Of a stretch of DNA of 64,000 nt, positions 1 through 64,000 are shown one piece after another. The first letter of the stretch is position 1. The number at the start of each line of letters is the position of its first letter. A program made the position numbers and the translations under genes. Source of the stretch: Isurus oxyrinchus (Eukaryota); assembly GCA_026770705.1 (NCBI GenBank), contig JANJGN010000021.1:93186001-93250000 (forward strand), in the 5' to 3' direction. The notes under the pieces were generated by a model. That model saw only the letters and a list, made by a program, of their open reading frames with translations, had not been told where the DNA came from and made no database searches.

Positions 1-3000
1 TCTGAGAGTCGGTCAGTTAGGGGGGGAATTAAGTTCGTTGAGTGACGGGGGTGACTGAGGGTCGGTGAGTGAGGGGGGTGACTGAGGGTCGGTGAGTGAG
101 GGGGGGACTGAGAATCAATAAATGACGGGGGGACTGAGAGTCGGTGAGTGAGGGGGGGGTCTGAGAGTCGGGGAGTACTGAGAGTCGGTGAGGGAGGGGG
201 GACAGAGAGTCTGTGAGCGAGGGTGTGTCTGAGAGTCGGTGACAGAGGGGGTCTGGGAGTCAGTGAGTGAGGGGGGAACTGGGAGTCGGTGGGTGAGGGG
301 GGGAACTGAGAATCGGTGAGTGAGGGTGGGACTGAGAGGCAGTGAGTGAGGGGGGGACTGAGAATCAGTGAGTGAGGGGGCTACTGAGAGTCGGTGAGTG
401 AAGGGGGGACTTAGAGTCGGTGAGTGCGGGGGGATTGAGAGTCGGTGAGTGAGGGGGGCACTGAGAGTCGGTGAGTAAGGGGGGACAGAGCGTCGGTGAG
501 TGAGGGGCAGACTGAGAGTCGGTGAGTGAGGGGGGACTTAAAGTCGGTGAGTGTGGGTGGAACTGAGAGTCGGTGACTGAGACGGGGACTGAGGGTCGGT
601 GACTGAGGCGGGGGACTGAGAGTCGGTGAGTGAGGTGGGGACTGAGAGTCGGTGAGTGAGGGGGGTCTGAGCGTCAGTGAGTGAGTTGGGGCTGAAGGTC
701 GGTGAGTGGGGTGGGAAGCGAGAGTCGGTGAGCGAGGAGGGGGAATAAGAGTCGGTGAGTGAGGGGGGACTTAGGGTTGGTGAGTGTGGGGGAGACTGAC
801 AGTCGGTGAGTGCGGGTGGGACAGAGAGTCAGTGAGTGGGGGGGACAGAGAGTCGGTGAGTGAGGTGCGGACTGAGAGTTAGTGAATGCGGGTGGGACAG
901 AGAGTCGGTGAGTGAGGGGGGGACAGAGAGTCGGTGAGTGAGGGGGGTACTGAGAGTTGGTGACTTAGTGGCGGACTGACGGTCGGTGACTAAGCGGGGG
1001 ACTGAGAGTCGGTGAGTGAGGGGGGGGACTGAGAGTCAGTGAGTGAGGGGGGCACTGAGAGTCGGTGAGTGAGTGGGGAACTGAATCGGGGAGTGAGGGG
1101 GGGACTGAGAGACGGTGAGTGAGGGGGGGACTGAGAGTCCGTGAGTGAGGGGGTTCTGAGCGTCAGTGAGTGAGGGGGGGCTGAGGGCTTGTGAGTGAGG
1201 GGGGGGACTGAGTGTCGGTGAGTGAGGGGTGCAATGTGAGTCGGTGAGTGGGGGGATGGAGCGAGAGTCGGTGAGTCGGGGGGGTACTGAGAGTCTGTGA
1301 GTGCGGGGGGATTGAGAGTCGGTGAGTAAGGGGGGACACTGAGAGTCGGTGAGTGAGGGGGGTGCAGAGTCGGTGAGTGAGGTGGGGACTTAGGGTCGGT
1401 GAGTGAAGGGGGACTGAGAGTTGGTGAGTGAGGGGGTGACTGAGAGTCGGCGAGTGAGGGGGGTACTGACAGTAGGCGAGTGAGGGAGGGACTGAGAGTC
1501 GGTGAGTTAGGTGGGTCTGAGAGTCGGTCAGTTAGGGGGGGGAATTAGGTTCGGTGAGTGAGGTGGGTCTGAGAGTCGGTGAGTGAAGGGGGGGGAATTA
1601 AGTTCGTTGAGTGACGGGGGTGACTGAGGGTCGGTGAGTGAGGGGGGGGACTGAGAATCAGTAAATGTCGGGGGCACTGAGAGTCAGTGAGTGAGGGGGG
1701 GTCTGAGAGTCGGGGAGTACTGAGAGTCGGTGAGTGAGGGGGGACAGAGAGTCTGTGAGCAAGGATGTGTCTGAGAGTTGGTGAGAGAGGGGGTCTGGGA
1801 GTCGGTGAGTGAGGGGGGAACTGGGAATCGGTGGGTGAGGGGGGGACACAGAGTCGGTGAGTGAGGGGGTGACTGAGGGTCGGTAAGTGAGGGGGGGAGC
1901 AAGAGTCGGTGAGCGAGGAGGGGGAATAAGAGTCGGTGAGTGAGGGGGGACTTAGGGTCGGTGAGTGTGGGGGAGACTGACAGTCGGTGAGTGCGGGTGG
2001 GACAGAGAGTCGGTGAGTGAGGGTGGACAGAGAGTCGGTGAGTGAGGGGTGGACTGAGAGTCGGTGAGTGCGAGTGGAACAGAGAGTCGGTGAGTGAGGG
2101 GGGGACAGAGAGTCGGTGAGTGAGGGGGGGACAGAGAGTCGATGACTTAGTGGCGGACTGAGGGTCGGTGACTGAGCAGGGGACTGAGAGTCAGTGAGTG
2201 AAGGGGGTACTGAGAGTCGGTGAGTGAGGGGGGGACTGAGTTGGTGAGTGAATGGCGGACTGAGTGTCAGTGAGTGAGGGGGTTTATGAGAGTCGTTGAA
2301 CGTGGGGGGGACTGATTGTCGGTGACTGAAGGGCGGACGGAGAGTCTGTGAGTGAGGGGGGGCAGTGAGAATCGGTGACTGAGGTGTGGAGCGAGAGTTG
2401 GTGAGCGAGGAGGGGGAATATGAGTCGGTGAGTGAGGGGGGACTGAGATTCGGTGAGTGAGGGGGGCACTGAGAGTCGGTGAGTGAGTGGGGAACTGAAT
2501 CGGGGAGTGAGGGGGGGACTGAGAGACGGTGAGTGAGGGGGGGACTGAGAGTCCGTGAGTGAGGGGGTTCTGAGCGTCAGTGAGTGAGGGGGGGCTGAGG
2601 GCTTGTGAGTGAGGGGGGGACTGAGTGTCGGTGAGTGAGGGGTGCAATGTGAGTCGGTGAGTGGGGGGATGGAGCGAGAGTCGGTGAGTCGGGGGGGTAC
2701 TGAGAGTCTGTGAGTGTGGGGGGATTGAGAGTCGGTGAGTAAGGGGGGACACTGAGAGTCGGTGAGTGAGGGGGGTGCAGAGTCGGTGAGTGAGGTGGGG
2801 ACTTAGGGTCGGTGAGTGAAGGGGGACTGAGAGTTGGTGAGTGAGGGGGTGACTGAGAGTCGGCGAGTGAGGGGGTACTGACAGTAGGCGAGTGAGGGAG
2901 GGACTGAGAGTCGGTGAGTTAGGTGGGTCTGAGAGTCGGTCAGTTAGGGGGGGAATTAGGTTCGGTGAGTGAGGTGGGTCTGAGAGTCGGTGAGTGAAGG

Positions 3001-5904
3001 GGGGGGAATTAAGTTCGTTGAGTGACGGGGGTGATGAGGGTCGGTGAGTGAGGGGGGGGACTGAGAATCAGTAAATGTCGGGGGCACTGAGAGTCAGTGA
3101 GTGAGGGGGGGTCTGAGAGTCGGGGAGTACTGAGAGTCGGTGAGTGAGGGGGGACAGAGAGTCTGTGAGCAAGGATGTGTCTGAGAGTTGGTGAGAGAGG
3201 GGGTCTGGGAGTCGGTGAGTGAGGGGGGAACTGGGAATCGGTGGGTGAGGGGAGGACACAGAGTCGGTGAGTGAGGGGGTGACTGAGGGTCGGTGACCGA
3301 GGGGGGGACTGAGAGTCGGTGAGTGAGGGGGGTCTGAGCGTCAGTGAGTGAGGTGGAGCTGAGGGTCGGTAAGTGAGGGGGGGAGCGAGAGTCGGTGAGC
3401 GAGGAGGGTTAATAAGTGTCGGTCAGTGAGGGGGCACTTAGGGTCGGTGAGTGTGGAGGGGACTGAGAGTCGGCGAGTGAGGGTGGGACTGAGAGGCAGT
3501 GAGTGAGGGGGGGACTGAGAGTCAGTGAGTGAGGGGGCTACTGAGAGTCGGTGAGTGAAGGGGGGACTAAGAGTCGGTGAGTGAGGGGGGGACTGAGAGG
3601 CAGTGAGTGAGGGGGGTACTGAGAGTCAGTGAGTGAGGGGGCTACTGAGAGTCGGTGAGTGAAGGGGGGACTGAGAGTCGGTGAGTGAGGGGGGGAGCGA
3701 GAGTCGGTGTGTGAGTGTGGGGAATAAGAGTCGGTGAGTGAGGGGGGACTTAGAGTCGGTGAGTGTGGTGGGGGCTGAGTGTCGTTGAGTGAGGGGGGAC
3801 AGAGAGTCGGTGAGTGAGGGGGGACTGACAGTCGGTGAATGAGGGGGGACTGAGGGTCGGAGACTGAGGTGGGACTGTGAGTCGGTGAGTGAGGTGGGTC
3901 TGAGAGTCAGTCAGTTAGGGGGGTAATTAGGTTCGGTGAGTGAGGTGGGTCTGAGAGTCGGTGAGTGAAGGGGGGGAATTAAGTTCGTTGAGTGACGGGG
4001 GTGACTGAGGGTCGGTGAGTGAGGGGGGACTGAGGGTCAGTGAGAGGGGGAAGATTGAGAATCAGTAAATGATGGGGGGACTGAGAGTCGGTGAGTGAGG
4101 GGGGGGACAGAGAGTCGGTGAGTGAGGGGCAGACTGAGAGTCGGTGAGTGAGGGGCAGACTGAGAGTCGGTGAGTGAGGGGGGACTTAAGGTCGGTGAGT
4201 GTGGGTGGAACTGAGAGTCGGTGACTAAGGGGGGGGACTGAGGGTCGGTGACTGAGGGGGGGATTGAGAGTCGGTGAGTGAGGTGGGGACTGAGAGTCGG
4301 TGAGTGAGGGGGGTCTGAGCGTCAGTGAGTGAGTTGGGTCTGAGGGTCGGTGAGTGAGGGGGGGAGTGAGAGTCGGTGAGCGAGGAGGGGGAATAAGAGT
4401 CGATGAGTGAGGGGAGACTTAGGGTCGGTGAGTGTGGGGGAGACTGACAGTCGGTGAGTGCGGGTGGGACAGAGAGTCAGTGAGTGCATGGGGGAAAGAG
4501 AGTCGGTGAGTGAGGGGCAGACTGAGAGTCGGTGAGTGAGGGGGGACTTAAGGTCGGTGAGTGTGGGTGGAACTGAGAGTCGGTGACTGAGGGGGGGACT
4601 GAGGGTCATGACTGAGGGGGGGACTGAGAGTCGGTGGGTGAGGTGGGGGACTGAGAGTCGGTGAGTGAGGGGGGACTGAGAGTCGGTGAGCGAGGAGGGG
4701 GACTGAGAGTCGGTGAGTGAGGGGGGACTGAGAGTCGGTGAGTGAGGGTGTGTCTGAGAGTCGGTGAGTGAGGGGGTCTGGGAGTCGGTGAGTGAGGGGG
4801 GACTGGGAGTCGGTGAGTGAGGGGGGAACTGAGAGTCGGTGAGTGAGGGGGGGACCGAGAGTCGGTGCGTGAGGGTGGGAATCAGAGTCGGGGAGTGAGG
4901 GGGGGGACTGAGAGTCGGTGAGTGAGGGTGTGACTGAGAGTCGGTGAGTGAGGGGGGTCTGAGCGTCAGTGAGTGAGTTGGGGCTGAGGGTCGGTGAGTG
5001 AGGGGGGGAGCAAGAGTCGGTGAGCGAGGAGGGGGAATAAGAGTCGGTGAGTGAGGGGGGACTTAGGGTCGGTGAGTGTGGGGGAGACTGACAGTCGGTG
5101 AGTGCGGGTGGGACAGAGAGTCGGTGAGTGAGGGTGGACAGAGAGTCGGTGAGTGAGGGGTGGACTGAGAGTCGGTGAGTGCGAGTGGAACAGAGAGTCG
5201 GTGAGTGAGGGGGGGGACAGAGAGTCGGTGAGTGAGGGGGGGACAGAGAGTCGGTGACTTAGTGGTGGACTGAGGGTCGGTGACTGAGCAGGGGACTGAG
5301 AGTCAGTGAGTGAAGGGGGGTACTGAGAGTCGGTGAGTGAGGGGGGGACTGAGTTGGTGAGTGAATGGCGGACTGAGTGTCAGTGAGTGAGGGGGTTTAT
5401 GAGAGTCGTTGAATGTGGGGGGGACTGATTGTCGGTGACTGAAGGGCGGACGGAGAGTCTGTGAGTGAGGGGGGGCAGTGAGAATCGGTGACTGAGGTGT
5501 GGAGAGAGTTGGTGAGCGAGGAGGGGGAATATGAGTCGGTGAGTGAGGGGGGACTGAGATTCGGTGAGTGAGGGGGGGACTGAGGGTCGGTGAGTGAGGG
5601 GGTGACTGAGAGTCGGCGAGTGAGTGGGGTACTGAGAGTAGGCGAGTGAGGGAGGGACTGAGAGTCGGCGAGTGAGGGGGGTCTGAGAAACGGTCAGTTA
5701 GGGGGGGAATTAGGTTCGGTGAGTGAGGTGGGTCTGAGAGTCGGTGAGTGAAGGGGGGGGAATTAAGTTCGTTGAGTGAAGGGGGTGACTGAGGGTCGGT
5801 GAGTGAGGGGGGGACTGAGAACCAGTAAATGTCGGGGGGGACTGAGAGTCAGTGAGTGAGGGGGGGTCTGAGAGCCGGGGAGTACTGAGAGTCGGTGAGT
5901 GAGG
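1..5904 (+). repeat. Higher-order block A, copy 1 (duplicated about 21.25 kb downstream)
   Basis: Same order of variant units as 21247-27152; identical ORF-track translations at 1658/22903, 3068/24316 and 4322/25569. Confidence 0.92.
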
Positions 5905-7799
5905 TATGGAACTGAGAGGCAGTAAGTGAGGGGGAGACTGAGTCAGGAATTGATGGGGGGGACTGAGAGTCGGTGAATGAGGGGGGGAATAAGAGTCGGT
6001 GAGTGAGGGGGGACTTAGGGTGTGTGACTGGGGTGGGACTGAGAGTCGCTGAGTGAGGGGGGACTGAGAGGCGGTGAGTGAGGGTGGGATTGAGAGTCGG
6101 TGAGTGAGGGTGGGATTTAGAGTCGGTGAGTGAGGGGGGAACTGAGAGTCGGTGACTGAGGGAGGGACTGAGGGTCGGTGAGTGAGAGAGGGATTGAGAG
6201 TCAGTGAGTGAGGGGGGGACTGAGAGTCGGTGAGTGAGGTGGTGAGTGAGAGTCGGTGAGTGAGGTGGGTACTGAGAGTAGGGGAGTGAGGGAGGGACTG
6301 AGAGTCGGTGAGTTACGTGGGTCTGAGAGTCGGTCAGTTAGGGGGTGAATTAGGTTCGGTGAGTGAGGTGGGTCTGAGAGTCGGTGAGTGAAGGGGGGGA
6401 CGGAGAATCGGCGAGTAAGGGGGAGACAGAGAGCCGATGAGCGAGGGGCAGACTGAGAGTCGGTGAGTGAGTGGGGGACTGACAGTCGTTGAGCGTGGGG
6501 GGGACAGAGGGTCGGTGAGTGAGGGGGGACTGAGAGTTGGTGAGTAAGTGGGGGAAAATGAGTCGGTGAGTGAGGGGGGACTTCGGGTCGGTGAGTGAGG
6601 ATGGGACTAAGGGTTGGTGAGTGCGGGGAGGTCATAGGGTCGGTGAGTGTCGGGGGGACTGAGAGTCGGTGAGTGAGGGTGGGATTGAGTGTCCTTGAGT
6701 GAGGGGGGGACTGAGAGTCGGTGAGTGAGGGGGGACTGAGAGTCGGTGAGTGAAGGGGGGACTGAGAGTCAGTGACTGAGGTGAGAACTGAGAGTCGCTG
6801 AGTGAGGGGGGGATTGAGGGTCAGTGAGTGAGGGGAGGATTGAGAGTCAGTGAGTGACGGAGGGAATGAGAGTCGGTGAGTCGGGGGGATCTGGGAGTCG
6901 GGAATTGAGGGGGGGACTGAGAGTCGGTGAGTGAAGGGGGAATAAGAGTCGGTGAGTGAGGCAGCACTGAGAGTCTGTGAGTGAGTGAGTGTCTGAGAGT
7001 CGGTGAGTGAAGGTGTCTGGGGGTCGGTGACTGTGGGAAGACTGAGAGTTGGTGAGTGAGGGGGCGGAACTGAGAGTCGGTGATGAGGGGGGGACTAAGA
7101 GTCAGTGAGTGAGGGGGGGACTGAGAGTCGGTGAGTGAGGGATGGGACTGAGAGTCAGTAAGTGAGGGGGTGACTGAGTCAGGAAGTGATGGGGGGGACT
7201 GAGAGTCGGTGAGTGAGGGATGGGACTGAGAGTCAGTGAGTGAGGGGGGACTTAGGGTCTGTGACTGAGGGAGGGACTGAGGGTCGGTGAGTGAGGGAGG
7301 GATTGAGAGTCAGTGAGTGAGGGGGGGACTGAGAGGCGGTGAGTGAGGTGGTGTGTGAGAGGCGGTGAGTGAGCATGGGATTGAGAGTTGGTGAGTGAGG
7401 GGGGAACTGAGAGTCGGTGACTGAGGGAGGGACTGAGGGTCGGTGAGTGAGGGAGGGATTGAGAGTCAGTGAGTGAGGGGGGGACTGAGAGTCGGTGAGT
7501 GAGGTGGTGAGCGAGAGTCGGTGAGTGAGGTGGGTACTGAGAGTAGGGGAGTGAGGGAGGGACTGAGAGTCGGTGAGTGCGGGTGGGACGGAGAATCGGT
7601 GAGTAAGGGGGAGACAGAGAGCCGATGAGTGAGGGGCAGACAGAGTCGGTGAGTGAGGGGCGGACTGAGAGTTGGTGAGTAAGTGGGGGAAAATGAGTCG
7701 GTGAGTGAGGGGGGACTTCGGGTCGGTGAGTGAGGATGGGACTAAGGGTTGGTGAGTGCGGGGAGGTCATAGGGTCGGTGAGTGTCGGGGGGACTGAGA

Positions 7800-10700
7800 G
7801 TCGGTGAGTGAGGGTGGGATTGAGTGTCCTTGAGTGAGGGGGGGACTGAGAGTCGGTGAGTGAGGGGGGACTGAGAGTCGGTGAGTGAAGGGGGGACTGA
7901 GAGTCAGTGACTGAGGTGAGAACTGAGAGTCGTTGAGTGAGGGGGGGATTGAGGGTCAGTGAGTGAGGGGAGGATTGAGAGTCAGTGAGTGACGGAGGGA
8001 ATGAGAGTCGGTGAGTCGGGGGGATCTGGGAGTCGGGGATTGAGGGGGGGACTGAGAGTCGGTGAGTGAAGGGGGAATAAGAGTCTGTGAGTGAGGCGGC
8101 ACTGAGAGTCTGTGAGTGAGTGAGTGTCTGAGAGTCGGTGAGTGAAGGTGTCTGGGGGTCGGTGACTGTGGGAAGACTGAGAGTTGGTGAGTGAGGGGGC
8201 GGAACTGAGAGTCGGTGATGAGGGGGGGGACTAAGAGTCGGTGAGTGAGGGGGGGACTGAGAGTCGGTGAGTGAGGGATGGGACTGAGAGTCAGTAAGTG
8301 AGGGGGTGACTGAGTCAGGAAGTGATGGGGGGGACTGAGAGTCGGTGAGTGAGGGATGGGACTGAGAGTCAGTGAGTGAGGGGGGACTTAGGGTCTGTGC
8401 CTGAGGGAGGGACTGAGGGTCGGTGAGTGAGGGAGGGATTGAGAGTCAGTGAGTGAGGGGGGGACTGAGAGTCGGTGAGTGAGGTGGTGAGTGAGAGGCG
8501 GTGAGTGAGGGTGGGATTGAGAGTCGGTGAGTGAGGGGGGAACTGAGAGTCGGTGACTGAGGGAGGGACTGAGGGTCGGTGAGTGAGGGAGGGATTGAGA
8601 GTCAGTGAGTGAGGGGGGGACTGAGAGTCGGTGAGTGAGGTGGTGAGCGAGAGTCGGTGAGTGAGGTGGGTACTGAGAGTAGGGGAGTGAGGGAGGGACT
8701 GAGAGTCGGTGAGTGCGGGTGGGACGGAGAATCGGTGAGTAAGGGGGAGACAGAGAGCCAATGAGTGAGGGGCAGACTGAGAGTCGGTGAGTGAGGGGCG
8801 GACTGAGAGTTGGTGAGTAAGTGGGGGAAAATGAGTCGGTGAGTGAGGGGGGACTTCGGGTCGGTGAGTGAGGATGGGACTAAGGGTTGGTGAGTGCGGG
8901 GAGGTCATAGGGTCGGTGAGTGTCGGGGGGACTGAGAGTCGGTGAGTGAGGGTGGGATTGAGTGTCCTTGAGTGAGGGGGGGACTGAGAGTCGGTGAGTG
9001 AGGGGGGACTGAGAGTCGGTGAGTGAAGGGGGGACTGAGAGTCGGTGTCTGAGGCGGGGACTGAGAGTCGCTGAGTGAGGGGGGGATTGAGGGTCAGTGA
9101 GTGAGGGGAGGATTGCGAGTCAGTGAGTGACGGGGGGAATGAGAGTCGGTGAGTCGGGGGGGTCTGGGAGTCGGGGATTGAGGGGGGGACTGAGAGTCAG
9201 TGAGTGAAGGGGGAATAAGAGTCGGTGAGTGAGGCGGCACTGAGAGTCTGTGAGTGAGTGAGTGTCTGAGAGTCGGTGAGTGAAGGTGTCTGGGGGTCGG
9301 TGACTGTGGGAAGACTGAGAGTTGGTGAGTGAGGGGGCGGAACTGAGAGTCGGTGATGAGGGGGGGACTAAGAGTCGGGGAGTGAGGGGGGGACTGAGAG
9401 TCGGTGAGTGAGGGATGGGACTGAGAGTCAGTAAGTGAGGGGGAGACTGAGTCAGGAAGTGATGGGGGGGACTGAGAGTCGGTGAGTGAGGGGGGGAATA
9501 AGAGTCGGTGAGTGAGGGGGGACTTAGGGTGTGTGACTGGGGTGGGACTGAGAGTCGCTGAGTGAGGGGGGACTGAGAGGCGGTGAGTGAGGGTGGGATT
9601 GAGAGTCGGTGAGTGAGGGTGGGATTGAGAGTCGGTGAGTGAGGGGGGAACTGAGAGTCGGTGACTGAGGGAGGGACTGAGGGTCGGTGAGTGAGGGAGG
9701 GATTGAGAGTCACTGAGTGAGGGGGGGACTGAGAGTCGGTGAGTGAGGTGGTGAGTGAGAGTCGGTGAGTGAGGTGGGTACTGAGAGTAGGGGAGTGAGG
9801 GAGGGACTGAGAGTCGGTGAGTTAGGTGGGTCTGAGAGTCGGTCAGTTAGGGGGTGAATTAGGTTCGGTGAGTGAGGTGGGTCTGAGAGTCGGTGAGTGA
9901 AGGGGGGGACGGAGAATCGGTGAGTAAGGGGGAGACAGAGAGCCAATGAGTGAGGGGCAGACTGAGAGTCGGTGAGTGAGGGGGGGACTGACAGTCGTTT
10001 AGCGTGGGGGGGACAGAGGGTCGGTGAGTGAGGGGGGACTGAGAGTTGGTGAGTAAGTGGGGGAAAATGAGTCGGTGAGTGAGGGGGGACTTCGGGTCGG
10101 TGAGTGAGGATGGGACTAAGGGTTGGTGAGTGCGGGGAGGTCATAGGGTCGGTGAGTGTCGGGGGGACTGAGAGTCGGTGAGTGAGGGTGGGATTGAGTG
10201 TCCTTGAGTGAGGGGGGGACTGAGAGTCGGTGAGTGAGGGGGGACTGAGAGTCGGTGAGTGAAGGGGGGACTGAGAGTCGGTGACTGAGGCGAGAACTGA
10301 GAGTCGCTGAGTGAGGGGGGGATTGAGGGTCAGTGAGTGAGGGGAGGATTGAGAGTCAGTGAGTGACGGGGGAAATGAGAGTCGGTGAGTCGCGGGTGTC
10401 TGGGAGTCGGGGATTGAGGGGGGGGACTGAGAGTCGGTGAGTGAAGGGGGAATAAGAGTCGGTGAGTGAGGCGGCACTGAGAGTCTGTGAGTGAGTGAGT
10501 GTCTGAGAGTCGGTGAGTGAAGGTGTCTGGGGGTCGGTGACTGTGGGAAGACTGAGAGTTGGTGAGTGAGGGGGCGGAACTGAGAGTCGGTGATGAGGGG
10601 GGGACTAAGAGTCGGTGAGTGAGGGGGGGACTGAGAGTCGGTGAGTGAGGGATGGGACTGAGAGTCAGTAAGTGAGGGGGAGACTGAGTCAGGAAGTGAT

Positions 10701-13700
10701 GGGGGGGACTGAGAGTCGGTGAGTGAGGGGGGGAATAAGAGTCGGTGAGTGAGGGGGGACTTAGGGTCTGTGACTGAGGGAGGGACTGAGGGTCGGTGAG
10801 TGAGGGAGGGATTGAGAGTCAGTGAGTGAGGGGGGGGACTGAGAGTCGGTGAGTGAGGTGGTGAGTGAGAGGCGGTGAGTGAGGTGGTGAGAGAGAGGCG
10901 GTGAGTGAGGGTGGGATTGAGAGTCGGTGAGTGAGGGGGGAACTGAGAGTCGGTGACTGAGGGAGGGACTGAGGGTCGGTGAGTGAGGGAGGGATTGAGA
11001 GTCAGTGAGTGAGGGGGGGACTGAGAGTCGGTGAGTGAGGTGGTGAGCGAGAGTCGGTGAGTGAGGTGGGTACTGAGAGTAGGGGAGTGAGGGAGGGACT
11101 GAGAGTCGGTGAGTGCGGGTGGGACGGAGAATCGGTAAGGGGGAGACAGAGAGCCGATGAGTGAGGGGCAAACTGAGAGTCGGTGAGTGAGGGGTGGACT
11201 AAGAGTTGGTGAGTAAGTGGGGGAAAATGAGTCGGTGAGTGAGGGGGGACTTCGGGTCGGTGAGTGAGGATGGGACTAAGGGTTGGTGAGTGCGGGGAGG
11301 TCATAGGGTCGGTGAGTGTCGGGGGGACTGAGAGTCGGTGAGTGAGGGTGGGATTGAGTGTCCTTGAGTGAGGGGGGGACTGAGAGTCGGTGAGTGAGGG
11401 GGGACTGAGAGTCGGTGAGTGAAGGGGGGACTGAGAGTCGGTGACTGAGGCGGGGACTGAGAGTCGCTGAGTGAGGGGGGGGATTGAGGGTCAGTGAGTG
11501 AGGGGAGGATTGAGAGTCAGTGAGTGACGGGGGGAATGAGAGTCGGTGAGTCGGGGGGGTCTGGGAGTCGGGGATTGAGGGGGGGACTGAGAGTCGGTGA
11601 GTGAAGGGGGAATAAGAGTCGGTGAGTGAGGCGGCACTGAGAGTCTGTGAGTGAGTGAGTGTCTGAGAGTCGGTGAGTGAAGGTGTCTGGGGGTCGGTGA
11701 CTGTGGGAAGACTGAGAGTTGGTGAGTGAGGGGGCGGAACTGAGAGTCGGTGATGAGGGGGGGACTAAGAGTCGGTGAGTGAGGGGGGGACTGAGAGTCG
11801 GTGAGTGAGGGGGGGACTGAGAGTCGGTGAGTGAGGGATGGGACTGAGAGTCAGTGAGTGAGGGGGGACTTAGGGTCTGTGCCTGAGGGAGGGACTGAGG
11901 GTCGGTGAGTGAGGGAGGGATTGAGAGTCAGTGAGTGAGGGGGGGACTGAGAGTCGGTGAGTGAGGTGGTGAGTGAGAGGCGGTGAGTGAGGGTGGGATT
12001 GAGAGTCGGTGAGTGAGGGGGGAACTGAGAGTCGGTGACTGAGGGAGGGACTGAGGGTCGGTGAGTGAGGGAGGGATTGAGAGTCAGTGAGTGAGGGGGG
12101 GACTGAGAGTCGGTGAGTGAGGTGGTGAGCGAGAGTCGGTGAGTGAGGTGGGTACTGAGAGTAGGGGAGTGAGGGAGGGACTGAGAGTCGGTGAGTGCGG
12201 GTGGGACGGAGAATCGGTGAGTAAGGGGGAGACAGAGAGCCAATGAGTGAGGGGCAGACTGAGAGTCGGTGAGTGAGGGGCGGACTGAGAGTTGGTGAGT
12301 AAGTGGGGGAAAATGAGTCGGTGAGTGAGGGGGGACTTCGGGTCGGTGAGTGAGGATGGGACTAAGGGTTGGTGAGTGCGGGGAGGTCATAGGGTCGATG
12401 AGTGTCGGGGGGACTGAGAGTCGGTGAGTGAGGGTGGGATTGAGTGTCCTTGAGTGAGGGGGGGACTGAGAGTCGGTGAGTGAGGGGGAACTGAGAGTCG
12501 GTGAGTGAAGGGGGGACTGAGAGTCGGTGTCTGAGGCGGGGACTGAGAGTCGCTGAGTGAGGGGGGGATTGAGGGTCAGTGAGTGAGGGGAGGATTGCGA
12601 GTCAGTGAGTGACGGGGGGAATGAGAGTCGGTGAGTCGGGGGGGTCTGGGAGTCGGGGATTGAGGGGGGGACTGAGAGTCAGTGAGTGAAGGGGGAATAA
12701 GAGTCGGTGAGTGAGGCGGCACTGAGAGTCTGTGAGTGAGTGAGTGTCTGAGAGTCGGTGAGTGAAGGTGTCTGGGGGTCGGTGACTGTGGGAAGACTGA
12801 GAGTTGGTGAGTGAGGGGGCGGAACTGAGAGTCGGTGATGAGGGGGGGACTAAGAGTCGGGGAGTGAGGGGGGGACTGAGAGTCGGTGAGTGAGGGATGG
12901 GACTGAGAGTCAGTAAGTGAGGGGGAGACTGAGTCAGGAAGTGATGGGGGGGACTGAGAGTCGGTGAGTGAGGGGGGGAATAAGAGTCGGTGAGTGAGGG
13001 GGGACTTAGGGTGTGTGACTGGGGTGGGACTGAGAGTCGCTGAGTGAGGGGGGACTGAGAGGCGGTGAGTGAGGGTGGGATTGAGAGTCGGTGAGTGAGG
13101 GTGGGATTGAGAGTCGGTGAGTGAGGGGGGAACTGAGAGTCGGTGACTGAGGGAGGGACTGAGGGTCGGTGAGTGAGGGAGGGATTGAGAGTCACTGAGT
13201 GAGGGGGGGACTGAGAGTCGGTGAGTGAGGTGGTGAGTGAGAGTCGGTGAGTGAGGTGGGTACTGAGAGTAGGGGAGTGAGGGAGGGACTGAGAGTCGGT
13301 GAGTTAGGTGGGTCTGAGAGTCGGTCAGTTAGGGGGTGAATTAGGTTCGGTGAGTGAGGTGGGTCTGAGAGTCGGTGAGTGAAGGGGGGGACGGAGAATC
13401 GGTGAGTAAGGGGGAGACAGAGAGCCAATGAGTGAGGGGCAGACTGAGAGTCGGTGAGTGAGGGGGGGACTGACAGTCGTTTAGCGTGGGGGGGACAGAG
13501 GGTCGGTGAGTGAGGGGGGACTGAGAGTTGGTGAGTAAGTGGGGGAAAATGAGTCGGTGAGTGAGGGGGGACTTCGGGTCGGTGAGTGAGGATGGGACTA
13601 AGGGTTGGTGAGTGCGGGGAGGTCATAGGGTCGGTGAGTGTCGGGGGGACTGAGAGTCGGTGAGTGAGGGTGGGATTGAGTGTCCTTGAGTGAGGGGGGG

Positions 13701-16700
13701 ACTGAGAGTCGGTGAGTGAGGGGGGACTGAGAGTCGGTGAGTGAAGGGGGGACTGAGAGTCGGTGACTGAGGCGAGAACTGAGAGTCGCTGAGTGAGGGG
13801 GGGATTGAGGGTCAGTGAGTGAGGGGAGGATTGAGAGTCAGTGAGTGACGGGGGAAATGAGAGTCGGTGAGTCGCGGGTGTCTGGGAGTCGGGGATTGAG
13901 GGGGGGGACTGAGAGTCGGTGAGTGAAGGGGGAATAAGAGTCGGTGAGTGAGGCGGCACTGAGAGTCTGTGAGTGAGTGAGTGTCTGAGAGTCGGTGAGT
14001 GAAGGTGTCTGGGGGTCGGTGACTGTGGGAAGACTGAGAGTTGGTGAGTGAGGGGGCGGAACTGAGAGTCGGTGATGAGGGGGGGACTAAGAGTCGGTGA
14101 GTGAGGGGGGGACTGAGAGTCGGTGAGTGAGGGATGGGACTGAGAGTCAGTAAGTGAGGGGGAGACTGAGTCAGGAAGTGATGGGGGGGACTGAGAGTCG
14201 GTGAGTGAGGGGGGGAATAAGAGTCGGTGAGTGAGGGGGGACTTAGGGTCTGTGACTGAGGGAGGGACTGAGGGTCGGTGAGTGAGGGAGGGATTGAGAG
14301 TCAGTGAGTGAGGGGGGGGACTGAGAGTCGGTGAGTGAGGTGGTGAGTGAGAGGCGGTGAGTGAGGTGGTGAGTGAGAGGCGGTGAGTGAGGGTGGGATT
14401 GAGAGTCGGTGAGTGAGGGGGGAACTGAGAGTCGGTGACTGAGGGAGGGACTGAGGGTCGGTGAGTGAGGGAGGGATTGAGAGTCAGTGAGTGAGGGGGG
14501 GACTGAGAGTCGGTGAGTGAGGTGGTGAGCGAGAGTCGGTGAGTGAGGTGGGTACTGAGAGTAGGGGAGTGAGGGAGGGACTGAGAGTCGGTGAGTGCGG
14601 GTGGGACGGAGAATCGGTAAGGGGGAGACAGAGAGCCGATGAGTGAGGGGCAAACTGAGAGTCGGTGAGTGAGGGGTGGACTAAGAGTTGGTGAGTAAGT
14701 GGGGGAAAATGAGTCGGTGAGTGAGGGGGGACTTCGGGTCGGTGAGTGAGGATGGGACTAAGGGTTGGTGAGTGCGGGGAGGTCATAGGGTCGGTGAGTG
14801 TCGGGGGGACTGAGAGTCGGTGAGTGAGGGTGGGATTGAGTGTCCTTGAGTGAGGGGGGGACTGAGAGTCGGTGAGTGAGGGGGGACTGAGAGTCGGTGA
14901 GTGAAGGGGGGACTGAGAGTCGGTGACTGAGGCGGGGACTGAGAGTCGCTGAGTGAGGGGGGGATTGAGGGTCAGTGAGTGAGGGGAGGATTGAGAGTCA
15001 GTGAGTGACGGGGGGAATGAGAGTCGGTGAGTCGGGGGGGTCTGGGAGTCGGGGATTGAGGGGGGGACTGAGAGTCGGTGAGTGAAGGGGGAATAAGAGT
15101 CGGTGAGTGAGGCGGCACTGAGAGTCTGTGAGTGAGTGAGTGTCTGAGAGTCGGTGAGTGAAGGTGTCTGGGGGTCGGTGACTGTGGGAAGACTGAGAGT
15201 TGGTGAGTGAGGGGGCGGAACTGAGAGTCGGTGATGAGGGGGGGACTAAGAGTCGGTGAGTGAGGGGGGGACTGAGAGTCGGTGAGTGAGGGGGGGACTG
15301 AGAGTCGGTGAGTGAGGGATGGGACTGAGAGTCAGTGAGTGAGGGGGGACTTAGGGTCTGTGCCTGAGGGAGGGACTGAGGGTCGGTGAGTGAGGGAGGG
15401 ATTGAGAGTCAGTGAGTGAGGGGGGGACTGAGAGTCGGTGAGTGAGGTGGTGAGTGAGAGGCGGTGAGTGAGGGTGGGATTGAGAGTCGGTGAGTGAGGG
15501 GGGAACTGAGAGTCGGTGACTGAGGGAGGGACTGAGGGTCGGTGAGTGAGGGAGGGATTGAGAGTCAGTGAGTGAGGGGGGGACTGAGAGTCGGTGAGTG
15601 AGGTGGTGAGCGAGAGTCGGTGAGTGAGGTGGGTACTGAGAGTAGGGGAGTGAGGGAGGGACTGAGAGTCGGTGAGTGCGGGTGGGACGGAGAATCGGTG
15701 AGTAAGGGGGAGACAGAGAGCCAATGAGTGAGGGGCAGACTGAGAGTCGGTGAGTGAGGGGCGGACTGAGAGTTGGTGAGTAAGTGGGGGAAAATGAGTC
15801 GGTGAGTGAGGGGGGACTTCGGGTCGGTGAGTGAGGATGGGACTAAGGGTTGGTGAGTGCGGGGAGGTCATAGGGTCGATGAGTGTCGGGGGGACTGAGA
15901 GTCGGTGAGTGAGGGTGGGATTGAGTGTCCTTGAGTGAGGGGGGGACTGAGAGTCGGTGAGTGAGGGGGAACTGAGAGTCGGTGAGTGAAGGGGGGACTG
16001 AGAGTCGGTGTCTGAGGCGGGGACTGAGAGTCGCTGAGTGAGGGGGGGATTGAGGGTCAGTGAGTGAGGGGAGGATTGCGAGTCAGTGAGTGACGGGGGG
16101 AATGAGAGTCGGTGAGTCGGGGGGGTCTGGGAGTCGGGGATTGAGGGGGGGACTGAGAGTCAGTGAGTGAAGGGGGAATAAGAGTCGGTGAGTGAGGCGG
16201 CACTGAGAGTCTGTGAGTGAGTGAGTGTCTGAGAGTCGGTGAGTGAAGGTGTCTGGGGGTCGGTGACTGTGGGAAGACTGAGAGTTGGTGAGTGAGGGGG
16301 CGGAACTGAGAGTCGGTGATGAGGGGGGGGACTAAGAGTCGGGGAGTGAGGGGGGGACTGAGAGTCGGTGAGTGAGGGATGGGACTGAGAGTCAGTAAGT
16401 GAGGGGGAGACTGAGTCAGGAAGTGATGGGGGGGACTGAGAGTCGGTGAGTGAGGGGGGGAATAAGAGTCGGTGAGTGAGGGGGGACTTAGGGTGTGTGA
16501 CTGGGGTGGGACTGAGAGTCGCTGAGTGAGGGGGGACTGAGAGGCGGTGAGTGAGGGTGGGATTGAGAGTCGGTGAGTGAGGGTGGGATTGAGAGTCGGT
16601 GAGTGAGGGGGGAACTGAGAGTCGGTGACTGAGGGAGGGACTGAGGGTCGGTGAGTGAGGGAGGGATTGAGAGTCACTGAGTGAGGGGGGGACTGAGAGT

Positions 16701-16850
16701 CGGTGAGTGAGGTGGTGAGTGAGAGTCGGTGAGTGAGGTGGGTACTGAGAGTAGGGGAGTGAGGGAGGGACTGAGAGTCGGTGAGTTACGTGGGTCTGAG
16801 AGTCGGTCAGTTAGGGGGTGAATTAGGTTCGGTGAGTGAGGTGGGTCTGA
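7800..16850 (+). repeat. Higher-order tandem repeat of about 3.48 kb (about 2.6 copies); boundaries approximate
   Basis: Identical ORF-track translations at 8369/11851/15332, 9120/12602, 9710/13192 and 11002/14484 (offsets 3481-3482). Confidence 0.92.
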
Positions 16851-19800
16851 GAGTCGGTGAGTGAAGGGGGGTAATTAAGTTCGTTGAGTGATGGGGTGAC
16901 TGAGGGTTGGTGAGTGAGGGGGGGGACTGCAGGTCAGTGAGTGAGGGGGGACTGAGGGTCAGTGAGTGAGGGGGGGATTGAGAATCAGTAAATGACGGGG
17001 GGACTGAGAGTCGGGGAGTGAGGGAGGGACTGAGTTGGGGAGTGAAGGGGGGACTGAGAGGCGGTGACTGAGGGTGGGATTGAGAGTCGGTGAGTGAGGG
17101 TGGGATTGAGAGTCGGTGAGTGAGGGGGGAACTGAGAGGCGGTGAGTGAAGCGGGGACTGAGAGTCGGTGAGTGAGGGGGGGACTGAGAGTCGGTGAGTG
17201 AGGGGGGACTGAGAGTCGGTGGGTGTGGGGGGGACTGAGAGTCAGTGAGTGAGGGGGTGACTGAGAGTCAGTAAGTGAGGGGGAGACTGAGTCAGGGAGT
17301 GATGGGGGGGACTGAGAGTCGGTGAGTGAGGGGGGAATAAGAGTCGGTGAGTGAGGGGGGACTTAGGGTCTGTGACTGGGGGGCGGGGGGACTGAGAGTC
17401 GCTGAGTGAGGGGGACCGAGAGTCGGTGAGTGAATGGGGGACTGAGAGGCGGTGAGTGAGGGTGGGATTGAGAGTCGGTGAGTGAGGGTGGGATTGAGAG
17501 TCGGTGAGTGAGGGTGGGATTGAGAGTCGGTGAGTGAGGGCGGAACTGAGAGTCAGTGACTGAGGGAGGGACTGAGGGTCGGTGAGTGAGGGAGGGATTG
17601 AGAGTCAGTGAGTGAGGGGGGGACTGAGAGTCGGTGAGTGAGGGGGTGACTCAGAGTCGGTGAGTGAGGTGGGTACTGAGATTAGGGGAGTGAGGGAGGG
17701 ACTGAGAGTCGGTGAGTTAGGTGGGTCAGAGAGTCGGTCAGTTAGTGGGGAAATTAGGTTCGGTGAGAAGGTGGGTCTGAGAGTCGGTGAGTGAAGGGGG
17801 GGAATTAAGTTCGTTGAGTGATGGGGGTGACTGAGGGTCGGTGAGTGAGGGGGTGACTGAGGGTCAGTGAGTGAGGGGGGGATTGAGAATCAGTAAATGA
17901 CGGGTGGACTGAGAGTCTGTGAGTGAGGCGGGGGTCTGAGAGTCGGGGAGTGAAGGGGGTACTGAGAGTCGGGGAGTGAAGGGGGACAGAGAGTCTGTGA
18001 ACGAGTGTGTGTCTGAGAGTCGGTGAGTGAGGGGGTCTGGGCGTCGGTGAGTGAAGGGGGGACTGGGAGTAGGGGAGTGAGGGGGGACAGAGAGTCGGTG
18101 ACTGAGGGGGTCTGGGAGTCGGTGAGTGAGGGAGGAACTGAGAGTCGGTGAGTTAGGTGGGTCTGAGAGTCGGTCAGTTAGGGGGGGAATTAGGTTCGGT
18201 GAGTGAGGGGGTCTGGGAGTCGGTGAGTGAGGGGGGACGTGGAGTCGGTGAGTGAGGTGGGGACTGATAGTCGGTGAGTGAGGCGGGGACTGAGAGTCGG
18301 GGAGTGAGGGGGGGACTGAGTTGGGGAGTGAAGGGGGGACTGAGAGGCGGTGACTGAGGGTGGGATTGAGAGTCGGTGAGTGAGGGTGGGATTGAGAGTC
18401 GGTGAGTGAGGGGGGAACTGAGAGTCGGTGACTGAGGGAGGGACTGAGGGTCAGTGAGTGAGGGAGGGATTGAGAGTCGGTGAGTGAGGGGGGACAGAGA
18501 GTCGGTGAGGGAGGGGGGACTGAGTCGGTGACTGAGGTGGGGACTGAGAGTCGGTGAGTGAGGGGGTGCAGTGAGAGTCGGTGACTGGGGGGGGAGCGAG
18601 AGTCGGTGAGCGAGGAGGGGGAATAAGAGTCGGTGTGTGAGGGGGGGGACAGAGAGTCGGTGAGTGAGGAGGGGACTGAGAGTCCGTGAGTGGGGGGGAA
18701 CTGAGAGTCGGTGTGTGAGTGGGGTCTGAGAGTCAGTGACTGAGGGGGGGACTGAGGGTCGGTGACCGAGGTGGGGACTGAGAGTCGGTGAGTGAGGGGG
18801 GTCTGAGCGTCAGTGAGTGAGGTGGGGCTGAGGGTCGGTGAGTGAGCGGGGGGAGCGAGAGTCGGTGAGCGAAGAGGGTGAATAAGTGTCGGTGAGTGAG
18901 GGGGCACTTAGGGTCCGTGAGTGTTGGGGGGACTAAGAGTCGGTGAGTGAGGGTGGGACTGAGAGTCGGTGAGTGAGGGGGGACTTAGGGTCGGTGGGTG
19001 TGGAGGGGACTGAGAGTCGGTGAGTGTGGGGGTGACTGAGAGTCAGTAAGTGAGGGGGAGACTGAGTCAGGGAGTGATGGGGGGGACTGAGAGTTGGTGA
19101 GTGAGGGGGGAATAAGAGTCGGTGAGTGAGGGGGGACTTAGGGTCTGTGACTGAGGGGGGAGGGACTGAGAGTCGCTGAGTGAGGGGGGGACCGAGAGTC
19201 GGTGAGTGAATGGGGGACTGAGAGGCGGTGAGTGAGGGTGGGATTGAGAGTCGGTGAGTGAGGGTGGGATTGAGAGTTGGTGAGTGAGGGCGGAACTGAG
19301 AGTCGGTGACTGAGGGAGGGACTGAGGGCCGGTGAGTGAGGGAGGGATTGAGAGTCAGTGAGTGAGGGGGGACGTGGAGTCGGTGAGTGAGGGGGGGACC
19401 TAAGAGTCGATGAGTGAGGTGGGGACTGATAGTCGGTGAGTGAGGCGGGGACTGAGAGTTGGGGAGTGAGGGGGGGACTGAGTTGGGGAGTGAAGGGGGG
19501 ACTGAGAGGCAGTGACTGAGGGTGGGCTTGAGAGTCGGTGAGTGAGGGTGGGATTGAGAGTCGGTGAGTGAGGGGGGAACTGAGAGTTGGTGACTGAGGG
19601 AGGGACTGAGGGTCGGTGAGTGAGGGAGGGATTGAGAGTCGGTCAGTGAGGGGGGACAGAGATCCGGTGAGGGAGGCTGGGACTGAGTCGGTGACTGAGG
19701 TGGGGACTGAGAGTCGGTGAGTGAGCGGGTGCAGTGAGAGTCGGTGACTGAGGGGGGGAGCGAGAGTCGGTGAGCGAGGAGGGGGAATAAGAGTCGGTGT

Positions 19801-21246
19801 GTGAGGGGGGACAGAGAGTCGGTGAGTGAGGAGGGGACTGAGAGTCGATGAGTGAGGTGGGGACTGAGTTGGGGAGTGAAGGGGGGACTGAGAGGCGGTG
19901 ACTGAGGGTGGGATTGAGAGTCGGTGAGTGAGGGTGGGATTGAGAGTCGGTGAGTGAGGGGGGAACTGAGAGTCGGTGACTGAGGGAGGGACTGAGGGTC
20001 GGTGAGTGAGGGAGGGATTGAGAGTCGGTCAGTGAGGGGGGACAGAGATCCGGTGAGGGAGGCTGGGACTGAGTCGGTGACTGAGGTGGGGACTGAGAGT
20101 CGGTGAGTGAGCGGGTGCAGTGAGAGTCGGTGACTGAGGGGGGGAGCGAGAGTCGGTGAGCGAGGAGGGGGAATAAGAGTCGGTGTGTGAGGGGGGGACA
20201 GAGAGTCGGTGAGTGAGGTGGGGACTGAGAGTCGGTGAGTGGGGGGGAACTGAGAGTCGGTGAGTGAGGGGGGTCTGAGAGTCAGTGACTGAGGGGGGGA
20301 CTGAGGATCGGTGACCGAGGAGGGGACTGAGAGTCGGTGAGTGAGGGGGGTCTGAGCGTCAGTGAGTGAGGTGGGGCTGAGGGTCGGTGAGTGAGGGGGG
20401 GAGCGAGAGTCGGTGAGCGAAGAGGGTGAATAAGTGTCGGTGAGTGAGGGGGCACTTAGGGTCCGTGAGTGTTGGGGGGACTGAGAGTCGGTGAGTGAGG
20501 GTGGGACTGAGAGGCGGTGAGTGAGGGGGTGACTGAGAGTCGGTGAGTGAGGGGGCTACTGATAGACGGTGAGTGAAGCAGGGACTGAGAGTCGGTGAGT
20601 GAGGGGGGGACTGAGAGTCAGTGAGTGAGGTGGGGAGCGAGAGTTGGTGTGCGAGGGGGGGAATAATAGTCGGTGAGTGAGGGGGGACTTAGAGTCGGTG
20701 AGTGTGGCGGGGGCTTAGTGTCGGTGAGTGAGGGGGGGGACTGAGATTCGGTGAGTGAGGGGGGACTGAGAGTCGGTGAGTGAGGGGGGGACTGAGAGTC
20801 GGTGAATGAGGGGGGACTGAGGGTCGGAGACTGAGGTGGGACTGAGAGACGGTGAGTGACGGGGGGACTGAGAGTCCGTGAGTGAGGGGGGTCTGACCGT
20901 CAGAGTGAGGGGGGGGCTGAGGGCCTGTGAGTGAGGGGGGGACTGAGAGTCGGTGAGTGCGGGGGGATTGAGAGTCGGTGAGTGAGGGGGGCACTGAGAG
21001 TCGGTGAGTGAGGGGGGCCACTGAGAGTCGGTGAGTGAGAGGGGACTGAGAGTCGGTGAGTGAGGGGGGACTCAGATTCGGTGAGTGAGGGGGGTGCAGA
21101 GTCGGTGAGTGAGGGGGGGACTTAGGGTCGGTGAGTGAGGGGGGACTGAGAGTTGGTGAGTGAGGGGTGAGTGAGAGTCGGCGAGTGAGGGGAGTACTGA
21201 GAGTAGGGGAGTGAGGGAGGGACTGAGAGCCAGTGAGTTAGGTGGG

Positions 21247-24200
21247 TCTGAGAGTCGGTCAGTTAGGGGGGGAATTAAGTTCGTTGAGTGACGGGGGTGA
21301 CTGAGGGTCGGTGAGTGAGGGGGGTGACTGAGGGTCGGTGAGTGATGGGGGGACTGAGAATCAATAAATGACGGGGGGACTGAGAGTCGGTGAGTGAGGG
21401 GGGGGTCTGAGAGTCGGGGAGTACTGAGAGTCGGTGAGGGAGGGGGGACAGAGAGTCTGTGAGCGAGGGTGTGTCTGAGAGTCGGTGACAGAGGGGGTCT
21501 GGGAGTCAGTGAGTGAGGGGGGAACTGGGAGTCGGTGGGTGAGGGGGGGAACTGAGAATCGGTGAGTGAGGGTGGGACTGAGAGGCAGTGAGTGAGGGGG
21601 GGACTGAGAATCAGTGAGTGAGGGGGCTACTGAGAGTCGGTGAGTGAAGGGGGGACTTAGAGTCGGTGAGTGCGGGGGGATTGAGAGTCGGTGAGTGAGG
21701 GGGGCACTGAGAGTCGGTGAGTAAGGGGGGACAGAGCGTCGGTGAGTGAGGGGCAGACTGAGAGTCGGTGAGTGAGGGGGGACTTAAAGTCGGTGAGTGT
21801 GGGTGGAACTGAGAGTCGGTGACTGAGACGGGGACTGAGGGTCGGTGACTGAGGCGGGGGACTGAGAGTCGGTGAGTGAGGTGGGGACTGAGAGTCGGTG
21901 AGTGAGGGGGGTCTGAGCGTCAGTGAGTGAGTTGGGGCTGAAGGTCGGTGAGTAGGGTGGGAAGCGAGAGTCGGTGAGCGAGGAGGGGGAATAAGAGTCG
22001 GTGAGTGAGGGGGGACTTAGGGTTGGTGAGTGTGGGGGAGACTGACAGTCGGTGAGTGCGGGTGGGACAGAGAGTCAGTGAGTGGGGGGGACAGAGAGTC
22101 GGTGAGTGAGGTGCGGACTGAGAGTTAGTGAATGCGGGTGGGACAGAGAGTCGGTGAGTGAGGGGGGGACAGAGAGTCGGTGAGTGAGGGGGGTACTGAG
22201 AGTTGGTGACTTAGTGGCGGACTGACGGTCGGTGACTAAGCGGGGGACTGAGAGTCGGTGAGTGAGGGGGGGGACTGAGAGTCAGTGAGTGAGGGGGGCA
22301 CTGAGAGTCGGTGAGTGAGTGGGGAACTGAATCGGGGAGTGAGGGGGGGACTGAGAGACGGTGAGTGAGGGGGGGACTGAGAGTCCGTGAGTGAGGGGGT
22401 TCTGAGCGTCAGTGAGTGAGGGGGGGCTGAGGGCTTGTGAGTGAGGGGGGGGACTGAGTGTCGGTGAGTGAGGGGTGCAATGTGAGTCGGTGAGTGGGGG
22501 GATGGAGCGAGAGTCGGTGAGTCGGGGGGGTACTGAGAGTCTGTGAGTGCGGGGGGATTGAGAGTCGGTGAGTAAGGGGGGACACTGAGAGTCGGTGAGT
22601 GAGGGGGGTGCAGAGTCGGTGAGTGAGGTGGGGACTTAGGGTCGGTGAGTGAAGGGGGACTGAGAGTTGGTGAGTGAGGGGGTGACTGAGAGTCGGCGAG
22701 TGAGGGGGGTACTGACAGTAGGCGAGTGAGGGAGGGACTGAGAGTCGGTGAGTTAGGTGGGTCTGAGAGTCGGTCAGTTAGGGGGGGAATTAGGTTCGGT
22801 GAGTGAGGTGGGTCTGAGAGTCGGTGAGTGAAGGGGGGGGAATTAAGTTCGTTGAGTGACGGGGGTGACTGAGGGTCGGTGAGTGAGGGGGGGGACTGAG
22901 AATCAGTAAATGTCGGGGGCACTGAGAGTCAGTGAGTGAGGGGGGGTCTGAGAGTCGGGGAGTACTGAGAGTCGGTGAGTGAGGGGGGACAGAGAGTCTG
23001 TGAGCAAGGATGTGTCTGAGAGTTGGTGAGAGAGGGGGTCTGGGAGTCGGTGAGTGAGGGGGGAACTGGGAATCGGTGGGTGAGGGGGGGACACAGAGTC
23101 GGTGAGTGAGGGGGTGACTGAGGGTCGGTAAGTGAGGGGGGGAGCAAGAGTCGGTGAGCGAGGAGGGGGAATAAGAGTCGGTGAGTGAGGGGGGACTTAG
23201 GGTCGGTGAGTGTGGGGGAGACTGACAGTCGGTGAGTGCGGGTGGGACAGAGAGTCGGTGAGTGAGGGTGGACAGAGAGTCGGTGAGTGAGGGGTGGACT
23301 GAGAGTCGGTGAGTGCGAGTGGAACAGAGAGTCGGTGAGTGAGGGGGGGACAGAGAGTCGGTGAGTGAGGGGGGGACAGAGAGTCGGTGACTTAGTGGCG
23401 GACTGAGGGTCGGTGACTGAGCAGGGGACTGAGAGTCAGTGAGTGAAGGGGGTACTGAGAGTCGGTGAGTGAGGGGGGGACTGAGTTGGTGAGTGAATGG
23501 CGGACTGAGTGTCAGTGAGTGAGGGGGTTTATGAGAGTCGTTGAACGTGGGGGGGACTGATTGTCGGTGACTGAAGGGCGGACGGAGAGTCTGTGAGTGA
23601 GGGGGGGCAGTGAGAATCGGTGACTGAGGTGTGGAGCGAGAGTTGGTGAGCGAGGAGGGGGAATATGAGTCGGTGAGTGAGGGGGGACTGAGATTCGGTG
23701 AGTGAGGGGGGCACTGAGAGTCGGTGAGTGAGTGGGGAACTGAATCGGGGAGTGAGGGGGGGACTGAGAGACGGTGAGTGAGGGGGGGACTGAGAGTCCG
23801 TGAGTGAGGGGGTTCTGAGCGTCAGTGAGTGAGGGGGGGCTGAGGGCTTGTGAGTGAGGGGGGGACTGAGTGTCGGTGAGTGAGGGGTGCAATGTGAGTC
23901 GGTGAGTGGGGGGATGGAGCGAGAGTCGGTGAGTCGGGGGGGGTACTGAGAGTCTGTGAGTGCGGGGGGATTGAGAGTCGGTGAGTAAGGGGGGACACTG
24001 AGAGTCGGTGAGTGAGGGGGGTGCAGAGTCGGTGAGTGAGGTGGGGACTTAGGGTCGGTGAGTGAAGGGGGACTGAGAGTTGGTGAGTGAGGGGGTGACT
24101 GAGAGTCGGCGAGTGAGGGGGGTACTGACAGTAGGCGAGTGAGGGAGGGACTGAGAGTCGGTGAGTTAGGTGGGTCTGAGAGTCGGTCAGTTAGGGGGGG

Positions 24201-27152
24201 AATTAGGTTCGGTGAGTGAGGTGGGTCTGAGAGTCGGTGAGTGAAGGGGGGGGAATTAAGTTCGTTGAGTGACGGGGGTGACTGAGGGTCGGTGAGTGAG
24301 GGGGGGGACTGAGAATCAGTAAATGTCGGGGGCACTGAGAGTCAGTGAGTGAGGGGGGGTCTGAGAGTCGGGGAGTACTGAGAGTCGGTGAGTGAGGGGG
24401 GACAGAGAGTCTGTGAGCAAGGATGTGTCTGAGAGTTGGTGAGAGAGGGGGTCTGGGAGTCGGTGAGTGAGGGGGGAACTGGGAATCGGTGGGTGAGGGG
24501 AGGACACAGAGTCGGTGAGTGAGGGGGTGACTGAGGGTCGGTGACCGAGGGGGGGACTGAGAGTCGGTGAGTGAGGGGGGTCTGAGCGTCAGTGAGTGAG
24601 GTGGAGCTGAGGGTCGGTAAGTGAGGGGGGGAGCGAGAGTCGGTGAGCGAGGAGGGTTAATAAGTGTCGGTCAGTGAGGGGGCACTTAGGGTCGGTGAGT
24701 GTGGAGGGGACTGAGAGTCGGCGAGTGAGGGTGGGACTGAGAGGCAGTGAGTGAGGGGGGGACTGAGAGTCAGTGAGTGAGGGGGCTACTGAGAGTCGGT
24801 GAGTGAAGGGGGGACTAAGAGTCGGTGAGTGAGGGGGGGACTGAGAGGCAGTGAGTGAGGGGGGGACTGAGAGTCAGTGAGTGAGGGGGCTACTGAGAGT
24901 CGGTGAGTGAAGGGGGGACTGAGAGTCGGTGAGTGAGGGGGGGAGCGAGAGTCGGTGTGCGAGTGTGGGGAATAAGAGTCGGTGAGTGAGGGGGGACTTA
25001 GAGTCGGTGAGTGTGGTGGGGGCTGAGTGTCGTTGAGTGAGGGGGGACAGAGAGTCGGTGAGTGAGGGGGGACTGACAGTCGGTGAATGAGGGGGGACTG
25101 AGGGTCGGAGACTGAGGTGGGACTGTGAGTCGGTGAGTGAGGCGGGTCTGAGAGTCAGTCAGTTAGGGGGGTAATTAGGTTCGGTGAGTGAGGTGGGTCT
25201 GAGAGTCGGTGAGTGAAGGGGGGGAATTAAGTTCGTTGAGTGACGGGGGTGACTGAGGGTCGGTGAGTGAGGGGGGACTGAGGGTCAGTGAGAGGGGGAA
25301 GATTGAGAATCAGTAAATGATGGGGGGACTGAGAGTCGGTGAGTGAGGGGGGGGACAGAGAGTCGGTGAGTGAGGGGCAGACTGAGAGTCGGTGAGTGAG
25401 GGGCAGACTGAGAGTCGGTGAGTGAGGGGGGACTTAAGGTCGGTGAGTGTGGGTGGAACTGAGAGTCGGTGACTAAGGGGGGGACTGAGGGTCGGTGACT
25501 GAGGGGGGGATTGAGAGTCGGTGAGTGAGGTGGGGACTGAGAGTCGGTGAGTGAGGGGGGTCTGAGCGTCAGTGAGTGAGTTGGGTCTGAGGGTCGGTGA
25601 GTGAGGGGGGGAGTGAGAGTCGGTGAGCGAGGAGGGGGAATAAGAGTCGATGAGTGAGGGGAGACTTAGGGTCGGTGAGTGTGGGGGAGACTGACAGTCG
25701 GTGAGTGCGGGTGGGACAGAGAGTCAGTGAGTGCATGGGGGAAAGAGAGTCGGTGAGTGAGGGGCAGACTGAGAGTCGGTGAGTGAGGGGGGACTTAAGG
25801 TCGGTGAGTGTGGGTGGAACTGAGAGTCGGTGACTGAGGGGGGGACTGAGGGTCATGACTGAGGGGGGGACTGAGAGTCGGTGGGTGAGGTGGGGGACTG
25901 AGAGTCGGTGAATGAGGGGGGACTGAGAGTCGGTGAGCGAGGAGGGGGACTGAGAGTCGGTGAGTGAGGGGGGACTGAGAGTCGGTGAGTGAGGGTGTGT
26001 CTGAGAGTCGGTGAGTGAGGGGGTCTGGGAGTCGGTGAGTGAGGGGGGACTGGGAGTCAGTGAGTGAGGGGGGGTCTGAGAGTCGGTGAGTGAGGGGGGG
26101 ACCGAGAGTCGGTGCGTGAGGGTGGGAATCAGAGTCGGGGAGTGAGGGGGGGGACTGAGAGTCGGTGAGTGAGGGTGTGACTGAGAGTCGGTGAGTGAGG
26201 GGGGGTCTGAGCGTCAGTGAGTGAGTTGGGGCTGAGGGTCGGTGAGTGAGGGGGGGAGCAAGAGTCGGTGAGCGAGGAGGGGGAATAAGAGTCGGTGAGT
26301 GAGGGGGGACTTAGGGTCGGTGAGTGTGGGGGAGACTGACAGTCGGTGAGTGCGGGTGGGACAGAGAGTCGGTGAGTGAGGGTGGACAGAGAGTCGGTGA
26401 GTGAGGGGTGGACTGAGAGTCGGTGAGTGCGAGTGGAACAGAGAGTCGGTGAGTGAGGGGGGGACAGAGAGTCGGTGAGTGAGGGGGGGACAGAGAGTCG
26501 GTGACTTAGTGGCGGACTGAGGGTCGGTGACTGAGCAGGGGACTGAGAGTCAGTGAGTGAAGGGGGTACTGAGAGTCGGTGAGTGAGGGGGGGACTGAGT
26601 TGGTGAGTGAATGGCGGACTGAGTGTCAGTGAGTGAGGGGGTTTATGAGAGTCGTTGAATGTGGGGGGGACTGATTGTCGGTGACTGAAGGGCGGACGGA
26701 GAGTCTGTGAGTGAGGGGGGGCAGTGAGAATCGGTGACTGAGGTGTGGAGCGAGAGTTGGTGAGCGAGGAGGGGGAATATGAGTCGGTGAGTGAGGGGGG
26801 ACTGAGATTCGGTGAGTGAGGGGGGGACTGAGGGTCGGTGAGTGAGGGGGTGACTGAGAGTCGGCGAGTGAGTGGGGTACTGAGAGTAGGCGAGTGAGGG
26901 AGGGACTGAGAGTCGGCGAGTGAGGGGGGTCTGAGAAACGGTTAGTTAGGGGGGGAATTAGGTTCGGTGAGTGAGGTGGGTCTGAGAGTCGGTGAGTGAA
27001 GGGGGGGGAATTAAGTTCGTTGAGTGAAGGGGGTGACTGAGGGTCGGTGAGTGAGGGGGGGACTGAGAACCAGTAAATGTCGGGGGGACTGAGAGTCAGT
27101 GAGTGAGGGGGGGGTCTGAGAGCCGGGGAGTACTGAGAGTCGGTGAGTGAGG
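21247..27152 (+). repeat. Higher-order block A, copy 2
   Basis: Matches 1-5904 apart from G-run lengths and rare substitutions; contains an internal repeat of about 1.41 kb (22903/24316). Confidence 0.92.
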
Positions 27153-30100
27153 GGGGACAGAGAGTCTGTGAGCAAGGGTGTGTCTGAGAGTTGGTGAGAG
27201 AGGGGGTCTGGGAGTCGGTGAGTGAGGGAGGAACTGGGAATCGGTGGGTGAGGGGGGGACTGAGAGTCGGTGAGTGAGGGGGGGACTGAGGGTCGGTGAC
27301 CGAGGGGGGGACTGAGAGTCGGTGAGTGAGGGGGGTCTGAGCGTAAGTGAGTGAGGTGGAGCTGAGTGTCGGTGAGTGAGGGGGGGAGCGAGATTCGGTG
27401 AGCGAGGAGGGTTAATAAGTGTCGGTCAGTGAGGGGGCACTTAGGGTCGGTGAGTGTGGGGGGGACTGAGAGTCGGTGAGTGAGGGTGGGACTGAGAGGC
27501 GGTGAGTAAGGGGGGGACTGAGAGTCAGTGAGTGAGGGGGCTACTGAGAGTCAGTAAGTGAAGGGGGGACTAAGAGTCGGTGAGTGTGGCGGGGGCTGAG
27601 TGTCGTTGAGTGAGGGGGGGGACAGAGAGTCGGTGAGTGAGGGGGGACTGACAGTCGGTGAATGAGGGGGGACTGAGGGTCGGAGACTGAGGTGGGACTG
27701 TGAATCGGTGAGTGAGAGGGGGACTGAGAGGCCGTGAGTGAGGGGTGGACTGAGAGATGGTGAGTGAGGGGGGGACTGAGAGTCCGTGAGTGAGGGGGGT
27801 CTGAGCGTCAGTGAGTGAGGGGGGGGCTGAGGGCCCGTGAGTGGGGGGGGAGCGAGAGTCGGTGAGTCAGGGGGGGGACTGCGAGACGGTGAGTGAGGGA
27901 GGTACTGAGAGTCAATGAATGAGTGGGGTACTGAGAGTCGGTGAGTGCAAGGGGGACTGAGAGTCGGTGAGTGAGGGGGGATTGAGAGTCGGTGAGTGAG
28001 GGGGGCACTGAGAGTCGGTGAGTAAGGGGGGACACTGAGAGTCGGTGAATGAGAGGGGACTGAGAGTCGGTGAGTGATGCGGGACTCAGATTTGGTGAGT
28101 GAGGGGGGTGCAAAGTCGGTGAGTGAGGTGGGGACTTAGGGTCGGTGAGTGAGGGGGGACTGAGAGTTGGTGAGTGAGGGGGTGACTGAGAGTCGGCGAG
28201 TGAGGGGGGTACTGAGAGTAGGGGAGTGAGGGAGGGACTGAGAGTCGGTGAGTTAGGTGGGTCTGAGAGTCGGTCAGTTAGGGGGGGAATTAGGCTCGGT
28301 GATTGAGGTGGGTCTGAGAGTCGGTGAGTGAAGGGGGGGGAATTAAGTTCGTTGAGTGATGGGGGGGACTGAGGGTCGGTGAGTGAGGGGGACTGAGGGT
28401 CAGTGAGTGAGGGGGGGATTGAGAATCAGTAAATGATGGGGGGACTGAGAGTCGGTGAGTGCGGGTGGGACACAGAGTCGGTGAGTGAAGGGGGGACAGA
28501 GAGTCGGTGAGTGAGGGGCAGACTGAGAGACGGTGAGTGAGGGGCAGACTGAGAGTCGGTGAGTGAGGGGGGACTTAAGGTCGGTGAGTGTGGGTGGAAC
28601 TGAGAGTCGGTGACTGAGGGGGGGACTGAGGGTCGGTGACTGAGGGGGGGACTGAGAGTCAGTGAGTGAGGTGGGGACTGAGAGTCGGTGAGTGAGGGGG
28701 GTCTGAGCGTCAGTGAGTGAGAGGGGCTGAGGGTCGGTGAGTGAGGGGGGGAGCGAGAGTCGGTGAGCGAGGAGGGGGAATAAGAGTCGGTGAGTGTGGG
28801 GGTGACTGACAGTCGGTGAGTGCGGGTGGGACAGAGAGTCGGTGAGTGAGGGGGGACAGAGAGTCGGTGAGTGAGGGGTGGACTGAGAGTCGGTGAGTGC
28901 GAGTGGGACAGAGAGTCGGTGAGTGAGGGGGGGACAGAGAGTCGGTGAGTGAGGGGGGGACAGGGAGTCGGTGACTTAGTGGCGGACTGAGGGTCGGTGA
29001 CTGAGCAGGGGACTGAGAGTCGGTGAGTGAGGGGGGGACTGAGTCGGTGAGTGAGGGGGGACTGAGAGTCGGTGAGTGAGGGGGGGACTGAGTCGGTGAG
29101 TGAATGGCGGACTGAGTGTCAGTGAGTGAGGTGGTTTCTGAGAGTCGTTGAGTGTGGGGGGGACTGATTGTCGGTGACTGAAGGGCGGACGGAGAGTCTG
29201 TGAGTGAGGGGGGGCAGTGAGAATCGGTGACTGAGGTGTGGAGCGAGAGTTGGTGAGCGAGGAGGGGGAATATGAGTCGGTGAGTGAGGGGGGACTGAGA
29301 CTTGGTGAGTGAGGGGGGGACTGAGGGTCGGTGAGTAAGGGGGCTTTGAGCATCAGTGAGTGTGGTGGGGCTGAGGGTCGGTGTGTGATGGGGGGAGCGA
29401 GAGTCGGTGAGCGAGGAGGGGGAATAAGAGTCGGTGAGTGAGGGGGGGACTGAGAGTCGGTGAGTGAGGGGCGGCCTGAGACTCGCTGAGTGCGGGTGGG
29501 AGGAGAATCGGTGAGTGAGGGGGGGACATAGAGTCGATGAGTGAGGGGCAGACTGAGAGGCGGTGAGTGAGGGGCAGACTGACAGTCGGTGATTGAGGGG
29601 GCTACTGAGAGTCAGTGAGTGAAGGGGGGACTGAGAGTCGGTGAGTGAGGGGGGACTGAGAGTCGGTGAGTGAGGGGGGTACTGAGAGTCGGTGAGTGAG
29701 GGGGGAACTGAGAGTCGGTGACCGAGGGAGGGACTGAGAGTCGGTAAGTGAGGGGGTACTGAGTCGGTGACTGAGGGGGTGACTGAGATTCGGTCAGTGA
29801 GGGGGGGCAGTGAGAGTCGGTGACTGAGGGGGGGAGCGAGAGTCGGTGAGCGAGGAGGGGGAATAAGAGTCGGTGAGTGTGGGGGGTACTGAGAGTCGGT
29901 GAGTGAGGGGGGAACTGAGAGTCGGTGAGTGAGGGGGGAACTGAGAGTCAGTGAGTGATGGGGCAACTGAGGTTCGGTGACCGAGGTGGGGACTGAGAGT
30001 CGGTGAGTGAGGGGGGTCTGAGCGTCAGTGAGTGAGGTGGGGCTGAGGGTCGGTGAGTGAGGTGGGGGAGCGAGAGTCGGTGAGTGAGGAGGGGGAATAA

Positions 30101-31500
30101 GTGTTGGTGAGTGAGGGGGCACTTAGGGTCGGTGAGTGTGGGGGGGACTGAGAGTCGGTGAGTGTGTGGGACTGAGAGGTGGTGAGTGAGGGGGGGACTG
30201 AGAGTCAGTGAGTGAGGGGGGGACTGAGAGTCGGTTAGTGAGGGGGTGACTGAGAGTCGGTGACTCAGGGGGGAAGTGAGGGTCGGTGACCGAGGTGGGG
30301 GAGTGAGAGTCGGTGAGCGAGGGGGGTCTGAGCTTCAGTGAGTGAGTTGGGGCTGAGGGTCGGTGAGTGAGGGGGGGGAGCGCGAGTTGGTGAGCGAAGA
30401 GGGGGAATAAGTGTCGGTGAGTGAGGGGGGACTTAGGGTCGGCGAGTGTGGGGGGGACTGAGCGTCAGTGAGTGAGTGTGGGACTGAGAGGTGGTGAGTG
30501 AGGGGTGGACTGAGAGTCGGTGAGTGAGGGGGGGACTGAGAGTCGTTGAGTGAGGGGGGGACTGAGGGTCCGTGAGTGACGGGCGTACTGAGAGTCAGTG
30601 AGTGAGGTGGGGACTGAGAGTCGATGAGTGACGGGGGGACTGAGATTCGGTGAGTGAGGCGGGAAACTTAGGGTCAGTGAGTGAGGGGGGCACTGAGAGT
30701 CTGTGAGTGAGGGGGGCAATGACAGTCTGTGAGTGAGGGGGGCACTGAGAGTCTGTGAGTGGTATGAAGTCCAATATGGCAGCTGTGCCGCCCTCCCCCT
30801 TCAACTAAATATGTCACGAAATGTAACTTTCACCATGAAAGTTTCACACAAAACTACTTGGTGTACGCCATGAGCCCTCCCCACTTGTGCATTTTTCCAC
30901 TCCAAGTCTAGCTGAGTGCAGCTTCTTTACAACAGTTTCCTGTTGTATCTCCACCTCATGGAGGGAAGCCTCGCTTTTCCCTCTTCATCTGACTCTGGTT
31001 TTGGAGCTCACTTCCTAGGCTCCCAGAGGAGATGCAGCTGCATCTATGCACCCTACACCGTGGAGAGCTCTCTCTCTTTCTCCCTCTCTGTCTCGCTCCT
31101 TCTCCCTCTCTCTCTCTGTTGGAGGGGAGCTGTGTTCTTGGATATCTGGGCCATATATATATATGTTTGCGTTTGTGTCACTCTCTTGTATATCTTGGGC
31201 CTCTTAATCTGAGAAATGGCAATTATGTCCACTATCACTTTGCCGTGAGAATATCCTTCCATGGATCATGAGGAATCCTTCGCATAATCTGCGGTTGCAC
31301 GGCATTTGTCAAGAAAATTGCGGAACAAAATGAATTTCCTGCTTATTAGGGACTTCACAACCAACCTCTATAGAGTAATTTACACCAGCCTAAATTTATA
31401 CCTTCCTTTTGTTATTTTGTGCACTGCAAACCACCCGTTTATAAATTCTATTGGCACTGCTTTAAGAGACAAAAGATCAGCTAGTAGTGCATCGATGTTA

Positions 31501-31623
31501 GAATATTGTTGATAAGAGACATGCTCTCTTAGCTTTTCACCTTGCATGCATCAAGACACTTCTATCTTGATGAGTGCAACGTGAAAAACTTCAACAGTAT
31601 GTCTCTTTTTTTCAGCAATACTC
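31501..31623. mobile_element. Imperfect palindrome of about 120 bp, Penelope-type terminal remnant with a degenerate minimal hammerhead-like core
   Basis: Paired arms gaatattgttga/tcagcaatactc, aagagacatgct/agtatgtctctt and catcaaga/tcttgatg; TTGATGAG...GAAA core at 31567-31586. Confidence 0.55.
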
Positions 31624-31989
31624 AAGGTTCTGTACTACCAAACGAATAGCTGTTAAAATGTAGTTTAACATTGAACTAAAACAGCGTTGCGGATATATGT
31701 GCTCTACTGATTAGCTTTTCACTTGTTCATTCTGTACTTGGTGGATACTGGAAGAGGATAAAGGATAAGCAGGTGTCAGAATATTAATTCAATGTGAAAA
31801 TCCAACCAAAGGTACCCATGCATACATTAATATCACTGCTGAAAGCAGATTGGGACTTTATCCACTGGATAAAGTGCTCAAAAGCATCAGAATCCTTATA
31901 CACTACTGGTCAAGTAATGATCACTTAACTTTTCAGGCCAAAGCCCTATTATTAATCGCTTCATTAATAATGTACTTAGTTGACTTAGG

Positions 31990-32310
31990 AAGGGGGTGGG
32001 GACTGGGAGTCAGTCAGTGAGGGGAGACTGAGAGTTGGTGAGGGAGAGAGAAACTGAGAATCAAAGAATGAGGGGGGAACTGAGAGTCGCTGAGTGATGG
32101 GGGACTGGGAGTTGGTGTGTGATGGGGGACTATGAGTCAGGAAGTGAGGAGGACTAATTCATCGAGTGAGGGTGGACTGATAATCTGTAAGTGAGGAGGG
32201 AATAGAGTTACTGAGTAATGGGGGGAACTCAGAATCGTTGAGTGAGGGGTAAATGAAAGTAGGTGAGTGAGGGAGGGACTGGGAATCAGTGAAGGGGGAG
32301 GTGCCTGGGA
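31990..32310 (+). repeat. Degenerate (old) edge of the same minisatellite next to the alpha-3 acceptor
   Basis: Diverged units such as ggggactgggagtcagtcagtgagggg and gaactgagagtcgctgagtgatggggg. Confidence 0.85.
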
Positions 32311-32354
32311 CTCTCTATCTCAAGGCTCCTGACTCCTCTTTCTTTCTCTCTCAG

Positions 32355-32618
32355 TTGCCCCTGTCGTGTTCTTTACCCGTCTGGGTGATTCTAACTGGCT
32401 GTCCTGTGTCGTTGCCGGGTTTTACCCCCAAGCTATCGAGGTGACTCTGTGGAGAGACGGAGTGTTGATCGATGAAACCCTGCCCACTGGGATCTTACCC
32501 AATCACGACAGGACCTTCCAGATTCGGAAATGGATGGAGTTTGATCCGGAGGATCAGGCTGAGTATTCCTGTCGGGTGGAACACAGGAGGCTGGAGGAGG
32601 AGAAGGTGGTGATTTACG
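32355..32618 (+). CDS. MHC class I(-like) heavy-chain alpha-3 (Ig C1-set) exon
   Basis: Polypyrimidine tract plus CAG acceptor (ends 32354) and GTAAG donor (32619); 264 bp, phase 1-1; translates (V)APVVFFTRLGDSNWLSCVVAGFYPQAIEVTLWRDG...GILPNHDRTFQIRKW...YSCRVEH, with C1 motifs CxxxGFYP, W, PNxDxTFQ and YxCxVxH. Confidence 0.92.
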
Positions 32619-32797
32619 GTAAGACTGTTTCTCACTGTTAGAGAGAACCCAGCCTCAGACCAGGATCACAGGAGGGAGGGTCAGTGCTGAGCTGTCAGCC
32701 CAGGACAGGCTGAGGACCAGAGAGAGGGAAATAAATATAAACTTTCAACATGTCAAAGACATCACAACATTTATAGAGAATAGGAATTGAGACTATG

Positions 32798-33370
32798 CTG
32801 AGATATTACAATGTGACGGGGCCCAGTGTATCCTAGGATATTACAGTACGACAGCACCTGGGGTATCTGAGATATTACAGTACAAGAGGACCTGGTGTAT
32901 TCTATAATATTAGAACACAAAAGGACCCAGTATATCCTGGAAAATTACAGTATGACAGGTCCTGGTGTATCCTGGGATTTGGTGGCATAGTTGCATTGTC
33001 ATTGGACTAGTAATCCAGGGACCCAGGGTAATGCTCTGGGGACCTGGGTTCGAATCCCACCATGGCAGATGGTGGAATTTGAGATTTTTTAAAAATCTGG
33101 TGGGTTTGATGATGACCATGAAACCAATGTCGATTGTCATAAAAACCCATCTGGTTCACTAATGTCCATTAAGAAAGGAAATCTGCTGGTCTGGTGTGAC
33201 TCCAGACCCACAGCAATGTGATTGCCTCTTAAGATGCCCTCTTAACAAGAGCATTAGAAATGGGCAATGAATGGTGGCCTAGCCAGCGATGACCACATCC
33301 CATGAATGAATAAAAAAAAAACCTGGGATATTACAAAATGATGGGGCCTGGTGTATCCTGGGATATTACA
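32798..33370 (+). repeat. Degenerate minisatellite of about 35 bp (CCTGGGATATTACAGTAnGACnGGnCCTGGTGTAT) interrupted by a SINE-like element
   Basis: About five copies at 32798-32978, resuming after 33321. Confidence 0.75.
32979..33321 (+). mobile_element. tRNA-headed SINE-like element (head+tail derivative of the LINE at 56205-59405)
   Basis: A box TGGCATAGTTG, B box GGTTCGAATCC, LINE-type 3' tail and poly-A; flanked by CCTGGGAT (possible TSD, although the motif is also part of the host minisatellite). Confidence 0.85.
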
Positions 33371-33399
33371 TATGGGTAGGAAGCGGAATATCCTGTAAT

Positions 33400-34185
33400 T
33401 ATAAAATAATCATAGGAATGATAATGGAATTCTTACTGAAAGAGAGAATAGAAGAACGTTTAGAAATGAGAACTATATTGATGAATAATCAGCATGGATT
33501 TCAATTGGTGATCATTTTGCTTGACCAAACTTAATGAAATTTTGAGAAGACGATGGAGAGAATAGACAATGGTAATGCAGTAATTTATCAGGAGCTCCAA
33601 AAGACCTTCAAGAAGCTGCCCCATAATAGACTAATGAATAAGGTCAGAGAATGTGGAGGCAGAGGACAAGTGGCAGGCTGGATTGCTAGCTGGGTTCAAG
33701 AGAGAAAGCATAGAGTGAGAGTAAAGGATAGTTATTCAGAGTGCCAGAAGGAGGGAGATGGTGTTCCACATGGTTCAGTGCTGGGACCACTGCTGTTCAC
33801 AACTTACATTGATGGCTTGGTGTCGAAAGCACAATCTCCAAATTTGTAGATGGTATTAATTGTGGGGGATTCGTCGATATTGAGGAGGGCTGCAACAGAT
33901 TAATAGGACAATAAAATTGCAGAATGGGCAAATAATTGGCAAGCGAAGTTCAACGCAGATGAATATGAGGTAGCACGTTTTGGTAGGAGGAATTGGGAGG
34001 TCACTTGTTACTTGGAAAGTGTGTGTCTGGATGGGGTGGAGGGACAAGGGGGATTCGGAGTAAAAGCACATCAATCACTATAAGCTGTGCCACAGGATCA
34101 CGAGGCCAACCAAGCTCTAGGATTTATTTCCAGACTAGGGATAGAATTGAAAAGCAGGGAAGTTATGCTCAACCTGTATTGAGCT
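33400..34185 (+). mobile_element. CR1 LINE ORF2 (RT) fragment, decayed
   Basis: NQHGF, GVPHGSVLGPLLF and WANNWQAKFN motifs with frameshifts. Confidence 0.9.
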
Positions 34186-34231
34186 TTGTGGGGGTGGGGG
34201 GGGGGGGGTAGTGAGTGGGGTTTGGGGGGTG

Positions 34232-34673
34232 AGGGGCAGAAATCAAGAAAGGTCGATCTCAGCTGGAAGTGGGGGCGGGGCCCGGGGCGGGGGCGGGGCC
34301 GCCTCCATCAGAAGGCCCCTTCGGACTGGGGGCGCCCTCCCCTCCCCTCCCTCTCCTCCCCCCCGGCCTATCCCCAAAGCCTCCTACCCAACCACCCCCC
34401 CCCCCACCCAGGCCTTCCCTTCCCTTCCTTGCCCTGCCGCCTTGGGACCCTTGATGCTCACCTTGGTGCCCTGCTCCCGAGACTTCGGACCTAGCAGCTT
34501 CCTGCAGTGCCTCTCCCGGCCACTGCAGCGCTGTGGCTGGAGGTACTGGAGAGCTGGCGGCCAATCACGCTTCCTGCTGACCTGAGGGGCTGAATTCCCG
34601 CCTCATGCCAATCGATGCTCCTGCTGGAGCGTGAAACGGGGCGGTGAGCCCTCGCCGTTCTAAACATTCAGCC
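34232..34673. mobile_element. Possible GC-rich non-autonomous DNA transposon (MITE)
   Basis: Weak terminal inverted repeats GGGCAGAAAT...ACATTCAGCCC around a GC-rich interior. Confidence 0.3.
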
Positions 34674-35999
34674 CAAGGTAACTGTTTGGAGGCCAACCAT
34701 TCAACGTCTGCAGCCTTCTGTCTAGTCTAGTGACTGAAGCCATTGCCATTGTCTCTTCACAAAGTAAACATGTTCCATTCTCTGGCCGCCCAGCAAGGTC
34801 CATCAGCTCGTTAGCAACTGCCGGTGGAGTACCATTTCCCTCACTGAAACTGGCTGCGGAGTCTCCCGCCTCAGGTTGGCCCACTTTACACAGCTGGCGC
34901 GAGACCTGGTCTCACTGTGACGTGACGTGACGCTTCCCCTGCGATGTCACCCAGTTAAACAGCCTCACCACCCCTACCCCAACCCCTAGCCCTTGCCTAA
35001 AAAGGTGTTGGGTAAATATCCTTGGGCCTCATTTCCAACACAATGCCCAAATGGTCTCGAGCACAAAAGCAGGTTCCCTTGTGGTTACAACCCACGTTTA
35101 CAAGAATTGGGGGTGGACAATGGTGATGGGGTGGTTTTTTTTTGGCCTTCTCCGCGCCCCCATTTCTCGGTGGAAAATGATAACGATGTTCTCTGAGACG
35201 GGGCTCTTTTGTTTGTTGGGTTTGCCCCGCTGCTGAGGTGGGTAAGTCCCAGGTCGTCGCTGGCTCTGAATGCCGTCGATCAGGACCCACTGATGTGACG
35301 GCTTCGGCTTCGGCGTCGGGGTCAGGGGATCGATCAGCGCTGTTGGAGGCCTCGGATAGGGATGAATCAGATTCCTGTATGTGTTGCTGGAGGTGTGGAT
35401 TTTTAACAAGGTCTTGTTAAGAGATGAATCTGTTCCGTATAGCTCTATTCTGTAAATACAGGTGGCAGGGTGTTGTTGGGGGGGGGGGTGGTGGCGCTGG
35501 GTTGGTCTGAGGACTACATGGGAATTTAAAGTGGATCTAGCAAACACTTTCCACTTTTGCAACAACCTCTAGGATATTCCACGTAATGCTATGGGAAAGA
35601 TAACGATGATGTCATATAGTTGGATATGGTTACAGAACAGGGCACGCGCACCAAACTCACAGACAGGAAATGAGATGATCAGTCAAGAGGTGCCAGGGAG
35701 GACCTGACAGGCGGGGGAATGATTAACCATCGGAAATCATGCTGCAGTCATTTCTCTCTCTACACTGCCCCCATTGAACAGCCAACACTCACATTCACGC
35801 CCTCAGCTTATAGCCTCTCTCACACCCATGCCCCATGGTCACCCTCCACAAATGTCTTTTCCTCCGCTGCACACAAGCTGTTACGAGCACTCACATCGCT
35901 CTGTTTTCTCGCCTTGCAGCTGATGAGAGCCCAACTTGGTGACTTAATGTCTCATTCCTTCGCTGATCAAAACCTCTTTTCGCCATTTCAAGGCTGTTA

Positions 36000-38900
36000 T
36001 TCCAATGCTTCTTAAGTTCACACAAAAGGTTTCATACTCCCGCTTGGTTTGATCTTTAAACTTTTTATCTTCTTGTTGCTTCTCACAATCTCATTTTGAA
36101 CATGTATTTTCCCCTCCTCTTTGAGCAGCGCCAACTATGTTCTCCCTTTGTAGTTTCATAGTTGGTTCCAACCTTTCAACTCTTTTGCATAACCCACGAG
36201 CTATAAAATTCCACCCCTTTCCAGGGTTTGAATGGCTTTTGCAAACTGCCCACTTGCCTGGATTCCAACTGCTGTATCTTCTGTATTAACACTGGCAAGC
36301 ACTTGTAAATCAGAATCCCGGGTCATTAACCTGGAAGAGTTATTTTGCACTTTCAGTTCTTTTTATTGACAGTTCCTAATTTCCAATTCTGCAGGCACTT
36401 TAGTTGTTTTCATATTGTCCATTATTGAAGTTGATACATTAGTATTGTTACTTGGAAGTTACAAGTAACTTTAATTCACAGGGACAACTTTGGAACTGTG
36501 ACACTTCATACCTTACATCTTCCCCTTCATTTTCACCAGTTTGCAATGAAGTTCGAGAATCTCTTTTCTCAAAGAAGTTCTAGCAGTTCATTAGTCTTGG
36601 TTTTTAATTCTGCATTCAAGCAACTATTCTCATTCACCAATAATTTGTTTTCTTACTCAAAGCATTTTCCATGATTCTTCATAACAACTTCTGTCACTTG
36701 AAGTTCGTCAAGTTTTAACTGAAGATTTACCTTTGTTAAGTTTGCTTCTACAAGTTTATCATTTAGACATTTTCAAGTCCTCAAGTCAAGTGTTCTACCT
36801 TCTGTGACTGTTTCTCAGTTGTTCTCATGAGCATGTTTTTCATGAGCAAACTCTTCTTTTATACATGAGAATTGTTTATCTACTTTAAATTGCTTGTTAT
36901 CGGCAATAAGCATCTCATTTTTGGCCAGAGTAGTTTTCTGAAATGGTTAAGATCAACATGATCAGCTGCCTGCTGCAATACGATCATTGCCACGTTATTG
37001 TCACTACTCGCCCAATCATTATCCAGAATAAAATCTACCCCATCAATAGGTAATCTAGGAATAATTCTCACTGCAACAATTCCATTTACGAAGTGGCTCT
37101 GTAAGTTGAATTTACATTAAGAAGCAGGTTCATAAATTCCATGAATAACTCTCATTCATAGTTTTTCTTTCATAAAACTATCTGGAACACTAACTGTATC
37201 ATCAGCCACCTTCAATGATTGAACTACCCCTGTATGTCTCAAAATATTAATCTGCTTACTTATTTTGTTGGAGGAGTAAGGGAACCCTCCTCTCTTTAAC
37301 ACAAAACGTCCAGACCCTCTTTTAGCCTGACTTCCTTGACCAGAAATCAAGAATCCTCTGGACTATCCAGAGCCTTTCGTATCTGTTCTGAGGGAACATG
37401 TTTTACCTGTGCCACTGCTACAGTTTTAACTTCCATTTCCTTTTCTGATGCAACCTTTTCTGAGGATTCCTTAGGCATTCCTACTACTGCAATAGGTTTA
37501 CCATTTATTTTCCAGCAATCTGCCTGAACATGTCCCGCCTTGTTACAGTGGAACCACTTAGGCTTTTGAATCTCACTTACACCCTCAGTGCCTTCTTTTC
37601 TGGCCTGAGGAGAAATTTCCAGGGAATTTCCAACTGTCCCTTCTCTTCCCTGACTACCTGCCTCCCTTTCATTTTCCCACTTCTGACCCTTCTCAGGTTT
37701 GTGGAGAGGTAAGCCTGATGTGGGATAAAGGGTTCTGTGGACTGGTTCATAATCATTTGCCATCTCTGCTGCCTGACCAGCAGTTTTAACCCTCTGTTCT
37801 TCCACTGGGTTCTAGCGACTGAAAGTAGGGAATCCTTAAATTCTTCCAAGAGAATTATTTCCCTAAGAGCTTCATACGTTGCCTCTACCCTTAATGCCGG
37901 TATCCAATGGTCAAAATTACTTTGCTTTAACCTCTCAAACTCAATATAAGTCCGCCCAGGCTGTTTCCTTATGTTACAAGATTTCTGCCTGTATGCCTCA
38001 GGGAGTAACTGCTATGCACTCAGAATAGCTTTTTTCACTCCATCATAATCCACCAATACCTCTTTTGACAGCGATGCATAAACCTTATGAGCTTTACCCA
38101 CCAACATACTTTGGAAGAGCAATGTCCAGGTTTCTTTTGGCCACTTCATTTAATTAGCCATTTATTTTCAAATAAGATAAAGATGCCTCTACATCCTTTT
38201 CCTCAAATTTTGAAAAAGCTTGCACAAACTTAAACATCTCACCACTAGGTTTTGGGTTGAAGGTTTTTTCATCATCAGAACTGTCCTCAGCATCTGAAGC
38301 CTCTTTCTTAAAGTCCAGCTTCTTAAGCCAGTATTCCCTTTTTTGTTTCTTCTGTCTCTCCTTTGCCTCTCTTTCTTTATCCTTCTCCTTTGCCTGAAAT
38401 TCCAGTTCCAGTTCTTTCTCTTTCCTCTCTTTTTTTTGCTCCAGTCTTTTCAATTCCAATTCTCTTTCTTTCTTCTTCCTCTGGCCTTTTCACTTCCAAT
38501 TATTTTTCTTTCGCCTCCAATTCAAGTCTTTTCAGTTCCTTTTCATGTCCAAGTTGCTTCATTTGCAAACTGGATATGAGCTAATTCAATTGACTCACCC
38601 CCTGGAGAACATGGTCTCTCCATTATCCCTTCCAGTTTCAAATGCTGTGTTATTATCTCAACTGTGTCTGCTTTCCTTGCCCCTTCAGGTAACTCTACCT
38701 CCAGCTTATCTGCCAATTCCATGAGCTTACCCTTGGTTAGTTTTTGTAAACCAATCAGGGTTACCTCTTCCATCTGTAAAAAAGACTTAGCAACTTCCAA
38801 AGCCATTTCAAATTCCACCCTGTATCATGTACTCACAGCAACTCCAACCCTAAGTCCAGTACCTCTGTACCTCCATGTACTCGTTAAAGGAATTCACAGG

Positions 38901-39300
38901 TCCCACCAATGTCAAGGATTTCCAAGTCCACAAGAGACCCCACTTTCTAAATGGTAATCCCAGACATTATTATTCCACATTTAATCATCCACTGCCTGCA
39001 TTTCAAATCTGGCAATTTTGTTATGATCCCAGCTGATGTCACAACTGGGCAAGCCAGATCTCAGGGTGGAACTTGGCTTGATAGATCCTATCTTTATTTT
39101 TAGTTTAGATACCTGGAGAGTGGCTACTGAATAGAGTCACAGGAGTCAGTTGATGAACTTTTAACGAAAGAATAAAATATTTATTAAACACTAAAATATG
39201 AACCATATTACAGTACTCCACCCACAACTGTACTTTTGCAGATATATACAGATCCATAAGGATAACACAAGTTACAGAAGCTACATCAACACATAATCAC
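36000..39300 (-). mobile_element. Decayed Gypsy (Gmr1-type) LTR retrotransposon: LTR remnant, gag with SCAN-like capsid and CCHC knuckle, protease; left boundary uncertain
   Basis: MALEVAKSFL..., coiled coil, KFEEKDVEA, WTLLFQSMLVGKA, YEALREIILLEEFK, (C/W)FHCNKAGHVQADCW, ILRHTG (decayed DTG) and LPIDGVDFILDND; LTR-like segment at about 39019-39300 ending ...TAACA with AATAAA on the minus strand; many stops and frameshifts. Confidence 0.85.
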
Positions 39301-40986
39301 AGGTCAGGAAATGGGTTTCATGACTGGGGAAATCTATGATTCAGCGTGGGAGGAGGTTTTGATTTATTGCTTAACTCCCTTAAACACTTCTTAATTACCC
39401 AACTGACAGATCCAAGAGGATCTCTGCTCAATATCAATCCAGGAAAACCGGAAGAGGTTTGGATTACTTCAGGAACCTGACCGAAATTCAACTTCAGGAC
39501 CTTCCCATTCAGATTTCCAGTATCTGCAGTGTTTTGCTTTTGTTGAGATTCACACTGAGATGGCGAGATTGAGGGGGAAGAGCCACCACTCTCCAGAGAG
39601 CAGTTCATTACATTCTTTCATTTTTAACTATAAATGCATTCAAACATATCCGATTATCTGGAGCGTTATTAGTCAAAATTTTTACATGCACCAAACAGGT
39701 GGCAAACTATATATCATTGAAATATCAATCTGCATGGCCGAACTTAAAAAAACTAACACTCCAGAAAATAGCCAAGTATTATCCACAAATAATTTCAGCT
39801 CTGGGTTGAGAAAGTGCGTTTTGGTTGATAATATATCAATTTTTTTCCACGATCAGGTCCCAGTATTTTTTTTCTTCTGGCTCATTCTCTTCGAAGTTTT
39901 CCGACATTTCAGGGGGTATCTAAGTATGTCTTTCTTTTTCACTCTTACTTGATAGCAATAATCCCAATGTCAAGGGTCTCTGTTCCCCACTGACTCACGC
40001 AGCAAAACGGAATTTTCTGGCCCCGCCGAAAGCCAATGGACCTTTTTTTTTGCCGGGCCGCCGAGTCTCCCACAGCGACAGGGCAGGAAAATCCCAGATT
40101 TAAGATTGAGACTAAGAACAGGCTCCATAGCTGGGAGCTGCGTTATAATTTCACAAGCATGCATTTCCGGTTTGGCGGCTGAGTTTACCTAATTCTTTAC
40201 TTCCCATTACACGAGGCTCTGTGCCACAAGTGGAGCCCTGACAAGACTTTACAGATTCTAATTAAACTCAATTTACACAAAGGCAGTGGGTTAGTAGGCT
40301 ATTGTCGCTCAGTGCGCTCTGAAATGAATGCTGTCATGTTCCTATTTATTGGAGGGCATAGTTTAAGGCAGATAAAACTCAGAACTTCATTAGAGGCATC
40401 TACTTGGTGCATCGAGATAAGCCTGGGCCACAGGGCTATAAATTATTGGAAGATCCGGCGAACCGTCTGCAGTTTAAAATGGAAATTGTTCTCTGCCTTC
40501 AAATGTGTTTTTCAAAACAATGAACGATCTAGCATCGAAACAACTCAGGTAGACTAACAATTGAAAATTGTTATACAGACAGTAAACAGACCAGGAGCGC
40601 TGCGTTCATGTTCATGTTTGTGACTTGAAGAAACTGGATAATTTACATCACACAGCAGGGGCTCATTAATAGTTTTTATGCTGAATGATGTTGTGGAAGT
40701 GAACATTGCTCACTGAACAAGCACATGCTATATCTTACGATGATTAAACTCTGGGCAAATTCATCTTCCAGTTCGCTTATGAAGACATTCTAATAATCAG
40801 CAGAGCCTTTATTTATAACAGACATTATTTGAATATAATTCAAAAGTGCTACCAATTTAATATATGCGAGCTTGACCCATAATGTGGCACAACGAAGATA
40901 TTACTTATGATTTTCTAATGCACATTATGAAAGTCATCATCAGAAATAGGTATGACATGTTCATGAATTTGTGCTTGCAGCTGCTT

Positions 40987-42387
40987 TTATCTTGTTGCAC
41001 AAATGTTCTTGTACTGACACAGAAGATGCTTGAAGGTTTTCTTGAAGTTATTATTACACAGTGCATAACAGGCTGGGTTGACGGTACTGTTGATGTAAGC
41101 AAGCCAGAATCCAATAGTCCAAGCTGTGTTGGGGATGCAGGTTGAACAGAACGTGTTAATGAGCACCATGATAAAGTATGGGCTCCAAGTGATGATAACC
41201 GCCAGGAGAATAGCCAGGATGGTTCTAGTCACTTTGTCCTCTCGGGATACAGCTCCCTTCTTCTTCTTAGCAGGGATATTGGTCATATTAATGATCTTAT
41301 TGTCTGCTCTAATCCCTCTGTCATTCCCATTCTTACTGATGACACCTGGCACTATTACTGCCGTAGTGCAAATGTCATCATCTTTTTGAGATTTGCTAAC
41401 TATCGTTATGCATGAGAGTTTGGGGTTGTCCACCCTGAAACAGCTTTCAGCATTACAAACATTTGTGCTCTCTTGCATTGCGCCTTCCTTCTGGTTTGAT
41501 GGGTCCACACTGATGGACATTGACTCATTGGAGAGCTTCTTCTCTCCTTGGCCACAATTATCAGCGATTATTTCACCAGTTATTTTGACATGTGGTAAAT
41601 CATCAGGAACATTCAATATGTTGTTATTATTCTGTTTCATTATTTTGCCCTTCACTAGACTGGGTAAAAAGGTGTACTTGCTTGATTTAGTCTCCTTTTT
41701 ATCCTCCTTTACACGACTCTTGCTGGCACGAGATATTTGCACATACAAAATCATCATGATAATAACAGGAAGATAGAAGCCAGCTATAGCAGTGCCAAAA
41801 GTGACAGCTGGATTTGAGAAGAACGGTGCATAACACTCACCCTCACTAACTGAGCGCTCCCCTACGATGTACTGCCAGAACAGAATGACAGGACCCAACA
41901 GGATAAACGACAACACCCAAGCAGCTGCGATCATCATCCCTGCTATCTTCGCTGTTCTCTTCACGGGGTATCTAAGGGGCTTTGTCACACAGAAGTAGCG
42001 GTCAAAGCTGATGATCAGGAGGTTCATAGAAGAGGCGTTACTGACAACGTAATCTAGAGCAAGCCATAAATCACAAACCACTGGGCCCAACGGCCAGTAG
42101 CCAATAATAATGTAGGTGGTGTATAGATTCATAGAGAATACACCAATAATCAAATCAGAACAGGCCAAGCTAAAAATAAAGTAGTTGTTGATAGTTTGTA
42201 ATTGTCTGTTTACTTTGATAGAGACAATAACCAGAATGTTTCCAATAATGGTCACCAGACTTAAAGATCCTGTCACAATCACAATGAAGACCACTTCAAC
42301 CGTTTTGTAGGCACTCCCCCTTTCAGTATCAATCAAGCCTGTTAGGTTGCTGAGAGATTTATTTGTCTCTATTGAGTTTGCCATCAT
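40987..42387 (-). CDS. CHRM2: Muscarinic acetylcholine receptor M2-like GPCR, 466 aa, single coding exon, divergent pocket
   Basis: Intact ORF from MMANS...; [50 protein letters not shown] (Gi-type), NSTVNPACY and an M2-type C-terminus [15 protein letters not shown]; acceptor (poly-Y TAG) at 42421-42422; AATAAA at 40808-40813. Probably a paralog rather than the ortholog. Confidence 0.95.
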
Positions 42388-45059
42388 TCCCCTCTGACGT
42401 GTAGTTAACACTGACAAGGCCTAAATGTAGAAAATAAAATAAAAAAAAGAAATAAGATTTCAGATGTGTTGAAGTTAAAGTACAACTGGTCACTAATTGA
42501 AGTTCTATCAGTGAGAACATGAAAAGCTATCTGCTCTTATAAACTGCAATATCTTTGCCAGGAGGGACTCTGATTTAATGAGGAATCATCTCATGGGTCA
42601 CTAAATGCACAATTTATTAATATTTATTTATGTGTGTCAAGCTGAATGAAGGTGTTGATGAGTGACATTACTAACGTTCCTCAGGATTTTAGTTTCAATG
42701 ATCCAATATGACTAGGTGAAACACCTTTGTGCTCTGCAAATACTCAACTGCTAAAGGGAGAATACTTTTACTCCTTTGATCTCTTTAAGTTCATGTATCA
42801 AGACCACAAACTCATGTAAACACTGAAAATCCCTATCACCTAGGGAAGCGTTGGCAGAAGAGCAGATGTCCCAGTGTCCTCCTTCTCTCACAGAAGGAGC
42901 AAGCATCCTATCCAATTAGCTTTCAGTCAGAGGCAGACGGGAAACAAAGGCTCAGAGCTTCACCTCTGGGAGGGAGAGAACTGTCTGAGATTGAGCCACT
43001 TTATGTCGATGCTATGCACTTCAAAGCAGTTGGCTGTGGGGTTGTATTAATGGAAGCCTGACACCAGTTTTAATCCTCTCATTTCTATAATTATATAGTT
43101 TGCATGTTTTATGAGCACTGTGCTAAGTACTAGAATAGTTTTCCTGATGCTGGTATTATAAAGCAAATGTAGTCAACGAATCAGGGGATTTAAAATGGCA
43201 ACAATCTTTACCAGAGCTGGTGCTGTAACTAAAAAACATGCTCCACACTGCGTAATGTCGAATGCTTAAAAATCTGCTTTTATACCTATTAGCCATCTCA
43301 GGGCGAACACACACGCTGTTCAAAGCTGTGCGACTGACAGATGGTCTGCTCGATTCAAGGCGTTAGAAAGGAAAGGTGCAGAAAGGAAAAGTTAAGAAAG
43401 TAATGATAGATGATGGGCAGAGGCCCATGAAAGGGGAAGACAGCAAGTTCAGGTCAAGGCAAGATACAAGTGAGGCGCAAATAACCATAACTTGCTGATC
43501 AATTCATACCACTCTTCAGTTTGCCTTGCCAAAGAAAATCTCACCCTGAACACCTCCCCACCCATGCCCTCCCCTGAATTACTTGTGCTTGCTGTGCACT
43601 TTAAATCTGAATTAAACTCACCGCAGAAAGTTAGAGCTGATAATAAGCACCCTTCAAGCAACGTGACTATTGTAAACGCAATGCCAAGCAACCTCACTGG
43701 CCCTTAAGGGCTCAACTTGAATTATGATTCTCATCCCTGCAGGTGTAAATTCTTACTGGAGACCGGTGTTGTGCAGCAGTGGCTGCCTCTCTGTCTATGC
43801 TGCCTTCCTTAATTAATCAGCCACCTCTACACCCACCTGCTCTTCACTGCCTCCTCCTGGCAATGTTGAGTGGGGGGGTGGTGGTGGTGGGGCGGGCAGT
43901 ACACCTTGAGTATATTGAGTTGTAGGGTGGCTGGGTTGTGCTGTTAATGATAGAGTTGATCTGGAGACACTTTGTCAGTGGAAACTAAGTTTATTTATGT
44001 CATATTCAGCAGCCACTATACATGTGCTCTCAACTCTAACTCTATCTCTGCACTGTCTGCGAAGGTAGCCCACGCTACTCTCTTATTGGTTACTACAGAT
44101 CATGTGATCTTCCACGACAAGTAATATTCTTAAAGGTACATTACACACTAAATAAAACCATTGGTACTACACCTGGCCACCCGAACAATTCCTCCTCACG
44201 GGAGGTAGGATTTTTCTGATGGTGGCGTTTCCTGCCCTGCTACCCAAAAAAATCAGGATCCCCACCACTACTATCTGCACCACCACCAGCCCCAGCCTCC
44301 TCACCACAGCCAACCAAGGAGAGTTAATTAGCTCAAGAGAGAGAACTTCGGTCCATCGCTTTGGAGTCTGCCCCGTGTTAGAGAGCTGCCAGTCAATTTG
44401 ATTGGCCAGCAGGTCTGTAGACACAGCTGTGCCAGTAGCAACAGTGGGCAGTACTGGGAGCGGAACAAGCCCTCAAAGGCAAAATGGATATATCCAGGAC
44501 CAAATAAATATGGGGCCTTTATCCCCGGGGAGGGGAGGCCTGAGTGGTGCGGTGGAGGGGGGCAAGGGCGATGGGGAGAGGGTGGTGCGGCTCTTGATGG
44601 TGAGGGCAGAAGGGAGGGTACCCATGGGGAGCGGACATTGTGCAGATGTGGTTGGGGGGGGTGGGGGGGGGGGCGTGGTGGGGTGGTGCCCGATGTGGAA
44701 AGGGGGGTCATTGAAGGATGCGCTTGGCCTGATCAGGTGACTTTCCAGGTTTCTGCTCCTGAACCCCTCTTGCCAGCCTTAAAACTGAGACCCAGCAGGA
44801 AGCGACCTTCGGATGGTCATTAATTTCTCACCGAAGGGCCTCAATTGTAGCTGGAGCAGATGGGCCGGCCCAGGATAAAACTGCGGGTAGGTCGGTGTGG
44901 GCAGTGGGAAGGCGATCCAGGGAATGTTACACACCTCAGCCCAACCACCCCCACCCCCGCACTTCCCTCCCCCACCCCCACCAACCCAGACTGTCAATCT
45001 GCTGGCAAGGGAGTGTAAAACTTGGCCCTGGGCCTTCCTCCCTCCTGCGAAGATCTCGC

Positions 45060-45370
45060 CCATATTATTTGGAGCACAAGAACAGGTCACAGGAGCCTCC
45101 CCCGATCTTTCTTCATCTAATCCCTTCAGTATTCCCTTCTATCCCTTTCTCCCTCATGTATGCCTCTCAGTTCCCTGTTAAGTGTCGTTCACCCCAATGG
45201 CCCCGTGCGATAGCATTGTAACCATTCTGTGGGCAAACATATTTGTCCTGAATTCCCTCTTGGATTCTTCAGTCATTGCCTTATATTTCTGACCCACACA
45301 TGTTCTCTCCCTTGCAAGTTTGTCAATCGAAATCTTTCATGCTCTTAAAGACCTATATCAGTTCCTTCCA
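45060..45370 (-). mobile_element. CR1 3'-end fragment, very decayed
   Basis: Similar in layout to the CR1 3' ends at 50455-50930 and 59935-60400. Confidence 0.5.
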
Positions 45371-46194
45371 CCGTTTTACCTTTTATTGATTTTTACTTTA
45401 AAAATTTCAATATTTCTTCTATCCCCTTTTGTCTTTTTCCTCTTCTAATCCAATCTGTCTTTCCCTCACTTTATTTCACTTTCTGTACCTGGTTCGAACA
45501 TTCATCCTTCTTCTCCTTTGTCCCTCTGTTTCATTTTCTATCTTTCCTTCTCCTTAAGGCTCAGTGGTTAAGAAGGTAGACTGTGGCTCTCGTTTTCCAC
45601 AAATGTTCCATTGCTCTCACAATGCCATTGTTCAATTGTACTTCCAGAAACTTGCAGTGTGATAGAACTTTAAGATGAATGAGGCAGAAAAAAGGCCATA
45701 GTAAGAATGCATTTCTCCCATAGTTTGCAAATCCATTGCTAAGAATGTCGATTAGCTCAATCCAACTTTGAAGGTAGGCATGTGGGCAGAGCAGATGGGG
45801 AAGGTTTTGATATCTGTGCCATAATTTTGTCATGGCATGCACACATTTTGCAACATTAAGGAGTTTAGAAGAGTCAGTGCGAACTGCAAAGTTATCAGCA
45901 AAATCTTCCAGTGGCTTTGTGTAAAGACAATACAAGCCTTGCCATCCAAACGCTGACTGGGCCTCTGTAAGAAAGTTCAGAGGTGCAATGGTGACATATT
46001 TGCTGCAGCAGCTAACATGGCCAGCAGCCAGTTACAGGAATGAATGAAGCTGAAATGGCTGTTCAGAAACTAAGGAAATATGAGAGAGGCACAAATATAT
46101 GAGGGCAAAGGATAACAAAGAAACAGCAGCTGAGAAAGCGGAGAATTGGAAATAAGAGCATGAGATGGCACACATCACAGAAAGAGGTCAGAGA

Positions 46195-46525
46195 AAAGCA
46201 TATAAATTTGTATAGCGCCCATAGTCAATGGGTTTCCAAAAGCGTTTCAGAGTCAATGATTTACTTTTGGAATTGTTGCTTTGTAACGTATGAAGTGCAG
46301 CAGCCAGTTTGCACACAGCAAACTCTCACAAACAGCAATGTGGTAATGATCAGGTAATCGGTATTGTGGATTCATGGAGATGTTAATGTTGGCCAGGACA
46401 TTAGGAAAACTCCCATGCTCTTTCTTGAAACAGTTCCATCATCCTGAGAGGGGAGGCAGGGCCTCAGTTTAAAATTCCATTCAAGAGAGAGCACCTTCAA
46501 CAGTGCACACCCCCTCAGTACTGAT
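46195..46525 (-). mobile_element. Deu-domain SINE fragment (SacSINE1/AmnSINE-like)
   Basis: Characteristic segments gcagccagtttgcacacagcaaactctcacaaacagcaatg, gttggccaggaca and gggcctcagttta...cagtgca; recognised from memory of the family. Confidence 0.65.
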
Positions 46526-47005
46526 CCCCTGAAAGTGCTGCACTCCTTCAGTGCTGCCCCTCCGACATTGCAGCATTCCCTCAGCACTGATTCTCTGACA
46601 GTGCAGCACTCTTTTGGTACTGACCCTCTGACAGTGCAGCACTCACTCAGTACTATCCCTCTCACAGTGCAGCACTCCCTCAGTACTATCCCTCTCACAG
46701 TGCAGCACTCCGTCAATGCTCACCCTCTAACAGTGCAGTAGTCCCTCAGTACTGACCCTTTTAGAGTGTAGCACTCCCTAAGTTCTGACCCTCTGAAAGT
46801 GCAGTACTCCCTCAATACTTACTCTCTGACAAGGCAGCAATCCCTCAGTACTGTTCCTCTGATAGTGCAGCACTCCGTCAGTACTGTTCCTCTGACAGTG
46901 CAGCACTCACTCAGTACTGTCCCTCTGACAGTGCAGCACTCTCTCAGTACTGTCCCTCTGACAGTGCAGCACTCCCTCAGTACTGAACCTCTGACAGTGC
47001 AGCAC
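46500..47005 (+). repeat. 33-bp minisatellite (CTGACAGTGCAGCACTCCCTCAGTACTGTCCCT), about 15 copies
   Basis: 11-aa periodicity (LSTVPLTVQHS) in the ORF track; units directly visible. Confidence 0.95.
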
Positions 47006-47370
47006 CAATGATTATATATTTGCTGGTGGCAATGATTTCATGTTATTTTCACTATGGCCATTTTAATCACAGGTTCATAGAATTGTCACAGCGCAGAATG
47101 AGGCTACATGGCCCATCATATCTGCACTGGCTCTACAAATGAGCAATACACCTCATGCCATCCCCCGCCAGGTTTAGCATAACTTCCCTAATTTTCAGGT
47201 CGATCCCTCTAGAAATAGAGCCTGGTGCCTGGTTTGCCCTTTTTGTGGCCTTACTAACCTATGGTGCAATTTTTAATGATTGACGTATTGTATTCTTAGA
47301 TCCCTTTTTTTCCTCTTGCCCTCTTGGACATGCTAACTTCCAAGTAAAAAGTGAGCTGCCTGTGAGCTCT

Positions 47371-47708
47371 GGGGAGGTGGTGGTATTATTGCTGGACTGG
47401 TGATCCAGCAAGCCAAGGTAATGCATTGGGGACCTATGTTCAAATCCCACCACAGCAGATGGTGAAATTTGAATTCAATGAAAATCTGGAATTAAAAAGG
47501 CTTAATGCTGACCATGAAACCATTGTCAGATTCACTAAAGCTGTTTATAGGGAAGGAAACCTGCCATCCTTATCTGATCAGGCCTCCATGTGACTCCAGG
47601 CCCACAGCAATGTGGTTGACTCTTAAGTGCCCTCTGAACAAGGACAATTTGGGATGAGCAATAAATGCTGGCCTAGCCAGCAATGCACATGAACAAATTA
47701 ATAAAAAA
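47371..47708 (+). mobile_element. tRNA-headed SINE-like element, second copy
   Basis: GTTCAAATCC B box; same body and same head-to-tail junction (gccctctgaa|caaggacaat) as 32979-33321; A-rich end. Confidence 0.85.
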
Positions 47709-47911
47709 CCCTATTATGCTTTTTATTAAATAAACATCAGTTTTCACCCCCTCAGTATTGACTATTTCCCCCTCCTTCTCAGTTGCCCCCTGCCCCCCAC
47801 TTCCTCCCTCCCCAACCCCCACACCTACCCTGACGCGGTGGAGGAGAGCTGGTTGAATGTAAAATTAGGTAAAATTCTAGTGTTGATGCTGGAAATTCTT
47901 CTGCCTTTTCA

Positions 47912-48794
47912 TCATTTAATGAATTTAACAATTATAGTGAAGGGATATTTGACCACATTCATCAACTGCCTTCTGAACTCCATCTGAGTCACAGCAGTTT
48001 GTGCAGCAACTCAGGAGCTGCAACATGAATCCTATTTCTCATACAAAATCAGGAATTAATACAGATTCATGTCCTAAGAACCACATTCAAACCCACATAG
48101 AATACACCCCATGTATTGACCATAAGACAATGAAATTCCCTGAGGCACCAAATAGTCAATGGGTTCCCTTTGACTCCCCACCTCTGGGTCACGCAGACTG
48201 TCCCCACTGCTGTGACGCTGGAGTTTCATGCGGCTCTGCTGCTCAATAAAATATGTCTAATGCTGAAAGCATTGAGCAGCAGAATCAGAACAAGCGGGAC
48301 CCCCGGAGTGAGAATGTATTGAAAGAGCACAGCTTTTAACTAGACTCGTGATTCTGTAACATTCCTTGGTACAGAACAAAACCAAGGGGCATTCCACACC
48401 CAATACTGATCCGTTAACATAAAATACCACATGATATCCTTTAAACAGCTCAGAACAGTCACTGTTCCCAGAGCCATAGCCACAGTTTCCTCTGTGCAAT
48501 ATTTACTTCTCAGCTTCTGGCAACAAATGGCCACAAATCTATCAAAGGTGAAAGTGGTGGTGAACCAGACAGAACAGTCTCTGGTTGCAGAAAGCAGAAC
48601 AGCATGTATATTACATGTGGGGATGGAGTACACAAAAAGAAAATGTTTCCGATAAATAATTGGAATGTGCCTCATTATCAGATCAATAGCAATAACCAGC
48701 AGGTCAGCCAGTGCTATGGCCACCAGGTAGCATGAAACACATTTGGAGAGACTACATTTTCCTCAAGACAGTTTCACAATTATCATTACATTAA
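47912..48794 (-). pseudogene. GPR139/GPR142-like GPCR pseudogene, exon 2 (TM1 end to C-terminus)
   Basis: Acceptor CACAG; VNVMIIVKLS*GKCSLSKCVSCYLVAIALADLLV...DCSVWFTTTFTFDRFVAICCQKL...ILTPGVPLVLILLLN...LQLLSCCTN...VVKYPF; stops at 48763 and 48340 plus later frameshifts. Confidence 0.88.
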
Positions 48795-48949
48795 CTGTGA
48801 GGAAGAGGTATAAACAGGAAAATTATATATCAGGCTGGGAGCAATGTTAATAAGTGCTTATTGAGATGTGAATATATTTTACAATATCCAGTGATGCATT
48901 AAATTGTTTCTATTCTTTTTCATGGTCCTACTGATCTATGCTTTCTTTG

Positions 48950-50050
48950 TCAACTTGGAAGGTGAAGACTTCCACAGACTGTCAGCGTGGAAACCCCTCA
49001 ACCTATCAAGATTGAAAGCCAAGACAAAAATGTGGCAAGTCCTGATCAGGGACCTCCTGTGTGCTGATGATGCTGTACTAGATGTGCAGGCAGAAGACCA
49101 GATCCAAAGGCTCATGGGTTGTCTGTCAAATGCTTGTGTCATGTTTTCCCTCACCATTAGTTCCAGTAAAACTATAGTTATTGGGCAGGGTGTTGTGTCT
49201 CTGCCTGTGATCAGACCAGAAGCACTCAAATTCTGCTACTTGGGGCAGAGGGTGACAGACAACTTGCTTCTTGATGACAAGCTCAGCACCTGTATTAAAA
49301 AGGCAGCCTCCAACTTTGGCCAACTAAAGAAATGGATATGGGAAAACAACAAACTGGCCCGCAGGTCCAGGATTCTTATTTACAAAGCCCGTATTCTCAG
49401 TGCATTTCTGTATGGCAATGAAATCTGGAAACCTCACACCTACCAAGAACAAATTCTCAATAACTTCCAGCCCCAAAGTCTACGACACATCCTTGGCATC
49501 ACGTGGGAAGACAAAATCATCGACGGTGCAGTCTATTCTAGGGCAAACGTCCCAAGACTGCCAGCTCTAATCAAGCTAAGAAGGCTTTGCTGGCATTGGC
49601 GAGTGCACATAATGGAAGATAGCCGCATCCCCAAGGATATGCTATACAGGGAGGCAGCCCATCCAAGAGGACAGAGAGTGCACAAAGCTCCAATTCAAGG
49701 ATACTGTCAAGAGAGGCATGAAGTCCTTGACATGAATCACAACAAGTGAGAATCAAGAGCTGATGATTGGATGAAAATGGAGAAACTAGCTGAGGGCAGG
49801 AGTATTCCACCACGATGGAATGTTTCATAAACCCCCAAAGCAGACACAAGCCCTGCAAACAAGGCATCAGCACAGATCGTCCTACGCGAATGGCAAGCAG
49901 CAACCTCAGGAGTGGCACTTGAGGCAGACTGCCCCTTTACAGGATCAGCGTGTTCACCATCAAAAGAAGTGCGGCCAATGATCTCACCTGACCTCATCAA
50001 AGTTCAAAGGTTGCATTCCCATCATTCCTCACAGATGGAAGGATGCCAAC
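48950..50050 (+). mobile_element. RTE-clade LINE, 3' part of ORF2, in the GPR139-like intron
   Basis: NLSRLKAKTK, IRDLLCADDA (YADD-like), FCYLG, YKARILSAFLYGNEIW, LRHILGITWEDKI and RIPKDMLY motifs. Confidence 0.92.
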
Positions 50051-50454
50051 CTGAAACCAATATTGAATTCTACCTGTGACTATGTTATTTACTGGAGACA
50101 GTGACGACTGTTCAATAAAAGTTACCATTAAATGGAACATAATATTTCAATACAGTGACATATGAGGAAGTCAAAGGTGGCAGAAAGTGAACGATTAGAC
50201 AGTAGTTTGATTATGAGTGATTCCAGCGAAGACTTTCAAGAGGCATCTCTGTCCCAGCAGGTGAGTTTCTAAAACTCGGCATCATTAACTGTATTTATCA
50301 GAATCAGATTTCTGATTTCTAATCTGTATTGGAGACTCAAAATTTACTTTAATCTTAAGAAAAACACAACAGGTGGTAGAAATGGTGAAAGTGGAGGATG
50401 TGCCATTCATTGAGCTCAGAATGAATGGTCTACTGCGTAATAATCATTCAAACA

Positions 50455-50930
50455 TATGAATTAGGAGCAGGAGTAGGCCACTCAGCCCCTCGAGCCTGCT
50501 CTGCCATTTAATAAGATCATGGCTGATCTGATTGTAACCTTAACTCCACATTCCTGCCTACCCCTGAAAATCTTTCACCCCCTTTCTGCTTATAAAGAAT
50601 CTATCCACCTCTGTCTTAAAGATATTCAAAAACCCTGCTTCCACTGCCTTTTGAGGAAGAGAGTAACAAAGGCTCACCACCCTCTGAGAAAAAAAAATTC
50701 TCTTCAACTCTTGTCTTAAAAGGGTGACCCCTTATTTTTAAACAGCGACCCCTTGGTTCTAGATTCTCCCACAAGAAGAAACATCCTCTCCACATCCACC
50801 CTATCAAGGCCTCTCAGGACAGGGCGTCACATATACTTCAATCAAGTCACCTCTTACTCTTCTAAACACCAGCAGATACAAGCCTAGCCTTTCCTCATAA
50901 GCCAACCTATCTTTCCAGGTATTAATCAAA
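50455..50930 (-). mobile_element. CR1 3'-end fragment
   Basis: RGRCLKIRGHPFKT motif and CR1 terminal motif ggcctactcctgctcct on the minus strand. Confidence 0.85.
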
Positions 50931-51074
50931 TCCACTCAAATTAATACAGCCTCCCAGAATGAAAGGAGCTAATTGAATAGATGTAACAGTTGAACCTACT
51001 GACCTAGAAATGACGAGAAGAGTAATGCAGTTGAATAAAGTTTATGGAATTAATAACTGGATGTAGAGACTTAC

Positions 51075-51156
51075 CTGGAATACCAATAGCAGCGAGGAGA
51101 GGATAATAAAACTTTCCTAAGACAACGACGTAATAACCTATCTTCCACTGGTCCAT
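51075..51156 (-). pseudogene. GPR139-like pseudogene, exon 1 (MDQWKIGYYVVVLGKFYYPLLAAIGIP)
   Basis: ATG at 51156; 82 nt ending CCAG|GTAAGT; phase 1 joins exon 2 to give IGIPVN. Confidence 0.85.
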
Positions 51157-51237
51157 TCCTGTGGCCACTTATCCTTGTTTGTGCCAGAGGTAGTGCTTCC
51201 ACTGGTGCTAACATGTAACACATTGAAACAATCCCCT

Positions 51238-51245
51238 TATTTATA
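51238..51245 (-). promoter_or_regulatory. TATA box (TATAAATA) of the GPR139-like gene
   Basis: About 82 bp upstream of the exon-1 ATG on the same strand. Confidence 0.6.
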
Positions 51246-51444
51246 GATGAGTGGAGTCCTCCAGAGACATCATTTGCATCTGTGGAACCTGATATTAATC
51301 ATAGTTACTGAACAAACAGGTTCAGTTAACCCCCGTCAATCCAACACTTATATTGTCACAGCATACAATTCAACATGTGTGAAATGTGTGCCGTATCCTC
51401 CATACTCCCAGGTTAAACACATCCCATACCCAAATGCTGCCCTC

Positions 51445-52575
51445 TTTTTCAGCCATCTGTTTCGTGAGATGATGCTTTGACCCTCAGTTCTCAACTCTCT
51501 GTTAAACATCGCCTGGATTTGTTCAGGAGCCTCATTCTGGTCCATGTCACATTAGATGCAGAGGTCGACAGAGGTTGAGGGGGTGCAGGATTTTCTGCCT
51601 CTGTTTTCCCTTGGCCCTCTTCTCAGTCAATTGAGCCTTCCATTTCTCACCGCATGCCCCAGTGCCCCTCCAACTAGACATCCTCCAGAGGTCATGGCAG
51701 TCTTTCACTGTCTCCCAGTTGTCTGTCAATGTCCACAAACCTCATATCTCACTTGCAGGTGACCTTGTAATAGAGGTTTGGATGTTCAATGGGTCGTGAC
51801 ATAGTGAACAATTCACTGTCCGGTCTTTTGGGTATACAGTTATGCCCTTTGCCTTTGGAAGTTCTCTTGCAGCTGACAGACTGAGTAGATCATGTCAGTC
51901 ATCTTCCAATTCTGAAATCATCCCGAGATTCTGGGTAGGTGCATTCGGCCAATTTCTGCAGTCCGGCAAGGGCAACACGGGCCCACGACTTTTCCCAAGA
52001 TGTTCTGCAGTGGAGATGTATTGATCGTTGTTGCAATCACTGCGATTGTTCTTGTTCTCGGACATCTCCTGAGGCCTCATCCCTCCAGCAAAGACAGGCA
52101 TTTCTGTAGATGTGTCAAGGAGTGCCACCTGTCTGTGCTTGATGCAGTCAGGCCGTATGGCATCATCGCCTGGAGCCTTGGCAATGGTAAGCTTTGCTCA
52201 GCTTCTCTACTGTGGGATCAGTATCCAGCTGTGCCAAGAGAGGCAGGCTGTTCACAGTGTGCAGAGTTTCTTTGTTACAGTGTTCTCCCTAAAGCACAAA
52301 TCAAGGTTGTTTCCCATTCCTCTCACCAACTGTTTATTGCAGTCAGTGGCGACCTTCCCTGCCTTTGTTTTCAGTGGAGCCGTTTTCTTTGCTGATGGAC
52401 CTGTCGCTTTTTTGATCAAGTCGTACATTCCCGAGTGTTCCCAGTGCCAAAGGGTATCTGGGAACTGTAGGCATTGGCTATTGTGTCTGACAGTCTTTTG
52501 GATTTTACTCGGAGCAGCTCTTAGCGCCTTCTCGCACGGACCTTTGAATGAGTGCAGGTCACTTGGCTTTAAAGG
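51445..52575 (-). mobile_element. RTE-clade LINE, internally deleted and decayed
   Basis: GMYDLIKKATGPSAKKTAPLK, KAPGDD, NRSDCNN and LQKLAECTYPES motifs joined to C-terminal WETV...LW...EKRAK. Confidence 0.75.
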
Positions 52576-52619
52576 GACCCCAAAGTTCAGTGCTTATCCC
52601 CTGGTTAAACCACACCTCA

Positions 52620-54010
52620 AACCAAACTGTCCATCATCTTCGGCTATCAGCCTAGAGCCAGAGGACTATAGGACTGCTAATGTTGTACTGTGGTTTAAAA
52701 GGGAGGGAGGGGTATCTCGAGTCCTCACAGGTCTGAAAGCATGATCTCAATGGTGGGTCAATTATTGGAACTAGTTCCAAGAGATTGTGTAAGTCATCAT
52801 TTAGAGAGACATAGATTAATCAAGGGCGGCCAGAGTGGATTTGTCCAGAGGAAGTTGTGCTGAGAAACATAGGAATTGGAGTAGGCCATTTAGCCTTCTG
52901 CCTGACTAACTCAATTGAAGATTTGAGGAGACAATGGAAAGGGTCATGTACATTCTACCTTGTTTGTGGTGCAGTTTATGACAAAGTCCCACATGACACA
53001 CTAATCAGAGATAGCTCCTAGGATCCAAGAGAAAGTGGGAAGTTGGATCCAAATTGGCTCAGCATCAGAAAGCAAGGAGAAATGCTTGGTCGGTGGGTTT
53101 TTTTGCAAGTGGAAGGCTGTTTCCAATGGGGCTACACTGGGCTCAGTAATGTGTCCTTGCCATTGTGGTATTTATCAATGGCTTAGGCTTGAATGTAGGG
53201 GGCTAAATTACAGAGTTTGTGGGTGATTTCAAAATTGGCCATGTGGTTGATCATGACAAGGAAAACTGTAAACTGGGGGAAAGAAATCAGCGGACTTGTC
53301 CAGCCGACAGTAAATTGGCAAATGGATTTCAATCTGGAGAAGTTTGAGGTAATGCATTTTGGGGAGAGCAAACAAAGCAAAGGACCATACAATAAATAAT
53401 AGGTTATTGAGAAACATAGAGAAACCTTGGAATGTATGTTCATAGATCCCTGAATGTAGCAGAACAAGTGGATAAGGTGGTTAAGGAGACATGCGGGATA
53501 CATTCCTTTGTGAACTGAGGCTGGAATATAAGAGCAGGGAGTTTATGCCAGAACTGTACAAGACACTTGCTAGGACACAGCTCGAGTACTGCACACTGTT
53601 CAGTTCACCACATTACAAGATGGATGTGATCATGCTCGGGAGTACAGAGATTACTGATTGAGGAAAGATCTTGACCCTATTGGATTGGAGAGGCTTGGGT
53701 TCTTTTCTTTGGAACAGATGAGGCTGAGTGGAGATTTAATTGAAGTGTATAAAAAATATGAGGGTCTGAAATAAACAGGACAGGAAGGGTCAATTTTCCT
53801 TAGCAGATAGATCAATAACCAGGACCATAAATTTAAAGTAATTGGTAGAAGATTTAAAGGGTAATTGGGGGGCATTTATTTTTCCCCCAGAGGGTGTGGG
53901 TGGGGTGGGGGAGCTTTTGAACTCACTGTCTGAAATAGTGATAGAGGCAGAAACTTCCATTGCATTCGAAAACACTTAGATATGCACTTGATGTTTCGTC
54001 ACCTGCAGCG
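52620..54010 (+). mobile_element. CR1 LINE ORF2, decayed
   Basis: PEDYRTANV, WQMDFNLEKFEVMHFG and LERLGFFSLEQMRL motifs. Confidence 0.88.
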
Positions 54011-54079
54011 ATACAGGTCAACAGCCAGGATTAAACTGGCTAAGCCTTTCCATGTTATGTTCCTAACTGCAGGAGGTGA

Positions 54080-54350
54080 TTCTGTCCATCTCCCCTTTCT
54101 TCCTGTACAAGGCCCGAAACATTTTTTCCAGGTGAAACAACAATTTACACGGACTTCTTCCAATTTAGTGCGTACACTGTATTCACTGCTCACAATGTGG
54201 CGAGTCGACATCCGGGAGGCCAAGTGGAGGCCGGGTGACTGTTTGGTGGAATGCCTGTGTTCGGTCCGCAAGCATGGCCCTGAGCTTTCCATAGCCTGAC
54301 ATTGCAATTCTCCACCTTGCTCTCACACTGACCTCTCTGTCCTCGGAGGA
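54080..54350 (+). mobile_element. Penelope-like element, GIY-YIG endonuclease remnant
   Basis: QGPKHFFQVKQQFTRTSSNLV...CIHCSQCG...REAKWRPGDCLVECLCSVRK...ELSIA-HCNSPPCSHTDLSVLG. Confidence 0.8.
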
Positions 54351-54591
54351 GCTCAACCTAAGAGAGGGAGTGGGAGAAGGCAGGGCCTGAGAGCTGAAGG
54401 TCAGCAGCAGTAATTAGGTAAGCAGGCATGCGATTGGCTCGTGAGTTTTAAGGTTACCTTTTCTTCTCTCTGTGAACTAGGGCACCAATTGAAACTGGGA
54501 CCAGGAAAGAGTAAGTGTTGTAATGCATTTAGAACTAAAGTAGTGAAACTACTTGATACAACTAGAAATAAGCATTGAATAAAGATGTTCA

Positions 54592-54720
54592 TTTTTTTTC
54601 CCGATTATTATTTCAAAGGTTGTGAGCATCGCTGGCAACACCAGCGTTTGCTGGGCACCCATCATTGCCCTGGAGAAGGTGGTAGTGAGCTGCCCCTCCT
54701 GAACTGCTGCTGTCCAACTG
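54592..54720 (-). mobile_element. 3'-tail fragment of the tRNA-headed LINE family
   Basis: Matches 56205-56320 (catcgctggc...ttgccctggagaaggtggtagtgagctg). Confidence 0.7.
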
Positions 54721-54729
54721 GTGAAAGTA

Positions 54730-55845
54730 AACTAGTAACTCAAGGCTAGCCTAAGATACAGCATGTATGAATGAAGACGTAAAGGAACAACTGAGGGGTA
54801 GAAAAGAAGCGTACATTAAGTACGTAGAGGAGTGCATGTTAAGAGAAATTCCAAAGAGATTAGAAGTCCAAAAATATTACAGTTAGGAAATCAAAAAGTA
54901 ACTGTGGAATTAAATTACTAAAGGGCATAAATCAAAATAGTAAAGTATTTCACAAGAAAAACAATAAAAAAAGAAGGCTGTGATGGTCTGGACTATTCAG
55001 GGATAGGCAGGATAATACCACAGAGAAATAGAGAAATATCTAATACAATAAGAGAAATGACAGAAATGTTAAATGCTCCTTTCCCCTTTGTATTTCCCCA
55101 GGGAGGTAGAAAAGGTAGACATGACATTGAATGTTGAGCAGTGAGATGAGTGCATTTCAAATAAAAAAAGGTTGTATTGAATTTAATAACTTGAGGTCAA
55201 GGAGAATAAAGCCCCTGGTCCAGATAGGTTAAATCCATGTCTTTTAAAAGAATCACAAGGAGTGTTAGCAGAAGCATTACTACTCATATTTATTTAATAA
55301 CTCATTAGAAATCAGGTGCAGTGCCAAAGGACTGGCAGAAAGCTCGTTATTCCTATATTTAAGAAGAGGGACAGGGCAAATCCAGAGAATTATAAGCCAG
55401 TCAGTTTAACATCAGGAAAAACAATAGAATCCTTGCTAAAGGAAGAATTAGAAGGGCATCGGGAAATGAGAAATAATGAATAACCAGCATGGATTTCAAA
55501 AAGGGAAAATCTTGCTTAACCAACCTTATTAAATTTCGAGGAGGGAACAGAGAGAATAGACAATGATAATTTGCAGGACCTGTAATTTATCTGGATTTTC
55601 GATAAGGTGTCCCATAATAGACTAATGAATAGGGTCACAGAATATGGAGCCTGGGGACAAGTGGCAGAATGGATTGCTAGCTGGGTTCAAGACAGAAAGC
55701 AGAGAGAGGGAGTAAAGGATAGTTATTCCGTGTGGTGTGAAGTTCACTTCCGCACGGATCAGCACTGAGGACACTCTTGTTCATGATTTAAACTTTGGAA
55801 TTGAAAAACACAATTTATAAATTTCCGGATGACACCAAATATCGG
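54730..55845 (+). mobile_element. CR1 LINE ORF2 fragment, decayed
   Basis: KAPGPD, PENYKPVSLTS, NQHGFQKGKSCLTNL, DKVSH and FPDDTK motifs. Confidence 0.88.
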
Positions 55846-56204
55846 GGGGTGAGGGTAGAGGGTGACGGGATGGTGGGGGGATGGTGTGACAAAGTATTCA
55901 GTAGAAAATATTGTGCACTTGTGATAAAGGGATGGCAATAATCATGGATGATTTTAATCTAAACATAAACAAGGAAAATCAGGTTGGCTGTCGTAGCCTG
56001 GATGAAGAGTTCTTAGAATGCTTTTGAGATAGTTTCTTAGATAGTTCTGGAATCAACCAGAGAGCAGTTTATATTTGATCCTGGTTATGTAACAGGATAC
56101 CTCAGAGTAAAGGCATCCCTAGGTAGCAGCGACCGCGGTATGATTGAGTTTTACATCCGGTTTGAAAGAGAGAAGAGCGGGTCTAAGACTAGTATCTTAA
56201 ACTT

Positions 56205-59200
56205 TTCTTTTTTATACATCCATGGGATGTGGGCTTCGCTGGCTGGCCCAGTATTTATTGCCCATCCCTAGTTGTCCTTAAGGAAGGTGGTAGTGAGCTG
56301 ATTTCTTGAACCGCTGCAGTTCATGTGGTGTGGGTACACCCACAGTGCTGCTAGAGAGGGAGTTCCAGGATTTTGACTCAATGACATTGAAGGAACAGCA
56401 ATATATTTCAAAGTAAGGATGCTTATTGACTTTGAGGGGAACTTCCAGGTGGTGGCATTCCCATTTATCTGCTGTTCTTGCCATTCTAAATGGTAGTGGT
56501 TGTGGGTTTGGGTGGTACTGTCGAAGAAGCCTTGTTGAATTCCTGCAATGCGTCTTGTAGATGGTACACACTGCTGCCACTGTGCGTCTATGGTAGAGGG
56601 AGTGAATGTTTGTGGATGTGGCGTCAATCAAGCGGGTTGCTTTGCCCTGGATGGTGTCAAGTTCCTTGAGTGCTATGGGGGCTGCACTCATCCAGGCAAG
56701 TGGGGAGTATTACATCACACTCCTGACTTGTGCCTTGTAAGTGGTGAACAGGCTTTGGGGAGTCAAGAAGTGAGTTACTCACTGCAGGATTCCTAGCCTT
56801 TGACATGCTTTTGTAGCCACCGTGTTTATATGGCTAGACCAGTTCAGTTTCTGGTTAATGATAATACCCAGGGTGTTGATAGTGGGGATTCAGTGATGGT
56901 AATACCATTGAACATCAAGGGGCAATGGTTGAATTCCCCTTTGTTGTAGATGGTCATTACCTGGCACTTGTGTGGCACAAATGTTACTTACCAGTTACCA
57001 GCTTGCTGCAGATGGACATGCTTCAGTATCTGAGGAGTCGCTAATGGTGCTGAACATTGTGCAAACATCAGCAAACATCCCCATTTCTGACTTTATGATG
57101 GAAGGAAGGTCATTGATGAAGCAGCTGATGGTTGGGCTGAGGACACTACCCTGAGGAACTCTGCAGTGATGTCCTGGAGCTGAGATGACTGACCTCCAAC
57201 AAACACAACCATCAACCATCTTCCTTTGTGCTAGGTATGACTCCAACTAGTGGAGAGATTTCCTCTGATTCCCATTGACTCCAGTTTTGCTAGGGCTCCT
57301 TGGCCAAATGCTGCCTTAGTGTCAAGGGCAGTCACTCTCACCTCACCTCGGGAGTTCAGCTGTTTTGTCCATGTTTGAACCAAGGCTACAATGAGGTCAG
57401 GAGCTGAGTGGCCCTGGTGGAACCCAAACTGGGTGTCAGTGAGCAGGTTATTGCTAAGTAATTGCCACTTGATAACATTGTTGATGATCCCTTCAATTCC
57501 TTTGCTGATGTTGGAGAGTAGACTGATGGGGCCGTAATTGACCGGGTTGGATTTATCCTGCAATTTTCCACATAGCCGGGTAGATGCCAGTGTTGTAGCT
57601 GTACTGGAACAGGTTGGCGAAGGGTGCGGCAAGGTCTGGAGCTTAAGCCTTCAGTACTATTGCTGGAATATTGTCAGGGCCCATGGCCTTTGCGGTATCC
57701 AGTGCCTTCAGCTGTTTCTTGATATCACATGGAGTGAACCAAATTGGCTGAAGACTGGCACATGGTGATGTTGGGGACCTCCAGGGGTGGCCGAGATGGA
57801 TCATCCACTCGGCACTTCTGGCTAAAGATTGTAGCAAATACTTCAGCCTTATCTTTTGCACTGATGTGCTGGGCTCCCCCATCATTGAGGATGGGGATAT
57901 TTGTGTAGCCTCCTCCCCCAGTGAGTTGTTTTATTGTCCACCAGCATTCACGGCTGGATGTGGCAGGACTGCAGAGCTTAGGTCTGAACCTTTGGTGGTG
58001 GGGTCGCTTCACCCAGTCTATCACTTGCTGCTTATGCTGTTTGATGCGCAAGTAGTCTGTGTTGTAACCTCACCAGGTTGACACCTCATTTTTAGGTATT
58101 CCTGGTACTACTCCTGGCATGCCCTCCTGCACTTTTCATTGAACCAGGGTTGATACCCTGGCTTGATGGTAATGGTAAAGTGGGGAATATGCCAGGCCAT
58201 GAGGTTACAGATTGTGTTTGAATACAATTCTGCTGCTGCTGATGGCCCACAGCGCCTCATTGATGCCCAGGCTTGAGTTGCTAGATCTGCTCAAAATCTA
58301 TCTCATTTAGCATGGTGGTAGTGCCACACAATGCAATGGATGGTATCCTTGATGTGAAGGTGGGACTTTGTCTCCACAATGACTCTGCAGTGGTCAATCC
58401 TGCCGGTACTATCATGGACAGATGCATCTGCAGCAGGTAGGTTGGTGAGAATCGGGTCAAGTAAGTTTTTCCCTCGTTGGTTCCCTCACCACCTGCCGCA
58501 CGCCCAGTCTACCAGCTATGTCATTTAGGACTCGGCCAGCTTGTTCAGTAGTGGTGCTACCGAGCCACTCTTGGTGATAGACATTGAAGTCCCCCATCCA
58601 GAGTACATTCTGCACCCTTGCCACCCTCAGTGATTTTTCCAAGTGGTGTTCAACATGGAGGAGCACTGATTCATCAGCTGAGAGAAGGCGGTACATGGTA
58701 ATCAGCAGGAGGTTCCCTTGCCCAAGTTTGACATGATGCCATGAGACTTCATGGGTCCAGAGTCGATGTTGAGGACTCCCAGGGCAGCTCCCTCCCAACT
58801 GTATACCGCTGGTTTGCCACCTCTGCTGGGCCTGTCCTGCCGATGGGACAGGACATACCCAGGGATGGTGACAGTGGTGTCCAAGGCATTATCTGTAAGG
58901 TATGATTCCATGAGGATGACAATGTCAGGCTGTTGCTTGACTAGTCTGTGAGACAGCTCTCCCAATTTCTGCATGAGCCCCCAGATGTAAGTAAGGAGGA
59001 CTTTGCAGGGTCGACAGGGATGAGATTGCCGTTGTTGTTTCTGGTGCCTAGGTCGACGCCAGGTAATCTGTCTGGTTTCATTCCTTTTCTGTGACTTTGC
59101 AGCAGTTTGTTACAACTGAGTGGCTTGCTAGGCCATTTCAGAAGACATTTAGGAGTCAAATATATTGCTGTAGGTTTAGGTAAGGACAACAGGCTTCCTT

Positions 59201-59405
59201 CCCTAAAGAACATTAGTGAACCAGATGGGTTTTTACAACAATCAATAATGATTTCATGGTCAGCATTAGACTTTTAATTGCAGATTTTTATTGAATTCAA
59301 ATTCCACCATCTGCCATGACGGGATTTGAACCCGGGTCCCTGAGCATTACCCTGGGTCTCTGGATTAGTCGCCCAGCAACAAAGGCACAATGCCATCACC
59401 TCTTC
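56205..59405 (-). mobile_element. Near full-length 3.2-kb non-LTR retrotransposon (APE+RT, no ORF1) with a tRNA-like Pol III 5' head; clade not determined
   Basis: B box GGTTCAAATCC at 59322-59332; APE motifs KQQPDIVILMESYL, RQDRPSRGG and WMGDFNVYH; RT motifs KAMGPDNIP, QFGFHQGHS, VPQGSVLSP and MFADV; A-rich tail; frameshifted. Confidence 0.9.
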
Positions 59406-59613
59406 TATAATAAAGAGCAATTATGTGGGGATGAAAGCTGAGCTAGCTGAAGCGAACTGAGAAACTAGGCTAGAGGATAGATCAATAGAGATTAGGGGAT
59501 ACCTGGACCTACAACAATATATTTGACTCCTAAATGTCTTCTGAAATGGCCTAGCAAGCCACTCAGTTGTAACAAACCGCTGCAAAGTCACAGAAAAGGA
59601 ATGAAACCAGACA
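59069..59613. repeat. 107-bp inverted duplication (59069-59175 and 59507-59613)
   Basis: Arms are reverse complements with 2 mismatches. Confidence 0.92.
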
Positions 59614-59934
59614 TTGTTCAGAATAAGTACATTCCTACTATAAAGAAAAATTCTAAGGCGGGGACACATCACCCGTGGTTAATTAAAGAAGTTAAGGAAA
59701 GCATCAAACTTAAGGAAAAAGCATCCAAACTCCACAAACATGAGTGGCAAGGCAGATGATTGGACAGAATATAAAGAATGGCAGAGAATGGCTAAAAGGT
59801 TAATCAGGAGAAAGAAATTAGAATATGAGACGCAGCTAGCTAGAAATGTAAAAACAGATAGCAAGAGTTTCTGCAGGCATTTAAAAAGGAAAAGAGTAAG
59901 TAAAGTGAGTGTTGGTCCTCTAGAGAGTGACAGT

Positions 59935-61940
59935 GACCATAAGACTTAGGAGCAGAAGTAGGCCATTCAGCCCATTGAATCTGCTCTGCCATTCAATGAG
60001 ATCATGGCTGATCTGCTAATCCTCAACTCCGCTTTCCTACCTTTTCCCCATAGCCCTTGATTCCCTTAATGATTAAAAATCTGTCTATCTCAACCTTGAA
60101 TATACTTAACAACCCAGCCTTCAGCCCTCTGCGGTAAAGAATTCCAGAGATTGACAACGCTCTGAGAGAAGAAATTCCTCCTCATCTCTGTCTTAAGTGG
60201 GTGATCCTTACTCTGTGATTATGCCCTCTGGTCCTAGACTCTCCCAGAAGGGGAAACAGCCTCTCAGCATCCACCCTGTCAAGCCCTCTAAGAATCTTAA
60301 ATGTTTCCATAAGGTTGCCTCTCATTCTTCTAAATTCCAATGAGTACGGGCCCAACCTATTCTACTCCTCATAAGAAAATCCCTTCATACCCAGGATCAA
60401 CCTAGTGAGCCTTCTCTGGACTGCCTCCAATGATAAGGGGACCAAAACTGTTCACAGTATTCTAGGCTTTGTCTAACTAGTCCCATGTATAGTTTTAGTA
60501 AGACTTCCCTATTTTTATACTCCATTCCCTTTGAAATAAAGGCCAAAATTCTATTTGCCTTCCCTATTACCTGCTGAACTTATATGCTAGCTTTTTGTGA
60601 TTCATGCACAAGGATACTCAAATCCCTCTGCATTGCAGCTTTCTGCAGTCTTTCTCCATTTAAATAATATTCAGCTCCTCTATTCTTCCTGCTGAAGTGC
60701 AGAACCTCACATTTTCTCACACTATATTCCATTTGTCAAGTTTTTGCCCACTCAATTAACCTGTCTATTTTCCTCTGTAGACTCTTTGTGTCATCCTAAT
60801 CACTTGCCTTCCCACCTATTTTTAAGAAGTTCACAAACTTGACAATAGTGCATTCACTTCCCTCATCCAAGTCATTAATATATATTGTAAATAATTGTGG
60901 CCCCAGCACTGATCCCTGTGGCCTCCACTTGTTACAAGTTGCCATCCTGAAAATGCCCCGCTTATCCCAACTCTCTGTCTCCTATTAGTGAGCCAATCCC
61001 CTATCCCTGCTAATATACAACCCCAACACCATGGGCTCTTATCTTTTTAAGTAGCCTTATGTGTGGTACCTTATCCTTTTGGAAATCTAAATATATTACA
61101 TCAACTGATTCCCCTTTATCTATCCTGCTTGTGACCTCCTCAAAGAATTCTAATAAATTTGTCAGGCATGATTTCCCATTCATGAAGCCATGCTGACTTT
61201 GCTTGATTTCTAAATGCTCTGCTACTACATCCTTTATTATAGACTCTAACATTTTCCCAATGACGGGTGTTAAGCTAACTGGTCTATATTTACCTGTCTT
61301 TTTTGTCTCCCTCCCTTTTTGAATAAGGGTGTTACATTGGTAGATTTCCAATCCTCTGGGACATATCCAGAATCTAATGATTCTTGAAAGATTACCATCA
61401 GTGCATCCAATATCTCCCTAGCTACTTCCTTTAATATCCGAAGATGCAACCCATCAGGTCCAGGGGACTTATCAGCCCTTAGCCCCATTAGTTTCCCTAA
61501 TACTTTTCTCCAGTGGTAGCTATTGTATTTATTTCCTCCCTGCCTGTTGCCCCTTGATTATTTAGTCTATTTGGAATGCTATTGGTGTCTTTTACTATAA
61601 ATACTGATGCAAAGTATTTATTCAACTCCTTTGCCATTTCTTGGTTCCCCATTATTATTCCCCCAGCCTCATTCTCTAAGGGGCCTATGTTCACTTTGAC
61701 CTCTCTTCCTTTTTATATATTTAAAAGAGGCTCTTACAGTCCATTTTTATACAACTTGTTAATTTACCCTCAAAGTTTATTTTCTCCCTCTTTATTTTTT
61801 TTTGGTAATCTTTTGTTGGTTTCTAAAACTTTCCCAATCCTCTGATCTTTGCCACATTGTACGTTTTTTCTTTCAATTTGATACTATCCATAACTTCCTT
61901 GGTTAACCCATGGTTGGTTTACCTCCTTTCTAGTATCCTC
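59935..61940 (-). mobile_element. CR1 LINE (5'-truncated) nested in the host CR1
   Basis: NIGPLENEAG, KSPGPDGLH, YRPVSLT, QHGFMNGKSCLTNLLEFFE and YLDFQK motifs; 3' end at 59935. Confidence 0.92.
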
Positions 61941-62007
61941 CTTCTTATAAATTTGTTGTATAGTTATAGAACAAAAAACCCCTTCTAGATCAGCTCAGGA
62001 CATAATC

Positions 62008-62076
62008 CTGAAGAGCAATTAGGAATGGGCCATAAATGTGGGCTTTGTCAGCAACACTCATGAATAAAAGGAAATA
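62008..62076 (+). mobile_element. Short 3'-tail fragment of the tRNA-headed LINE/SINE family
   Basis: aagagcaattaggaatgggccataaatg...catgaataaaa. Confidence 0.6.
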
Positions 62077-63149
62077 AGTGGGGAGCTAATAGTAGGTAAT
62101 AAGGAAATGGCGGAAGAAGTGAACAAATTTTTTGCTTCTGTGTTCACTATAGAGGATACATAAAACATTCCAGTAATAGCTGCAAATCAGGAGGTGAACA
62201 GGAGAAAGGAACTTGGTGAAATCAAAATGACTAGGGAAACGGTGCTGAGCAAACTGATGGAGCTGCAGGCTCTGGGTCCTGATGGCCTACATCCTAGGGT
62301 CTTAAAAGAGGTTGGTTAATGAAGTAGTCAATGTGCTGGTGTTAATTTTCCAAAATTCACTAGATTCTGGAAAGGGTTCCATCAGATTGGAAAGCAGCAA
62401 ATATAACCCCTCTATTCAAGAAGGGAGGGAGGCAGAAAACAGGAAGCTATAGGCCAGTTAGCTTGACATCTGTCATGGGGAAGTTATTAGATTCGGTCAT
62501 TAAGGAGGTTATAGCTGGGCACTTAGAAGAGCTCAAGGCAATAGGGAAGAGTCAGCGTGGTTTTGTGAAAGAAAAATCATGTTTAACCAATTTATTGGAG
62601 TTTTTTGAAGGAGTAACATGCACAGTGGATAAAGGGGAGTCTGTAGATGTACTGCACATGGATTTCCAGAAGGCATTTGATAAGGTGCCACATCAAAGAT
62701 TTTTACAGAAAATAAAAGCACATAGTGTAGTGAGTAACATATTAGCTTGGATAGAAGATTGGCTGGCTGGCAGAAAATAGAGAATATGAATAAATGGGTA
62801 TTTTTCTGATTGGCAGGATGTGACGAGTGGAGTCCCACAGGGGTCTGTCCTGGGGCCTCAATTTTTTATGACTTACATCAATGAATTAGATGAGGGGAGT
62901 GAAGATATGGTAGCTAAACTTGCAAATGACACAAAGATAGGTAGGAAAGTATGTTGTGAAGAGGACATGAGGAGGTTGCAGATGGATATAGCTGGGTTGG
63001 GTGAGTGGGCAAAGATGTGGCAAATGAAGTTTAATGTGGGAAAATGTGAAGTTGTTCAATATGGCAGGAAGATCAAAAAAGCAGAGTATTACTTAAATGG
63101 AAAACAACTGCATAATTGTGGTGCAGAGGGATCTAGGTGTTCTAGTACA

Positions 63150-63240
63150 AAAACAGAATTACCTGGAAAAACTCAGCAGGTCTGGCAGCATCGGCGGAGA
63201 AGAAAAGAGTTGACGTTTTGAGTCCTCATGACCCTTCGAC
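63150..63240 (-). mobile_element. 91-bp Penelope-type terminal fragment with a 6-bp TSD (AGTACA)
   Basis: AGTACA at 63144-63149 and 63241-63246; interrupts CR1 coding (RDLGVLV|H); minus strand has hammerhead-like CTGTCGA-stem-CAAAACGTC. Confidence 0.75.
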
Positions 63241-63944
63241 AGTACACGAGCCACAAGAAGTTAGTATGCAGGTACAACAAGTAATTAAGAAGTCTAATAG
63301 AATGCTATCCTTTATTACAAGAGGGGTTGAACACAAAACTAAGGATGTTATGTAGCTATACAGGGCATTGGTAAGATCGCATCTTGAATACTGTATGCAG
63401 TTTTGGTTTCCTTACTTAAAGAAGGATGTAAATGCATTGGAGGTGTTTCAAAGGAGGTTTAATGGATTGATACCTGGAATGAGTGACTTGTCTTATGAGA
63501 AAAGGTTGGACAGACTGGACTTGTTTCCACTGGAGTTTGGAAGAGTGAGGGGCGATTTGGTTGAAACATTGAAGATCCTGAACGGCCTTGACAAGGTAGA
63601 TGCTGAAAGGATGCTTCCTCTTGTGGGTGAATCCAGAACTAGGGGGCACTGTTTCAAAATTAGGGGTCTAACTTTTAGGACAGAGATGAGGAGAATTGCT
63701 TTTCTCTTAGAAGGTTGTGCGACATGGAATTCTCTGCCTCAGAAGGTGGTGGAGGCGGGGTCATTGAATATTTTTAAGGCAGACGTAGATAGACTCTTGT
63801 TAGGCAAGGAAATCAAAGGTTATCGAGGAAAGATGGGAATGTGGAAATCGATACACAAGATGATCAGCCTTGATCTTATTGAATGGCGGAGCAGGCTCAA
63901 GAGGCCGAATGGCCTACTCCTGTTCCTATTTCTTATGTTCTTAA

Positions 63945-64000
63945 GTCCTTCTAGATGATAGTGGTCAGGGGTTTGGAAGGTGCTGTCTAAGGAGCCTTGG
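63945..64000 (-). mobile_element. Fragment of the tRNA-headed LINE family, continues past the right edge
   Basis: Similar to 56475-56535 (ttctagatgatagtggtcaggggtttgg...aggagccttgg). Confidence 0.6.

Follow-up and report, generated by a model that had tools for sequence, protein, structure and literature searches.

Muscarinic receptors are a textbook example of extreme sequence conservation; bony vertebrates have one CHRM2 gene and teleosts two. The window studied here, by which we mean the whole stretch of 64,000 nucleotides analysed from the shark Isurus oxyrinchus, holds an M2-like gene with several replacements in what would be its acetylcholine (ACh) pocket. Does this gene encode an ACh receptor of the usual kind, is it a duplicate drifting towards loss, or is it a working receptor whose pharmacology has changed?

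An M2-like gene with substitutions in its pocket

The window has no N runs and a tblastn search with the encoded protein finds no second copy of the M2-like gene within its 64 kb. The open reading frame spans 40987..42417 on the minus strand and is intact: from the first ATG, at 42387, it encodes 466 residues followed by a stop codon. An earlier note on this DNA had announced an intact M2-like receptor gene at 40987-42387, as both the 466-residue frame and the database ranking confirm. A phmmer search of all PDB chains ranks human M2 first (6u1n_R, E 4.4e-187), followed by M4 (1e-151), by M3, M5 and M1 (around 1e-116 to 1e-110) and by histamine H1 (1e-55). Protein identity is 66% with human M2 and around 80% with M2a, the canonical-pocket M2 of sharks that is discussed below. 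It is a class A GPCR, with a full Pfam 7tm_1 domain (E 1.6e-64), DRY, CWxP and NPxxY motifs, D2.50 and the C3.25-ECL2 disulfide all present. Its membership of the M2/M4 branch by descent is seen in the PDB ranking together with its nesting among elasmobranch M2 sequences in the tree described later. Together with five genes from other sharks, it forms the set here called X-type.

Much of the receptor scaffold is retained. The alignments bear out the residues that the earlier note had listed as unchanged (D3.32, Y3.33, W6.48, Y6.51, Y7.43, DRY, NPxxY and VT..IL), and E6.30, both extracellular disulfide cysteine pairs and the N-terminal N-glycosylation sites are kept as well. The VT..IL residues, V385, T386, I389 and L390 of M2, lie in an 11-residue stretch of TM6 that is preserved, and the ICL2 and ICL3 junctions are also conserved, a combination that matches the sequence signature of Gi/o coupling. 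Upstream of the coding region, the acceptor-like tract listed in Table 1 would imply one or more 5'-UTR exons farther upstream, as in CHRM2. A second individual of the same species (run X1) has TM6-TM7 codons identical to those of the window. At 41020 this individual, the sister species and all orthologs carry an extra codon, giving HLLLC.

Table 1. Features of the X-type gene in the window, ordered by position.
Feature	Position	Strand	Remarks
Complete single-exon CDS of the X-type M2-like class A GPCR	40987..42387	minus	466 aa; stop codon 40987-40989
In-frame 3-nt indel site, helix 8 / C-tail	41020..41022	minus	HLLC in the window
TM7 GFWLAY	41098..41109	minus	Y7.39F (TTC, 41107-09); C7.42A (GCT, 41098-100); Y7.43 kept
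TM6 WSPYF	41173..41184	minus	W6.48 and Y6.51 kept; S at 6.49; N6.52F (TTT, 41173-41175)
F6.44V	41197..41199	minus	GTT; connector (P-I-F triad) position; unique X-type shared derived state
K6.31D	41236..41238	minus	cytoplasmic end of TM6, beside kept E6.30 and VT..IL; unique X-type state
A5.46G	41779..41781	minus	GGC; unique X-type shared derived state
ECL2 CYIQF->CYAPF	41824..41829	minus	I/V178A (GCA, 41827-29); Q179P (CCG, 41824-26); unique X-type shared derived states
TM4 LWAP->LLGP	41893..41898	minus	W4.57L (TTG, 41896-98); A4.58G (GGT, 41893-95)
V3.40S	42028..42030	minus	TCT; connector (P-I-F triad) position; in all six X-type genes
D3.32	42052..42054	minus	GAT; amine counter-ion kept
Predicted 3' splice acceptor	42421..42462	minus	T-rich polypyrimidine tract ending AG; read from sequence, 33 nt upstream of the ATG

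Substitutions were called against human M2 in the phmmer alignment and against 11 bony-vertebrate M2 sequences aligned with MAFFT. Those that the earlier note had read, in TM4 and ECL2 and as A5.46G, N6.52F, Y7.39F and C7.42A, are all present codon for codon, and its remark that several of the codons need at least two nucleotide changes is borne out: N->F, C->A and I->A do, as does V->S. It had overlooked V3.40S, F6.44V, K6.31D and T/A6.49S.

The orthosteric contact set, shared by M1-M5, was defined as 17 sites: D3.32, Y3.33, S3.36, N3.37, W4.57, F/L181, T5.39, T5.42, A5.43, A5.46, F5.47, W6.48, Y6.51, N6.52, Y7.39, C7.42 and Y7.43. This is a list that we take to represent the contacts visible in crystal and cryo-EM structures of M2. 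The X-type protein keeps twelve of the 17 and has replaced five (W4.57L, A5.46G, N6.52F, Y7.39F and C7.42A), so that it lacks the full contact set of a muscarinic ACh receptor. When attention is restricted to core sites invariant in bony-vertebrate M2, these five changes at 17 contact sites compare with 24 at 222 other core sites (odds ratio 3.4, one-sided Fisher p=0.04), a real but modest enrichment. For four of the listed residues, D103, W155, N404 and Y426, the role is corroborated by published work on M2 (PMC11987023). In that work, N404(6.52) is the residue that senses ACh, by way of a network of water molecules, and drives the opening of TM6; agonists and antagonists alike lose more than 10-fold in affinity with the W155A mutation; and Y7.39 forms part of the tyrosine lid (PMC11987023).

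Two further substitutions, V3.40S and F6.44V, replace both non-proline members of the P-I-F connector triad. In class A GPCRs, positions 3.40 and 6.44 couple the pocket to the movement of TM6.

The shark M2-like family and its X-type members

The earlier note had supposed the gene to be a duplicate, and every annotated shark indeed has a separate M2a with canonical pocket on another chromosome-scale contig: in Carcharodon, Cetorhinus, Mustelus and the two species of Scyliorhinus, M2a and the M2-like genes never share a contig. By a cluster look-up, M2a sequences have identities of 90% or more in all sharks, over a range that runs from Heptranchias to Carcharodon. The possibility, raised in the same note, that the gene might be the sole CHRM2 ortholog was looked at and does not apply, M2a being separate; the X-type gene belongs to a derived M2-like clade and is not a one-to-one ortholog of CHRM2.

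This clade is a small multigene family. At least five M2-like genes were counted in Cetorhinus, at least 10 in Mustelus asterias and at least six each in S. canicula and S. torazame, and orectolobiforms have several. Protein searches place several of them on one chromosome-scale contig per species. A search with ICL3 alone retrieved five proteins, all of them already in the census. No paper on a CHRM2 expansion in sharks or other chondrichthyans was found in the literature and supplements searched, and in the main study of vertebrate muscarinic receptor evolution (PMC6298421) sharks occur only in a reference. The shark genes are so far known only as automatic 'M2-like' annotations.

In a tree rooted with M4 and lamprey M4-like sequences and containing nine M2a sequences from sharks, 33 M2-like genes form one clade (SH-aLRT 99) nested inside galeomorph M2a, and the M2a sequences of Heptranchias, Pristiophorus and Heterodontus split off before it. 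The identities of the N-terminus and of ICL3 agree with this placement: for the ICL3 of the Isurus gene, identity falls from 65-70% with shark M2a to 46% with skates and 38-46% with bony vertebrates. On this tree the family split off from M2a in the common ancestor of Orectolobiformes, Lamniformes and Carcharhiniformes. An origin as an ancient ohnolog was considered, as a tree with a single M2a had put the family outside jawed-vertebrate M2, and was rejected when the use of nine shark M2a sequences reversed that position. The stingrays Hemitrygon and Hypanus show a separate expansion within batoid M2, with G5.43, S6.52 and Y/S3.37 in the pocket.

Pockets differ between members of the shark family. 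A fully canonical one, with none of the 17 sites changed, is seen in Cetorhinus P0002, S. torazame P0065, Mustelus P0017 and Chiloscyllium P0118. Beside the X-type, at least three pocket types occur in more than one shark order, namely one with F7.42, one combining L181, I5.39 and F6.52 with a replaced W6.48, and the canonical type.

The X-type itself comprises six genes in two orders, from Isurus, white shark, basking shark, two catsharks and one houndshark. The closest relatives of the Isurus gene are Carcharodon XP_041069103 (96.9% identity) and Cetorhinus XP_078422400 (93%), and the carcharhiniform members are S. canicula XP_038671263, S. torazame XP_072329349 and Mustelus XP_078075424. 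Counting derived states relative to M2a, all six share V178A, Q179P, A5.46G, K6.31D and F6.44V, states that are absent from the 21 further lamniform and carcharhiniform members of the family that were checked. S3.40 and F6.52 are also common to all X-type genes, as are F7.39 and A7.42 with the exception of Cetorhinus; N6.52F, Y7.39F and C7.42A occur in some family genes outside the X-type too. Sites 4.57/4.58 are less uniform, being L/A in white shark, F/V in the carcharhiniform orthologs and W/A in basking shark. The states specific to the Isurus gene plus other lamniform paralogs number only three, all of them in ICL3.

With all alignment columns, the branch that sets the X-type genes on one side has a support of 71 when five genes are used and 69 with all six. 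Once 14 signature columns are removed, the tree groups the lamniform family genes with one another and no longer recovers the X-type as monophyletic, but X-type monophyly is not rejected by the AU test (delta lnL 20, p=0.106). We read the X-type genes as sharing descent from before the split of lamniforms and carcharhiniforms, and the weak signal outside the signature may be due either to slow lamniform rates or to homogenisation by gene conversion. Convergent acquisition of the X-type pocket in the two orders is less likely, given five unique shared states that include the non-pocket K6.31D and an AU p of 0.11. In the basking-shark gene, the TM4-ECL2 and TM5-end segments agree with the canonical neighbour P0002 at almost all residues and the TM7 motif agrees as well, with W4.57, Y7.39 and C7.42 back in place; AP in ECL2, G5.46, V6.44 and F6.52 persist. 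This pattern directly suggests gene conversion within the family.

Constraint, ligand and competing readings

The contact sites of canonical muscarinic receptors hardly vary. Across 17 canonical M2 sequences there were no changes at the 17 contact sites and 101 at other core sites. Koala M2, shark M2a and lamprey M4-like receptors have the same residues at the contact sites and at 3.40 (V) and 6.44 (F); the M1-like sequences of sharks, lamprey and hagfish depart from them solely by L at 181. Site 181 is the one contact that varies, between F and L, when the canonical M2 set is taken together with the shark M1-like and the cyclostome muscarinic receptors; one teleost M4 sequence differs at four of the 17. 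By comparison, the 33 family genes show 41 contact-site changes against 782 at other core sites (Fisher p=0.017). By these counts the pocket-specific constraint of M2 is lost in the M2-like family: some five to 10 or more shark genes derived from CHRM2 have escaped it, with distinct pocket types kept across orders.

Loss of constraint is not hypervariability, and none was found in the pockets of the family (2.4 changes per contact site against 2.9 elsewhere; 2.9 against 2.9 in the first set). The earlier note had thought a lineage-specific family of muscarinic-derived sensors possible; the family stands, but since the sites change at the average rate these counts do not demonstrate sensors with diversifying pockets. 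Generalised relaxation would equally give such an average rate. The changes are nonetheless unevenly placed: within the family Y3.33, T5.42, F5.47, Y6.51 and Y7.43 never change and D3.32 does so once, against four to seven changes at each of N6.52, C7.42, F181, A5.46 and Y7.39. Read in this way, the cation-binding cage is kept across the family and the side that would recognise the tail of the ligand varies.

X-type proteins evolve seven to nine times faster than M2a, with path lengths of 0.076 against 0.008 between Carcharodon and Cetorhinus and of 0.51 against 0.07 between catshark and Mustelus. The frame has nevertheless stayed open in six species of two orders. Core identity between the Isurus gene and its catshark ortholog is 87-88%, that of ICL3 53-54% (Fisher p=2e-13), a gap that indicates that purifying selection has acted on the 7TM core over the long term. 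The corresponding figures for the recent lamnid branch are 97% and 98% (p=0.76), and relaxation may have occurred there. Relative to the white-shark ortholog, omega is roughly 0.43 or lower (binomial p 0.046 against neutrality), on the basis of at least nine synonymous differences in sister-species read contigs, some of which come from paralogs, and 14 replacements in the protein comparison. The contigs agree with the Carcharodon protein at four diagnostic replacements, and give a flanking non-coding divergence of around 1.9% and a dN of around 1.3%. In two probable RNA runs of the sister species no contig covers the gene, which does not prove that it is unexpressed, and every run that does hold the gene is DNA.

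How are these observations best explained? We favour, as reasonably likely, a functional and selectively maintained M2 paralog of altered pharmacology, at which ACh would act with low potency or another cationic ligand would take its place; the X-type receptor, as far as its residues tell, probably responds differently to ACh or senses another small cationic molecule. The cationic head group of an amine would still be bound through D3.32 and the aromatic cage of Y3.33, W6.48, Y6.51 and Y7.43. The opposite side, on which the ester or tail would be recognised, is replaced through N6.52F, Y7.39F, C7.42A, A5.46G, W4.57L and the AP of ECL2. With Phe at 6.52 and 7.39, and with 4.57, 5.46 and 7.42 all reduced in size, the cavity should be larger and less polar. 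Such a cavity, lacking the N6.52 with which M2 converts the binding of ACh into activation, would be expected to change strongly the potency or efficacy of ACh and the affinity of NMS, QNB and atropine. Coupling is presumably still to Gi/o, since VT..IL and the loop junctions are kept, and the fixed V3.40S/F6.44V pair suggests that pocket and activation switch were retuned in concert. The native agonist may be ACh itself, acting at a much reduced potency, but a different cationic small molecule of greater hydrophobicity is somewhat more likely.

A less radical reading, which we hold to be rather unlikely, is that of an ordinary ACh receptor: the duplicates would have divided the expression of M2 between them, and the pocket changes would tune ACh potency and antagonist sensitivity. 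Seven contact residues, D3.32, Y3.33, W6.48, Y6.51, Y7.43, T5.42 and F5.47, never change in X-type genes, and four family members keep the canonical pocket in full. An ACh response of the X-type is also conceivable because the B-type muscarinic receptors of insects respond to ACh even though they are not sensitive to atropine or QNB (PMC7203735). Those arthropod receptors resemble the X-type as members of the muscarinic family, coupled to Gi/o, in which the classical pharmacology is lost (PMC7203735), but belong to an ancient invertebrate lineage, are ACh-activated and did not arise by recent duplication of CHRM2. Against an ordinary ACh receptor, the residue that senses ACh, N6.52, is now Phe and W4.57 is lost (PMC11987023), and five or six of 17 otherwise invariant contacts were replaced and then kept across orders.

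It is improbable, in our view, that the gene is merely a redundant duplicate under relaxed selection, drifting to loss, weakly expressed or silent, with pocket changes that represent damage. Its accelerated evolution, the background rate at the pocket sites, the equal divergence of core and ICL3 on the recent lamnid branch, the empty RNA runs and a basking-shark ortholog without part of the signature would all fit such a fate. A decaying gene should not, however, have kept an open frame in six species of two orders and five unique derived states in all six genes, nor a core so much better conserved than ICL3 in the long term; the class A activation and trafficking motifs are all intact, and synonymous changes against white shark exceed the neutral expectation. 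The recurrence of the remodelled pocket in five other species of two orders likewise favours function over decay. A receptor with no orthosteric agonist, either constitutively active or serving as a heteromer partner or modulator of M2a, seems very improbable. The fixation of V3.40S and F6.44V in all six genes, at positions with that general coupling role in class A receptors, is what speaks for it; against it, D3.32 and the aromatic cage are still in place and point to a bound ligand.

Comparison with other receptors

M2 itself (CHRM2 or M2a) shares with the X-type gene the single coding exon, the layout of ICL3, the DRY, NPxxY and VT..IL motifs, the cage around D3.32 and the disulfide cysteines. 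It differs in lying on another chromosome, in retaining the five contacts and both connector residues that the X-type has exchanged, and in its several-fold slower evolution.

Histamine H1, the next-best non-muscarinic PDB match, shares with the X-type the Y6.51/F6.52 pair along with D3.32 and Y3.33. Unlike H1, the X-type protein is without the histamine-binding N5.46 and K5.39, and is nested in M2 by the tree.

The earlier note had spoken of a 'natural DREADD'. The X-type does carry A5.46G naturally, as do hM3Dq and hM4Di by design (PMC12015759), but a DREADD is defined by Y3.33C together with A5.46G, and the label overstates the case since Y3.33 is kept and A5.46G stands alone. The pair of mutations switches M3 from ACh to CNO or DCZ (PMC12015759). 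N6.52F, Y7.39F, C7.42A and W4.57L are not DREADD mutations, and the X-type sequence gives no pointer to sensitivity towards clozapine-like ligands.

The nearest functional analogy to the M2-like family may be that of the TAARs, in which an aminergic scaffold also gave rise to a lineage-specific multigene family, with the counter-ion kept and the tail positions varying (PMC8890504). In contrast to the TAARs, the shark family starts from the muscarinic M2 scaffold, has around five to 10 genes and shows no hypervariable pocket. Tentatively, one might go further and suppose that in galeomorphs the otherwise single-copy, near-invariant M2 gave rise to a small group of genes whose Gi-coupled products each sense a different small cationic molecule, a second and independent TAAR-like radiation of a vertebrate aminergic neurotransmitter receptor in which the X-type is dedicated to a ligand other than ACh; we regard this broader scenario as possible but doubtful.

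These genes offer a natural experiment, in which the ACh pocket appears rebuilt and the activation machinery preserved. If the X-type does have a new ligand, sharks possess an unrecognised signalling or sensing system, and its receptors would provide ACh-insensitive, Gi-coupled scaffolds for chemogenetics. If it still answers to ACh, contacts held to be essential, N6.52 especially, would prove dispensable. At a practical level, paralogs annotated as 'M2-like' could pass for CHRM2 in comparative or marker-based studies.

Mosaic pocket of the basking-shark ortholog

The ortholog of the window gene in Cetorhinus maximus (P0001, XP_078422400) was found to be a mosaic. In comparison with window positions 41098-41109 and 41893-41898, its TM4-ECL2 region, its TM7 and the end of its TM5 are nearly identical to those of P0002, a family member from the same species which retains the canonical pocket. 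W4.57, Y7.39 and C7.42 are thereby restored to the canonical state in P0001, and AP in ECL2, G5.46, V6.44 and F6.52 are still present. This pattern looks like patchy gene conversion among the paralogs of the M2-like family.

Further divergence in Cetorhinus and in stingrays

Two neighbouring family members in Cetorhinus, P0007 and P0006 (XP_078422397 and XP_078422396), have predicted pockets more remote from the acetylcholine pocket than that of the window gene. One of the pair carries D3.32G, by which the amine counter-ion is lost, together with W6.48F; the other carries N3.37T, F181L, T5.39I, A5.46S, W6.48F and N6.52F. An expansion of M2-like genes is also seen in the stingrays Hemitrygon akajei and Hypanus sabinus (P0014, P0016, P0021, P0022, P0024, P0025 and P0027). 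It is nested inside batoid M2, is independent of the shark expansion and has a distinct pocket signature of A5.43G, N6.52S, N3.37Y/S and F6.44C.

The gene in other individuals and sequencing runs

A second conspecific individual, the sister species and all orthologs carry the leucine codon that the window gene lacks (see table). The receptor gene is present in the very small sequencing runs X1 (an independent individual of the same species), X2 and X7-X16, of 10-46 million letters each. In X1, the run compared along window 40000-43400, word depths reach the thousands, and some of its contigs have paralog-like differences in TM2-TM3. The small runs look like targeted capture data, with the receptor gene or its paralogs among the targets. 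Use of the gene as a marker carries a risk of paralog mixing.

Sequence surrounding the receptor gene

Features located in the window
Feature	Window position	Description
In-frame 3-nt indel, helix 8/C-tail	41020-41022	One Leu codon absent: HLLC, versus HLLLC
RVT_1 (reverse-transcriptase) fragment	57231-57632	Pfam E 3e-6, under gathering score
G-rich minisatellite array	2-30761	26-bp unit, ~1195 copies, 78% matches

Besides the receptor gene and the RVT_1 fragment, no further protein-coding gene is recognisable between 30 and 64 kb of the window. The long ORFs within the minisatellite array are repeat artefacts. The array, which starts some 10 kb beyond the receptor gene's 3' end, is at least 30.7 kb long, extending past the window edge, and has a GC content of ~0.61 and a GC skew of ~+0.7.
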